Part shown: positions 1-30,658 of the stretch, one piece after another
How the letters are laid out: each line of letters starts with the position of its first letter
How positions within the stretch are numbered: position 1 is the first letter of the stretch
From: Patescibacteria group bacterium
Lineage (GTDB): Bacteria > Patescibacteriota > Patescibacteriia > UBA2591 > UBA6264
Assembly: GCA_028713575.1 (NCBI GenBank)
Contig: JAQTOB010000008.1
Location: forward strand, 1 to 30,658
Direction of reading: 5' to 3'
DNA length: 30,658 bases
The notes under the pieces: generated by a model
The model's input: the letters and a program-made list of their open reading frames with translations, nothing else
Databases searched by the model: none
What the model was told of the DNA's origin: nothing
Program-made: the position numbers and the translations under genes

Positions 1-360
1 ATATTTGGCGTTAAAAAACATGCTTTCAGCCGTACCTAATTTCTGCATAAATTTAGAAATACCGTTTTCAATTTTCTGTTCGACGAAAAGATGATAATGA
101 TTTGGCATTAAACAAAAAGCAAGAATATCAACTAATCTCTTTCTGTTTAATCTACGAGGCGTTAATCTACGAGGCGAGACCTCGTAGGTAAGTTTTGTTC
201 TTTGTCTAAATTCAGCCGATAAAGGCTGATCATCATTTAGAATATAAAGATAATGAACAAAACGCAGAAAATCGCCTTCTTCAAGAAAGATATTCCTTTT
301 TTCAACGCCGCGATTAAAAATGTGGTAATATCCCCCTGTAAAAAAATTTAAATTTGCCAT
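1..360 (-). CDS. REP-associated tyrosine transposase (RAYT / IS200-like Y1 transposase), N-terminal 120 codons; continues past the window start
   Basis: My own translation of the minus strand from the ATG at 360: MANLNFFTGGYYHIFNRGVEKRNIFLEEGDFLRFVHYLYILNDDQPLSAEFRQRTKLTYEVSPRRLTPRRLNRKRLVDILAFCLMPNHYHLFVEQKIENGISKFMQKLG... It has the YHIxNRG strand and an HUH-type motif (NHYHL) typical of IS200/RAYT transposases. It is absent from the ORF track because no stop codon falls in the window. Confidence 0.6.
   Translation of the reverse strand, partial: MANLNFFTGGYYHIFNRGVEKRNIFLEEGDFLRFVHYLYILNDDQPLSAEFRQRTKLTYEVSPRRLTPRRLNRKRLVDILAFCLMPNHYHLFVEQKIENGISKFMQKLGTAESMFFNAKY
152..187. repeat. Family A palindrome (CTACGAGG half-site plus full CTACGAGGCGAGACCTCGTAG) inside the partial RAYT coding sequence
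   Basis: Half-site at 152-159 and full 21-nt palindrome at 167-187. Both are read in frame as ...TYEVSPRRLTPRRLN... Confidence 0.8.
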
Positions 361-429
361 TTTTTTTACTATTGAATTTTATTAAATTATTAGATATAAA
401 AATCTACTATTACTATTGTAACGTCCATA

Positions 430-617
430 ATTTACGAGACGAATCTACGAGGCGAGACCTCGTAGGTTCTCGATCTACGAGGCGCGGAATCTACGAGGCG
501 AGACCTCGTAGGTTCTGATGCGGAATCTACGGTCTACGAGGCGCGGAATCTACGAGGCGAGACCTCGTAGGTAAGACCTCGTAGGTAAACGTAAACGTAG
601 GTAAATAACCGTAGGCA
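430..617. repeat. Cluster of family A palindromic (REP-like) units
   Basis: Perfect CTACGAGG-CGAGA-CCTCGTAG hairpins (8-bp stem, 5-nt loop) at 445-465, 491-511 and 550-570, plus partial units (CTACGAGGCGCGG, GACCTCGTAGGT, ACGTAGGT). The cluster lies 70-250 nt upstream of the partial RAYT start. Confidence 0.85.
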
Positions 618-802
618 ACTTGTGGATTGATGCAAAACGTAAATCAATGTCAAGAGAGAAATGACAAATAACAAATTCCAAATAACAAACAAATTTAAAA
701 TCCTAAATTATAAATTATAAATTCTAAACAGTCGGCTTGGGTATTAGAATTTAAGTATTGACTATTATTTGGAGCTTGGTGCTTGTAATTTGTGATTTTA
801 AT

Positions 803-1582
803 TTATATTCCGTATTTTTGCCACTTGGGAACAACAACCTTTACTCTTCTTTCGTAGCCAGAATATTCTCCTATTGCGTTGACCTGAATTCCAATGGGCA
901 AATTGGCGGAAGGAATTAAAGTATAAGTTTCTGATGAATCGCCTATATTGTTGATTCTTAACTTATAATATTTATCCAAATAATTAATGCTCAAAGGGTG
1001 AGGAAAAATGATACTAAAATACTGGCTGGCGGCAGAAGAACAAACTCGCGGGTCCCCGCCAGTATTACATTCATAAACCACAATATCGCTTTCCGTGGAA
1101 CCAATACGCCTAATTTCAATGCTACTGGGATAAACAACGCCGTTAATATCCATATCTAATTGAAAAGATTCCTGGGGGTCCAAGTCAATAATCCAATCAC
1201 CTGTTTGATAAACGATTTCTGTTGTAACTGAATATTTTTGTTCTTCGTCTTCCATTGTTCCGCTTAAATTAAGAGAAAGGGGGTCTTGGTAATTTTTAAA
1301 AACCTGATAACAGGCTTTTTCTTTGGCTGTTTCCGCGGCGAAAAAAGATTTTTCTGAAATTTCTGCTCCTAGAATCACTTGACTGTGACGAATAATTACT
1401 TCTCCGAACAAAACTGTGCCGGTGAGAATGGAAGAAATAATAAGAAGGGTTAGAATTAAAGATAGGGCCCGGGTACTTGGGGACTTGGGCGGTTGAATAC
1501 TTGAGGAAAATGGGAATCGGTCCGCCGATTGACGGATTTTTTTTACTAACTGATTGATTTTTTTAATAATTGAATTTAACAT
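803..1582 (-). CDS. Hypothetical membrane-anchored protein, possibly a PilX-like pilus-associated protein
   Basis: ORF track. There is a single N-terminal hydrophobic segment (ALSLILTLLIISSILTGTVLF) and no G-FTLIE motif. It is the last ORF of the pilin-like gene string, so the function is suggested by context only. Confidence 0.45.
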   Translation of the reverse strand: MLNSIIKKINQLVKKIRQSADRFPFSSSIQPPKSPSTRALSLILTLLIISSILTGTVLFGEVIIRHSQVILGAEISEKSFFAAETAKEKACYQVFKNYQDPLSLNLSGTMEDEEQKYSVTTEIVYQTGDWIIDLDPQESFQLDMDINGVVYPSSIEIRRIGSTESDIVVYECNTGGDPRVCSSAASQYFSIIFPHPLSINYLDKYYKLRINNIGDSSETYTLIPSANLPIGIQVNAIGEYSGYERRVKVVVPKWQKYGI

Positions 1583-1617
1583 AATTTCCTGATTACCTAA
1601 TTTCCCAATTACCCAAC

Positions 1618-2274
1618 TTATTTTTTATAGGTGTATCTTTGGGGCACGGTTTGTTGCAGGACCAATTCCTTTTGTCCGGTTTTTTCAATCAATGATTTTA
1701 ATTTCAAAACAATGGTCGCGCGAGGGTGAGTGTAGGTGGTTGACCCGGCAAAAAAGGGGTCACTGGTCGGATTGATATAAAAATCAAGGCGTTCAATGCT
1801 AACATTGGTCATAGTAATGCTTTGATAATCTACTTCTTCGCAATCAGAATCTTTACATCGCTTAATAATACAGCGGTCAGAAGCGCAGGCCCTTTCGGTT
1901 AATGTCGTTTTATATCTAATTTCATTGCCGTCAAAATCTTTAAGACACAGCATATCAACTAATCCATTTTCAGGAACAGCCCCACAATCTTTGCTTTCGC
2001 CGTAATTATCATAATCAATCATACTCGCCCTAACATCTTTAACAATTAAAATCATCAGATATTGCCCGTCTTCTTGGACGTTAAGTTGACCAAGCCCCTT
2101 TTCCCGCGTGCCAATGACATTGATATAAATCCCCATGGCCGACATAACGGCAATAACCAAAATGCCCATAGAAACCATAAGTTCAATTAAAGTAAAGCCC
2201 GCACTTTTTAAAAATTGCCGATTATTTAAAATTATTGATGGTGCTTTTTCTAAATCACGCATAAATTTTGCCAA
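1618..2274 (-). CDS. Prepilin-type N-terminal cleavage/methylation domain protein (minor pilin / pseudopilin-like)
   Basis: Canonical SAG-FTLIELMVSMGILVIAV motif followed by a Cys-rich C-terminal domain. The true start may be an internal Met (MRDL...). Confidence 0.8.
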   Translation of the reverse strand: MAKFMRDLEKAPSIILNNRQFLKSAGFTLIELMVSMGILVIAVMSAMGIYINVIGTREKGLGQLNVQEDGQYLMILIVKDVRASMIDYDNYGESKDCGAVPENGLVDMLCLKDFDGNEIRYKTTLTERACASDRCIIKRCKDSDCEEVDYQSITMTNVSIERLDFYINPTSDPFFAGSTTYTHPRATIVLKLKSLIEKTGQKELVLQQTVPQRYTYKK

Positions 2275-2389
2275 AATATTTAAAATCTATTTTATAATGC
2301 GTAAACCTCTTTTAGTCTTCCGGGTTTCTGGGAAAATTCTTGCCAGGAGCCCCGACGAGCTCTGTTCTTGGCAATTCTTGGCAGGTCAT

Positions 2390-2494
2390 GACCTGCCAAG
2401 GCGAGACCTGCCAAGGCGAGACCTGACAAGGCGAGACCTGCCAAGGCGAGACCTGCCAAGGCGAGACCTGACAAGGCGAGACCTGACAAGGCGA
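2390..2494. repeat. Tandem 15-bp repeat, 7 units (GACCTGCCAAGGCGA / GACCTGACAAGGCGA)
   Basis: Direct reading gives units starting at 2390, 2405, 2420, 2435, 2450, 2465 and 2480. The array is intergenic between two pilin-like genes and shares the core GGCGAGACCT with family A. Confidence 0.9.
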
Positions 2495-2530
2495 CCCCGC
2501 AAGGAACTCTGCCGGGAATTGTTAGAGAAA

Positions 2531-3082
2531 TTATTCGTCATATCTGCTTCGCCAATCAGTCAAACGGCTTTCCAAAACTACGGTGTGAGTATTTTCCCTT
2601 TCTTGCCAAGAAACCGTGGAAACGATTTTCTTTTCGCAAGGAACAATGCAATTTCCTCCCAAATCTTCGCCATCGGAAATAGTAATTAGACGGCGAAAAA
2701 CCTGCACTGAAGCACAATGAGTATGCAGGTCATCGGATTGTTGACAAAGATGACAATTAAGGCAATTATCAATTATTTCTTCTTCTAAACCAAAATTGGC
2801 TTTAACATTCAAGGCTGTTGCGTTGTAATTAAGAACATAATGACCGTTAACATCTAAACCATATGGCCAAGATTGGTCGGGATTTAAACGATTGCTATTA
2901 ACAATGGCATAAACAATTTCAATGCCTTCACGAGCAAAATTGGTGGCCATAATTCTTTCTGTTGACTGTCCGCCTAAAACAACCTGAGTTAACCCCACGG
3001 TTAAAATAGCCACGATGGCCACAACAATAATACTAACCGCGACAATAGTTTCAATTAAAGACTGGGATTGATTATTAATCAT
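2531..3082 (-). CDS. Pilin-like protein with a degenerate prepilin leader
   Basis: MINNQS-QSLIETIVAVSIIVVAIVAILTVG has a short leader, Glu at +5 and a hydrophobic helix, but Gly-1/Phe+1 are not conserved. The C-terminal domain is Cys-rich and the gene sits in the pilin cluster. Confidence 0.65.
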   Translation of the reverse strand: MINNQSQSLIETIVAVSIIVVAIVAILTVGLTQVVLGGQSTERIMATNFAREGIEIVYAIVNSNRLNPDQSWPYGLDVNGHYVLNYNATALNVKANFGLEEEIIDNCLNCHLCQQSDDLHTHCASVQVFRRLITISDGEDLGGNCIVPCEKKIVSTVSWQERENTHTVVLESRLTDWRSRYDE

Positions 3083-3092
3083 TGATTATTAA

Positions 3093-3254
3093 TTAAAAAA
3101 ATTTTAGAAAAAACAGAGACTTAAAATTTTGTCCTATTATTAGGGGATTTGTTATTACATTTTTAGAAAGTCCTTTGAAAAATTCAATAATATCTTCGCC
3201 AAATTCAGCGGTCCTTTCTTCTCGGTCACATTTTGGTTTTTGGTCATTAGACAT
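3093..3254 (-). pseudogene. Possible truncated four-helix-bundle (23S rRNA IVS-type) protein fragment
   Basis: My own translation: MSNDQKPKCDREERTAEFGEDIIEFFKGLSKNVITNPLIIGQNFKSLFFLKFF*. The ERTxxFGxxIIxFxKxLxKN..TNPLIxQ pattern matches, from memory, the N-terminus of that family. Only 53 codons remain. Confidence 0.3.
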
Positions 3255-3300
3255 TTAAACTTTTATTAGAAATTAAAAATTAGGAATTAGAAATTTTCAT

Positions 3301-3879
3301 TTATTCTGTTTTACGGACATCAATTTCTCCTTGACTATTAACACGCACATAATTATAAAAATTAGCGTCAAGATGTTGAAGTAAAATTAAAACCCGGTCG
3401 GCTCCGGTTAAAGGGATTCCGCCTTCGCCACTGCTAATATAAATCGGGCCATAGGGCGGTTTAAAAATAATTGAAGTTTGCGAGGGGTCAACTATTCTGA
3501 CTTCTTCCGATAAAGTAATGGTTTGAATTTCCGTATCATCAATATCATATTCATAATCATTTGGCTGAGAAGTGTTGGCGAAAAGTTTATATGAATTGGG
3601 GACAGTAGAATTGTCAAAATAAACACCATAACCGCCTTCTGGGCGGGAAGAGTCTATTTGTTTCCCGCTTAGAGCCATCATTTGCGCCTGTTTAATAATG
3701 CCGGCCATTTTTTCTGACGCCGAATTCAAGTCCATGGATCGGCCGCCAGACCGCATATTAGCAAAAATCGCTCCGCCAACCAAAACAGTAATGGCAATTA
3801 CCACCATTAGTTCCACCAACGTGAAGCATTGGTTATTTGAGTGCTTAGATACTTTCAATTTAACAAAATAATTTAACAT
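3301..3879 (-). CDS. Prepilin-type protein (FimT/GspH-like by size and position, a weak assignment)
   Basis: NNQC-FTLVELMVVIAITVLVGG motif, with Cys where the usual Gly-1 is expected. It lies in the pilin cluster immediately downstream of pilD. Confidence 0.7.
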   Translation of the reverse strand: MLNYFVKLKVSKHSNNQCFTLVELMVVIAITVLVGGAIFANMRSGGRSMDLNSASEKMAGIIKQAQMMALSGKQIDSSRPEGGYGVYFDNSTVPNSYKLFANTSQPNDYEYDIDDTEIQTITLSEEVRIVDPSQTSIIFKPPYGPIYISSGEGGIPLTGADRVLILLQHLDANFYNYVRVNSQGEIDVRKTE

Positions 3880-4262
3880 TTTAATATTGGAACAATTAAG
3901 CTAAAATTAACCCGATTAACTTTTTTTAAAATCCCAAATTACAAATAACAAATCAGAGATGTGATGAGATGCGTCCCCATCAACGATAAAATTATTCTAA
4001 TTAACCTAATTATTCTAATAAATGCCCAATTTCCAAACCCCAATGTCTAAAAATTTTTGGTCATTCAGCTATTGATTATTGGGATTTTATTAGGTCAATT
4101 AGAAATTAGGTCAATTAGAATAATTAGAAATTTTAATTAAACGTTTAGAATTTAGGATTTTCCGCCAGAGGCGGATCAGCCTTTGGCTGAAGGATTTTGT
4201 AATTGTTTATGATTTGTTGTTTGAAATTTGTAATTTACGGTTATTTTTGTGTTCTAATGTTT

Positions 4263-5108
4263 TCATGTTCTAATGATTATATTAATTATTTCTTGGCCGA
4301 AGATGAAAACAAAAAAAGTTCCCAGGGCCAAAAACGGGCCTAAGGGAATTTCACTTTTAAGTCCTTTTTTCTTAAAAACGATTAAAAATAAACTGACTAA
4401 GGCGCCAATAAAATAAGAAATGACTAAAGCCAAACAAATCATTGACCAATGGCCGAGAGCCACGGCCATAAAAAATCCAATACGCAAATCACCCAAACCA
4501 ATTCCTTTCCCTTTGGTCAAGAGATATTGAACGGCAAAAAACCCGACGCCGATTAAAGTTGTCCAAAATATCTGAACAGAGCGAGCCCAAAAGCTCAAAT
4601 CAATCAAGTGATTTGCCAAAGGCTCGGCAAAAAGATTTAATAATAAAACCAATCCTGCGCCAGACAAAAGCACAGAATCTTCAATCATCATATATTTTAA
4701 ATCATAAACAAAAATAAAGGTTAAAATAAAATAAACCGACCAAGTGCGGAGAATTTTTAAAATATCTAAAACAAAACCTTTTTGTCCTAAAACCAAAAAA
4801 TTGACATCAGAACGAAAAAACCCGACTAAGGGTAAAACAAACAAGGTCCCCATTAATAATTCAATAAGAGGATATTGCCAAGAAATTTTTTGTTGACAAT
4901 GACGGCACTTACCTTTTAATAAAACAAAAGAAATCAAGGGAATGTTGTCGTACCAAGCAATTTGTTTTTTACAATGGGGGCAAAAAGAACGACCAGAAAG
5001 AGATTGTTTTTTGGCTAAACGATAAATCAAACAATTTAAAAAACTGCCAAAAGATAAACCGATGAAAAAAACGCAAACGTAAAAAACAACTATAAGCATA
5101 TAATTCAC
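4263..5108 (-). CDS. pilD: Prepilin leader peptidase / N-methyltransferase (A24 family)
   Basis: Zn-binding CPHC...CRHC pair with WYDNIPLISF, about 8 predicted TM segments, and Asp-containing motifs (YDLKYMMIEDS, GIGLGDLRIG). Confidence 0.9.
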   Translation of the reverse strand: MNYMLIVVFYVCVFFIGLSFGSFLNCLIYRLAKKQSLSGRSFCPHCKKQIAWYDNIPLISFVLLKGKCRHCQQKISWQYPLIELLMGTLFVLPLVGFFRSDVNFLVLGQKGFVLDILKILRTWSVYFILTFIFVYDLKYMMIEDSVLLSGAGLVLLLNLFAEPLANHLIDLSFWARSVQIFWTTLIGVGFFAVQYLLTKGKGIGLGDLRIGFFMAVALGHWSMICLALVISYFIGALVSLFLIVFKKKGLKSEIPLGPFLALGTFFVFIFGQEIINIIIRT

Positions 5109-5406
5109 TTTAACATTTTAACATTTCAACAATTTAAATGACAAATCCCAAGCACCCTGCCTGCGGCAGGCAGGCAAATAATCCAGGCTAGACAGGATCC
5201 CACTCCGCGGGACAAACAAATTTCAAACCCTAAATCCAAATAACTAAAATAAGATTTCTTATAATTTGTTCTGAATTTAAAAAATGAGAATTTAGACATT
5301 GATTTAGAATCTTGCTACTATTATACCAGATTCCGAGCAAATTTTAAAGAAAAAATCCTCGCCTCCGGGATATCTTTGGAGGGTGTACGCCTTCCAAAGA
5401 ACCCTT

Positions 5407-6153
5407 TCAAAATTTGGAGACCAGGTCTCCAAAAAGGTCTCCAAAAATGAGGTCTCCAAAAATGAGATAAAGCCAGCGCACCAGCCCTAAAAACAAAGAA
5501 ATAAACCAGCCGTAATGTTTTTGCCAATAATACGATTGCGCTTGGTAATATAATCTTTTGCGAGTTTTGTTATCGGGCAAACTTTGACCGCCAAAATGAA
5601 TAACTTTTATTTCTGACAAAATTTTCATCCCGTAGCCGATTTTTTTCGCTCGTCGGCAAAAATCCCGGTCCTCAAAATACATAAAAAAATTTTCGTCAAA
5701 ACCGCCCAATCTTTCAAAAACTTTTTTTCTGACGAATAAAGCGGCGCCGGAAAGCCAATCCTTGCCAGAAGCCCAGGGCTGGGGCCGGCCGTCCGGCAAA
5801 ACCAACTGCGGAGCAACGACTCCCAATTTTTTATCTTCCAGAAAAACCTTAACCACCGGATTAAAAATATCTTCTTGAATCAAGGTGTCAGGGTTTAAAA
5901 AAAACAAGGTTTCACCTTGAGCAATTTTTGCTCCCTGATTATTAGCCCGGCTAAAACCGAAATTTTCGCCGTTAATTAGCAATTTAATTTCGGAAAAATT
6001 ATTTTTAATCATCGTCGCGCTGTCATCCGAGGAATGATTATCAATGACAATGATTTCTTTAAAATAAGACCAATAAGGCCGCAGTGAATTTAAACAATTT
6101 TGCAAAGACTTCTTGGCGTTGTAATTGACGATAATAAGAGAAATGTTCATCAA
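5407..6153 (-). CDS. Family 2 glycosyltransferase
   Basis: ISLIIVNYNAKKSLQNCLNSL...IIVIDNHSSDDS...GFSRANNQG...FFLNPDT...FMYFEDRDFC are typical GT2 (rhamnosyltransferase-like) motifs. Confidence 0.85.
   Translation of the reverse strand: MMNISLIIVNYNAKKSLQNCLNSLRPYWSYFKEIIVIDNHSSDDSATMIKNNFSEIKLLINGENFGFSRANNQGAKIAQGETLFFLNPDTLIQEDIFNPVVKVFLEDKKLGVVAPQLVLPDGRPQPWASGKDWLSGAALFVRKKVFERLGGFDENFFMYFEDRDFCRRAKKIGYGMKILSEIKVIHFGGQSLPDNKTRKRLYYQAQSYYWQKHYGWFISLFLGLVRWLYLIFGDLIFGDLFGDLVSKF
5416..5467. repeat. GGAGACC-A-GGTCTCC palindrome followed by a tandem GGTCTCCAAAAA(TGA) x3
   Basis: Direct reading gives GGTCTCC at 5424, 5436 and 5451. The repeat overlaps the last ~20 codons of the GT2 ORF (LIFGDLIFGDLFGDLVSKF*). 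Confidence 0.85.
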
Positions 6154-6158
6154 AAATA

Positions 6159-6908
6159 TTAACTTTTTTTATTTATTTGATAATGTTTAAGTCGTTTTAA
6201 AAAAGAATAGTAAGCAAGTAGTCCGGCATAAATTAACCCTCGCCAGCCGTCCAAAAATCCTTTTTTAAAAATATAAACTTTTAAAAATTTTGCGACCGGA
6301 TAAACAAAAACCTTTTTAAAAGAGGATTTTTCTTGTTCTTGTTTTAATATCTTTGCTTCAATATCGGTATAATTTTGAGACCTTTGAATAAATGATTTAA
6401 TGTTATTATAACTGTGATGAATAATCGGCTGAGTAAAAAATCCGCGAGGACCATTAACGACTACTAGTTCGTGAACCGCTCTTTGAAAACAACTTCCGCG
6501 ACGGAAAATTTTTAATTGATAATCGGGCCAATTCTCTCCGTGCTTCAACCATTTACCAAAAATGATATTTTTCCTTGGTATCCACATCCCGGCGTATTTT
6601 TTTTCTTTCCCCGAGGCAAAAAAATTTTTAATTTCCGTATTTAATTCGGAAGAAATTTCTTCGTCCGCATCCAACGATAAAATCCAGTCGCCCTTAGATT
6701 GAAAAATGGCATAATTTTTATGTTTGGCAAAGTCCTCTTCCCATCTCTGAGAAAAAATTTTATCAGTATATCGGCCGACAATTTCCAATGTTCGGTCAGC
6801 ACTGCCGGTATCCACAACAACAATTTCATCAACTAGGCCTTGAATTGAAAATAAACATCGGCTGATATTTTTTTCTTCATTTTTGGTAATAATAATAGCC
6901 GACAACAT
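6159..6908 (-). CDS. Family 2 glycosyltransferase
   Basis: LSAIIITKNEEKNISRCL...VVVDTGSADRT...SLDADEE are GT2 DxD-type motifs. Confidence 0.85.
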   Translation of the reverse strand: MLSAIIITKNEEKNISRCLFSIQGLVDEIVVVDTGSADRTLEIVGRYTDKIFSQRWEEDFAKHKNYAIFQSKGDWILSLDADEEISSELNTEIKNFFASGKEKKYAGMWIPRKNIIFGKWLKHGENWPDYQLKIFRRGSCFQRAVHELVVVNGPRGFFTQPIIHHSYNNIKSFIQRSQNYTDIEAKILKQEQEKSSFKKVFVYPVAKFLKVYIFKKGFLDGWRGLIYAGLLAYYSFLKRLKHYQINKKS

Positions 6909-6913
6909 ATTTA

Positions 6914-7744
6914 TTATTTTTTAGCAATAATAACCAAATTATCTCCTCGTTGAAAAATAAAGGATAAAAAAGAAATTATTAATTTTATCAACCCCGCAAC
7001 ACTAAAACTTAAACGGTGATACATATTATGGCGAGTATCAACAAGCAGAGTTGTAAAATGATGATTTTCCAATAATTTTTTTAATGAAGTAGGGTCAAAT
7101 TGCCAATAATGCTGTTTAAAAGCAAAACCGTACCAATTCCGCCCCAATAATTTTCGCCAAAAACTGTTAAAGTTCGGCAGTTCAACCAGGATAATGCCAT
7201 CTTTTTTTAAAATGAAATATACTTTTTCTAAAACAGAATTTAAATTACTGATATGTTCAAGGCAATGAATCAGGGTAACGACATCAAAAGAAACTTCGGG
7301 GAAATTAATGGTTGTTAAATCTCCTGTCTTTAAACATTCATTTAAATGGAAGATTTTTTTGCCTCGTTCAATGGCCTTATGACAAGGGTCTATCCCGTGG
7401 GCATCAAAGCCGAAACGCCCCGCCTCTTTGACGAAAATACCCAAATTACAACCCACATCTAGCAGACGACCCGACTGTTTGTGTTTCTTAAGTCTCAACA
7501 AGGTGGCTCTGGCAAATGATGTCCTTAAGGCGAGCTGGTCTTCTCTTTTTAAATAATCATCTTGTTTTTGGTAAAAGTCCGGCTCTTGTTTTAGGGGAAC
7601 AGGCCAAGTGCGAAAGAGGTCGCATTGTCTGCACTTAAGAATTTGATAAGATTCTTCGCCTTTTTTAAAATCTAAAACCAAGTCGTAATCTTTTGCGCCG
7701 CAAACACAGGTAGGAAAATTTTTAGAAAGAAGGATTGATGACAT
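6914..7744 (-). CDS. Class I SAM-dependent methyltransferase with an N-terminal Cys4 element
   Basis: LLDVGCNLGIF (motif I), VVTLIHCLEHI and GIILVELPN, preceded by CVCG...CRQC. Confidence 0.8.
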   Translation of the reverse strand: MSSILLSKNFPTCVCGAKDYDLVLDFKKGEESYQILKCRQCDLFRTWPVPLKQEPDFYQKQDDYLKREDQLALRTSFARATLLRLKKHKQSGRLLDVGCNLGIFVKEAGRFGFDAHGIDPCHKAIERGKKIFHLNECLKTGDLTTINFPEVSFDVVTLIHCLEHISNLNSVLEKVYFILKKDGIILVELPNFNSFWRKLLGRNWYGFAFKQHYWQFDPTSLKKLLENHHFTTLLVDTRHNMYHRLSFSVAGLIKLIISFLSFIFQRGDNLVIIAKK

Positions 7745-7750
7745 ATTTTT

Positions 7751-8461
7751 TTATTTTTGAGCAACGATAATTATATGGCTACCAATAGACGGAAAAAAAT
7801 CTCCAAGTCTTATGGCAATTTTTTTAAAAAATTGAGGAATTCTTGAATTAGTAATGGGGAAAATTATATTAGGTGAAGTTATTTTAAAAATTTTAAAGCG
7901 ATGCTCCTTAAGTTGGTTTGTTAAAGCCGACATTGTATATGCCCTGATATGACCGGCCCCCCTTGCACTATATTCCGGGACAAAGCGAGGATATCGCCCA
8001 AAAAGTATTTTAATTCTATTCTTCAGCGAAACTAGATTCGGCGTTGTTATTATTAGAATACCACCATTTTTCAGGATTCTTTTTAACTCTTCAATAAAAA
8101 AATCTGTGTCGTAAATATGTTCAATGACCTCGCAAGCCGTAATTAGGTTAAATTCCGCAGTGGCGAACGGCAACCTATCTTCTAGATTACAAGTCATAGC
8201 CTTTATTCCTTTTTCATGGGCAAATTTAACAGCCCCAGAAGAAATATCTACTCCAAAAGCATCAAGGTTAAAACTATCTTTCAGTTTTTTGGCAAAAGAA
8301 CCATCGGCACAACCGGCATCCAAAAATTTTTTAAAATGATATTTTTTATTCAAGTTTTTAATTAAATTAAAAACTTTTAAAAGATAAACTTTATCTTCTG
8401 TCCATGCTTTATATTGAGAATATTTAATGGCTTGATTTTTGAAGTGAATGTCCTTTTTCAT
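7751..8461 (-). CDS. Class I SAM-dependent methyltransferase
   Basis: FLDAGCADGSF (motif I), ITACEVIEHI and GGILIITTPN. Confidence 0.8.
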   Translation of the reverse strand: MKKDIHFKNQAIKYSQYKAWTEDKVYLLKVFNLIKNLNKKYHFKKFLDAGCADGSFAKKLKDSFNLDAFGVDISSGAVKFAHEKGIKAMTCNLEDRLPFATAEFNLITACEVIEHIYDTDFFIEELKRILKNGGILIITTPNLVSLKNRIKILFGRYPRFVPEYSARGAGHIRAYTMSALTNQLKEHRFKIFKITSPNIIFPITNSRIPQFFKKIAIRLGDFFPSIGSHIIIVAQK

Positions 8462-8470
8462 ATTTTGCCC

Positions 8471-8547
8471 TGAGACCTAACCTTATTTTTTAACCCTCTA
8501 AAATGCTTTACTGATGCTGATTTTAGAGTGATTTTTCCAATTTGGTG
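8471..8547 (-). repeat. Family B element, degenerate copy (minus orientation)
   Basis: 8484-8545 is almost identical to 8675-8735, but the terminal hairpin is degraded to TGAGACCTAACC. Confidence 0.75.
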
Positions 8548-8596
8548 TAATTTCATTTGAAATTTAAATATAATTGTCGTTTCTTGCCTGGGGTCG

Positions 8597-8674
8597 GGGG
8601 TCTGACCCTATTTTTTTGGGTCGGGGTCTGGGGTCTGACCCTATTTTTTTGGGTCAGGGTCTGGGGTCTGACCC
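8597..8674. repeat. 3 x 33-bp tandem of the family B terminal hairpin (GGGGTCTGACCC + TATTTTTTTGGGTC...)
   Basis: Hairpins at 8598-8608, 8630-8641 and 8663-8674. Confidence 0.85.
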
Positions 8675-8745
8675 TATTTTTTAACCCTCTAAAATGCTTT
8701 ACTGATGCTGATTTTAGAGTGATTTTTCCAATTTGACGCGATTTT
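8663..8745 (-). repeat. Family B element (minus orientation) abutting the 3' end of the RAYT gene
   Basis: The reverse complement aligns with the plus-orientation copies: AAAATCGCGTCAAATTGGAAAAATCACTCTAAAAT...ATTTTAGAGGGTTAAAAAATAGGGTCAGACCCC. Confidence 0.8.
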
Positions 8746-8747
8746 AC

Positions 8748-9377
8748 TTAAATATATTTTTCGTTTTTTATAAATTTCGGTCTTTCTTCTTTTTTTGATT
8801 CTTCTTTTACAAATTCTAAATATTCTTGACGGAGTTTTTCAACACTTCCGTCTCCGCCTAATGATAAAAATTGTTCACCGTCTATCAAACTATCTTTAAA
8901 ATTCCCTTTAAAATAAAATTGATAACTGCTCCAGCGGTAATTCTCCGGATTTTTTGCTAAACCAGCGCGAACCGCATTGAGGTCAATATAGGCGCTAACC
9001 GTCCAAAAATAAGATTCAGTATCTATTAAAGAGGCATAAAATCTGTCTTGAAATAAATGGCCGGTCCGCTTATGTCTATAATTAAAATAACCCGCATAAC
9101 AACCATTGACATAATGCATAATCTTAGAAATGGGGACGTCTTTTGTTTCTATAAATAAATGGACGTGATTTGACAAAAAATTATAAGAATACAAATAAAA
9201 ATTGTACAATTTTTTTGCCTTTTTAATAATTGCCAGCAATTTTTTGTAATCGCGAGCTCCCCTAAAAATACGCTTCTGATTTATTCCCCGACAAACAATG
9301 TGGTATATTTTTTCAGGGGCAATAATTCTTTCTCTTAATTTTCTGGTCATTTTAAATAAAATTTTAAAATTAATCAA
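8748..9377 (-). CDS. REP-associated tyrosine transposase (RAYT, IS200-like Y1 transposase), apparently intact
   Basis: IYHIVCRGINQKRIF, HUH motif SNHVHLFIE, GHLFQDRFY, and a catalytic-Tyr region YIDLNAVRAGL. The first 9 codons of the ORF-track call lie inside a repeat copy, so the start is more likely the Met at 9350 (MTRKL...). Confidence 0.85.
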   Translation of the reverse strand: MINFKILFKMTRKLRERIIAPEKIYHIVCRGINQKRIFRGARDYKKLLAIIKKAKKLYNFYLYSYNFLSNHVHLFIETKDVPISKIMHYVNGCYAGYFNYRHKRTGHLFQDRFYASLIDTESYFWTVSAYIDLNAVRAGLAKNPENYRWSSYQFYFKGNFKDSLIDGEQFLSLGGDGSVEKLRQEYLEFVKEESKKEERPKFIKNEKYI

Positions 9378-9578
9378 AATCGTGCCAAATTGAAATTTTT
9401 GCTCTATAAGTCTTTATTGGTGCGTGTTTCAGAAGGGACGTTCATGGGGTCAGACCCCATCCTTCAAATGTTAAATAAAATTTTAAAATTAATCAAAATC
9501 GTGCCAAATTGAAATTTTTGCTCTATAAGTCTTTATTGGTGCGTGTTTCAGAAGGGACGTTCATGGGGTCAGACCCCA
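9352..9578 (+). repeat. Two tandem family B elements (period 119 bp)
   Basis: 9352-9459 and 9471-9578 are near identical, with terminal hairpins at 9446-9458 and 9565-9577. They are followed by three CCCCATTATATTT mini-repeats (9574-9619). Confidence 0.9.
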
Positions 9579-9594
9579 TTATATTTAGACCCCA

Positions 9595-10482
9595 TTATAT
9601 TTCAGGCCCCATTATATTTCTCCAGAATTGGGCTTTTTCTTGGTCGCCTTTTTCCTGGTAAAGAAGAGAAAGAGCTAATGACCAAGCAGGGTCTTTGGGT
9701 CTTAAAATATAGCCGTGAAAATTCTTTTCAATCGCCTTATCAAGGTCGCCTTGCAAATAATAAAGGTCACCGATTTTTTTCCAAATTTCCGGACGGGCTA
9801 AAGGAAAAAATTTTAAAGCCTGTAAATACATTGTCTCGGCTTTGGCATAATTTTCTAAATTAGCATAAATTTCTCCCAAGTAAACATAAACTTCAGCCAT
9901 TTCCGCTGTCACTAGTTGATAATGTTCTTGATTCATTTGCGGATGGTCTAATGACGGATATAGATAAAACGCTTTTCTACACATTTCTTTGGCTCGCTCC
10001 CACTCTTTTTGATAAATTCTTAATTGGCACCAATCCGCATAAACCCGGGCCATTCGCGGTGCCATAACAGCGGCTTTGGCAAAAATTTCTTCCGTTTGTA
10101 AAAAATCATTTTCATTTTGAGTCAAACGCGATTTTTGCGACCAAAGACGAGCCAAATAAATCATTATGGTGTAATCTTTTTCCTTAATTTTTTCCATTTG
10201 ATTGATGGCTAAATCTAAAATTTTAATTTTTGTTTCGTCATTTTTATAAAACTGCAAGCCCCACTCCAAATCAAGAGCAAATTTTTGGTGATAAAACGGC
10301 TCCTGAGACTGGAAGAAAAAAACTTTTTGGTAATTAGCTAAAACTTCAGGCCAGTCTTCAGTCAAAAGGGTGCGGTTATAATAATAATCGGCTAAAAGCA
10401 TTTTAAAATCAAATAAAAAAAGAAACAAAAACAAAAAAGCAAGCAACAAAATTGTTAAAAAAATTTTTATTGATAAACGCAT
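9595..10482 (-). CDS. TPR-repeat protein with an N-terminal membrane anchor
   Basis: N-terminal LTILLLAFLFLFLFLF, and repeated Ala/Tyr/Leu TPR-like helices (YLGEIYANLENYAKAETMYLQALKFFP, GDLYYLQGDLDKAIEKNFHGYILRP). Confidence 0.7.
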   Translation of the reverse strand: MRLSIKIFLTILLLAFLFLFLFLFDFKMLLADYYYNRTLLTEDWPEVLANYQKVFFFQSQEPFYHQKFALDLEWGLQFYKNDETKIKILDLAINQMEKIKEKDYTIMIYLARLWSQKSRLTQNENDFLQTEEIFAKAAVMAPRMARVYADWCQLRIYQKEWERAKEMCRKAFYLYPSLDHPQMNQEHYQLVTAEMAEVYVYLGEIYANLENYAKAETMYLQALKFFPLARPEIWKKIGDLYYLQGDLDKAIEKNFHGYILRPKDPAWSLALSLLYQEKGDQEKAQFWRNIMGPEI

Positions 10483-10721
10483 AAATCAAACTTAAATTCC
10501 AATCTCCAAATTCCAAATAACAAACAAATTCTAATGACCAAAATCCAAAATACTAAATAACTTGACCTCCGTTTTGAATTCGGAATTTAGGATAAGGAAA
10601 ATGGCTGTGAGGAAAATAGAAAATAGTAATAGAAAGTAGAAAATAGAAAGTGAATAATATCAAAATCCTAATTTCCAATGACAAACCAAATCCAAAATCC
10701 AAATCCTCATTTGACATTTAG

Positions 10722-12209
10722 TCATTTGACATTGATTTGACATTTAGCATTTGGGCTTTGGTATTGTTTGTCCCGCGGAGCGGGATCCCGCATAGCATAG
10801 ATAATTTGTGATTTGGGATTTATTATTTTTAAAACAATCGCCAGATATCCCCAAAAATAAATAGCCGTAGCGATGATATGAAAGGAAAACTGTAAAGAAA
10901 ACAAATAACCGAGCAATCCTGTCAACAAAACCAAAACAAGTGTTTGAGTTTTTAAACAATCAGGTGTTTGGGGGTTTTTAAAAATAAATTTTAATCCCAA
11001 CCAAAAAACATTAAAAAACAAAAATAAATAAGCTAATAAACCAAAAATCCCGGCATTTAAAAGCATATCTAAAAAATCATTGTGCGCCCGGTCCGGCACT
11101 TGGTTTATCCCTTCCAAAGCGGCGCAATCTGGCTGATAGTAACGAGGAGAATTTAAATTTAATGTTTCTAGTCCATACCCCAACCAGGGTCTTTGCTTGA
11201 TTAAATCAAAACTGTTTTTCCACCAAAAAAATCTTAACTGGCCAGTAGATAATAAATTGCTAAATGTTTTTAATCTGACTGATAAAAAGTTTTCGTTTTC
11301 TTTGACCGACAAAGGATGTAAATTCAAAATTATTAAAAAAATTATTGAGAGAACAAAAAAGGAAAGAAAAACGACTGATAACTTCTTTTTCTTTTTAAGC
11401 CAAGAAAAGGCAATGATGAAAAAGAAAAACATTAAAACAAAGGCCAGCCAAGCGCTTCTGCTTTGCGTAAAAACTAAAATTAACAAAGTTAAAATAGATA
11501 GACTAACAAATGCCGGTCGAAAAAATATTTGTTTTAAAGATTGGGGCTTTTTGGCTTGAAGAATTATAAGAAAAATAATTGGCAAAACCAACAAAAGCCA
11601 AGAAGCAAAAAAATTCGGCTGGCCGAAAGTGGAAAAAACGCGGTAGCCGAGGGAGGGAGATTCCGACCAGCGAAAAAAATCCAAACCCAATATCTGTAAA
11701 AATCCGTAAATGACCGCTACGGCGGCCGTGATGATAATTGTATGAAAAATGCGTTGGATTTGCTTTTTACTTTTTAAATTAAAAAATAAAATTAAAAAGA
11801 AAATAAAAAAATGGAGCCACATCAAATAGCCCATTTTTCGGGCGTAATAGCCCCAAAAACTGTAATAAAACGATTGGGAAAAAATCGTCGCCAAGCCGAG
11901 AATAAAAATAAAAACAAGGGCGGGAAGAACATATTTCAGGCACTTAGTCCGCCAGTTGGCAGATTGAATACTTGGTCCGCCAGTTGGCGAATTGGGTGCT
12001 AAAATAGTCTTAACTAGCCAGAAAAAAAAGATTATTTTCACCAGGGTCTGAAACAAAAAACTGCCGGAAATCTGCCAGGTGCCGTAGACGACCGGAACAA
12101 AAAATAACGGGGTCAGAAAAAAAATCATCAGCCAGCCGACTTCTATCAACAAATCAATCAATTTTAAAATCTTCTCCTTCATATTAAGAATAATAACAAA
12201 AATTCGCAA
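10722..12209 (-). CDS. O-antigen ligase-like (Wzy_C domain) polytopic membrane protein
   Basis: More than 10 hydrophobic segments, FTQSRSAWLAFVLMF, and a periplasmic-loop RAHNDFLDMLLNAGIFGLLAYLF motif typical of the WaaL/PglL/TfpO family. Confidence 0.8.
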   Translation of the reverse strand: MRIFVIILNMKEKILKLIDLLIEVGWLMIFFLTPLFFVPVVYGTWQISGSFLFQTLVKIIFFFWLVKTILAPNSPTGGPSIQSANWRTKCLKYVLPALVFIFILGLATIFSQSFYYSFWGYYARKMGYLMWLHFFIFFLILFFNLKSKKQIQRIFHTIIITAAVAVIYGFLQILGLDFFRWSESPSLGYRVFSTFGQPNFFASWLLLVLPIIFLIILQAKKPQSLKQIFFRPAFVSLSILTLLILVFTQSRSAWLAFVLMFFFFIIAFSWLKKKKKLSVVFLSFFVLSIIFLIILNLHPLSVKENENFLSVRLKTFSNLLSTGQLRFFWWKNSFDLIKQRPWLGYGLETLNLNSPRYYQPDCAALEGINQVPDRAHNDFLDMLLNAGIFGLLAYLFLFFNVFWLGLKFIFKNPQTPDCLKTQTLVLVLLTGLLGYLFSLQFSFHIIATAIYFWGYLAIVLKIINPKSQIIYAMRDPAPRDKQYQSPNAKCQINVK

Positions 12210-12340
12210 AATAATCCATTACAAATTAATAAAAACTGAATTAAAATTCAACTCGGGTCATTAAAATTTCTTGTCCTGAAGTATAACCAAATTGTCTCAA
12301 GAAAATTTTAACCGTTGATTTAAAAATTTTTTAGAAAAAT

Positions 12341-12436
12341 TAAAAATCGGTCAAAATCACGCCAAATTGAAATTTTTGCTCTATAACCCTTTGTTGATAG
12401 GAATTTTAGAAGGGATGTTTAGGGGGTCAGACCCCA
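12341..12436 (+). repeat. Family B element
   Basis: AAAATCACGCCAAATTGAAATTTTTGCTCTATAA...TTTTAGAAGGGATGTTTAGGGGGTCAGACCCC, with the hairpin at 12423-12435. Confidence 0.85.
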
Positions 12437-12446
12437 GTAAAATATG

Positions 12447-12471
12447 AAAAATCCGCTTAATGCGGATTTTT
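12447..12471 (-). terminator. Intrinsic terminator downstream of the major pilin gene (bidirectional hairpin)
   Basis: AAAAATCCGC-TTAAT-GCGGATTTTT is a 10-bp stem flanked by A/T runs on both strands, 60 nt after the pilin stop codon. Confidence 0.75.
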
Positions 12472-12530
12472 CCTCTTTAAATAATTTAAAATATTTTAAA
12501 TTTTTTGTTCTATAACTTATTCTAATCTTA

Positions 12531-13022
12531 TTACCAAGTGGTGTCGTCGACCAGACCGGCCGGCGTGGCGGTGTGTTTACCGGCCGCCACATCACCGATT
12601 ACTCCGCCTAAACAATAGTGAATCTGATAAGTAAGATTTGGGGCACTAGTTGACAGCGTTACATATGTATAAACCGTGTTGGGACAATCACCGTCTGCTC
12701 TCGGTTGGGGATTTTCCGGCACCACGGCCATATAAGTTGTTCCTGAACAGGCATCAGTGGCAAAGCCGTCATCTGAGTCCAAGCACACTCCACCAATGGT
12801 ATTGTCTCCCGCCACTTTAATATCCGGATATTCGTTGTTATCCAAATAATACAATTCCAAAGCGGTTTGAATTTGTTTAATGTCCGCGACCCGGCGGGCG
12901 TCTCTAGCTCTGGCTCTGGCTTGATTAAGGGCGACCACGGCTAAAGCGGAGAGTAAACCCATAATCGCCACCACAACTAAAAGTTCAATTAAAGTAAAGC
13001 CTTTTTTCTTTTTTGTATTCAT
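12531..13022 (-). CDS. Type IV major pilin / GspG-like pseudopilin
   Basis: MNTKKKKG-FTLIELLVVVAIMGLLSALAVVALNQARARARDARRVADIKQIQTALELYY is a textbook class III signal peptide plus N-terminal helix. The C-terminal domain is noticeably more GC-rich than its surroundings. Confidence 0.9.
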   Translation of the reverse strand: MNTKKKKGFTLIELLVVVAIMGLLSALAVVALNQARARARDARRVADIKQIQTALELYYLDNNEYPDIKVAGDNTIGGVCLDSDDGFATDACSGTTYMAVVPENPQPRADGDCPNTVYTYVTLSTSAPNLTYQIHYCLGGVIGDVAAGKHTATPAGLVDDTTW

Positions 13023-13048
13023 GGGAATTTTTTTAAAAATATTTAATT

Positions 13049-13076
13049 ATTCTATTATGTCCTCAGTATATCACAA
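13049..13076 (-). promoter_or_regulatory. Candidate sigma70-type promoter for the major pilin gene
   Basis: The minus strand reads TTGTGA-N16-TAGAAT, ending about 27 nt upstream of the ATG. This is a motif match only. Confidence 0.25.
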
Positions 13077-13197
13077 ATTGAAAAAAATATCTGTGGATAA
13101 CTTTATTTATCAAGGTCCGACCTTAAAAGGGTTAGACATCGGGGAAAAGGGGGACTTGTCTTTATTAATTTTTTTGCTAAAATACTATGGTTGAATT

Positions 13198-14631
13198 ATG
13201 ATAAAAAAACAAATCAATTTAATGGCTGAAGGCGAATTACCGAGAGTGGTAGTTAAGCAAAAAAATGTGTCTAATTTGAAAAAAAAACATTGGGTCTTTA
13301 GACTCTTGGTTTTTATTTTAGTAATAATTGCTTTATTCTCAACTAATGTTATTTTTTCTAAAAATAGCTTAATCACCAATTTAGGTCGCTTGTCTTTTTG
13401 GGAAGGAGTGACTCGTTTGATGATTGGCAAGGATAAAATTTTAAAAGGCGAGATATTTGACCGCATCAATATTTTAATTTTAGGCATGGGTGGCGCGGCC
13501 CATGAAGGTCCTTATTTAACAGACACTATTATTTTAGCCAGCCTTAAGCCCTCCGCTCATCAAGTCGGACTTTTATCAATCCCGCGCGATCTTTATGTGC
13601 CCATTCCCAATTATGGCTGGCGGAAAATAAACTCGGCTAATGCTTTGGGCGTAGCGGCATCAAAAGACGGCGGGCTGTTAACCAGTCAAGTGGTCAGCAA
13701 TATTTTTGACACTTCTGTCCATTATTGGATTAGAGTTGATTTTAAACTCTTTAAAGACATTATTAATGAATTAGGGGGCATTGAAGTAGAAGTGGAAAAA
13801 TCATTTGTTGATTATCAATTTCCTGACGCAAATTTTTCTTATAGAACAATAAGCTTTGAAAAGGGCTGGCAAACTATGGACGGAGAAACGGCCCTTCAAT
13901 TCGCCCGCTCCCGGCACGGAACCAATGGCGAAAATTCTGACTTTGCTCGAGCCAAAAGACAACAAAAAATTATTTTTGCCATTAAAAAAAAATTAACTGA
14001 AGAAAATGTTTTATCTCAGCCAAGAAAAATTTTAAGCATTTATAACAGTTTGCAAAATAATTTCAGCAGCAATCTTGATTTCAGCCAAGCTATCCGCTTG
14101 GTTAAAATCGTACTGGAAGTAAATTTTGAAAACATTATTACCAAAATTATTGAAGCTGAGCCGAACGGACCATTAATTTCAGAAATCAATTCCAATGGCG
14201 CGTTTGTTTTAAAAACCAAAACCGGCGATTTTAAAGAATTGGCCGATTTGGCAAAAAATCTTTTAGAGCCGACCATTGAAGCCCCTCTTTTTGGACAAAG
14301 GGCCGCCGGTTTAACCGAAGAACCAGTTGCTTTGATAAAACAAAAATCCAAATTGATTATTTTAAACGGCACTTATATTCCCGGTTTGGCTCAAGAGGCA
14401 AAAGAAAAATTATCCTTATCTGAATTTGAAATAGTCCAGGTTGGTAACGCATCAACAAGGAATTATAAAAAAAACATCGTATATCCGATTAAAGAAAATT
14501 TTGACCAAGAACATTTGACAAATCTTTGCCAAATAATCAATGGCGAAACAGAACAATTATTAGATAAAGATTTAAAAAATATATTTGACCAACGAGCCGA
14601 TTTTTTAATTATTTTAGGAGATAATTACTAA
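13198..14631 (+). CDS. LytR-CpsA-Psr (LCP) family protein with a C-terminal LytR_C-like extension
   Basis: N-terminal TM segment, INILILGMGG...LTDTIILASL...LLSIPRDLYV...ALQFARSRHG...DFARAKRQQKII. Confidence 0.85.
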   Translation: MIKKQINLMAEGELPRVVVKQKNVSNLKKKHWVFRLLVFILVIIALFSTNVIFSKNSLITNLGRLSFWEGVTRLMIGKDKILKGEIFDRINILILGMGGAAHEGPYLTDTIILASLKPSAHQVGLLSIPRDLYVPIPNYGWRKINSANALGVAASKDGGLLTSQVVSNIFDTSVHYWIRVDFKLFKDIINELGGIEVEVEKSFVDYQFPDANFSYRTISFEKGWQTMDGETALQFARSRHGTNGENSDFARAKRQQKIIFAIKKKLTEENVLSQPRKILSIYNSLQNNFSSNLDFSQAIRLVKIVLEVNFENIITKIIEAEPNGPLISEINSNGAFVLKTKTGDFKELADLAKNLLEPTIEAPLFGQRAAGLTEEPVALIKQKSKLIILNGTYIPGLAQEAKEKLSLSEFEIVQVGNASTRNYKKNIVYPIKENFDQEHLTNLCQIINGETEQLLDKDLKNIFDQRADFLIILGDNY

Positions 14632-14644
14632 AAAATTAAAAAAC

Positions 14645-16030
14645 ATGGAAACGCAGAATCACAAAAACGAAAAAAAAGCAAAATATCTTTTCAAAGGGGC
14701 TGACCTCGCCGAAAATCAGACCCCCAAAATCGCCCTTATTGGACAAGTAAACACGGGCAAATCAACTTTGTTTAATCGCTTAATTTCTGAATCAAAAGCG
14801 ATTATCTCTTCTGTTCCCGGAACAACGCGCGACCGCCAATACGGCATTTGTTCCTGGCGAAGTTATAATTTTACAATCATTGACACCGGCGGGGTTGAAG
14901 AAAATAAACCAAAAAATGAATTAGAAAAAGCAATTAAAAAACAAATTAAAGAAGCTTTGAAAGAAGCGAATTTTATTTTTTTCTTAATAGAGGCCCGACT
15001 GCCCGAAGACGACTTTGGCCCAGCTTTTTCCGGTTTTGAAAGAGAAATCAGCCGATTAATAAAAAAAACAAAAAAACCTTGTTTTTTAATTTTAAACAAA
15101 GCGGATAATTTGCAAAAAATGAAATGGGCTTTAAGTCTGACTTGGCAAAAACTTGGATTAGGAAAAGCCTACCCCATTTCCGCCACCACTGGTTCCGGCG
15201 TAGGCGACCTTTTAGATGAATTGTTAAAAATGCCCTGGGAATTTAAAAAATCGGATTCTCAATTCTTGGAAAAAACAATTAAAGTGGCGATTATCGGTCG
15301 GCCCAATGTGGGAAAGTCAACTTTATTAAACGCTCTCTTGGGAAAAGAAAAGGCCATTGTTTCCAACCAACCGCACACCACGCGCGGACCGCAAGATACT
15401 TTGGTTTATTATAAAAAAAAACCTTTTCTTTTAATTGATACTGCCGGCATCAGACAAAAAAGAAAAATCAGTGATTTTTTGGAAAAAATCGGAGTGCAAA
15501 AATCTTTAAAAATGATTCAAAAATCCGATGTTGTTTTAATGGTTATTGATGTTACGCAAACGATTGGCCATCAAGACAAGGCCTTGCTTGACTTAATTAT
15601 AAAAAGCAGAAAAGCCCTGATTATAATCCTAAACAAGTGCGATTTGGAAAAAGCCTATCAACCGAGAATCAATTTAGCCAACTGGGCGCCGTGCCTTTTA
15701 ATTTCTGCAAAAAATAAGAAAAACGTAGAAGAAATTTTCCCCCTGATAGAACAGGTGAAAAAAAATCATTTTTCAATTTTCAGTGAAGATGAATTGTCTA
15801 ATTTTTTAAAACAAACGATAATAAAATTCAATTGGAATGAAAAAATCTGGCAGAGAATTGAATTAAAACAGGCCGGCACTCAACCGCCAAAATTTATTCT
15901 CAAAATACCAAGAGTATTCGCTCGAAGAAAGCTCGTACCCCAGGCACAAATAAATATTTTGAAAAAAGAATTAAGAAAAAATTGGGCCCTGGAGGGAACG
16001 CCCATAGATATCAAAACATTAAAACAATAA
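14645..16030 (+). CDS. der: Ribosome-associated GTPase Der (EngA)
   Basis: Two tandem G domains (GQVNTGKSTLFNRL...DTGG...NKAD and GRPNVGKSTLLNAL...DTAG...NKCD) plus a C-terminal KH-like domain. Confidence 0.93.
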   Translation: METQNHKNEKKAKYLFKGADLAENQTPKIALIGQVNTGKSTLFNRLISESKAIISSVPGTTRDRQYGICSWRSYNFTIIDTGGVEENKPKNELEKAIKKQIKEALKEANFIFFLIEARLPEDDFGPAFSGFEREISRLIKKTKKPCFLILNKADNLQKMKWALSLTWQKLGLGKAYPISATTGSGVGDLLDELLKMPWEFKKSDSQFLEKTIKVAIIGRPNVGKSTLLNALLGKEKAIVSNQPHTTRGPQDTLVYYKKKPFLLIDTAGIRQKRKISDFLEKIGVQKSLKMIQKSDVVLMVIDVTQTIGHQDKALLDLIIKSRKALIIILNKCDLEKAYQPRINLANWAPCLLISAKNKKNVEEIFPLIEQVKKNHFSIFSEDELSNFLKQTIIKFNWNEKIWQRIELKQAGTQPPKFILKIPRVFARRKLVPQAQINILKKELRKNWALEGTPIDIKTLKQ

Positions 16031-16034
16031 AAAT

Positions 16035-16595
16035 ATGATTTTAATTGTCGGATTAGGAAATCCGGATAAAAAATATGAAAAAACCCGCCATAATGTTGGC
16101 TGGTTGATGGCTGATGAGTTAATAAAAAAAGAAAAATGGCAAAAAGACAAAAAGGCCGATTGTTTTTATTTTAAAAAAGAATTAGCTAATCAAGAAATAA
16201 TTATTATCAAGCCTTTAGCCTTTATGAATAATTCCGGACAAGCGGTTCAAATCATTCAAAAAAAACATAAAATTAAAACAGAAAATATTATTATTATTCA
16301 CGACGATATTGATATTTCTTTGGGCAAAATAAAAATCGGGCAAAACCATTCCAGCGCCGGACATAAAGGTGTGCAATCAGTTATTGATCATTTAAAAACA
16401 AAAAATTTTGTCAGAGTCAGAGTCGGCATCAAACCAGCGAATGAACTAAAAATTCCCGCGGAAAAATTCGTCTTAAAAAATTTTTCTAAAAAAGAAAAGG
16501 AAATGCTTAAAAAAGTATTAAAAATTATCCCCGAAGCAATTGAAATAATTTTAAAAGAAGGAATTAATCGCGCCATGAGTAGATATAATCATTAG
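16035..16595 (+). CDS. pth: Peptidyl-tRNA hydrolase
   Basis: ILIVGLGNPDKKYEKTRHNVGW...MNNSGQAV...IIHDDIDI...GHKGVQS. Confidence 0.93.
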   Translation: MILIVGLGNPDKKYEKTRHNVGWLMADELIKKEKWQKDKKADCFYFKKELANQEIIIIKPLAFMNNSGQAVQIIQKKHKIKTENIIIIHDDIDISLGKIKIGQNHSSAGHKGVQSVIDHLKTKNFVRVRVGIKPANELKIPAEKFVLKNFSKKEKEMLKKVLKIIPEAIEIILKEGINRAMSRYNH

Positions 16596-16636
16596 AAAAA
16601 ATATTGATGGGGGCGCACCTCATCGGCATCACTTAT

Positions 16637-16880
16637 CAGTAAATCCCAATCCTCGCAAAAATTGATCAAAATCACACCAAATTTGAATTTTCGTTCTGTA
16701 AGTCTTTATTGGTGCGGATTTCAGAAGGGGTGTTCATGGGGTCAGACCCCAGACTCCAAGACCAGTAAATCCCAATCCTCGCAAAAATTGATCAAAATCA
16801 CGCCAAATTTGAATTTTCGTTCTGTAAGTCTTTATTAGTGCGGATTTCAGAAGGGGTGTTCATGGGGTCAGACCCCAGAC
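16637..16880 (+). repeat. Two tandem family B elements (period about 125 bp)
   Basis: 16637-16754 and 16762-16880, each starting CAGTAAATCCCAATCCTCGCAAAAATTGATCAAAATCAC... Hairpins at 16738-16750 and 16864-16876. Confidence 0.9.
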
Positions 16881-16889
16881 CTAAAAGAA

Positions 16890-16912
16890 AAAAGCCCTGC
16901 GAGAGGGCTTTT
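16890..16912. terminator. Bidirectional intrinsic terminator between pth and the convergent lipoprotein gene
   Basis: AAAAGCCCT-GCGAG-AGGGCTTTT with A/T runs on both sides. Confidence 0.7.
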
Positions 16913-16944
16913 TATGTCTGGACACCCACCGAGGGTATCCAAAA

Positions 16945-17415
16945 TTATAATGTTATTTCCGCGACCAGATATTCACCTTCCCTGTGAAATTCAATGGTTT
17001 CGGCGTTGGTTTCGTCGCCATCGTAAACGACTTTACCGAGACGAAAATAACTATATATCTCGGTTTTTTCGTTTTCACTGTTATCCAGATAAATTTTTAT
17101 CTGGATTTTGTCTCCTGACTCAAAAAACGCTTTTTCGGAGACAAAATTTCTTCCCCCAACTGGGCGGTCAAATATACTGTAATAATTTGACCATGTTTCC
17201 AGCCGGGCAATATTCACCCAGCAGGACTCCCAATTTTTATTGTAGACTTCTATTTTCTGTTCTTTATACAGAAAACAGATTTCTACATTCTGAACGCGCA
17301 AGGCCAGTTCGCCGTTCGCGTTCGGGGAAAGAACTTCCCATTTGGCACAGCTACCAAGCAGAAAAAAGCATATTATTTGGAGGCTTACTAGTCTCCAAAA
17401 ATTCATCTTTTTCAT
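16945..17415 (-). CDS. Hypothetical lipoprotein
   Basis: Signal peptide with lipobox (MKKMNFWRLVSLQIICFFLLGS-C) and a GGAGG Shine-Dalgarno 8 nt upstream of the ATG. The overlapping plus-strand ORF 16914-17441 has neither feature. Confidence 0.6.
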   Translation of the reverse strand: MKKMNFWRLVSLQIICFFLLGSCAKWEVLSPNANGELALRVQNVEICFLYKEQKIEVYNKNWESCWVNIARLETWSNYYSIFDRPVGGRNFVSEKAFFESGDKIQIKIYLDNSENEKTEIYSYFRLGKVVYDGDETNAETIEFHREGEYLVAEITL

Positions 17416-17448
17416 TTCAATTTCCTCCTATATTTTTTTAAAATGAAA

Positions 17449-17580
17449 TTTCTCTCCATTGTCCTGCCTACCAGCCTGAGGTCTACGCTTGACAAGCAAG
17501 ATCAACCTCAAATTGCGGCTACTTCCCGGGTAGGAGGGATGTCCGGTTTTGCCACTGATAAACAGGACAATGGAGAGAAA
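17449..17580. other. 132-nt highly structured element (candidate ncRNA, leader, large terminator or MITE)
   Basis: 18-bp perfect inverted termini (17449-17466 TTTCTCTCCATTGTCCTG / 17563-17580 CAGGACAATGGAGAGAAA). Further pairings are CCTACC/GGTAGG, AGCC/GGCT and TGAGGT/ACCTCA. The interior is GC-rich within AT-rich flanks. Confidence 0.4.
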
Positions 17581-17748
17581 AATAAGAAATACTGTGGCAT
17601 TTCTTGAAATTCCGTCGCTCGCCCGTCATGAAAATAAATTTTCCTGCGGGCTCGCTAGGAAATATAAAAAGAACTATTATTTTCTATTTATAATTTTATC
17701 AAATTTTTTCGTTTTTGTCAATAGTTTGTAAAAACAAATCTTTAATCT

Positions 17749-18888
17749 TTATCTCTTTTTAACTTTTTCTTCTATGGTCGTTTGTTTTGAAATGTTAGCT
17801 AAAATGCCAAAGGCGGCGCAAAAAATCACAAAATTCGTTCCGCCATAACCAATTAAAGGCAAAGGAATGCCGGTTAAAGGCAAAATTCCCAGCATAGCGC
17901 CCATATTAACCATGGCTTGAAAAATAAACAAAAATCCCAAGCCAGCGGACAAAAGCCGAGCAAACATATCTTTGTTTAAAAGGGCCAAACGAAAAATGCG
18001 ATAAGTTAAAAATAAATAAAGGACAACTACGGCCGCGGTTAAAATAAAACCCAATTCTTCCGCCAGCACGGCAAAAATGGAATCACTAACCACTTCGGGC
18101 AAATAATATATTTTTCGCGCCGAATATCCCAGCCCGCGACCAAACCACCCCCCAGAACTAACCGCCATAATCGCTTGATTAACATGATAACCAATGCCCC
18201 AAGGGTCGGATTCCGGGTGTAAAAAAGTAATCATCCTATTCAAGCGATAGGGCGCCATTTTAATCATCGCCGTAATCGCAACCAAAAAACTAAAAAACAA
18301 AATTCCCAGTTGATAAAAAGAAATTCCAGCAATAAAATACATTGCCACGGAAATAACAACAAAAACTATCAAAGTTCCCAAATCCGGCTGACTGATAATC
18401 AAGCCGGAGATAATTACCAGAAAAAAAAGAAAAGGCCAAAAAACCTCTTTGAAACTTTTAATATTAGCCTGATGTTTGGTGAGCCAGGCGGATAAATAAA
18501 TGATGAAGGCAAGCTTGGCCAGTTCTGCGGGCTGAAAAAGAAATCCCAGATTAATCCAACGACGCGCTTCACCCTTGGCAAAACCAAGACCGGGAATAAA
18601 AACGCTAACCAAAAGAATAATTGTTAAGGGCAAACAAAATAACGCGACTTTTTTCAATTTTTTGTAATCAAAAAAATAGAAAAGAAAAAAGAAAAATAGA
18701 CCGGGTAAAATACCGCGCAATAATTGATGTTTTAAATAAAAATAACAATCGCCTTGTTCTTGACAGGCCATAAAATAGCTAGCGGACGAAAGAATAATTA
18801 ATCCCAAAACAATCAAGGCAACAAAATTAATAAGCAAAATATAGTCCGGCTGATTTTGTTTTTCCGAATGGGAGTGGATGATTTTCAT
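17749..18888 (-). CDS. ftsW: SEDS-family peptidoglycan glycosyltransferase (FtsW/RodA)
   Basis: 10-TM profile, QPAELAKLAFIIYLSAWL, LPEVVSDSIFAVLAEELGF and GIPLPLIGYGGT. I cannot discriminate FtsW from RodA. Confidence 0.88.
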   Translation of the reverse strand: MKIIHSHSEKQNQPDYILLINFVALIVLGLIILSSASYFMACQEQGDCYFYLKHQLLRGILPGLFFFFLFYFFDYKKLKKVALFCLPLTIILLVSVFIPGLGFAKGEARRWINLGFLFQPAELAKLAFIIYLSAWLTKHQANIKSFKEVFWPFLFFLVIISGLIISQPDLGTLIVFVVISVAMYFIAGISFYQLGILFFSFLVAITAMIKMAPYRLNRMITFLHPESDPWGIGYHVNQAIMAVSSGGWFGRGLGYSARKIYYLPEVVSDSIFAVLAEELGFILTAAVVVLYLFLTYRIFRLALLNKDMFARLLSAGLGFLFIFQAMVNMGAMLGILPLTGIPLPLIGYGGTNFVIFCAAFGILANISKQTTIEEKVKKR

Positions 18889-18978
18889 AGCGCTTCGCTT
18901 TTACTACAAATTGCGAAAAATTTACAAAACTACGAAAAATTTTTTAGTACTTTCGTATAATTTCGTATTTCGTAATAA

Positions 18979-19365
18979 CTAAAAATGGATTACCAATAAA
19001 ACGGAGAATAAAAAAATTACCTGAACCAATAAAAGACCAAAGGCCAAAAGATTGACTATTTTTTTCTGACGACGAAGATAAAAATAAAAAATCAAAAATA
19101 AATTAACCAATAAAATTCCCAACCCCAAAAGAGGATAAATCAATAATTTTGGCCAAAAACCAATAATTTCGCCAATTAAGATATTACGATGCAAAATAAT
19201 TTCTCGGCCGAGGATAATAGATTTATTCGCGCCTAAAAAATTTATCAAAATATAAACCCAAACCATCAAATTCAAAAAAATACTCTCTCCAACTAAAAAT
19301 AACATTTCTTTATCTTGCCAAAATTTTTTTTTCTGAATTTGTTGAAATGTTTGTTCCAATGACAT
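18979..19365 (-). CDS. Hypothetical small membrane protein (4 TM)
   Basis: ORF track with a hydrophobic profile. No motif recognised. Confidence 0.5.
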   Translation of the reverse strand: MSLEQTFQQIQKKKFWQDKEMLFLVGESIFLNLMVWVYILINFLGANKSIILGREIILHRNILIGEIIGFWPKLLIYPLLGLGILLVNLFLIFYFYLRRQKKIVNLLAFGLLLVQVIFLFSVLLVIHF

Positions 19366-19447
19366 AAAAACGTTAAAATATTAGAATTTTAGAACATAAA
19401 AATGTAATCCGCCCCTACGGTGGACTCGCCGATGAGGTGAAAAACGA

Positions 19448-19476
19448 TTGACAAATTTGATTTAATACTATAATAT
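19448..19476 (+). promoter_or_regulatory. Candidate sigma70-type promoter upstream of rpmA
   Basis: TTGACA (19448-19453), then TATAAT after 15 nt or TAATAT after 17 nt, about 100 nt upstream of the rpmA ATG. Confidence 0.4.
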
Positions 19477-19574
19477 AATTATTACAAAATTTAAAATTAA
19501 ATAATAGAATTAATTATAAAGTAGCATCTAAATTTTTTATTTTGGAATTTTCATTTTATATCTAACGAACAATT

Positions 19575-19856
19575 ATGGCACATAAAAAACAAGGCGGGTC
19601 AACTTCTTTGGGTCGTGATTCGCAAGCAAAAAGATTAGGTCTTAAAGTTGGTAGCGGGCAAAAGGTTTGGCCGGGAATAATCATTCTTCGGCAACGAGGG
19701 ACTAAAATTCATCCCGGAATCGGCGTTCGGCGAGGGAAGGACGATACTCTTTACGCTGTAACCGAGGGACAGATTTCATTTACAACAAAAAAGGTGAAAA
19801 AATTTGACGGTCATTTGGTGAAAAGAAAATTCGTCAACGTAATTTTAAAAAAATAA
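19575..19856 (+). CDS. rpmA: 50S ribosomal protein L27
   Basis: [25 protein letters not shown]...[24 protein letters not shown]. Confidence 0.95.
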
Positions 19857-19893
19857 ATTTATAAAAAAGAAATTTCAAAGCTTAAACTTTGAA

Positions 19894-19924
19894 AAAAGTT
19901 TGGAAGCAAAGCTTCCAAACTTTT
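19894..19924. terminator. Bidirectional intrinsic terminator shared by rpmA and the convergent ctpA
   Basis: AAAAGTTTGGAAGC-AAA-GCTTCCAAACTTTT. It abuts the ctpA stop codon at 19925-19927. Confidence 0.75.
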
Positions 19925-21115
19925 TTAGTTTAATTCCCCGGCTAACATTAACAAGGCTTTACTTAATTGAGAATCTCGGTCATGAAGATAATCGTCATCA
20001 GTCATTTCAATTTCAATGTCCGGAATAATGCCCTCTTCGTTAATTGACCGGCCCAAAGGCGTGTACCAATAAGCCACGGTTAATTTAAGGGCTGAACCAT
20101 CATTTAAACCCTCTAATTCCTGAACTGAACCCTTGCCAAAAGTTTTTTCGCCTAAAATTGTGGCTCGTTTATAATCTTGCAAAGCGCCAGCTAAAATTTC
20201 TGAAGCCGAAGCCGAACCCTGATTAACCAAAACAATGGTAGGAATGTGTTTTAAGTCCCCGTCGTTATTTGCCTGATATTTTTTTTCTTCACCCTGAGCG
20301 TCTTTGGAAACAACAATCACTTCTTCTCCGGTCCAATAACCGGCGATATTAACCGCGGCATCTAAATAACCGCCGGGATTATTACGCAAATCAAGAATCA
20401 AACCCTGAGGATTGGCCTTAATAATAACAATAGCAATGTCTTGAAAATCTGCCCATGTGTCTTCGGAAAAATGAGAAATATTCAAATAAGCGATTTTGTT
20501 TTCTTTAAGCTCCCAGGAAACCGTTTTAATGTTAATAACATCTCTGGTTATTTCTACATCTTCTGTTTTTGTTTCTCCTTCTCGCCAAATAGTTAATTTG
20601 ACCACTGTGCCTTTTGGTCCGCGGATTAAAAGAACCGCCTCATCTAATCCCATATTGCTCGTATCTTGGTCGTCAATGGCAAAAATTTTATCTCCGGACC
20701 TTATCCCGGCCCGAAAGGCCGGAGTATCAGGCAGGGGCGCGATGACAGTCAAATGGCCATCTTTTACTCCCAATTCCATGCCTACGCCTTCAAAGCTGCC
20801 GGCCATATCTTCAATAAATTTTTTTGCTAATTCCGGTTTTAAAAAAACAGAATAAGGGTCATCAATACCCATAACCAATCCTTTTAAGGCGCCATAAAAC
20901 AAGTCCTTGTCTTCTATCGGCTGTTTAACATAATTTTCTTTTAATGTTGACCAAACATGCCAAAATAAATCATTGTCAAAATAGACATCAGCGGAGGTAT
21001 CAGAAGATAACGACTTTGAGGGCCTCTGCTGAAAAGAAGAATCACCAAAAAGAAAGCCAATAATAAAGGCAATGACCAATAAAATAACTACTTTTTTTTG
21101 AGAAACCATGCGCAT
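19925..21115 (-). CDS. ctpA: Carboxy-terminal processing protease (S41A family)
   Basis: N-terminal anchor, PDZ region (GVGMELG...GDKIFAIDD), LDLRNNPGG and the catalytic-Ser region VLVNQGSASASEILAGALQD. Confidence 0.9.
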   Translation of the reverse strand: MRMVSQKKVVILLVIAFIIGFLFGDSSFQQRPSKSLSSDTSADVYFDNDLFWHVWSTLKENYVKQPIEDKDLFYGALKGLVMGIDDPYSVFLKPELAKKFIEDMAGSFEGVGMELGVKDGHLTVIAPLPDTPAFRAGIRSGDKIFAIDDQDTSNMGLDEAVLLIRGPKGTVVKLTIWREGETKTEDVEITRDVINIKTVSWELKENKIAYLNISHFSEDTWADFQDIAIVIIKANPQGLILDLRNNPGGYLDAAVNIAGYWTGEEVIVVSKDAQGEEKKYQANNDGDLKHIPTIVLVNQGSASASEILAGALQDYKRATILGEKTFGKGSVQELEGLNDGSALKLTVAYWYTPLGRSINEEGIIPDIEIEMTDDDYLHDRDSQLSKALLMLAGELN

Positions 21116-21240
21116 AAAAATATAAAGTATAAATCTTAAAATGCCTGTTTAAAATGCTAAATTTCAAATGTCAAAAGATAAACAACAAATAACAAATTCC
21201 AAATAACAAACAAATTATCTGCTCCGCCAAAGGCTAAATA

Positions 21241-21427
21241 AAATCCTTCTACGAGGTCTCGCCTCGTAGGTCAAAATCCTTCTACGAGGTCTCGCCTCGT
21301 AGGTCAAAATCCTTCTACGAGGTCTCGCCTCGTAGGTCAAAATCCTTCTACGAGGTCTCGCCTCGTAGGTCAAAATCCTTCTACGAGGTCTCGCCTCGTA
21401 GGTTGAGGTCTCGTCTCGTACAACGCC
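21241..21427. repeat. 5 x 33-bp tandem array of family A palindromes plus a degenerate sixth unit
   Basis: CTACGAGGTCTCGCCTCGTAG at 21249, 21282, 21315, 21348 and 21381, each followed by the identical 12-nt GTCAAAATCCTT. The loop is in the opposite orientation to the copies at 445-570. Confidence 0.9.
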
Positions 21428-21443
21428 TCTTAAATTTTAAATT

Positions 21444-22520
21444 TTATAACAATCCCTTCTTATATCCTAAATGTTTATAAGTTAGTTCTGTGGCTATCCG
21501 GCCGCGCGCTGTTCGGTTTAAAAAACCGGATTGTATCAAATATGGTTCGTAAATTTCTTCAACCGTATTTAAGTCTTCGCCGACGGAGATAGCTAAAGTT
21601 TTCAAGCCGACTGGTCCGCCAGAAAATTTTTCCACTAAAGCAACAAGAATTCGCCGGTCCATTTGATTAAGTCCCTTCTCATCTATTTCCATCATTTGCA
21701 AAGCTTGAATCGCCTCTTGTTTGCTAATCATATCTTTATCATTAACTTGAGCGAAATCCCTAACTCTTTTCAAAAGCCGGTTGGCTACCCGGGGCGTGAA
21801 ACGCGACCGCAAAGCGATTTCTTTGGCTGCGGCAGAATGAATTTCAATGCCTAAAATTTTAGCTGAGCGTTTAATAATTTCTTCTATTTCCGAAAATTGA
21901 TAAAATTCCAATTGATAAACCGCGCCGAACCGATCGCGCAAAGGCGGAGCAACCAAACTAGGCCGAGTGGTGGCGCCAATCAAAGTAAATTTCGGCAAAT
22001 CCAAACGCAGAATCTTGGCACTTGGCCCCTGACCAACTACCAAGTCCAAAGCATATTCTTCCATCGCCGGGTATAAAACTTCTTCAATTGTTTTATTCAA
22101 ACGATGAATCTCGTCAATAAATAAAATATCGTTGTCTTTTAAAGAAGTGAGAATTGCGGCTAAGTCTCCGACTTTTTCCAAAGCCGGACCAGAAGTCACT
22201 TGAATATCTGTTTCCATTTCTCGGGCGATAATATAAGATAGTGTCGTTTTTCCGAGTCCGTGAGAGCCATGAAAAAGAGCGTGCTCCAAAGATTCTTTTC
22301 TTTGTTTGGCGGCCTGAATAAATATTTTTAAATTCGCTTTTAACTTTTCTTGACCAATAAAATCAGCCAATGTTTTTGGTCGCAAAGTTAAATCCATTTT
22401 TTTGTCTTCGGGAAATTCTTGCTGACTAACAATGTGATTGTTTGTTTTTATGACCATGATTTCGTTTCTGATTACAAAATTATCTTTATAGAGTATACAA
22501 TAATTCTTTATCTTTGACAA
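21444..22520 (-). CDS. ruvB: Holliday junction branch migration helicase RuvB
   Basis: [16 protein letters not shown]...[14 protein letters not shown]...LFIDEIHRL...[16 protein letters not shown]. The start is probably the internal Met at 22457 (MVIKT...) rather than 22520. Confidence 0.93.
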
Positions 22521-22549
22521 TCTAATTTAAAATGTTAGAATTTACAAAA

Positions 22550-22912
22550 GGGCGCATAGCATAGCTCCCCATAAAATTTTACTTCGTAAAATTAACGGGG
22601 CAAGCAGTGGCAGACCTGCCTACTCTGCCTACCGGCAGACAGGCGGCAGGCAGGGCGCCACTTTTATAGTGATAATTTACAATCTATTTTGTCTTTGGTG
22701 AGCGTAATTCGGGCGTGTAGCTCAACGGCAGACCTGCCTGACGGCAGGCAGGGCGCCACTCTTATAGTGATAATTTACAATCCATTTTGTCTTTGGTGAG
22801 CGTAATTCGGGCGTGTAGCTCAACGGCAGACCTGCCTGACGGCAGGCAGGGCGCCACTCTTATAGTGATAATTTACAATTTAATTATTCTTTCTGGTGGG
22901 TGTAGTTAAAAT
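22550..22912 (+). repeat. Three tandem units derived from a tRNA-Ile 5' half, each interrupted by a GC-rich palindrome
   Basis: Units start at 22550 (diverged, 161 bp), 22711 (98 bp) and 22809. Units 2 and 3 begin with GGGCGTGTAGCTCA, identical to tRNA-Ile positions 1-14. Then comes CGGCAGACCTGCCTGACGGCAGGCAGG, then GCGCCACTCTTATAGTG, which mimics the anticodon arm GCGCTACTCTTATAAAGTAG. Confidence 0.8.
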
Positions 22913-22987
22913 GGGCGTGTAGCTCAGTGGTAGAGCGCTACTCTTATAAAGTAGATGTCGAAGGTCCGATCCCTTCCACGCCCACCA
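22913..22987 (+). tRNA. tRNA-Ile, anticodon UAU
   Basis: Manual cloverleaf: acceptor GGGCGTG/CACGCCC, D arm GCTC-AGTGGTA-GAGC, anticodon arm CTACT-CTTATAA-AGTAG (anticodon TAT), variable loop ATGTC, T arm GAAGG-TCCGATC-CCTTC, A73, and an encoded CCA. Confidence 0.8.
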
Positions 22988-23224
22988 GAAAGAATACTGA
23001 AAAGGTTAATTATCAATATATCGGCAACTACATATAAAAATAATGGGGAGTCGCCGCTATAAGCGGAAGGTTCGGGGGTTCTCAGCCACATTATTTATTT
23101 TTTGAGGTATGGCTGATCCACCGCTGGTGGAAAATCCCTCTGCTGCCGATATTAAAAACATTAAAACACTGGAATATTGGAATATTTTATTTTAAGGACA
23201 AATTGACATAATTATAGAATTTTT

Positions 23225-23476
23225 ATGCTTAATATCATCATCGGCGCTTTAATCATCGTCGCCGGATTTATGGTTATTTGGAAAAACGAATGGATTTTAA
23301 AAAATTTCGGCCGAGTCGGCTGGGCAGAAGAACATCTGGGGTTAGAAGGAGGAAGCCGTCTTTTTTATAAATTTATTGGAATTTGTTTCATGTTTTTAGG
23401 GCTTTTTGTTATAACCGGACTTTGGACTGATATTTTAACCGGTATTTTCAAATTTTTCGGCGGACAAAGACATTGA
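23225..23476 (+). CDS. Hypothetical small membrane protein (2-3 TM)
   Basis: ORF track with a hydrophobic profile. No motif recognised. Confidence 0.5.
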   Translation: MLNIIIGALIIVAGFMVIWKNEWILKNFGRVGWAEEHLGLEGGSRLFYKFIGICFMFLGLFVITGLWTDILTGIFKFFGGQRH

Positions 23477-23504
23477 TTTAAAGGAAAATATCTGCTATGA
23501 TTGA

Positions 23505-23852
23505 TTGATAAAAAAGGGGGTCAAAATGAAAATATTTTCCTGGTTGGGGGCGCCAATAGAATGGTTATTTGACTATGAATTCTATTGGTGGAGAAGGGCG
23601 GAGAGAAAACCCGCTCAATATCAGAAATCCATTGAGTTCAACCGAGATAAAAGAATCTGTGAAATTAAGGGATGGATTCTTGTTTTTCTCGGATTGGGAA
23701 CTGAATTTGGCTATCTCGGATATGGTCTGATGAAAAATTCAGGGTCATATCTTATCCTGATAGCCGTTACAATAGTTTCAATATTTTTGACCGAATTCGG
23801 ACTGATTCATCTTTTTGCTGTCCGAACAAGGCCGAAACCGAAAAACCAATAA
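23505..23852 (+). CDS. Hypothetical small membrane protein
   Basis: ORF track with two C-terminal TM segments. The start could be the Met at 23526 (MKIF...). Confidence 0.5.
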   Translation: MIKKGVKMKIFSWLGAPIEWLFDYEFYWWRRAERKPAQYQKSIEFNRDKRICEIKGWILVFLGLGTEFGYLGYGLMKNSGSYLILIAVTIVSIFLTEFGLIHLFAVRTRPKPKNQ

Positions 23853-23878
23853 AAAGCCGAAATAATAAATCGGCTTTT
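23852..23878 (+). terminator. Intrinsic terminator after the small membrane ORF pair
   Basis: AAAAGCCGA-AATAATAAA-TCGGCTTTT followed by a T-rich run. Confidence 0.65.
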
Positions 23879-23974
23879 ATGTTTTAATAAAATGATGTTT
23901 GGTTTTGAGGCTTAATTATTACATTTGTATTTCAAGGCTGTTTATGATATAATAGTTAAAGACAATAACAATCG

Positions 23975-24201
23975 GGGCCGATAACTCAGTTGGTAAAGCG
24001 CCACATTTGTCCTGATTTTGTTAAAATTCAAAAAATTGAGGATTTTCTATAAATTCAGACGGGCCTATAGTTTAGTGGCAGAACGCTACATTTGCAATGT
24101 AGGAACGGCAGTTCGATTCTGCCTAGGTCCATAATTATATTTCCGCCCGAATTTATCAGAACAATGTGGAGGACTGGGTTCAAGTCCCCATCGGTCCGCC
24201 A
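23975..24201 (+). pseudogene. Interrupted tRNA-Ala(UGC)-like gene (outer copy), split in the anticodon loop by a 152-nt insertion
   Basis: 5' half 23975-24009: GGGCCGA TA ACTC AGTTGGTA AAGC G CCACA TTTG. 3' half 24162-24201: CAA TGTGG AGGA CTGGG TTCAAGT CCCCA TCGGTCC G CCA. It has a G3:T70 pair. The D stem (2 of 4 pairs) and T stem (3 of 5 pairs) are weakened. Confidence 0.55.
24061..24131 (+). tRNA. tRNA-Ala, anticodon UGC (inner copy)
   Basis: Manual cloverleaf: acceptor GGGCCTA/TAGGTCC with G3:T70, D arm GTTT-AGTGGCA-GAAC, anticodon arm CTACA-TTTGCAA-TGTAG, T arm GGCAG-TTCGATT-CTGCC, A73, and no encoded CCA. Confidence 0.85.
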
Positions 24202-24229
24202 GATTGAATTGGCCAATAAAATTTGAAAC

Positions 24230-24259
24230 AAAAAAAAGAGCTAAGCGGCTCTTTTTTTT
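24230..24259. terminator. Bidirectional intrinsic terminator (tRNA locus / convergent acidic-protein gene)
   Basis: AAAAAAAAGAGC-TAAGCG-GCTCTTTTTTTT. Confidence 0.75.
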
Positions 24260-24271
24260 GTTATATGAAAA

Positions 24272-24772
24272 CTATTTTTTCTCTTCTGGATGTTTCTTTA
24301 ACCATTCAATCGCTTCTTTTTGACGTTGTTTTCTTTCTTCTTCTTTATGTTTCTTAATTAAGTTTTCTTTCTCTTCAGGGGAAATCTTTTTAAAATTCTT
24401 TACTGTTTTTACTTCGCCGCTCCCCGATTCCCAAATCTGGTCCGGTTCAGTGCTGTGGAATTTACCTTCTGAATCCTTCCAGCCCCGCGGCTGACGGGTT
24501 ATCTGACTAAAAGTTTCCGGTTCTTTTTCTAAATCTTGAAAAATTTCGTCTAAATGTTCAGCCGGATCGCCGTCGTCGCTGGGAACCTGCTCCGGGTCTG
24601 ATAAATCTTTCTCGCCAGAATCTTCTGTTTCTCTTTCGCGATTATAATTATCTTGTTCCAAAGGAGATTCTTTTCTTGAATCATTTTTTCTTTCTTCTGG
24701 CACATCATCAATAGTTTTTTCCGCGTCAAAATCATCATTATCGTAATTTTTGTATTCTTTGTTAAAAAGCAT
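24272..24772 (-). CDS. Hypothetical highly charged (Asp/Glu/Lys-rich) protein
   Basis: ORF track. The sequence is low-complexity and acidic with no TM segment and no recognised motif. It could be intrinsically disordered. Confidence 0.45.
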   Translation of the reverse strand: MLFNKEYKNYDNDDFDAEKTIDDVPEERKNDSRKESPLEQDNYNRERETEDSGEKDLSDPEQVPSDDGDPAEHLDEIFQDLEKEPETFSQITRQPRGWKDSEGKFHSTEPDQIWESGSGEVKTVKNFKKISPEEKENLIKKHKEEERKQRQKEAIEWLKKHPEEKK

Positions 24773-24993
24773 ATATTTTGTTTTGTTTATTATTAATTAT
24801 CTGTTAATAGTCTATCATTTTTTTTCAAATAAGTCAATCCCCGCAAAGAAACTAAACCGTAAAATAGTCTCATCTAACAATCTTTTTCAGGATATGACTA
24901 CAAAAATTTATAACAAGGTAATCCTTCCATTGAAAATTTTTTAAAATAAGTTATGATTAATTTGTCCGCAAAAGCGGAAAATTTAGAATTACA

Positions 24994-26214
24994 ATGATAA
25001 CCAATGAACAAATTATCAACCAAATAAATAAGGCAATTTTTGAACAAAAAACATTGCTTTATGTTACTCGTCAAAAAGAAAGGGCTCAAGGGTTGGAAGA
25101 CGTGTTGACTCATTACAAAATCATTTCTCAGAATAAAGACTCGGCGGAAATCATTGAAAAAACAAAATTACCCAAGGGTTTAATTATTGTTTTTAAAAAC
25201 AATACAAAAATTCAAAGGATTTGCCAAGAAAAAAAACTCAAACTTCTCAATCCTGATTATTCTTTGAATGAAAAATATGAAAATAAAATCAGCCAATATC
25301 AATGGCTAAAAACGATTATTCCTCAAAACCTCCCGAAAACAATAATCACCTTGCCAATTAAAAGCTCTTTTCAAAATTTAAAAAAAGAAATAAACGCGCC
25401 GTTTATTTGCCAGTTTAATCGCAGTCATACGGGAGAAGGAACTTTTTTAATTTCCCGGCAAGCTCAATGGCAAAAAATGGCCAAAAAATTTCCTTTTCGC
25501 GAAGTAAAATGCGTAAAATTTATAAAAAGCCCGATTATTACGGTTAATGTCTGCTTGTGGCCCTCCTGCATCAAGAATTCGGCGGATAAGCAAGGCTGCG
25601 TTCTGGTCGGCAATCCTAGTTATCAAATAACCGGATTAAAAGAATTAACTGATTTTAAATTTTCTACTGTGGGCAATGATTGGTCCTGGACAAAGAAAAA
25701 CCTTTCTTCTAACGACTTAAAAGCAATAAAAAATCTAAGTGAAACAATCGGGCAAAATATGATTAAAGAAGGCTGGCGCGGATTATTTGGTCTTGATTTA
25801 GTTAAAGATAAAAAATGGCTAATCATTGAAATCAATGCCCGGCAACCGGCTTCTGCGGGATGGGAAACTTTGCTACAAAGAGACCAGGGAGAGGGAATCA
25901 CTGTCCTTGCCTCCCATTTCGCCGCTTTGTTAAATCTCCCCTTGCCCGCTTCTTGTTCAGAAATGCAAAAATCTTTGCAAAAAATCCAAAAAGGAAGCCG
26001 AATTATTATTAGAAGAAAAAACGCTCAAAATTACACCAAATTGAAAAAAATGCTCCAAAACCCTTTACCAAAGCCCGTTATAGAGGGGGCGTTTAGGGGG
26101 TCAGACCCCAAGATAAATGTGGAATTGTTTCAGATTCGGAGCCTTGAAAACGGTTTGGTAAAAAAAAATGGTCAATTGAATAAAACTGCAAAATTATGGA
26201 AAAAGAAGTTTTAA
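24994..26214 (+). CDS. ATP-grasp domain protein (unknown ligase)
   Basis: Central and C-terminal ATP-grasp signatures (FICQFNRSHTGEGTFLI...VKFI...GLFGLDLVKDKKWLIIEINARQPAS). The C-terminal ~65 codons include a family B repeat read in frame. Confidence 0.7.
   Translation: MITNEQIINQINKAIFEQKTLLYVTRQKERAQGLEDVLTHYKIISQNKDSAEIIEKTKLPKGLIIVFKNNTKIQRICQEKKLKLLNPDYSLNEKYENKISQYQWLKTIIPQNLPKTIITLPIKSSFQNLKKEINAPFICQFNRSHTGEGTFLISRQAQWQKMAKKFPFREVKCVKFIKSPIITVNVCLWPSCIKNSADKQGCVLVGNPSYQITGLKELTDFKFSTVGNDWSWTKKNLSSNDLKAIKNLSETIGQNMIKEGWRGLFGLDLVKDKKWLIIEINARQPASAGWETLLQRDQGEGITVLASHFAALLNLPLPASCSEMQKSLQKIQKGSRIIIRRKNAQNYTKLKKMLQNPLPKPVIEGAFRGSDPKINVELFQIRSLENGLVKKNGQLNKTAKLWKKKF
26026..26110 (+). repeat. 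Family B element lying inside the ATP-grasp ORF
   Basis: CAAAATTACACCAAATTGAAAAAAATGCTCCAAAA...TTATAGAGGGGGCGTTTAGGGGGTCAGACCCC, with the hairpin at 26097-26109. Translated as AQNYTKLKKMLQNPLPKPVIEGAFRGSDPK. Confidence 0.8.
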
Positions 26215-26906
26215 ACATTTCGGCGACAGGACAAAAAATAATTGATTCTTATCTTAATATGTCCATTGCCGGCAAAGTAATTACTTGTCCTTATTACACC
26301 AATTTGAAGAAAGAAAGAGCGGCCTTAAAAGTTTTTTTAGGCAAGGGCTCGGCGCAGGAAATCATCAATGAAACAAAATTTCTTTCACAAAAAGAAAATA
26401 TTGATTTGGCGCGCTTTTCAGAAGAAAGGCTTTACCGCTTTATGGTGGAAAATAATCTCGGCATTGATTGTTCTGGTTTAACGATACATATTTTAAAGGC
26501 GGCTTACAAAGAAAAAAGCATAAATCTTTTTAAAAAAATAAAAGTTGTTTCTTTTTTAAAAAATCCCTGGCGCTGGCTGGTCAGTCAATTGAGGCCGATT
26601 GAAAATATCAGCGTTCGGATTTTGGCTGATGGAAAAAACAGTTTTTTATTAAAATCTCTGAACGACGCATTGCCCAATGATTTATTGATTCGGACCAATC
26701 TTCGGCATGTTTATTTGATAACAAAAACCGAAAAGGAAAATGGAATAATAAAAAAAATAAGCTTTGTACACGCGCCACGGCCAAAACGGCCTGATTATTT
26801 TGGCCCGGGCATTTTTCAAAAAACCGTTATTTTAAAAAATAATTCTCTTAAAGAATTGGGGGAGAAAATAAACGATGAGGTTATAGTTAAAAGATTAAAA
26901 TTCTGA
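26196..26906 (+). CDS. NlpC/P60-like cysteine peptidase/amidase fold protein (tentative)
   Basis: GIDCSGLTIHIL (catalytic Cys context), PNDLLIRTNLRHVYLI (His context) and ISFVHAP (third polar residue). The Cys-His-His order and spacing fit NlpC/P60. It overlaps the ATP-grasp ORF by 19 nt. Confidence 0.5.
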   Translation: MEKEVLNISATGQKIIDSYLNMSIAGKVITCPYYTNLKKERAALKVFLGKGSAQEIINETKFLSQKENIDLARFSEERLYRFMVENNLGIDCSGLTIHILKAAYKEKSINLFKKIKVVSFLKNPWRWLVSQLRPIENISVRILADGKNSFLLKSLNDALPNDLLIRTNLRHVYLITKTEKENGIIKKISFVHAPRPKRPDYFGPGIFQKTVILKNNSLKELGEKINDEVIVKRLKF

Positions 26907-26949
26907 TTCTTTAAAATCCCAAATCACAAATTACAAACAAATTTTATTT

Positions 26950-28074
26950 ATGAATATCTTAAATCATTCTATTTTAAACACTACTCTTTTTTGTGTTATT
27001 ATTTCAGGCTTAATAGCGTTCGTGTCTGCGCCCTTGTTGATTTGCTTTTTAGAAAAATTCAAAATCAAAAGGACTTTTGATAACGGCTCGGCCAAAGGCA
27101 TTGGTCATCGCGGAGAAAAAACCGGAACACCGATTATGGGCGGACTTTTAATTGTGATTGTTGTTTTGTTGGTCACTCTTTTTTTTAACTGGGACCAAAG
27201 ATACACTTATGTGCCGATTGGCGTCATGTGCTTGGCGGCGATTTTGGGCATGTGGGACGACATTTCAAATGTTTTTGGTAAAAAAAGAAGGGTTCGTCAC
27301 TTAGACCAAATTTCTAAATTAATCAAAGTGCATAAAAATAAATGGTTCCGCCTTTGGTTAATTATCACTCTGCCCTGGACTTTATTCCGCAATATTTTCC
27401 ATATTTTTAGTCCGCAACCGACCCGCGGAGTTTTACCACATGAAAAAATTCTTTTACAATTTACCGCCGGCGCCATTACCGCCTGGTGGATTGTTTTTAA
27501 ACTGGGGCAAGATTGGCTTTATGTCTGGGTGCCTTTTAGTGGAGAAATTTATCTCGGCTATTGGATGATTCCAATTATTATTTTTATTGTCGTTTTTTTG
27601 GCCAATGCGGTTAATATTTCGGACGGACTTGACGGCCTGTCCGGTGGCGCCTTAATTTCCGCCTTTGCCGGCTTGGCAATCTTAAGCTATTTTCAAGGCA
27701 GTTTGCCCTTTTCCGTTTTAAACGCCACGGTTATCGGCGCTTTAATAGCCTATGTCTATTTCAATGTCAAGCCGGCTAGATTCCAAATGGGAGATGTCGG
27801 TTCTTTGGCCTTGGGCTCTTTATTTGCGGTGATGATGTTGGCTCAAAATCGTTTAATTTTAATCCCCTTTTTCGGCTTCATCTTTTTGGTGGAAATAATT
27901 TCTGTGATTCTTCAAACAATCTGGCGATACGGATTGGGTAAAAGACTTTTTAAAATGGCGCCTTTGCACCATCATTTGGAATTTTTAGGTTGGTCAGAAG
28001 AAAAAATCGTCATGCGTTTTTGGCTGATTAATCTTTTTATGGTCATTGTTGGTCTCTGGCTGGCAATGCACTAA
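26950..28074 (+). CDS. mraY: Phospho-N-acetylmuramoyl-pentapeptide transferase
   Basis: GTPIMGGLLI, NAVNISDGLDGLSGG, FQMGDVGSLALG and MAPLHHHLE. Confidence 0.93.
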   Translation: MNILNHSILNTTLFCVIISGLIAFVSAPLLICFLEKFKIKRTFDNGSAKGIGHRGEKTGTPIMGGLLIVIVVLLVTLFFNWDQRYTYVPIGVMCLAAILGMWDDISNVFGKKRRVRHLDQISKLIKVHKNKWFRLWLIITLPWTLFRNIFHIFSPQPTRGVLPHEKILLQFTAGAITAWWIVFKLGQDWLYVWVPFSGEIYLGYWMIPIIIFIVVFLANAVNISDGLDGLSGGALISAFAGLAILSYFQGSLPFSVLNATVIGALIAYVYFNVKPARFQMGDVGSLALGSLFAVMMLAQNRLILIPFFGFIFLVEIISVILQTIWRYGLGKRLFKMAPLHHHLEFLGWSEEKIVMRFWLINLFMVIVGLWLAMH

Positions 28075-28258
28075 TATAAACGCAAGGGGCAAATCTTAAA
28101 ATGCAACCCGCCCGCACAGGCAGGAATGACAATATAAAATTAAAAATGGATTAAAAAAAATATTTTACATTTTGAACTGTCATTTTAATTTTTAAATTTT
28201 AACTTTATTTTTTTCAGGCATAAACTTCAAAAAATAAAATAAGATACTTCTTTATTTT

Positions 28259-28354
28259 AAAAATTGATCAAAATCACACCAAATTTAAATTTTCGTTCTA
28301 TAATCCTTTGTTAATGCGGGTTTTGGAGTGGATGTTTATGGGGTCAGACCCCAG
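28259..28354 (+). repeat. Family B element ending 9 nt upstream of the DUF1611 start codon
   Basis: AAAATTGATCAAAATCACACCAAATTTAAATTTTCGTTCTATAA...TTTTGGAGTGGATGTTTATGGGGTCAGACCCC, with the hairpin at 28340-28352. Confidence 0.85.
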
Positions 28355-28361
28355 ATAAAAA

Positions 28362-29501
28362 ATGCAAAATTCTATCAGGACAAGTAAATCTAATATTTTT
28401 ATAAACCTTTTTGACAAAAAAAGGCGGATTTTAATTTACGCAGAAAAATCATTCGGCCTGAAAACACGGGAAAAATTTCCCACTTTAGCCAAAACCGCGG
28501 ACGGCGTATTACGTTACGCTAAGTATAAAATAAGCGGAGTGGTTGATTCCATATGTGAAGAAAAAAACGTGACGGAAGTTTTAAAAACTAAAAAAAATAT
28601 TCCTGTTTTTAAAAATTTGAAACAAGCAAAAGAAAAAACCAAAGCCAATACTTTAATTTTAGGCATTGCGCCCAGTGGCGGTCAACTCCCTGAATATTTT
28701 TTAAACGATTTAACCTGGGCTTTAGAAAACGGTTTGGATATTGTAAGCGGATTACACACGCCAATTTGTTCTTTTCCAAGTCTGTTCAAATTAGTTGGAA
28801 AATACGAAAGAAAAATTTGGGAAACCCGTTTGTCTCCGAACAATCTACCCATTGCCGGATGTCGGGTTTATCAAAAAATAAAAAAACCTATCGTTTTAAT
28901 GGTAGGTATGGATTCGGCTATTGGTAAATTAACGGCTACTTATCAATTGGCTGATTTAGCTAAAAAAAACGGATTGCGGCCACAAATCATTCCCACTGGC
29001 CAAACCGGCGTAATGATTGAGGGCTGGGGAATAACTATTGATAAATGCGAAGGCGATTTTATGGCCGGAGCAGTAGAAAAAATGATTTTGGAAAAAGATA
29101 AAGAAAAAAACCCTGATTTTTATTTAGTGGAAGGTCAGGGGTCCTTGTTTCATCCGGCCTATTCCACCACTTCTTTGGCCTTAATTCACGGTGCCTGTCC
29201 TACGCATTTGGTTTTGGTTCACCGACCACAAAGAAAAAGGGTGACTAATTGTCCTTTGTTAGCTGTTCCAAAAATAAAAACCGCAATTAAAACCTATGAA
29301 AATATGACCATGCCTCCGTTCAGAAAGGTCAAGGTGGTCGCCATTGCTTTAAATACCCAAGGGATGAAAGAGCAAGAAGCAAAAAAAACGATTAAAGAAA
29401 TCAAAAAACAAACCGGATTGCCGACAACGGACTTAATTCGCTGGCCCCAGGATTGGACGAAGTTATTTTTGAAAAAATTAAACAAAATCGCGCCAAATTG
29501 A
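28362..29501 (+). CDS. DUF1611-family protein (DgcN-like; function unproven here)
   Basis: VGMDSAIGKLTAT...IPTGQTGVMIEGWG...DFMAGAVE...VEGQGSLFHPAYS...LIHGACPTHLVLVH matches my memory of the DUF1611 family. The last 7 codons and the TGA stop lie inside a family B copy. Confidence 0.7.
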   Translation: MQNSIRTSKSNIFINLFDKKRRILIYAEKSFGLKTREKFPTLAKTADGVLRYAKYKISGVVDSICEEKNVTEVLKTKKNIPVFKNLKQAKEKTKANTLILGIAPSGGQLPEYFLNDLTWALENGLDIVSGLHTPICSFPSLFKLVGKYERKIWETRLSPNNLPIAGCRVYQKIKKPIVLMVGMDSAIGKLTATYQLADLAKKNGLRPQIIPTGQTGVMIEGWGITIDKCEGDFMAGAVEKMILEKDKEKNPDFYLVEGQGSLFHPAYSTTSLALIHGACPTHLVLVHRPQRKRVTNCPLLAVPKIKTAIKTYENMTMPPFRKVKVVAIALNTQGMKEQEAKKTIKEIKKQTGLPTTDLIRWPQDWTKLFLKKLNKIAPN

Positions 29502-29844
29502 AAAAATCCTTCTAAAATCATTTATTGGTACGGATTTTAGAGGGCCTCTTAATGGGGTCAGACCCCAAAAAAATACAAGGATTGGACGAAGTTATTTTTG
29601 GAAAAATTAAACAAAATCGCGCCAAATTGAAAAAATCCTTCTAAAATCATTTATTGGTACGGATTTTAGAGGGCCTCTTAATGGGGTCAGACCCCAAAAA
29701 AATACATTCGCTGGCCCCAGGATTGGACGAAGTTATTTTTGAAAAAATTAAACAAAATCGCGCCAAATTGAAAAAATCCTTCTAAAATCATTTATTGGTA
29801 CGGATTTTAGAGGGCCTCTTAATGGGGTCAGACCCCAAAAAAAT
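29437..29844 (+). repeat. Three tandem copies of [3' end of DUF1611 gene + family B element]
   Basis: Units 29436-29577, 29578-29706 and 29706-29844, with hairpins at 29554-29566, 29683-29695 and 29824-29836. Units 1 and 3 repeat TTCGCTGGCCCCAGGATTGGACGAAGTTATTTTTGAAAAAATTAAAC, which is coding sequence in unit 1. Confidence 0.9.
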
Positions 29845-30658
29845 ATGAAAAGTGTACATTTTATTGGTATTTGCGGAGTGGGAATGGCCGGCGTGGCTGT
29901 GATGATGCAAAAAATGGGTTGGAAAGTAACCGGTTCGGATAAAGGATTTTTCCCGCCAATCAGCGACTTTTTAAAAAAAAATAAAATTGATTTTTATCCC
30001 GGCTGGCATCCGGAAAAAATTAGTAATCCTGACATTATAGTGGTCGGTAATTTTATTTCTTTAAACAACCCCGAATATTTATTCGTCAAGAAAAAGAAAT
30101 TGGTCATAAAATCTTATCCAGAGTTGGTGAGAGAATATATTGTTAAAAAAAAGTCCGTGGTTGTGGCCGGCACTTTTGGTAAAACCACGATTGCCGCTTT
30201 TGTCGCTCATCTTTTTAAAATCGCCGGCCTAAATCCCAGCTGGTTTATCGGCGGATTGGCAAAAAATTTTTCCTGTGGCGCCGCAAATAATCAGGACAAT
30301 TGGAGTGTAGCTGAAGGAGATGAATACACTACGGCGCGCTGGGACTCGCGGTCAAAATTTCTTTTATACAAACCGACTCATTTAATCCTTACATCTATTC
30401 TTTGGGACCATCTTGATGTGTTCCCCCGGGAAAAAGATTATGACCGGGCTTTTAAAAAACTTATTAAAATCATTCCTTCTCAAGGCGTAATCATCGCCGC
30501 CAAAAGAAATGACACGCAGAAAATTGATAAAATAATTTCTCAAAGTAGGGCAAAAATAATCCGCTACGGACCCTATGAAGTCAAGTCCTATAAAACTGAT
30601 TACAGTTATGAAATAACATCTTTAAATGAAAACGGCTCCGAATTCGTCGTTTATCATT
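29845..30658 (+). CDS. mpl: UDP-N-acetylmuramate:L-alanyl-gamma-D-glutamyl-meso-diaminopimelate ligase (Mpl-like Mur ligase), partial; continues past the window end
   Basis: My own translation: MKSVHFIGICGVGMAGVAVMMQKMGWKVTGSDKGFFPPISDFL...VAGTFGKTTIAAF...AEGDEYTTARWDSRSKFLLYKP. GICG, FPPxS and EGDEY...D.RSKF are Mpl-like rather than MurC-like. There is no stop codon in the window, so it is absent from the ORF track. Confidence 0.8.
   Translation, partial: MKSVHFIGICGVGMAGVAVMMQKMGWKVTGSDKGFFPPISDFLKKNKIDFYPGWHPEKISNPDIIVVGNFISLNNPEYLFVKKKKLVIKSYPELVREYIVKKKSVVVAGTFGKTTIAAFVAHLFKIAGLNPSWFIGGLAKNFSCGAANNQDNWSVAEGDEYTTARWDSRSKFLLYKPTHLILTSILWDHLDVFPREKDYDRAFKKLIKIIPSQGVIIAAKRNDTQKIDKIISQSRAKIIRYGPYEVKSYKTDYSYEITSLNENGSEFVVYH

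Follow-up and report, generated by a model that had tools for sequence, protein, structure and literature searches.

A domesticated transposase gene lying between inverted copies of a repeat raises the question of whether gene and repeats form one system and, if so, of which class. Transposases of the RAYT type and the repeat populations that go with them are best known from Proteobacteria. The locus analysed here belongs to Patescibacteria and lies in a stretch of 30,658 nt (the window). Within it, an intact gene for a RAYT-like Y1 HUH tyrosine nuclease/transposase, predicted to be of the TIRYT type, occupies positions 8748-9350 of the minus strand and encodes 200 aa.

The identity of the product was examined at the level of profile, fold and catalytic residues. 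A Pfam search gave a Y1_Tnp match (E 1e-16). A single-sequence PDB search with the product returned no match and a homologue profile was needed; with this profile, 4ER8 TnpA_REP (4er8_A) was the sole match among the solved-structure sequences (E 2.2e-7). For the AF2 model of the protein (pLDDT 87), 4er8_A was again the best Foldseek match (TM 0.70, rmsd 2.4), with ISDra2 and IS608 ranking lower. The homologue alignment shows no variation at N61-H62-V-H64 (NHVH) or N125, and at least 90% of its sequences have Y121. The Y motif reads Y121-I-D-L-N125 (YIDLNA), in which the P of Y---NP is replaced by A in most members. Further motifs are LFQDRF (HLFQDRF) and WSSY (RWSSY). The C-terminal tail is modelled as three short helices at 143-185, and Pfam on the protein gives Y1_Tnp only. 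The preliminary description had called an intact RAYT gene at 8748-9377; the Pfam match, 4ER8 and the invariant catalytic residues bear this out, except for the TTG start at 9377. The start is most likely the ATG at 9350, because all homologues begin M-[PTSA]-R there. Against NCBIfam NF047646 (REP_Tyr_transpos) the product scored 61.7 bits, under the curated cutoff of 80. Judged from its sequence, the 200-aa protein is kin to the curated RAYT set and no equivalog of it. Directly before the RAYT ATG, the reverse complement of the box in the upstream flank copy reads as a -35/-10-like pair (TTGGCA, 16 nt, TAAAAT), a sigma-70-like match that scores 10/12.

The repeat is a modular element of ~96 nt, made up of a box (AAAATCRYGCCAAATTGAAA), an imperfect internal hairpin and a terminal hairpin (GGGGTCAGACCCC), the last being perfect, 13 nt long and placed at the outer end of the three-module arm. 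Twelve copies are present in the 30.6 kb (one contig of the genome), ten on the plus and two on the minus strand, and nhmmer and Infernal models found the identical 12, at the positions first proposed for them. When GGGGTCAGACCCC was searched with at most one mismatch, 13 hairpin sites were obtained, against 0 expected in 100 shuffles; the 13 sites correspond to 23 table rows, the near-palindrome matching the opposite strand too. Ten of these sites are exact and on the plus strand, and three on the minus strand (8597, 8630, 8663) carry one mismatch. Every intact copy contains GGGGTCAG, which fits the motif GGGGWSAS. In the region examined, the streamlined genome tolerates a repeat content of ~4-5%. 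Several other palindromic tandem families, unrelated to this element, occur in the window. A 41-bit minus-strand Infernal match at 12421-12509 was considered as a degenerate inverted partner and set aside, because the better reading is an ordinary terminator hairpin with the terminal hairpin of the element in common.

The two minus copies (repeat search, family D11, at 8470-8561 and 8661-8752) are of type B. The downstream flank copy (8661-8756, Infernal 81 bits, loop GCATCAGTAAA) has its box abutting the stop codon of the RAYT gene and its hairpin distal, while the second and left-most (8470-8565, 63.9 bits) is decayed, its terminal hairpin having become AAGGTTAGGTCTC. The ten plus copies (family D2) are of type A. 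They include the upstream flank copy (9365-9460, loop TTTATTGGTGC) and its identical tandem duplicate (9484-9579), the two forming a 119-nt unit array across 9352-9579. A solo copy (12342-12437) lies between a pilin-like and a Wzy_C gene, and its orthologous site in L030 is filled (7434-7529). After the peptidyl-tRNA hydrolase gene there is a 126-nt tandem, with unit 1 at 16657-16752 (orthologous site filled in L030 and L036) and unit 2 at 16783-16878. The copy at 26016-26111 lies in frame within an ATP-grasp-like gene (24994-26214) and encodes approximately AQNYTKLKKMLQNPLPKPVIEGAFRGSDPK. In orthologues of this gene (52-73% identity) the corresponding position has codons derived from box and hairpin; in L036 the copy has decayed. 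A further solo copy (28259-28354) is found upstream of a DUF1611 gene, at a site that is empty in L036 (12-nt intergenic). The remaining three copies (29473-29568, 29602-29697 and 29743-29838) form an array at 29437-29845 with tandem units of 129 and 141 nt. The last codons and the TGA stop of the DUF1611 gene are supplied by the box of an element.

The arrangement around the gene is as the preliminary description had it: the sole minus copies sit directly to its left and the nearest plus copies directly to its right, with the hairpins distal. The expectation that a true partnership should recur in relatives also held, and the inverted bracketing is conserved with the gene family in other genomes. 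At least six further Patescibacteria lineages (L002/L005, L006/L023, L029, L030/31, L034/35 and L040) have the gene with distal-hairpin flanks, at 58-82% protein identity. In L002/L005 the gene copies are frameshifted. One exception was seen, L032/L033, where the flanks are direct and not inverted. Five lineages carry the gene at a single syntenic locus with the same neighbours, in the order pilin, Wzy_C, TPR, RAYT gene and sugar-modification genes (glycosyltransferases or methyltransferases). In L040 the gene is non-syntenic, in a different genomic context, which would show relocation of the gene at greater distance. The genome-collection scan, made on species representatives without the window's own genome, yielded two loci only.

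Could flank, gene and flank together be an IS200/IS605-type insertion sequence, active and autonomous, with the solo copies as remnants of past insertions? The hairpin-to-hairpin unit (8662-9459) has 82% DNA identity to its counterpart in L006/L023, where the adjoining TPR protein is only 56% identical, and the changed context in L040 also speaks for movement. Moreover, the 11-nt loop of the internal stem occurs in two reverse-complementary forms, each tied to one flank, so placed that on the RAYT sense strand the internal loops of both flanks read the same way, as do the LE and RE hairpins of IS608-type elements. The gene is nevertheless present once in the window and once per contig, always with the same neighbours in the five lineages, its Y motif is of the class 2 type (Y---N) and not Y---Q, and both sequence and fold are closer to TnpA_REP than to the TnpA of IS608 or ISDra2. 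No tnpB was found in the window or at the related loci, and the solo copies are complete single arms, with no truncated genes. We consider an active insertion sequence highly improbable.

A heavier alternative is that the elements serve the host first of all, as cis-acting modules (stabilisers of mRNA 3' ends, terminators, promoters or sites bound by proteins) that selection keeps at fixed intergenic positions, and that the Y1 gene is their historical disseminator or a user of their promoter. The fold of the internal region bears on this. The stem pairings first reported, 29512-19/29533-40, 8687-95/8711-19 and 28296-303/28321-28, were read correctly. RNAalifold on a MAFFT alignment gave the terminal hairpin only; the internal stem, which it missed, was then tested for covariation as a named structure. 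In this test 61% of cells were paired and covariation exceeded both controls, a signal that is real but modest and that counts towards a host function. The earlier argument from compensatory changes to a selected fold thus stands as to covariation, whereas "selected" was too strong for 61% pairing and weak folding. The mean folding z-score of the internal region was -0.95 over 33 distinct copies, most of them near 0, and stability is therefore no general property of the copies; many fold no better than shuffles. The G-U pairs once taken as the sign of an RNA or strand-specific fold have no generality, with 30 G.T against 43 A.C in the inner stem. As a test for RNA or a single functional strand, G.T versus A.C asymmetry gave nothing in the inner stem, and the excess in the outer stem agrees with base composition.

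An Rfam scan of the window (E up to 1) found no family that overlaps the main part of a copy. A single weak match below threshold, to IS128 (27.8 bits against a gathering score of 80; 12433-12606, minus), touches the last bases of the copy at 12342. Elsewhere in the window the scan gave two tRNAs and weak chance matches. Readings of the loop motif by eye as an IHF site or a DnaA box were discarded, as consensus positions misfit.

The positions of the copies can be argued both ways. Orthologous sites are filled even between genomes that have RAYT proteins of only 77% identity, and the in-frame intragenic copy is kept in orthologues at 52-73% identity, as selection for a host role would predict; however, copies run into the ends of coding sequences and provide stop codons, and their presence is polymorphic between relatives. 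Type-B copies offer a hairpin followed by a T-run on the opposite strand, but no T-run follows the hairpin when the element is read in its own direction, and orientation relative to transcription is mixed, with ~5 loci sense and 2 antisense. A promoter role can draw on the sigma-70-like match before the RAYT ATG and on L032, which has the same flank type before the next gene as well. Against any such role as the primary one, the hairpin variants of flanks and dispersed copies match in three of four lineages. On balance host modules are an unlikely primary explanation, and we favour the pairing of the elements with the Y1 gene.

Part of the evidence for this pairing comes from the dispersed copies. 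In three of the four lineages that could be checked, these have the same hairpin variant as the flanks of the gene in that lineage. In the window the flanks and all dispersed copies have GGGTCWGACCC, and in L040 the flanks and three dispersed sites have GTGACWGTCAC; the mismatch is in L034/L038, where the flanks of the 200-aa gene have GGGTCWGACCC and the two dispersed copies GGGACWGTCCC. Head-to-head doublets without a RAYT gene occur in L012 and L019. Copies are gained and lost between relatives: the window has an element at site 28259 where L036 has none, and L036 has one at its site 11203 where the window has none. Copies within one genome are 80-85% identical, as against 72-77% for positional orthologues. 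Comparison of the filled site at 28075-28361 with the empty one in L036 (13323-13336) gave no clean insertion boundary or target duplication; the boundary cannot be defined because the window has ~270 extra bases and the element only 96.

Duplication has also left local traces. A stutter, in which the 3' arm of the hairpin and 8-12 nt of flank are re-duplicated, was seen in nine of 44 distinct copies from several genomes, always 3' of the hairpin and never on its 5' side. In the window, the hairpin 3' arm and an 8-nt flank (TCAGACCCCATTATATT) are repeated as 17 nt x3 on the plus strand at 9569-9620, and beyond the downstream flank copy the terminal hairpin and its 3' flank form a 33-nt x2.8 array (8590-8682). 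All four junctions in the tandem arrays fall 9-12 nt beyond the 3' side of the hairpin; the 5' breakpoints vary. The arrays arose by local segmental duplication and not by separate insertions; their units take in unique neighbouring sequence, for instance the final codons of the DUF1611 gene. Host processes alone (hairpin slippage, unequal recombination and gene conversion) might be held to have spread the repeats, with the Y1 gene placed by accident in a repeat-rich region. The unique sequence inside the tandem units fits such processes, as does a genome prone to arrays, given its several other palindromic tandem families. Slippage leaves unexplained, however, both the dispersed copies at new sites and the head-to-head doublets that lack a RAYT gene, and accidental placement must contend with a gene-plus-flank geometry found in at least seven lineages, one of them non-syntenic, and with hairpin variants that match in most of those checked. 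An origin by host processes alone is very unlikely.

We therefore regard as probable a RAYT system of the TIRtron type, in which a vertically inherited Y1 HUH gene lies between inverted cognate elements of ~96 nt, in a genome that has a small population of such elements. The enzyme would recognise the terminal hairpin, which is GC-rich and holds GGGGWSAS, in single-stranded DNA, for example at a replication fork, and would probably recognise the internal stem-loop there as well. It would nick near the 3' side of the hairpin and then re-ligate. Elements would occasionally be copied, converted or duplicated, and the gene itself would no longer move. The enzyme, rather than replication slippage, would then lie behind the duplications. 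Several observations sit uneasily with this proposal: the direct flanks of L032/L033, the variant mismatch in L034/L038, the score under the NCBIfam cutoff and the YIDLNA motif. Selection for a host function could also account for the copies that diverged genomes have at orthologous sites, and hairpin-induced replication slippage could yield stutters without an enzyme.

A more specific version takes the loop flip, which makes both stem-loops the same on one strand, as single-strand logic like that of IS200/IS605, and the stutters and junctions 8-12 nt 3' of the hairpin as the cleavage point. We put this forward as a tentative and rather doubtful suggestion. If true, it would be the first sequence-level read-out of TIRYT substrate recognition and cutting, and a domesticated nuclease would continually convert and duplicate elements, coding-embedded ones included, in a reduced CPR genome.

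TIRYT proteins (subclass 2.1) form the largest subclass of class 2, and we know of no biochemistry on any member. With its fixed locus, clear footprints, hairpin variants specific to each lineage, doublets that lack a RAYT gene and pseudogenised relatives, this compact, well-conserved Patescibacteria example is a good comparative data set for the recognition and cut site of these enzymes. Copies that provide a stop codon or ~30 in-frame codons are also relevant when genes are called and annotated in CPR metagenome bins.

Among known systems, the IS200/IS605 elements (IS608, ISDra2) share with this locus the Y1 HUH fold and internal stem-loops of the same polarity on the sense strand, and the duplication junctions ~10 nt 3' of the hairpin recall the place where IS608 is cleaved at its right end. 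The locus differs from them in having Y---N in place of Y---Q, a single copy at a fixed locus, inverted arms and dispersed copies that are single arms. The copies are likewise no MITEs, which have both TIRs in one short unit and a target-site duplication.

The preliminary description had likened the locus to REP/REPIN-RAYT pairs. The bracketing geometry agrees with REPtrons (E. coli TnpA_REP 4ER8, Pseudomonas REPINs), as do the single vertically inherited Y1 gene with inverted cognate repeats, a repeat population that persists in the lineage and is more alike within a genome than across orthologous sites, and 4ER8 as the closest solved protein in both structure and sequence. The class does not agree, and TIRYT/TIRtron is closest. 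As had been noted, the element is several times longer than classical REPs (96 nt versus 20-40 nt); the window holds solos and direct tandems only, unlike the inverted doublets of REPs, which can form one long hairpin; the protein is under the NCBIfam RAYT threshold, and a GTAG or CGTC guide tag was not found at the foot of the terminal hairpin, where the 5' bases are variable A/T.

The TIRYT/TIRtron class was described by Di Nocera, De Gregorio & Rocco (2013), with GGGGWSAS as flank motif (PMC3733652), and probably equals TnpA_Y1 subclass 2.1, Bertels' RAYT Group 1 (Quentin et al. 2018, PMC6006769). The key motifs of that subclass are NHVH/NH[YF]H, W[EQ] or FQ, YIELNP/Y[IV]HLNP and SS in the tail, and REP-like repeats were not found beside its genes (PMC6006769). 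The present locus has the traits of class 2, namely HuH and Tyr-Asn motifs, a Y1 HUH fold nearer TnpA_REP than the IS200 transposases, a low-copy gene inherited vertically at a stable locus (five lineages), and those of TIRYT in its long inverted 96-nt arms (8661-8756 minus, 9365-9460 plus), unlike GTAG REPs. We assign it to the TIRtron-type RAYTs, as opposed to classical REP/REPIN, because TnpA_REP 4ER8 is nearest, the subclass 2.1 motifs are present and GGGGWSAS is in the flanks; the placement in subclass 2.1 is one of motifs only. Our literature search did not find a TIRYT/TIRtron paper naming Patescibacteria, and the class appears new for the phylum. Apart from host phylum, the system differs from described TIRtrons in a shorter protein (200 aa versus a median of 238), perhaps in its tail, which is modelled as three short helices where the class has an HTH-like domain similar to Bac_DnaA_C, HTH_23 or HTH_28, in a motif set in a perfect 13-nt hairpin, in an internal loop flipped between the arms, in strict synteny across the clade, in one in-frame intragenic copy and in repeats beside the gene, where Quentin et al. 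had none. It resembles them in a RAYT-like Y1 gene between long inverted non-GTAG repeats at a roughly fixed distance, in GGGGWSAS in the flanks (as GGGGTCAG), in the protein motifs NHVH, FQ, YI-LN and SS, and in a flank sequence that forms a moderately abundant family of singles, dimers and clusters while gene copy number stays low.

Across the entire 30,658-nt contig of this Patescibacteria MAG, a repeat search recovered ten copies of the element in register on the plus strand and two on the minus strand (families D2 and D11). The same 12 were returned by nhmmer and Infernal models. The repeat family of the preliminary description is therefore real, and its stem coordinates proved exact when read off the window sequence. 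Alignment of the copies gave a unit of ~96 nt built from three modules. The first is a conserved box, AAAATCRYGCCAAATTGAAA, that appears to be unpaired; the second is an internal hairpin with imperfect pairing, in which CTCTAWAA and a loop of 11-13 nt are followed by TTTTAGAG; and the third is a near-invariant terminal hairpin, GGGGTCAGACCCC. A pattern search for this hairpin with no more than one mismatch found 13 sites in the window and 0 in 100 shuffles. A 41-bit minus-strand Infernal match was rejected as spurious. It was produced by a perfect hairpin at 12446-12472 (AAAAATCCGC-TTAA-GCGGATTTTT, with T-runs), which directly follows the 12342 copy and probably terminates transcription of the pilin-like gene at 12531-13022.

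The gene between the minus and plus copies (8748-9350) specifies a product of 200 aa. The RAYT-type ORF described earlier does encode a Y1_Tnp protein (Pfam E 1e-16), but its start was moved to the ATG at 9350 because homologues all begin there. The protein has ~340 relatives, nearly all of ~200 aa and, among the named ones, from Patescibacteria. In an alignment of 32 relatives, N61-H62-x-H64 (the HuH histidines), N125, W140 and S142 were invariant and the catalytic Tyr121 was conserved in at least 90%. The sole match of the homologue profile to solved structures was E. coli TnpA_REP (4ER8, E 2.2e-7). Foldseek with the AlphaFold model (pLDDT 87) gave 4er8_A as the best match (TM 0.70), then the ISDra2 and IS608 transposases. 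With the NCBIfam RAYT equivalog model the protein scored 61.7 bits, under the cutoff of 80.

Public genomes and metagenomes yielded 29 loci (designated by L numbers) in pattern scans, and homologue look-ups provided further ones. The gene flanked on both sides by elements, hairpins distal, recurred in L002/L005, L006/L023, L029, L030/31, L034/35 and L040; as an exception, the flanks of L032/L033 are direct instead of inverted. L040 carries the hairpin variant GTGACWGTCAC in its gene flanks and at three dispersed sites, and dispersed copies matched the variant of their own gene flanks in three of the four checkable lineages (the window, the L030/L036 contig and L040). The preliminary description had proposed that the pairing be refuted by a lack of gene-repeat association in related genomes; with the geometry recurrent and the flank and dispersed hairpins matching, that refutation therefore fails. 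Head-to-head element doublets in L012 and L019, with a spacer of 46-59 nt, correspond to the gene flanks minus the gene.

The gene occupies the same locus in the window and five lineages (L002/L005/L023, L025, L030, L032 and L034; protein identity 58-82%), with a pilin-like gene, a Wzy_C ligase and a TPR protein on one side and sugar-modification genes on the other. These shared neighbours show vertical inheritance of the gene at a fixed locus, and the synteny rules out that the unit is an autonomous, active insertion sequence. Gene context differs in the more distant L040. In L002 and L005 the gene is frameshifted and the flanks are intact. This RAYT homologue (L002 1208-1794, L005 5684-6270) is split over three reading frames, its first part strongly diverged, and is probably a pseudogene; a broken gene with both flanking elements intact provides a natural gene-loss comparison. 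The MAGs of L001 and L002 are titled 'uncultured Gammaproteobacteria bacterium', yet the local RAYT and TPR neighbour match the Patescibacteria clade, and the label or binning looks doubtful.

A second, different Y1_Tnp gene was observed at L038 14140-14915 (GCA_000405165.1, contig ASNW01000003.1). Its product of 224 aa is ~35% identical to the window protein. Its neighbours are the genes for DUF1611 and Mur ligase, so it occupies the exact place of the window's triple tandem array, and short inverted repeats, GGGACAGTCACCC and GGGTGACTGTCCC, both fitting GGGGWSAS, stand on its two sides. The two dispersed 96-nt copies in the same genome bear GGGGACWGTCCCC, unlike the variant beside its 200-aa gene.

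Compensatory changes in the internal stem had been read as selection of the fold, as ssDNA or RNA. The terminal hairpin paired in 99% of cells, including a compensatory T-A to A-T flip, and the internal helix in 61%, with U-A, C-G and G-C alternatives at several pairs. The covariation score of the internal helix was 0.205, versus 0.135 in shuffles (0/500 reached 0.205) and 0.09-0.12 with partners slid. Folding energies were ordinary for most copies (mean z-score -0.95; about one third below -2.5), RNAalifold did not find the internal stem, and the G.T excess sought in the inner stem was absent (G.T 30, A.C 43). The covariation stands above controls, but with modest pairing, ordinary folding energies and no G.T excess the internal stem is real but loosely maintained, with no pointer to RNA over DNA.

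The 11-nt loop of this stem was sharply bimodal, TTTATTGATGC-like in 24 distinct copies and the reverse complement in 16, with one undecided. The upstream flank carries the TTTATTGATGC-like loop and the downstream flank its reverse complement in the window, L030, L006/L023, L002 and L029, a rule from which L040 departs. Since the loop is flipped between inverted arms, both loops read alike on one DNA strand, and this strand is common to all 12 window copies. Such polarity would make sense if the stem-loop were read on one strand, like IS608-type left-end and right-end hairpins.

Three element arrays in the window have periods of 119, 126 and 129/141 nt. Their units extend upstream into unique sequence, such as the final 8-12 codons of DUF1611, so the arrays are local duplications rather than repeated insertions. 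The 3' junctions fall 9-12 nt past the terminal hairpin, and the 5' breakpoints are spread between 13 and 36 nt ahead of the element. Independently of the arrays, 9 of 44 distinct copies from several genomes show one or more extra duplications of the hairpin 3' arm, together with 8-12 nt of flank, just 3' of the hairpin. The three occurrences of TCAGACCCCATTATATT at 9569-9620 are an example; no 5'-side counterpart was found among the 44. The terminal hairpin is palindromic, and the one-sided stutter therefore follows element orientation. From this we infer that breaks or template switches recur ~10 nt 3' of the hairpin. Such events are compatible with hairpin-guided cleavage by a Y1 enzyme, and replication slippage may also account for them; slippage or recombination alone, as an account of the whole, leaves both the dispersed copies and the conserved gene association unexplained.

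Other repeats were present in the window. An unrelated second palindromic family, CTACGAGG-N5-CCTCGTAG, forms short arrays at 147-590 and 21240-21437, with a perfect 33-nt tandem of five units at 21240-21403. It ends with GTAG, resembling the GTAG-tagged REPs of Di Nocera et al., and no Y1 gene adjoins it in the window. The 15-nt unit GACCTGCCAAGGCGA occurs seven times at 2390-2494, after a GGCAGGTCATGACCTGCC palindrome and inside overlapping mechanical ORFs (2135-2689 plus, 2292-2489 minus). Beside tRNA-Ile(tat) (22913-22987), a 98-nt unit is present in 2.4 copies at 22644-22937. At its end, each unit joins the tRNA-Ile gene's opening ~16 nt (GGGCGTGTAGCTCA) to a CGGCAGACCTGCC palindrome; the tRNA upstream region and 5' part were therefore tandemly duplicated.

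The relative contig Ga0172371_10002487 (L030 and L036) is collinear with the window, its RAYT 77% identical. Both have copies between the pilin and Wzy_C genes, downstream of Pth and at the DUF1611 gene end. Ga0172371_10002487 lacks the 28259 copy, its GT4/DUF1611 intergenic region being 12 nt, and carries one downstream of the ATP-grasp gene, at a place where genes of the window overlap. The window's GT4 gene and 28259 copy are separated by an AT-rich stretch of ~184 nt (28075-28258) that contains a GC-rich island, CCCGCCCGCACAGGCAGG, and has no counterpart between the two L036 genes. Copies are 80-85% identical within a genome versus 72-77% between positional orthologues, which indicates that copies are homogenised or replaced, in the way described for REPIN populations.

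The 26016 copy lies in frame within an ATP-grasp-like gene, whose orthologues (52-73% identity) have box- and hairpin-derived codons at that position. L038 and L039 have the other hairpin variant at this intragenic site, and in L036 the insert has decayed. The last codons and TGA stop of the DUF1611 gene come from the element's box in the window and L036. Overlaps with coding sequence, polymorphic sites, mixed orientation and the hairpin variants common to flanks and dispersed copies weigh against the elements being host cis-regulatory modules; with conserved sites and a promoter-like match in the box reverse complement just ahead of the gene consistent with it, such a role is at best an added layer.

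Key motifs of TnpA_Y1 subclasses were tabulated by Quentin et al. 2018 (PMC6006769), and NHVH, FQ, YI-LN and SS of the window protein fit class 2, subclass 2.1, in a comparison at motif level only. Quentin et al. consider subclass 2.1, which is Bertels' Group 1, probably equal to the TIRYTs (Di Nocera et al. 2013). TIRYTs are RAYT-like genes with long inverted-repeat flanks bearing the GGGGWSAS motif (Di Nocera et al. 2013, PMC3733652), which is fitted by GGGGTCAG of the window element. These likenesses argue that gene and element are a TIRtron-type RAYT system, its subclass placement holding at the level of motifs. No description of such a system in Patescibacteria was found in the literature searched. 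The TIRtron kind is already known and little studied, and the window example adds several informative details to it.

Follow-up and report, generated by a model that had tools for sequence, protein, structure and literature searches.

Three head-to-tail copies of a broken tRNA 5' half (starts 22550, 22711, and 22809) stand ahead of the intact tRNA-Ile(UAU) gene in the patescibacterial DNA described here, and we lean, with modest confidence, toward reading them as dead 5' halves of a resident gene, left behind by insertional tRNA replacement and then tandemly amplified in 98-bp blocks. The first-pass annotation of this DNA had reported tandem partial tRNA copies at this spot, and they are indeed found there, far beyond what chance would produce; its broader idea that the units are partial tRNA-gene copies arising from DNA rearrangement at a tRNA gene is likewise supported. 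The sole AUA-reading tRNA is apparently made behind a 363-nt junk leader, which is unexpected in a reduced and AT-rich genome.

The window (the whole 30.6-kb stretch of DNA that was analyzed) is AT-rich, with a GC content of 31-42%, and its housekeeping genes include those for Der, Pth, FtsW, L27, a CtpA-like protease, RuvB, and MraY, among others. It holds two tRNA genes by ARAGORN and Rfam, tRNA-Ile(UAU) at 22913-22987 and tRNA-Ala(UGC) at 24061-24131, and the array is neighbored by ruvB and the gene for a conserved 83-aa membrane protein. A 517-kb JGI metagenome contig (L001) contains the window without a single difference, and a contig of NCBI GCA_028711035.1 (L002) is 99.5% identical to it. 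Relatives were sought with L27 and the 337-aa RuvB as queries, and the related loci, 1.2 Mb in total, were fetched via RuvB and not picked for their tRNAs; the 83-aa downstream protein, used as a query, returned only 5 homologues, that of locus L171 among them. Synteny is kept in relatives with RuvB identities of 62-88%, in which ruvB lies beside tRNA-Ile(UAU), followed by the 83-aa membrane protein and tRNA-Ala(UGC). The tRNA-Ile locus of the window is composed as follows.

22514-22541, forward strand: predicted sigma-70-type promoter (TTGACA, 16 nt, TGtTAGAAT; 11/12 matches, extended -10)
22550-22710, forward strand: unit 1, a tRNA-Ile 5' half that has diverged and stands where relatives have the tRNA
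22567-22600, in unit 1: AT-rich extra hairpin
22609-22654, in unit 1: GC-rich palindrome cluster
22655-22671, in unit 1: anticodon-loop remnant, beyond which the tail of the unit terminates in TGGTGAGCG
22711-22808, forward strand: unit 2, with tRNA positions 1-21, the palindrome (22733-22752), positions 22-37 (GCGCCACTCTTATA), and a 42-nt tail
22809-22912, forward strand: unit 3, with the same 5' half, the palindrome (22831-22850), and a tail that is the left inverted arm (22861-22903)
22913-22987, forward strand: intact tRNA-Ile(UAU) with encoded CCA (ARAGORN, Rfam)
22978-23020, forward strand: right inverted arm, the final 10 nt of the tRNA and 33 nt of trailer
23038-23103, forward strand: hairpin AAATAATGGGG / CCACATTATTT with a T run behind it and tRNA-like debris (CCGCTATAAGCGGAAGGTTC...) inside

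All units follow one design, namely positions 1-37 of the tRNA, a GC-rich palindrome that splits the D arm, and a tail of 42-52 nt. The tRNA start GGGCGTGTAGCTCA is present in exactly 3 copies in the window (22711, 22809, and 22913) against 0.06 expected by chance, and the 20-nt palindrome CCTGCCTGACGGCAGGCAGG, with a chance expectation of 0, lies at 22733-22752 and 22831-22850. The anticodon-loop remnant GCGCCACTCTTATAGTG occupies 22753-22769 and 22851-22867, with a variant, GCGCCACTTTTATAGTG, at 22655-22671, and TGGTGAGCG recurs at 22696-22704 and 22794-22802. Tandem Repeats Finder (TRF) detected at 22644-22879 a repeat with a period of 98 bp, 2.4 copies, and 98% matches. The 14-nt tRNA starts, the palindrome present twice, the CTTATA loop remnant, the repeated TGGTGAGCG, and the extra hairpin of unit 1, all listed in the first-pass annotation, are thereby confirmed, while two of its descriptions needed correction. 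The palindrome exists but does not replace the D loop, as had been thought; in the alignment it follows GGCAGA and interrupts the D stem in its 3' strand (GA/GC; GGCAGA/palindrome/GCGC). The tail is complementary to the tRNA 3' end, but to an extent that had been understated: the unit 3 tail (22861-22903) forms with 22978-23020 a 43-nt inverted repeat, 84% complementary, that runs from the TATA of the anticodon-loop remnant and spans ACGCCCACCA together with 33 nt of trailer. In units 1 and 2 the tails are diverged forms of this inverted copy, and every tail is able to pair with the tRNA 3' end. The tRNA itself scores 72.7 bits in Rfam, and the beginning of its trailer (GAAAGAAT.CT.AA.AGG) is common to L017/L099. 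Further downstream, the hairpin and T run at 23038-23103, which are 90% conserved in L171, may be a terminator; the likeness of this segment to a tRNA 3' half is without statistical support, with 62 of 300 shuffles scoring equally well. Local alignment for a resident tRNA-Ile 3' half downstream likewise did no better than shuffles, and because no such half is demonstrable there, the Ile locus is not a proven nest. A split or intron-containing tRNA gene at Ile was considered and rejected, there being no downstream 3' half beyond chance.

Unit 1 begins 8 nt past the promoter. As no other forward-strand promoter and no forward-strand terminator is predicted ahead of the tRNA, units 1-3 and the tRNA probably form one transcript from the promoter at 22514-22541. 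Internal promoters in the unit tails were also considered, and TTTACAATC does resemble a -35 element, but no properly spaced hexamer pair accompanies it. The predicted fold of the whole transcript, in which the leader arm is paired to the trailer, has a z of -5.0 relative to shuffles. The units by themselves look different. They possess neither a T arm nor a 3' acceptor strand, the minimum-free-energy folds of single units contain the palindrome hairpin only (z -2.0 and -2.6), and the Rfam and tRNA covariance models, searched at E<=10, matched nothing in them, the real tRNA being the one match. The suggestion that they might be processed tRNA-like RNAs is therefore not supported, and they are probably not functional RNAs. 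Rfam gave no match to a T-box or riboswitch in the window, nor to a group I intron (Intron_gpI) in the window or in 12 related nest loci, and these nests matched no other Rfam family either.

In the first-pass annotation, serial integration and excision at a tRNA att site had been put forward as the usual cause of such a stack, with the reservation that no integrase or cargo was present. The reservation was correct: 22521-23224 contains no ORF of at least 60 aa, only meaningless ones of up to 55 aa, and no integrase, recombinase, or cargo ORF lies between or beside the units. Integrases duplicate the 3' part of a tRNA, from the anticodon or T loop to the 3' end and identical to the attP core of the element, and they excise precisely, with no pile of copies left behind. 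The copies here are 5' halves, positions 1-37, on the promoter side of the gene and in tandem; units 2 and 3 are near-identical 98-bp copies, which points to unequal crossing-over or slippage rather than to separate integrations. Neither the tRNA nor a unit junction has an exact match in IMG/VR, and GenBank phages showed generic tRNA similarity only. Thus, although partial tRNA copies beside an intact gene are the usual signature of island or prophage integration and excision (a matter of general knowledge; PMC9897764), the data contradict an origin of this array as att-site scars, and we find such an origin hardly credible. A dispersed SINE- or MITE-like repeat had been the other proposal. 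No further unit copies exist inside the 30.6-kb window, and in the 1.2 Mb of related loci the units have homologues in the L174 lineage alone, at the orthologous locus. IMG/VR and GenBank phages gave none. Within the sequences covered, a dispersed repeat is not supported.

The array varies in length between strains. Three units are present in the window/L001 and in L002, while L003 (ENA) and L091 (JGI, another sample) have two and are exactly 98 bp shorter, the absent unit being unit 2. These four independent assemblies represent essentially one organism, and their units are identical apart from copy number; because they agree in everything else, the array is real and is a polymorphic tandem repeat. 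A constant period, high identity, and whole-unit copy differences, as expected of a tandem duplication or minisatellite, are all observed. Comparison of unit copy number between related genomes, a check proposed at the outset, has thus given either two or three units between strains. It had been proposed, too, that a mis-assembled expansion of a single partial copy would undo the finding. Two assemblies do have one unit fewer, and contigs L091 and L100 stop within the repeat; several contigs end in such places, and short-read assemblies evidently break at these repeats. Yet the 3-unit form occurs in two independent assemblies and the 2-unit form in two others, diagnostic substitutions and tails distinguish the units, and unit 1 plus at least one more unit is found in all four. 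The data contradict an assembly artefact, and we consider it extremely improbable.

Relatives show what the locus may have looked like before the array. In the closest, L092 (RuvB 88%) and L011/L093 (86%), the tRNA begins 8-9 nt past a homologous promoter, and there are no units. The spacing between unit 1 and the promoter equals that between the intact tRNA and the promoter in L092 and L011, and because the promoter directly precedes the tRNA in these relatives, unit 1 sits at the native tRNA position. The anticodon-stem strand of the units reads CCACT, as in the closest relatives, and that of the live tRNA CTACT; the live tRNA has exact counterparts in L015 (75/75; RuvB 76%) and L174 (74/74; RuvB 73%), and 74/75 matches to L017. 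A match of the units to the tRNA type of the close relatives is therefore suggestive, resting as it does on 2 nt. The tRNA-Ile types are patchily distributed on a RuvB neighbor-joining tree, and one clade with RuvB identities of at least 90% (L190, L095, L014, and L013) has three unrelated types; from this patchiness it follows that the tRNA at the locus was repeatedly replaced.

Among the relatives, L174 repeats the design in a simpler version with a single unit. Its order is promoter, leader arm, a 5' half with a 33-nt GC palindrome, an identical leader arm, and the intact tRNA, and its dead and live 5' halves differ only in the hairpin. The palindrome differs in sequence from that of the window but was inserted at the same site (AGA/CCTGCC.../GCGC), and neutral intergenic DNA is unalignable at this distance (RuvB 73%). 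The shared hairpin site would have to be explained by common descent, by a unit transferred along with the tRNA, or by a preferred insertion site, and this is counted against replacement. The trailer of L174 has no partner for the leader arm, so the leader-trailer pairing is not conserved. The L174 layout fits plain local tandem duplication equally well, which is counted against replacement too.

Such a purely local origin is the main rival, albeit one that we regard as rather unlikely. It supposes a leader that was already complementary to the trailer, a duplication of the leader plus positions 1-37 through TTATAG/TTATAA microhomology, and later decay, hairpin insertion, and further slippage to give three units. 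Besides the order promoter, leader, 5' half, leader, tRNA in L174, with leaders and 5' halves identical apart from the hairpin, it is favored by every junction reading TTATAG, by 98-bp units that are classic tandem copies of varying number, and by tandem arrays of unrelated sequence that take up this leader in L015, L016, and L183 and also occur in many intergenic regions of the window. However, unit 1 follows the promoter directly and has no leader arm, the units carry the CCACT of close relatives whereas the live tRNA matches distant lineages without a difference, and the RuvB tree shows a patchy spread of tRNA types. The neighboring tRNA-Ala, described below, also shows that insertion of a foreign tRNA happens in this genome.

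Function has been weighed as well, in the form of an RNA leader whose units would act as decoys pairing with the tRNA 3' end or trailer and so govern maturation of the sole AUA-decoding tRNA, or would yield processed small RNAs resembling tRNA halves. The strong promoter, the ability of each tail to pair with the tRNA 3' end, the transcript fold with its leader-trailer helix, and the recurrence of design and hairpin site in L174, at a distance where neutral intergenic DNA cannot be aligned, are all in keeping with this, as are compensatory changes in the hairpins of analogous tRNA-Cys nests. Against it, the closest relatives (RuvB 86-88%) lack units entirely, near-identical strains differ in copy number, the window and L174 have different hairpin sequences, members of the hairpin family turn up at unrelated sites, L174 is without leader-trailer pairing, and single units belong to no Rfam family and fold no better than expected beyond the hairpin. 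We consider a functional leader quite improbable.

Replacement of a tRNA gene by insertion can be followed most directly at the neighboring tRNA-Ala(UGC), where an intact gene lies inside a broken one.

23975-24009, forward strand: 5' half of the outer (older) tRNA-Ala(UGC), GGGCCGATAACTCAGTTGGTAAAGCGCCACATTTG, broken after anticodon position 35
24010-24161, forward strand: 152-bp insert in the outer tRNA-Ala, containing the intact inner tRNA-Ala(UGC) at 24061-24131
24162-24201, forward strand: 3' half of the outer tRNA-Ala, CAATGTGG...CGGTCCGCCA

When joined, the outer halves make the anticodon loop whole again and add up to a 75-nt tRNA-Ala with G3:U70 that is called by ARAGORN, with weakened D and T stems. 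The inner gene lies between imperfect inverted arms (24049-24072 and 24133-24156) and is of the L011/L016 type; the outer one is nearest (63/75) to the intact tRNA-Ala of L171, the closest relative by the 83-aa protein. In L171 the tRNA-Ala is in turn held between perfect 12-nt GC-rich arms (CCCCGCCACTTA / TAAGTGGCGGGG), and both gene and arms lie inside the D loop of a decayed tRNA-Ala of the L092 type. Read from their sequences, these nests are direct evidence that tRNA genes were, demonstrably, replaced by serial insertion in this lineage. Calls made by ARAGORN in intron mode, such as an Ile 5' half fused to an Ala 3' half, are spurious chimeras and were rejected.

Similar arrangements recur elsewhere in Patescibacteria. 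Partial copies of the same tRNA adjoin the intact gene in at least 12 of the 86 distinct tRNA contexts among the RuvB-fetched loci and concern tRNAs for Gly, Leu, Cys, Ala, Arg, Val, Glu, and Ile. Perfect inverted arms of at least 12 nt hug an intact tRNA in 7 of the 86 contexts (the maximum score in 1720 shuffles was 10), and L051 resembles the window in having as its left arm a reverse-complement copy of the tRNA 3' end (CCA included) and trailer. A GC-rich hairpin in the D arm of a dead copy is very frequent and is found in the window, L174, L033, L047, L056, and L040, and further in L038, L071, L053, L195, and L204, at positions 10 to 21 of the broken copies; the hairpins of the tRNA-Cys nests show compensatory changes. 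A second copy of the palindrome family lies far from any of this.

5156-5174, no strand assigned: palindrome CCTGCCTG-CGG-CAGGCAGG, in an unrelated intergenic region of the window

The same palindrome is also present in L038 and L144, and a 21-mer of unit 1 in L074. The D-arm hairpins are members of dispersed families that also occur away from tRNAs, and it is this dispersal that suggests mobility. In six distinct contexts an ORF of ~82-91 aa with a GIY-YIG domain (Pfam PF01541, E 1.8e-15 and 3.5e-9) separates the broken 5' half from the intact tRNA (L071, L053, L040/L132, L173, L195, and L204). Within the loci examined, small GIY-YIG ORFs occur only in such nests (6/6 distinct contexts), and the family comprises at least 220 clusters, nearly all labeled Patescibacteria, with no match in the phage collection. 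A search of the window by tblastn with three GIY-YIG ORFs found none. This lack of a GIY-YIG gene is counted against replacement at the Ile locus, as is the retention of the design in a distant lineage, which could mean function. A phage origin of the cassette was rejected, as no exact IMG/VR match was obtained and the GIY-YIG protein is without a match in the phage collection.

We therefore return to insertional replacement as the preferred account of the tRNA-Ile array. A tRNA-Ile module, armed on its left with the tRNA 3' end and trailer in reverse complement, would have entered the anticodon loop of the resident gene (TTATA/A). The resident 5' half, now unit 1, would have been stranded on the native promoter, the newcomer would have taken over AUA decoding, and the resident 3' half would since have been lost. 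A GC-rich hairpin lies in the D arm of the dead half, where it presumably lodged as a member of a dispersed family, and the 98-bp block of 5' half, hairpin, and tail was then tandemly duplicated; because strains have two or three copies, the block is still gaining or losing them by unequal recombination or slippage. Today the array would serve as a 363-nt 5' leader, transcribed by read-through from a single promoter and cut off by RNase P at 22913, with a leader-trailer helix that may aid processing or merely be tolerated by it. The wider driver would be turnover of tRNA genes by hairpin-armed tRNA cassettes, some of which, elsewhere, carry a GIY-YIG gene. What we count in favor of replacement is the distance of unit 1 from the promoter, the CCACT of the units beside the CTACT of the live tRNA, the patchy tRNA-Ile types, the left arm that begins exactly at the truncated anticodon-loop TATA junction, the nested tRNA-Ala next door, the palindrome family away from tRNAs, the small GIY-YIG ORFs confined to nests in the loci examined, the recurrence of nests, arms, and D-arm hairpins at other loci, units without an ORF, tRNA fold, or Rfam match, and a copy number of two or three.

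For the recurrent architecture we use the provisional class name "nested tRNA replacement cassette," meaning an armed intact tRNA in or next to a broken copy with the same anticodon. The Ile locus has 43-nt arms and three broken 5' copies, the Ala locus an insert in the anticodon of its outer copy, and the window units also have the D-arm hairpin. More tentatively, and with rather less conviction than we attach to replacement at the Ile locus, such cassettes might be selfish: an armed intact tRNA would kill and replace the resident gene of the same anticodon by inserting into its D arm, anticodon loop, or T loop, and the autonomous form would also carry the gene for an ~82-aa GIY-YIG nuclease, a role suggested by association. 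This would be homing without splicing, harmless through the rescue copy, and with each successive wave dead halves would pile up in nested layers. The nuclease cleavage site would be marked or shielded by the D-arm hairpin, and the tRNA-Ile units and nested tRNA-Ala of the window would be ORF-less relics. If so, the architecture could represent a new route by which a selfish element invades an essential RNA gene, with no ribozyme but with a spare copy of its own.

Replacement of tRNA genes and the accompanying duplication debris seem to be common in Patescibacteria. Taken together, the array, the nested tRNA-Ala, and the patchy tRNA types show that tRNA genes at a fixed locus are repeatedly replaced by foreign copies, and this bears on tRNA-based taxonomy and on the inference of codon usage in CPR genomes. 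Annotators should not take the array for tRNA-like genes or for integrase att sites.

Several known systems resemble parts of what is described here. Integrating elements leave tRNA gene fragments beside tRNA genes as att-site duplications (PMC9897764, a review covering prokaryotes), and these too are non-functional partial copies by an intact gene of the same anticodon that arise through DNA insertion. In the present case, however, the 5' halves are on the promoter side, ~100 bp apart, in tandem, and without an integrase or cargo, and the tRNA-Ala insert brings a whole replacement tRNA instead of a matching part. Phage T4 SegB is a free-standing GIY-YIG homing endonuclease in a tRNA cluster (PMC2330249) and drives the segmental amplification of tRNA loci (PMC13096335). 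It is likewise encoded by a small GIY-YIG gene among tRNA genes and linked to preferential inheritance or amplification of adjacent tRNAs, and nuclease breaks can give rise to tandem amplification; SegB nonetheless works through gene conversion from one phage genome to another, and no broken resident halves remain. The Patescibacteria ORFs, which are predicted from sequence and have no member in the window, differ in being ~82 aa long with a catalytic domain only, chromosomal, absent from the phage collection, and situated inside a dead tRNA with the intact copy downstream. The disrupted tRNA genes of Archaea and red algae may be split, permuted, or contain multiple introns (PMC4390854, PMC3978253, PMC4090602), and they share helix-forming inserts in the D arm and anticodon loop, with tRNA-Ile(UAU) among the genes affected. 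Those genes are functional and are repaired as RNA by the BHB splicing endonuclease, whereas here the host is bacterial and the outer copies are decayed, partnerless in the case of Ile, and beside an intact gene.

Mobile GC-rich hairpins are known from AT-rich organelle genomes, as the GC clusters of yeast mitochondria (PMC4478555) and the hairpin elements of sponges (PMC2800124). They too are families of short palindromes in a small AT-rich genome that reside in intergenic DNA and in the remnants of RNA genes, but they belong to another domain of hosts, and the hairpins described here are strikingly tied to the D arm of dead tRNAs. Within the CPR bacteria, insertion sequences and homing endonucleases are found in rRNA genes (PMC11270868); in the same radiation, then, stable RNA genes are unusually often interrupted, in some cases with homing endonucleases. 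The rRNA inserts are removed from, or tolerated in, a functional RNA, while in the present case the interrupted tRNA copy is dead and is replaced by a second gene. In the literature on CPR/Patescibacteria tRNAs with GIY-YIG genes and on nested or partial tRNAs, we found no description of the arrangement, and none of the four closest known phenomena joins an armed replacement tRNA, nesting, D-arm hairpins, and a minimal GIY-YIG gene. The array itself is ordinary debris, and the wider process that it hints at may be a new variant of homing-type mobility.

The tRNA-Ala of the window is nested, that is, an intact tRNA lies inside a broken copy with the same anticodon. An older tRNA-Ala (23975-24201) is interrupted between anticodon positions 35 and 36 by a 152-bp insert that carries the intact tRNA-Ala(UGC) at 24061-24131, and ARAGORN calls a tRNA-Ala once the two outer halves are joined. 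Nesting is one layer deeper than this in the closest relative (L171:1700-1990), where perfect 12-nt GC-rich inverted arms flank the tRNA-Ala and the whole lies in the D loop of an older-type tRNA-Ala that has decayed.

Among the other loci fetched from related genomes, the same tRNA-Cys nest layout is conserved in four genomic contexts (L071:5040-5640, L053:7085-7660, L195:780-1500, and L204:780-1230). These nests start with a tRNA-Cys 5' half, the D loop of which holds a double-hairpin insert and which ends after GTCTG of the anticodon loop. Further double hairpins, a GIY-YIG ORF of ~82 aa and the intact tRNA-Cys follow in that order, with the outer tRNA-Cys 3' end coming next in the L071, L053, and L195 nests. 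Across genomes the hairpin stems are separated by compensatory changes, for example TCTCCCTACGGGAGA vs. TCCCGCTACGCGGGA. In L173:1-600 the order is reversed: the intact gene, here a tRNA-Val(UAC), comes first, a 91-aa GIY-YIG ORF second, and a broken tRNA-Val-like copy (30 bits against the Rfam tRNA model), whose D region contains GC hairpins, last.

Unrelated tandem arrays occupy the leader between promoter and tRNA-Ile, a hot spot of repeat expansion, in three other lineages: L015 (units of about 80 bp), L016 (15 bp), and L183/L184 (about 50 bp), L183 being scaffolded with Ns at this place. In one relative only, an ORF of ~220 aa is inserted between ruvB and tRNA-Ile (L013:1703-2579, reverse strand); its N terminus matches a helix-turn-helix domain (Pfam HTH_23, E 6e-6), and it may be a mobile gene, either homing-endonuclease-like or of another kind. 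Both the window (23038-23103) and L171:1-90 contain tRNA-like debris with a TATAA loop, enclosed by a hairpin that a T run follows; the element is 90% conserved between the two, and its likeness to a tRNA-Ile 3' half was not significant.

A dispersed repeat family of 119-141 bp occurs at 9352-9579, 16637-16880, and 29448-29845 of the window, with two to three tandem copies per site, every copy being intergenic and adjoining gene ends. Its conserved core is AAAATC.CGCCAAATTGAA...TTATTGGTGCGGATTTCAGAAGGG..TTCATGGGGTCAGACCCCA, and it matched no Rfam family; a small RNA and a promoter/terminator module are its possible identities.

Two intergenic, perfect tandem arrays of the window have GC-rich, hairpin-forming units:

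21240-21403, 33 bp x5 (AAAATCCTTCTACGAGGTCTCGCCTCGTAGGTC), between a protease gene and ruvB
2390-2494, 15 bp x7 (GACCTGCCAAGGCGA)

The motif GACCTGCC, present eight times in the window vs. 0.26 expected, is common to these arrays and to the palindrome splitting the D arm of the broken tRNA-Ile 5' halves. Within an unrelated intergenic region, the stretch 5156-5215 comprises a second copy of this palindrome family, CCTGCCTGCGGCAGGCAGG, then a further hairpin, TCCCACTCCGCGGGA, and CAAAC, an arrangement similar to that of the double-hairpin modules in the tRNA-Cys nests.

Follow-up and report, generated by a model that had tools for sequence, protein, structure and literature searches.

Within the window, the 30,658 nucleotides of Patescibacteria DNA that were analysed as a whole, one tRNA-Ala gene lies inside another. 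The outer tRNA-Ala(UGC) is split between anticodon nucleotides 35|36 by 152 nt (24010-24161), and this interruption contains a second tRNA-Ala. The features of the locus, from promoter to terminator, are:

23945..23953, + strand: extended -10 promoter element TGATATAAT of the tRNA-Ala locus (direct reading, conservation)
23975..24009, + strand: 5' half of the outer tRNA-Ala(UGC) pseudogene, positions 1-35, ending in the anticodon-loop TTTG
24010..24042, + strand: module A remnant, a 33-nt hairpin TCCTGATTTTGTTAAAATTCAAAAAATTGAGGA (21/33 aligned with the ends of the ORF module at locus L094)
24043..24060, + strand: module B left arm and leader TTTTCTATAAATTCAGAC (12/18 identical to L094 TCCTCGATAAATTCTGGT)
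24061..24131, + strand: cargo (inner) tRNA-Ala(UGC) (ARAGORN; Rfam RF00005, 67.6 bits)
24132..24161, + strand: module B trailer and right inverted-repeat end TAATTATATTTCCGCCCGAATTTATCAGAA (19/30 identical to the L094 trailer TATATTTCCATTAAAATTTATCGGGA)
24162..24201, + strand: 3' half of the outer tRNA-Ala pseudogene, positions 36-76 (CAA, anticodon stem, T arm, acceptor strand, G73 and CCA)
24230..24259, either strand: bidirectional intrinsic terminator, A-tract/GC hairpin/T-tract (direct reading; MFE fold)

The outer halves were recognised with a tRNA-Ala profile HMM built without the outer sequence: the segment 23975-24009 covers profile positions 1-35 (E 1.1e-4), and 24162-24200 continues directly with positions 36-75 (E 2.4e-3), leaving neither gap nor overlap. 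In its native form the outer gene drew no ARAGORN call, introns allowed included, and no Rfam match at E<=5. Removal of 24010-24161, a check proposed in the preliminary description of the locus, led ARAGORN to report at its default threshold a 75-nt tRNA-Ala(tgc) with a D stem of 2 bp and a T stem of 3 bp. Alternative deletion boundaries gave a tRNA call in 13 of 4,189 cases, all 13 on one diagonal, and Ala was called solely with the boundary 24009|24162. The deletion restores TTTGCAA exactly and leaves no target-site duplication. An intact homologue of the outer gene exists, as the spliced sequence is identical to an intact tRNA-Ala in locus L088 at 62/73 positions. The halves are not copies of the inner tRNA, since they are perfectly contiguous at 35|36 and only 48/73 identical to it.

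The inner tRNA exceeds the RF00005 gathering score of 29. It is intact, has the alanine determinants G3:U70 and A73, and has no encoded CCA; it shows 0/71 differences from sister strain L087 and has 97% identity to the tRNA-Ala that stands alone in relatives L001 and L005. We regard it as presumably the working gene. The central claim of the preliminary description, an intact tRNA-Ala between the two halves of another tRNA-Ala(UGC), is thus borne out by the contiguous profile matches and by the ARAGORN and Rfam calls for the inner gene, and the coordinates and sequences it gave were all correct. Its alternative of an assembly chimera falls away, as the same junctions occur in independent assemblies and strain variants: they are present in three independent assemblies; over a 451-nt region a JGI metagenome contig and an NCBI MAG show 100% identity, and two Logan assemblies of other SRA runs, which represent strain variants, also cross it.

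The outer gene is a decaying pseudogene whose tRNA-derived origin is still recognisable but which lacks the features of a functional tRNA. Its 5' half carries the D-stem mismatches A10:C25 and C13:A22 (G10 is still present in sister strains L082 and L087), and the T stem of its 3' half has one G fewer than in L087, L088 and L094, leaving 2/4 D-stem and 3/5 T-stem pairs and a G at position 73. The weakened stems and the missing T-stem G had been noted before, and the 2-bp and 3-bp stems of the ARAGORN model agree with them. Compared with L087, the outer halves differ at 3/35 and 5/41 positions, as against 1/81 in the insertion flanks, 1/152 in the whole insertion and about 0% over several kb of flanking DNA; the outer gene diverges by 9-12% between strains that are otherwise about 99-100% identical. 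One of these differences, C24162G, falls on the third anticodon base (UGC in the window, UGG in the sister strain), and the sister-strain gene also has T-loop TTT in place of TTC, with loss of the conserved C56, and a T-stem indel relative to the window. L082 departs from the window at 8 positions, every one of them within 130 bp next to the insertion.

Both layers appear to share one transcription unit. An extended -10 element, TATGATATAAT, lies upstream of the outermost tRNA-Ala layer in L088 and of the intact tRNA-Ala in L090, and has the counterpart TATGATACAAT in L001. A simple promoter/terminator scan flagged neither TGATATAAT, which was missed because it lacks a good -35, nor the terminator at 24230..24259, which is the last 16-bp hairpin in the MFE fold and closes both the tRNA-Ala locus and the convergent ORF 24272-24772. 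Judging by its position and conservation, TGATATAAT is probably the promoter for the entire composite, in which the outer halves and the inner tRNA are likely transcribed together. There is also a -10-like TATAAAT at 24048-24054, 6-7 nt upstream of the inner tRNA start, for which a promoter role is speculative. Because the outer gene lies behind the conserved promoter and before the terminator, and because relatives have a single tRNA-Ala there, the interrupted gene is probably the resident tRNA-Ala of the locus and not a spare paralogue. The first of two earlier readings, an insertion carrying a replacement tRNA into a paralogue now in decay, is therefore retained as to the insertion, the replacement and the decay, while its paralogue probably gives way to the resident gene.

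The ends of the insertion pair and lengthen the outer anticodon stem to a helix of about 15 bp that brings both junctions together, and the inner bracket arm ATAAATTC, within 24043..24060, pairs with 24149-24156 (direct reading and MFE fold). In the MFE structure of the transcript, 24010-24042 forms a further hairpin. The first two stems had already been described and are real; they correspond to the terminal inverted repeats of the inserted modules together with TTG^CAA, the palindromic target. The window segment 23975-24201 aligns end to end with L094 once the ORF of L094 is removed. In L094 a tRNA-Ala of the same type is split at TTTG|CAA, with its parts in the same order as in the window, and the insertion runs from TCCCGA… through an 84-aa GIY-YIG nuclease ORF, …GGA|TCC… and a tRNA-Ala to …TCGGGA. 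Identity to L094 is 30/35 in the outer 5' half, 35/40 in the outer 3' half and 62/71 between the inner tRNA and the L094 cargo. The place of the window hairpin 24010-24042 is taken in L094 by the 84-aa ORF, and the ends of the ORF-bearing module, TCCCGAAATTAAATT…AATTTAATTTCGAGGA, align to the hairpin; the terminal ATCAGAA of 24132..24161 is the counterpart of the family terminus ATCGGGA. This alignment indicates that 24010..24042 retains both inverted-repeat ends of a GIY-YIG nuclease module from which the ORF has been deleted, and it makes the 152 nt an ORF-less derivative of a modular cassette composed of a GIY-YIG nuclease module and a tRNA module. What produced the nesting is insertion at the level of DNA and not a mechanism acting on RNA.

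At least 12 further loci have the same design, in tRNA-Ala and tRNA-Thr and always at 35|36; at least 8 of these came from a metagenome scan. The anatomy shared by those 8 and by L093, L095/L096, L100 and probably L006 is an outer 5' half, TCCCGAT…, an ORF of 81-93 aa, ATCGAGGA|TCCTCGAT, the cargo tRNA, ATCGGGA and an outer 3' half. The genes interrupted at 35|36 are tRNA-Ala(UGC), tRNA-Ala(CGC) and tRNA-Thr(UGU), and in every anticodon-loop insertion examined the cargo tRNA has the isotype of the interrupted gene. Besides the termini TCCCGA…TCGGGA, the modules have inverted repeats of their own, 12-17 bp long. Most loci retain an intact ORF; it carries a frameshift in L006, has shrunk to 11 aa in L205 and is gone from L093 and the window. 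Copies without ORF and without cargo also exist, as among the inverted-repeat deletion derivatives of MITEs: 'empty' elements with the same termini lie in D loops in L093, L161, L173 and L191, and in L093 identical 95-nt copies occupy the D loops of two different tRNAs. Assemblies often break at such loci (L084-L086, L006).

The alleles change roles between loci. In L088 the window's outer type serves as intact cargo, and in L205 and L006 it is the window's inner type that has been interrupted. The syntenic locus is occupied by the inner type alone in L001 and L005 and by a third type in L089-L092, while in L088 the outer type is enclosed by the third type. The preliminary description had looked to relatives for an uninterrupted outer gene: the intact L088 homologue answers to this, but in the closest relatives the syntenic position yielded no outer-type allele free of an insertion. 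In L195 and L095 the flanks are mosaic, the outer 3' anticodon-stem strand fitting the cargo type and not its own 5' strand; these flanks, like the cluster of differences in L082, would be as expected from co-conversion. A phage database search with the region gave no match, nor did a scan of metagenome contigs for exact matches to the 5' half of the outer type, and the 14 loci matched in scans of viral contigs for junction patterns were all chance matches, none with tRNA context.

Two related ideas did not hold up well. Leader-trailer inverted repeats as a general feature of pre-tRNAs were rejected, as repeats of at least 11 bp occurred in 8/90 tRNAs, mostly cassette-borne. The notion that GC-rich hairpins of dead tRNA fragments are specific to tRNA surroundings was weakened: their density is 1.45 near tRNAs vs 0.81 per kb, a modest enrichment that is confounded by GC-rich non-CPR loci, and many lie in ordinary intergenic DNA of the window.

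The cassette ORFs encode proteins of 80-93 aa with a GIY-YIG domain (Pfam PF01541, E 1e-10 to 1e-15). Residues Y3, Y5, Y16, G18, R26, H30 and E62 are invariant and N31 nearly so, and the catalytic residues of the superfamily (Y, Y-x-G, R, H, N and E) are kept, which places the proteins within it. The nearest solved structures are UPF0213 proteins, the catalytic domain of I-TevI and SLX1. No recognisable DNA-binding domain was found in the cassette nucleases, which consist of the catalytic domain alone and thus lack the separate, linker-joined DNA-binding domain of I-TevI and the Seg proteins; the NCBIfam model grpIintron_endo matches residues 4-39 only, far under its cut-off. What they share with I-TevI and Seg enzymes is site-specific occupancy, occupied and unoccupied alleles, and signs of horizontal spread. 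The same tRNA alleles are intact in some genomes and interrupted in others. An identical 84-aa nuclease, P0008, is encoded in L094 and L095, with about 3-4 synonymous differences in the DNA (counted by eye), whereas the two loci share 80.7% identity in their syntenic host DNA and have different tRNA-Ala alleles, as interrupted gene and as cargo alike. A near-identical nuclease ORF in diverged hosts indicates that the ORF-bearing module is itself the spreading unit. In the 30-kb window there is no GIY-YIG gene; an activity that persists today would need a source elsewhere in the genome, and otherwise it is extinct.

Based on these observations, we think it quite likely that the locus is the fossil of a site-specific mobile cassette that inserted at 35|36, lost its nuclease and kept its cargo tRNA-Ala intact. 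Comparison of the loci shows that an element with TCCCGA…TCGGGA-type inverted repeats entered TTTG|CAA of the tRNA-Ala(UGC) of this locus, splitting the gene. In complete members, two modules meet at a palindromic …GGA|TCC…, module A encoding a GIY-YIG nuclease of about 85 aa and module B being an inverted-repeat-bracketed tRNA gene of the isotype of the gene hit. The composite would be transcribed from the promoter of the old gene to its terminator; the cargo tRNA would be released by RNase P, 3' trimming and CCA addition and would then do the decoding, the outer halves being by-products.

Spread by homing seems to us, from sequence comparison, slightly the better wager. The nuclease would cut intact tRNA genes in the DNA encoding the anticodon loop, and repair would copy the cassette from the occupied allele with the tRNA halves as homology arms. 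The whole replacement tRNA would substitute for the self-splicing of introns and inteins, keeping the insertion harmless, and each new invasion would hit the innermost, currently intact copy, producing layered 'onion' loci and a rapid turnover of tRNA alleles. Against homing, the 'empty' D-loop elements with the same termini are left unexplained and look transposon- or MITE-like, and terminal inverted repeats are not needed in classical homing. The cargo is also not obviously immune: the 5' half of the L094 cargo is nearly that of the gene interrupted by the same nuclease in L095. An arms race through resistant cargo alleles is thus unsupported, as alleles swap roles and one nuclease coexists with cargo resembling its target elsewhere.

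It is improbable, though worth weighing, that the insertions, with the same origin at the DNA level, are MITE- or REP-like transposons with hairpin ends that a single-strand-DNA transposase of the Y1/HUH (IS200/RAYT) type mobilises in trans. The targets would then be the unpaired loops formed when tRNA-gene DNA folds as a single strand, the nuclease ORF and the tRNA would be passengers, and selection would spare only insertions with a replacement tRNA. The lack of target-site duplication, the hairpin formed by the ends, the insertion sites in tRNA loops (D, anticodon, T) and the ORF-less and cargo-less copies with the same termini, including the 95-nt pair in L093, all suit this idea, and the window encodes a RAYT-like Y1 transposase at 8748-9377 among dispersed palindromic repeats. 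That gene, however, is flanked by another hairpin family, TGGGGTCAGACCCCA, and not by TCCCGA…TCGGGA, and no Y1 gene was seen beside the cassettes in L093-L100. The cassettes have neither the target-site duplication nor the recognised transposase of MITEs and insertion sequences, their only encoded protein being the GIY-YIG nuclease. The near-identical nuclease ORF in diverged hosts points to a module that spreads itself, and strict use of 35|36 in a cognate tRNA with same-isotype cargo better suits homing into an allelic site.

We consider it very doubtful that the insertion is an intron-like intervening sequence, its terminal helix being excised from RNA and the halves religated (e.g. by an RtcB-type ligase) so that both tRNAs function. 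The insertion-end helix does juxtapose the junctions, the outer halves are pristine in young copies such as L094, and many non-intron insertions in CPR rRNA genes are missing from mature rRNA (PMC11270868). Yet a same-isotype replacement tRNA accompanies every anticodon-loop insertion examined, which would be needless if splicing restored the host, and older outer copies decay, anticodon and conserved T-loop bases included. The insertion matched no group I/II intron and no other Rfam family, neither RtcB nor a splicing endonuclease was found within the 30-kb window, and the junctions lie opposite each other in a continuous helix with no bulge-helix-bulge geometry. The preliminary description had likewise excluded group I and bulge-helix-bulge introns, and the Rfam search and direct reading of the junctions uphold this.

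Scarcely credible is a purposeful tRNA-in-tRNA precursor, the second of the earlier readings, whose outer halves, once the inner tRNA is released, would stay paired and act as a functional split tRNA or as regulatory halves. Pairing in the outer acceptor stem and in the lengthened anticodon helix could keep the halves together, and the positions of promoter and terminator imply co-transcription, but a tRNA broken inside its anticodon cannot decode, the outer sequence evolves far faster than its surroundings with non-compensating changes, and homologous loci show that such nesting comes about when a mobile cassette inserts; as a function, this reading is not supported, given the strain divergence, the anticodon identity and C56 lost in one strain, and the T-stem base and two D-stem pairs lost in the window. 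Equally far-fetched is an origin without any mobile element, by two independent partial tandem duplications, illegitimate recombination or assembly artefact, as the same junction sequence and termini recur in unrelated contexts and the structure is found in independent assemblies and strain variants, even if partial duplications would also leave 5' fragments upstream and 3' fragments downstream and some loci have tandem 5' fragments only (e.g. the window's tRNA-Ile, with a 98-nt period), which are most simply products of slippage or unequal exchange.

Returning to the mobile cassette, we lean, by a little, towards a broader proposal: that Patescibacteria harbour an undescribed class of selfish elements that invade tRNA genes at 35|36 and carry a replacement tRNA and a minimal, single-domain GIY-YIG nuclease. 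Successive hits on the working copy would build nested 'Russian-doll' loci and drive a fast horizontal turnover of tRNA alleles in genomes otherwise holding one copy per tRNA. The system would extend to related 'empty' hairpin-ended modules and possibly to the non-intron insertions in rRNA genes of CPR bacteria. The preliminary description knew of no such arrangement from bacteria, and our full-text literature searches likewise brought up neither nested tRNA genes nor GIY-YIG cassettes with a tRNA on board in bacteria, so that the family is apparently undescribed so far.

Selfish insertions in essential genes persist by phenotypic silence, as do self-splicing introns, inteins and integrases that rebuild the 3' end of a tRNA. 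A spare full copy of the destroyed gene is a different solution, of which we found no description in the literature. If true, the proposal would account for tRNA-Ala alleles that differ by about 30% at one locus in close ultra-small relatives, and for tRNA fragments littering otherwise streamlined genomes, and it may account for short insertions in CPR rRNA genes. The family would also provide a minimal nuclease, about 85 aa long, whose target within tRNA genes is apparently precise. Standard tRNA finders detect the inner gene only, and nested structures are missed.

Several known systems resemble these cassettes in part. Archaeal disrupted tRNA genes are interrupted in D, anticodon and T loops, with an end helix joining the exons, and EndA splices them at a bulge-helix-bulge to yield functional tRNAs (PMC4033280, PMC3978253). 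In the cassettes the host is bacterial and the interrupted genes decay, and the bulge-helix-bulge, two 3-nt bulges with 4 bp between, is absent at 24009|24010 and 24161|24162. Group I introns in bacterial tRNAs also interrupt the anticodon loop, often have homing endonuclease ORFs and are frequent in uncultured phyla. In contrast, the window insertion has no ribozyme core, is too short at 152 nt and lacks U(-1) and omega-G (the -1 base is G and the last insertion base A), the host tRNA is replaced rather than spliced, and Intron_gpI had no match at E<=5 in the window, L006, L087 or L088.

Integrase-borne islands and prophages target tRNA genes, some in the anticodon-loop region, carry tRNA sequence that preserves function and leave displaced tRNA fragments as scars. 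They replace the displaced 3' portion only, by means of a tyrosine or serine integrase acting across an identical core, whereas the cassettes have no integrase, bring a complete, independent tRNA gene and leave both old halves in place. No integrase was found in or adjoining the 152-nt insertion, and the flanks in the window are complementary halves of one gene, not direct repeats. REP/RAYT systems, MITEs and Rickettsia palindromic elements are small palindromic or hairpin-ended repeats with non-autonomous copies that insert into RNA and protein genes, and Y1-type systems leave no or minimal target duplication. None of these is known to have tRNA cargo, a fixed tRNA target or a GIY-YIG nuclease. 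The window has a RAYT-like gene and REP-like repeats.

SegB of phage T4, one of the free-standing GIY-YIG homing endonucleases found in T-even phages, is encoded in a tRNA gene cluster (PMC2330249; PMC13096335), so that, as in the cassettes, a GIY-YIG nuclease gene adjoins tRNA genes. SegB cuts the tRNA-gene region of an endonuclease-less allele and is copied in with the flanking tRNA genes; flanking markers are co-converted, and its activity can amplify tRNA loci. The differences are that SegB lies between genes and splits no tRNA, that it has a DNA-binding region besides the catalytic domain, that it comes without terminal inverted repeats and without a replacement copy of a disrupted gene, and that it belongs to phages and not to a bacterial chromosome. 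The non-intron insertions in rRNA genes of CPR/Patescibacteria occur in the same bacterial group and in stem-loops of structural-RNA genes; many are short (<200 bp) and ORF-less, some have GIY-YIG ORFs and none is group I/II-like (PMC11270868). They differ in that rRNA alone is described as their host, 'tRNA' being nowhere mentioned in that report and conserved termini and tRNA cargo unreported (PMC11270868). That they carry no replacement gene can be understood from the ability of rRNA to tolerate excision without religation.

The tRNA-Ala locus of the window consists of an intact gene lying within the anticodon loop of a second one, as follows.

23975-24009, 5' half of the interrupted (outer) tRNA-Ala(UGC) gene
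24010-24042, module A: inverted-repeat ends only, ORF gone
24043-24161, module B: tRNA bracketed by inverted repeats
24061-24131, inner (cargo) tRNA-Ala(UGC)
24162-24201, outer 3' half

The preliminary description had read 23975-24201 as such a nest, and its reading is exact when checked against the window sequence. In the native sequence of this interval, ARAGORN and Rfam called the inner gene (67.6 bits, Rfam) and no other tRNA. Deletion of 24010-24161 bore out the outer gene: ARAGORN at default settings returned a 75-nt tRNA-Ala(tgc) with weak D and T stems. A tRNA-Ala profile lacking the outer sequence matched the flanks at positions 1-35 and 36-75, contiguous without a gap, and across 4,189 alternative deletion boundaries tRNA calls fell on one diagonal only, with Ala only at 24009|24162. 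Once spliced, the outer gene matches an intact tRNA-Ala of the related locus L088 at 62/73 positions but the inner tRNA at only 48/73; it is thus a tRNA-Ala allele in its own right rather than a copy of the inner gene. An assembly chimera is rejected, since both junctions are 100% identical in a JGI contig and an NCBI MAG and recur in two strain variants from other sequencing runs.

Complete elements were reached through homologues of a GIY-YIG ORF in locus L006. L094 has an outer-type tRNA-Ala interrupted at TTTG|CAA, the same position as in the window, by an insertion ordered TCCCGAAATT…, 84-aa GIY-YIG ORF, …TTTCGAGGA|TCCTCGATAAATTCTGGT, inner-type tRNA-Ala, TATATTTCC…AATTTATCGGGA. Without the ORF, it aligns with the window across all parts.

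Identical positions, window versus L094
Outer 5' half: 30/35
Hairpin (module A remnant): 21/33
Leader: 12/18
Cargo tRNA: 62/71
Trailer: 19/30
Outer 3' half: 35/40

The 152 nt of the window are therefore a copy of a two-module cassette with the ORF deleted, and the stems noted in the preliminary description are the inverted repeats of the modules together with the palindromic target TTG^CAA.

The anatomy of L094 is repeated in L093, L095/L096 and L100, and a metagenome scan adds at least eight such loci among the matches listed. The interrupted genes are tRNA-Ala(UGC), tRNA-Ala(CGC) and tRNA-Thr(UGU), always at 35|36 within the anticodon and always with cargo of matching isotype. Most loci have an intact nuclease ORF (81-93 aa); in L205 and L006 it is degenerate, and L093 and the window lack it, the decay series expected for a homing-type gene. 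The cassette proteins keep the GIY-YIG catalytic residues and consist of the catalytic domain alone, with UPF0213 proteins, the I-TevI catalytic domain and SLX1 as nearest relatives. The 84-aa protein is identical in L094 and L095, with few synonymous DNA differences (counted by eye); the syntenic host DNA of the two loci has 80.7% identity, and they differ in the interrupted allele as well as in the cargo allele. Roles are also exchanged: L205 and L006 have the window's inner type as the gene that is interrupted, and L088 carries the window's outer type as cargo. Elements with the same termini and no cargo are located in D loops of dead tRNA copies.

The orthologous locus varies among relatives.

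L001, L005: inner-type tRNA-Ala, nothing else
L089-L092: third allele, downstream of the same TATGATATAAT promoter as in the window
L088: decayed third-type gene whose D loop holds an intact outer-type gene between the arms of a perfect 12-bp inverted repeat
L006: inner-type 5' half, anticodon loop broken by a frameshifted GIY-YIG ORF, then further tRNA-Ala layers

Sister lineage L090 (2100-2516; also L091, and two ORFs in L089) has a 138-aa ORF without a Pfam family, placed after the 3' remnant of tRNA-Ala and before the terminator of the locus; it may be another passenger of tRNA-locus turnover, and the equivalent position in the window is empty.

Sister strains place the changes close to the insertion. 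Over 5.8 kb, strain L087 and the window share 99.1% identity, with no differences in the cargo tRNA, one in the 152-nt insertion, and 3/35 and 5/41 in the outer halves. There the third anticodon base of the outer gene differs (UGC to UGG), as does the conserved T-loop C56 (TTC to TTT), and by comparison the window's outer gene has lost one T-stem G. All eight differences from L082 in 4.2 kb lie inside 23894-24023 (130 bp), one giving back the outer D-stem pair G10:C25. Because the outer-half changes are strain-specific and non-compensating, a conserved function of the outer RNA is ruled out, and the outer gene is, judging from these changes, dying. L087 also diverges by 4-12% across 24158-24772 (outer 3' half, downstream spacer and ORF 24272-24772) and by ~0% further out. 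The tracts abutting the insertion in both strains suggest recombination or co-conversion at the locus.

As read from sequence, these comparisons establish insertion at the DNA level into a fixed site, modular cassette structure, horizontal spread and decay of the interrupted gene. Transcription of the cargo tRNA would run from the former gene's promoter (TGATATAAT, 23945-23953) to its terminator (24230-24259), after which RNase P, 3' trimming and CCA addition would free the tRNA. For spread, the nuclease would break intact tRNA genes and repair would copy the cassette from the occupied allele. Mosaic outer halves and divergence clustered beside the insertion support such homing; terminal inverted repeats, empty copies, a nuclease without a DNA-binding domain and cargo without obvious immunity weaken it. 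The main rival for the mobility step is hairpin transposition by a Y1 transposase acting in trans, and a RAYT-like gene is indeed present in the window, but it goes with a different hairpin family.

8748-9377 (-), RAYT-like gene, 209-aa IS200-like Y1 transposase
8629-8676, 9445-9459, 9564-9578, 16737, 16863, 28339, 29553, 29682, 29823, TGGGGTCAGACCCCA-type hairpins

The product best fits the REP-associated tyrosine transposase model (61.5 bits, under the cut-off of 80). The hairpins flank the gene and close repeat units of ~120-140 nt, dispersed and in tandem through the window; on both strands, with at most one mismatch, TGGGGTCAGACCCCA has 20 matches at ~12 distinct sites (0 expected by chance). 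Gene and hairpins together have the look of a REP/RAYT-type system, here in a CPR genome.

The window is a low-GC (~35%) chromosomal fragment of a Patescibacteria (CPR) bacterium, with Patescibacteria MAGs as nearest relatives by RuvB, and also encodes FtsW/RodA, an S41 protease, L27, Der, Pth, type IV pilins, prepilin peptidase and glycosyltransferases. Several pilin-like genes with N-terminal methylation motifs lie at 1618-5108 and 12531-13022 (prepilin peptidase, 4263-5108), and this type IV pilus/competence-type machinery could supply DNA uptake for cassette exchange between cells. Other repeats include five perfect 33-nt tandem units at 21240-21403, between the S41 protease gene and ruvB, each with a 21-nt palindrome (CTACGAGGTCTCGCCTCGTAG) found again at 167-570 (147-588, other strand) and in L006; their 12-nt spacers are all identical, and a CRISPR reading was rejected. 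At 2390-2494, a 15-nt repeat, GACCTGCCAAGGCGA, occurs seven times adjoining a 10-bp palindrome, CTTGGCAGGTCATGACCTGCCAAG (2377-2400); a Pfam search of the overlapping ORFs gave no match.

Fragmentation extends to other tRNAs. Across the window and 88 loci, ~22/99 ARAGORN-called tRNAs have their own fragments nearby, with 5' parts upstream and 3' parts downstream in 36 of 38 fragment matches; in several cases the nested insertion is clear, with inverted repeats of 11-21 bp at its ends. Related GIY-YIG ORFs also accompany tRNA-Glu, tRNA-Leu, tRNA-Cys and tRNA-Ile. Cassettes at the first three (L019 3795-3893 (-), L068 1290-1700 (-), L040, L059) have dead outer copies with 15-40-nt GC-rich hairpins ending TCC…GGA or CCC…GGG, in the D loop, at position 26 and in the anticodon loop (35|36 or 34|35); in L040 and L059 the cassette is flanked by a direct repeat of the anticodon loop with its hairpin. 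Upstream of the window's tRNA-Ile(UAU) (22913-22987) are 2.4 tandem 98-nt units and an older decayed unit near 22546 (region 22546-22995), each 98-nt unit comprising leader, tRNA-Ile nt 1-14, GC hairpin CCTGCCTGACGGCAGG in place of the D loop, and nt ~24-42. The same layering seems to be at work here, though with 5' fragments only and no ORF. The intact tRNA-Ile leader holds TATTCTTTCTGGTGGG (22887-22902), a perfect 16-nt complement of CCCACCAGAAAGAATA (22980-22995; last acceptor bases, A73, CCA and trailer), which may be either a helix for precursor processing or an inverted repeat belonging to a cassette; tRNA-Ala(GGC) of L034 and L039 has the same design (21 bp). Short-read assemblies often break within nested tRNA loci (L084, L085 and L086, at window 24105 and 24024; L006, within tRNA-Ala) and standard tRNA finders give only the innermost gene, so such structures are probably under-reported in MAGs.

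A full-text literature search found no description of a nested or replacement-tRNA-carrying insertion of this kind. Closest to the cassette among known systems are T4 SegB, a GIY-YIG homing endonuclease within a tRNA cluster (PMC2330249, PMC13096335); non-intron CPR rRNA-gene insertions, short or GIY-YIG-bearing, in a paper that does not mention tRNA (PMC11270868); integrase islands, which rebuild tRNA 3' ends; and group I introns, which sit in anticodon loops (doi 10.1101/2020.01.27.920355). In none of them does a fixed target inside the anticodon occur together with a complete replacement tRNA. We rate the cassette as a target-restoring selfish insertion of the homing-endonuclease type, of which the window copy is an eroded member.
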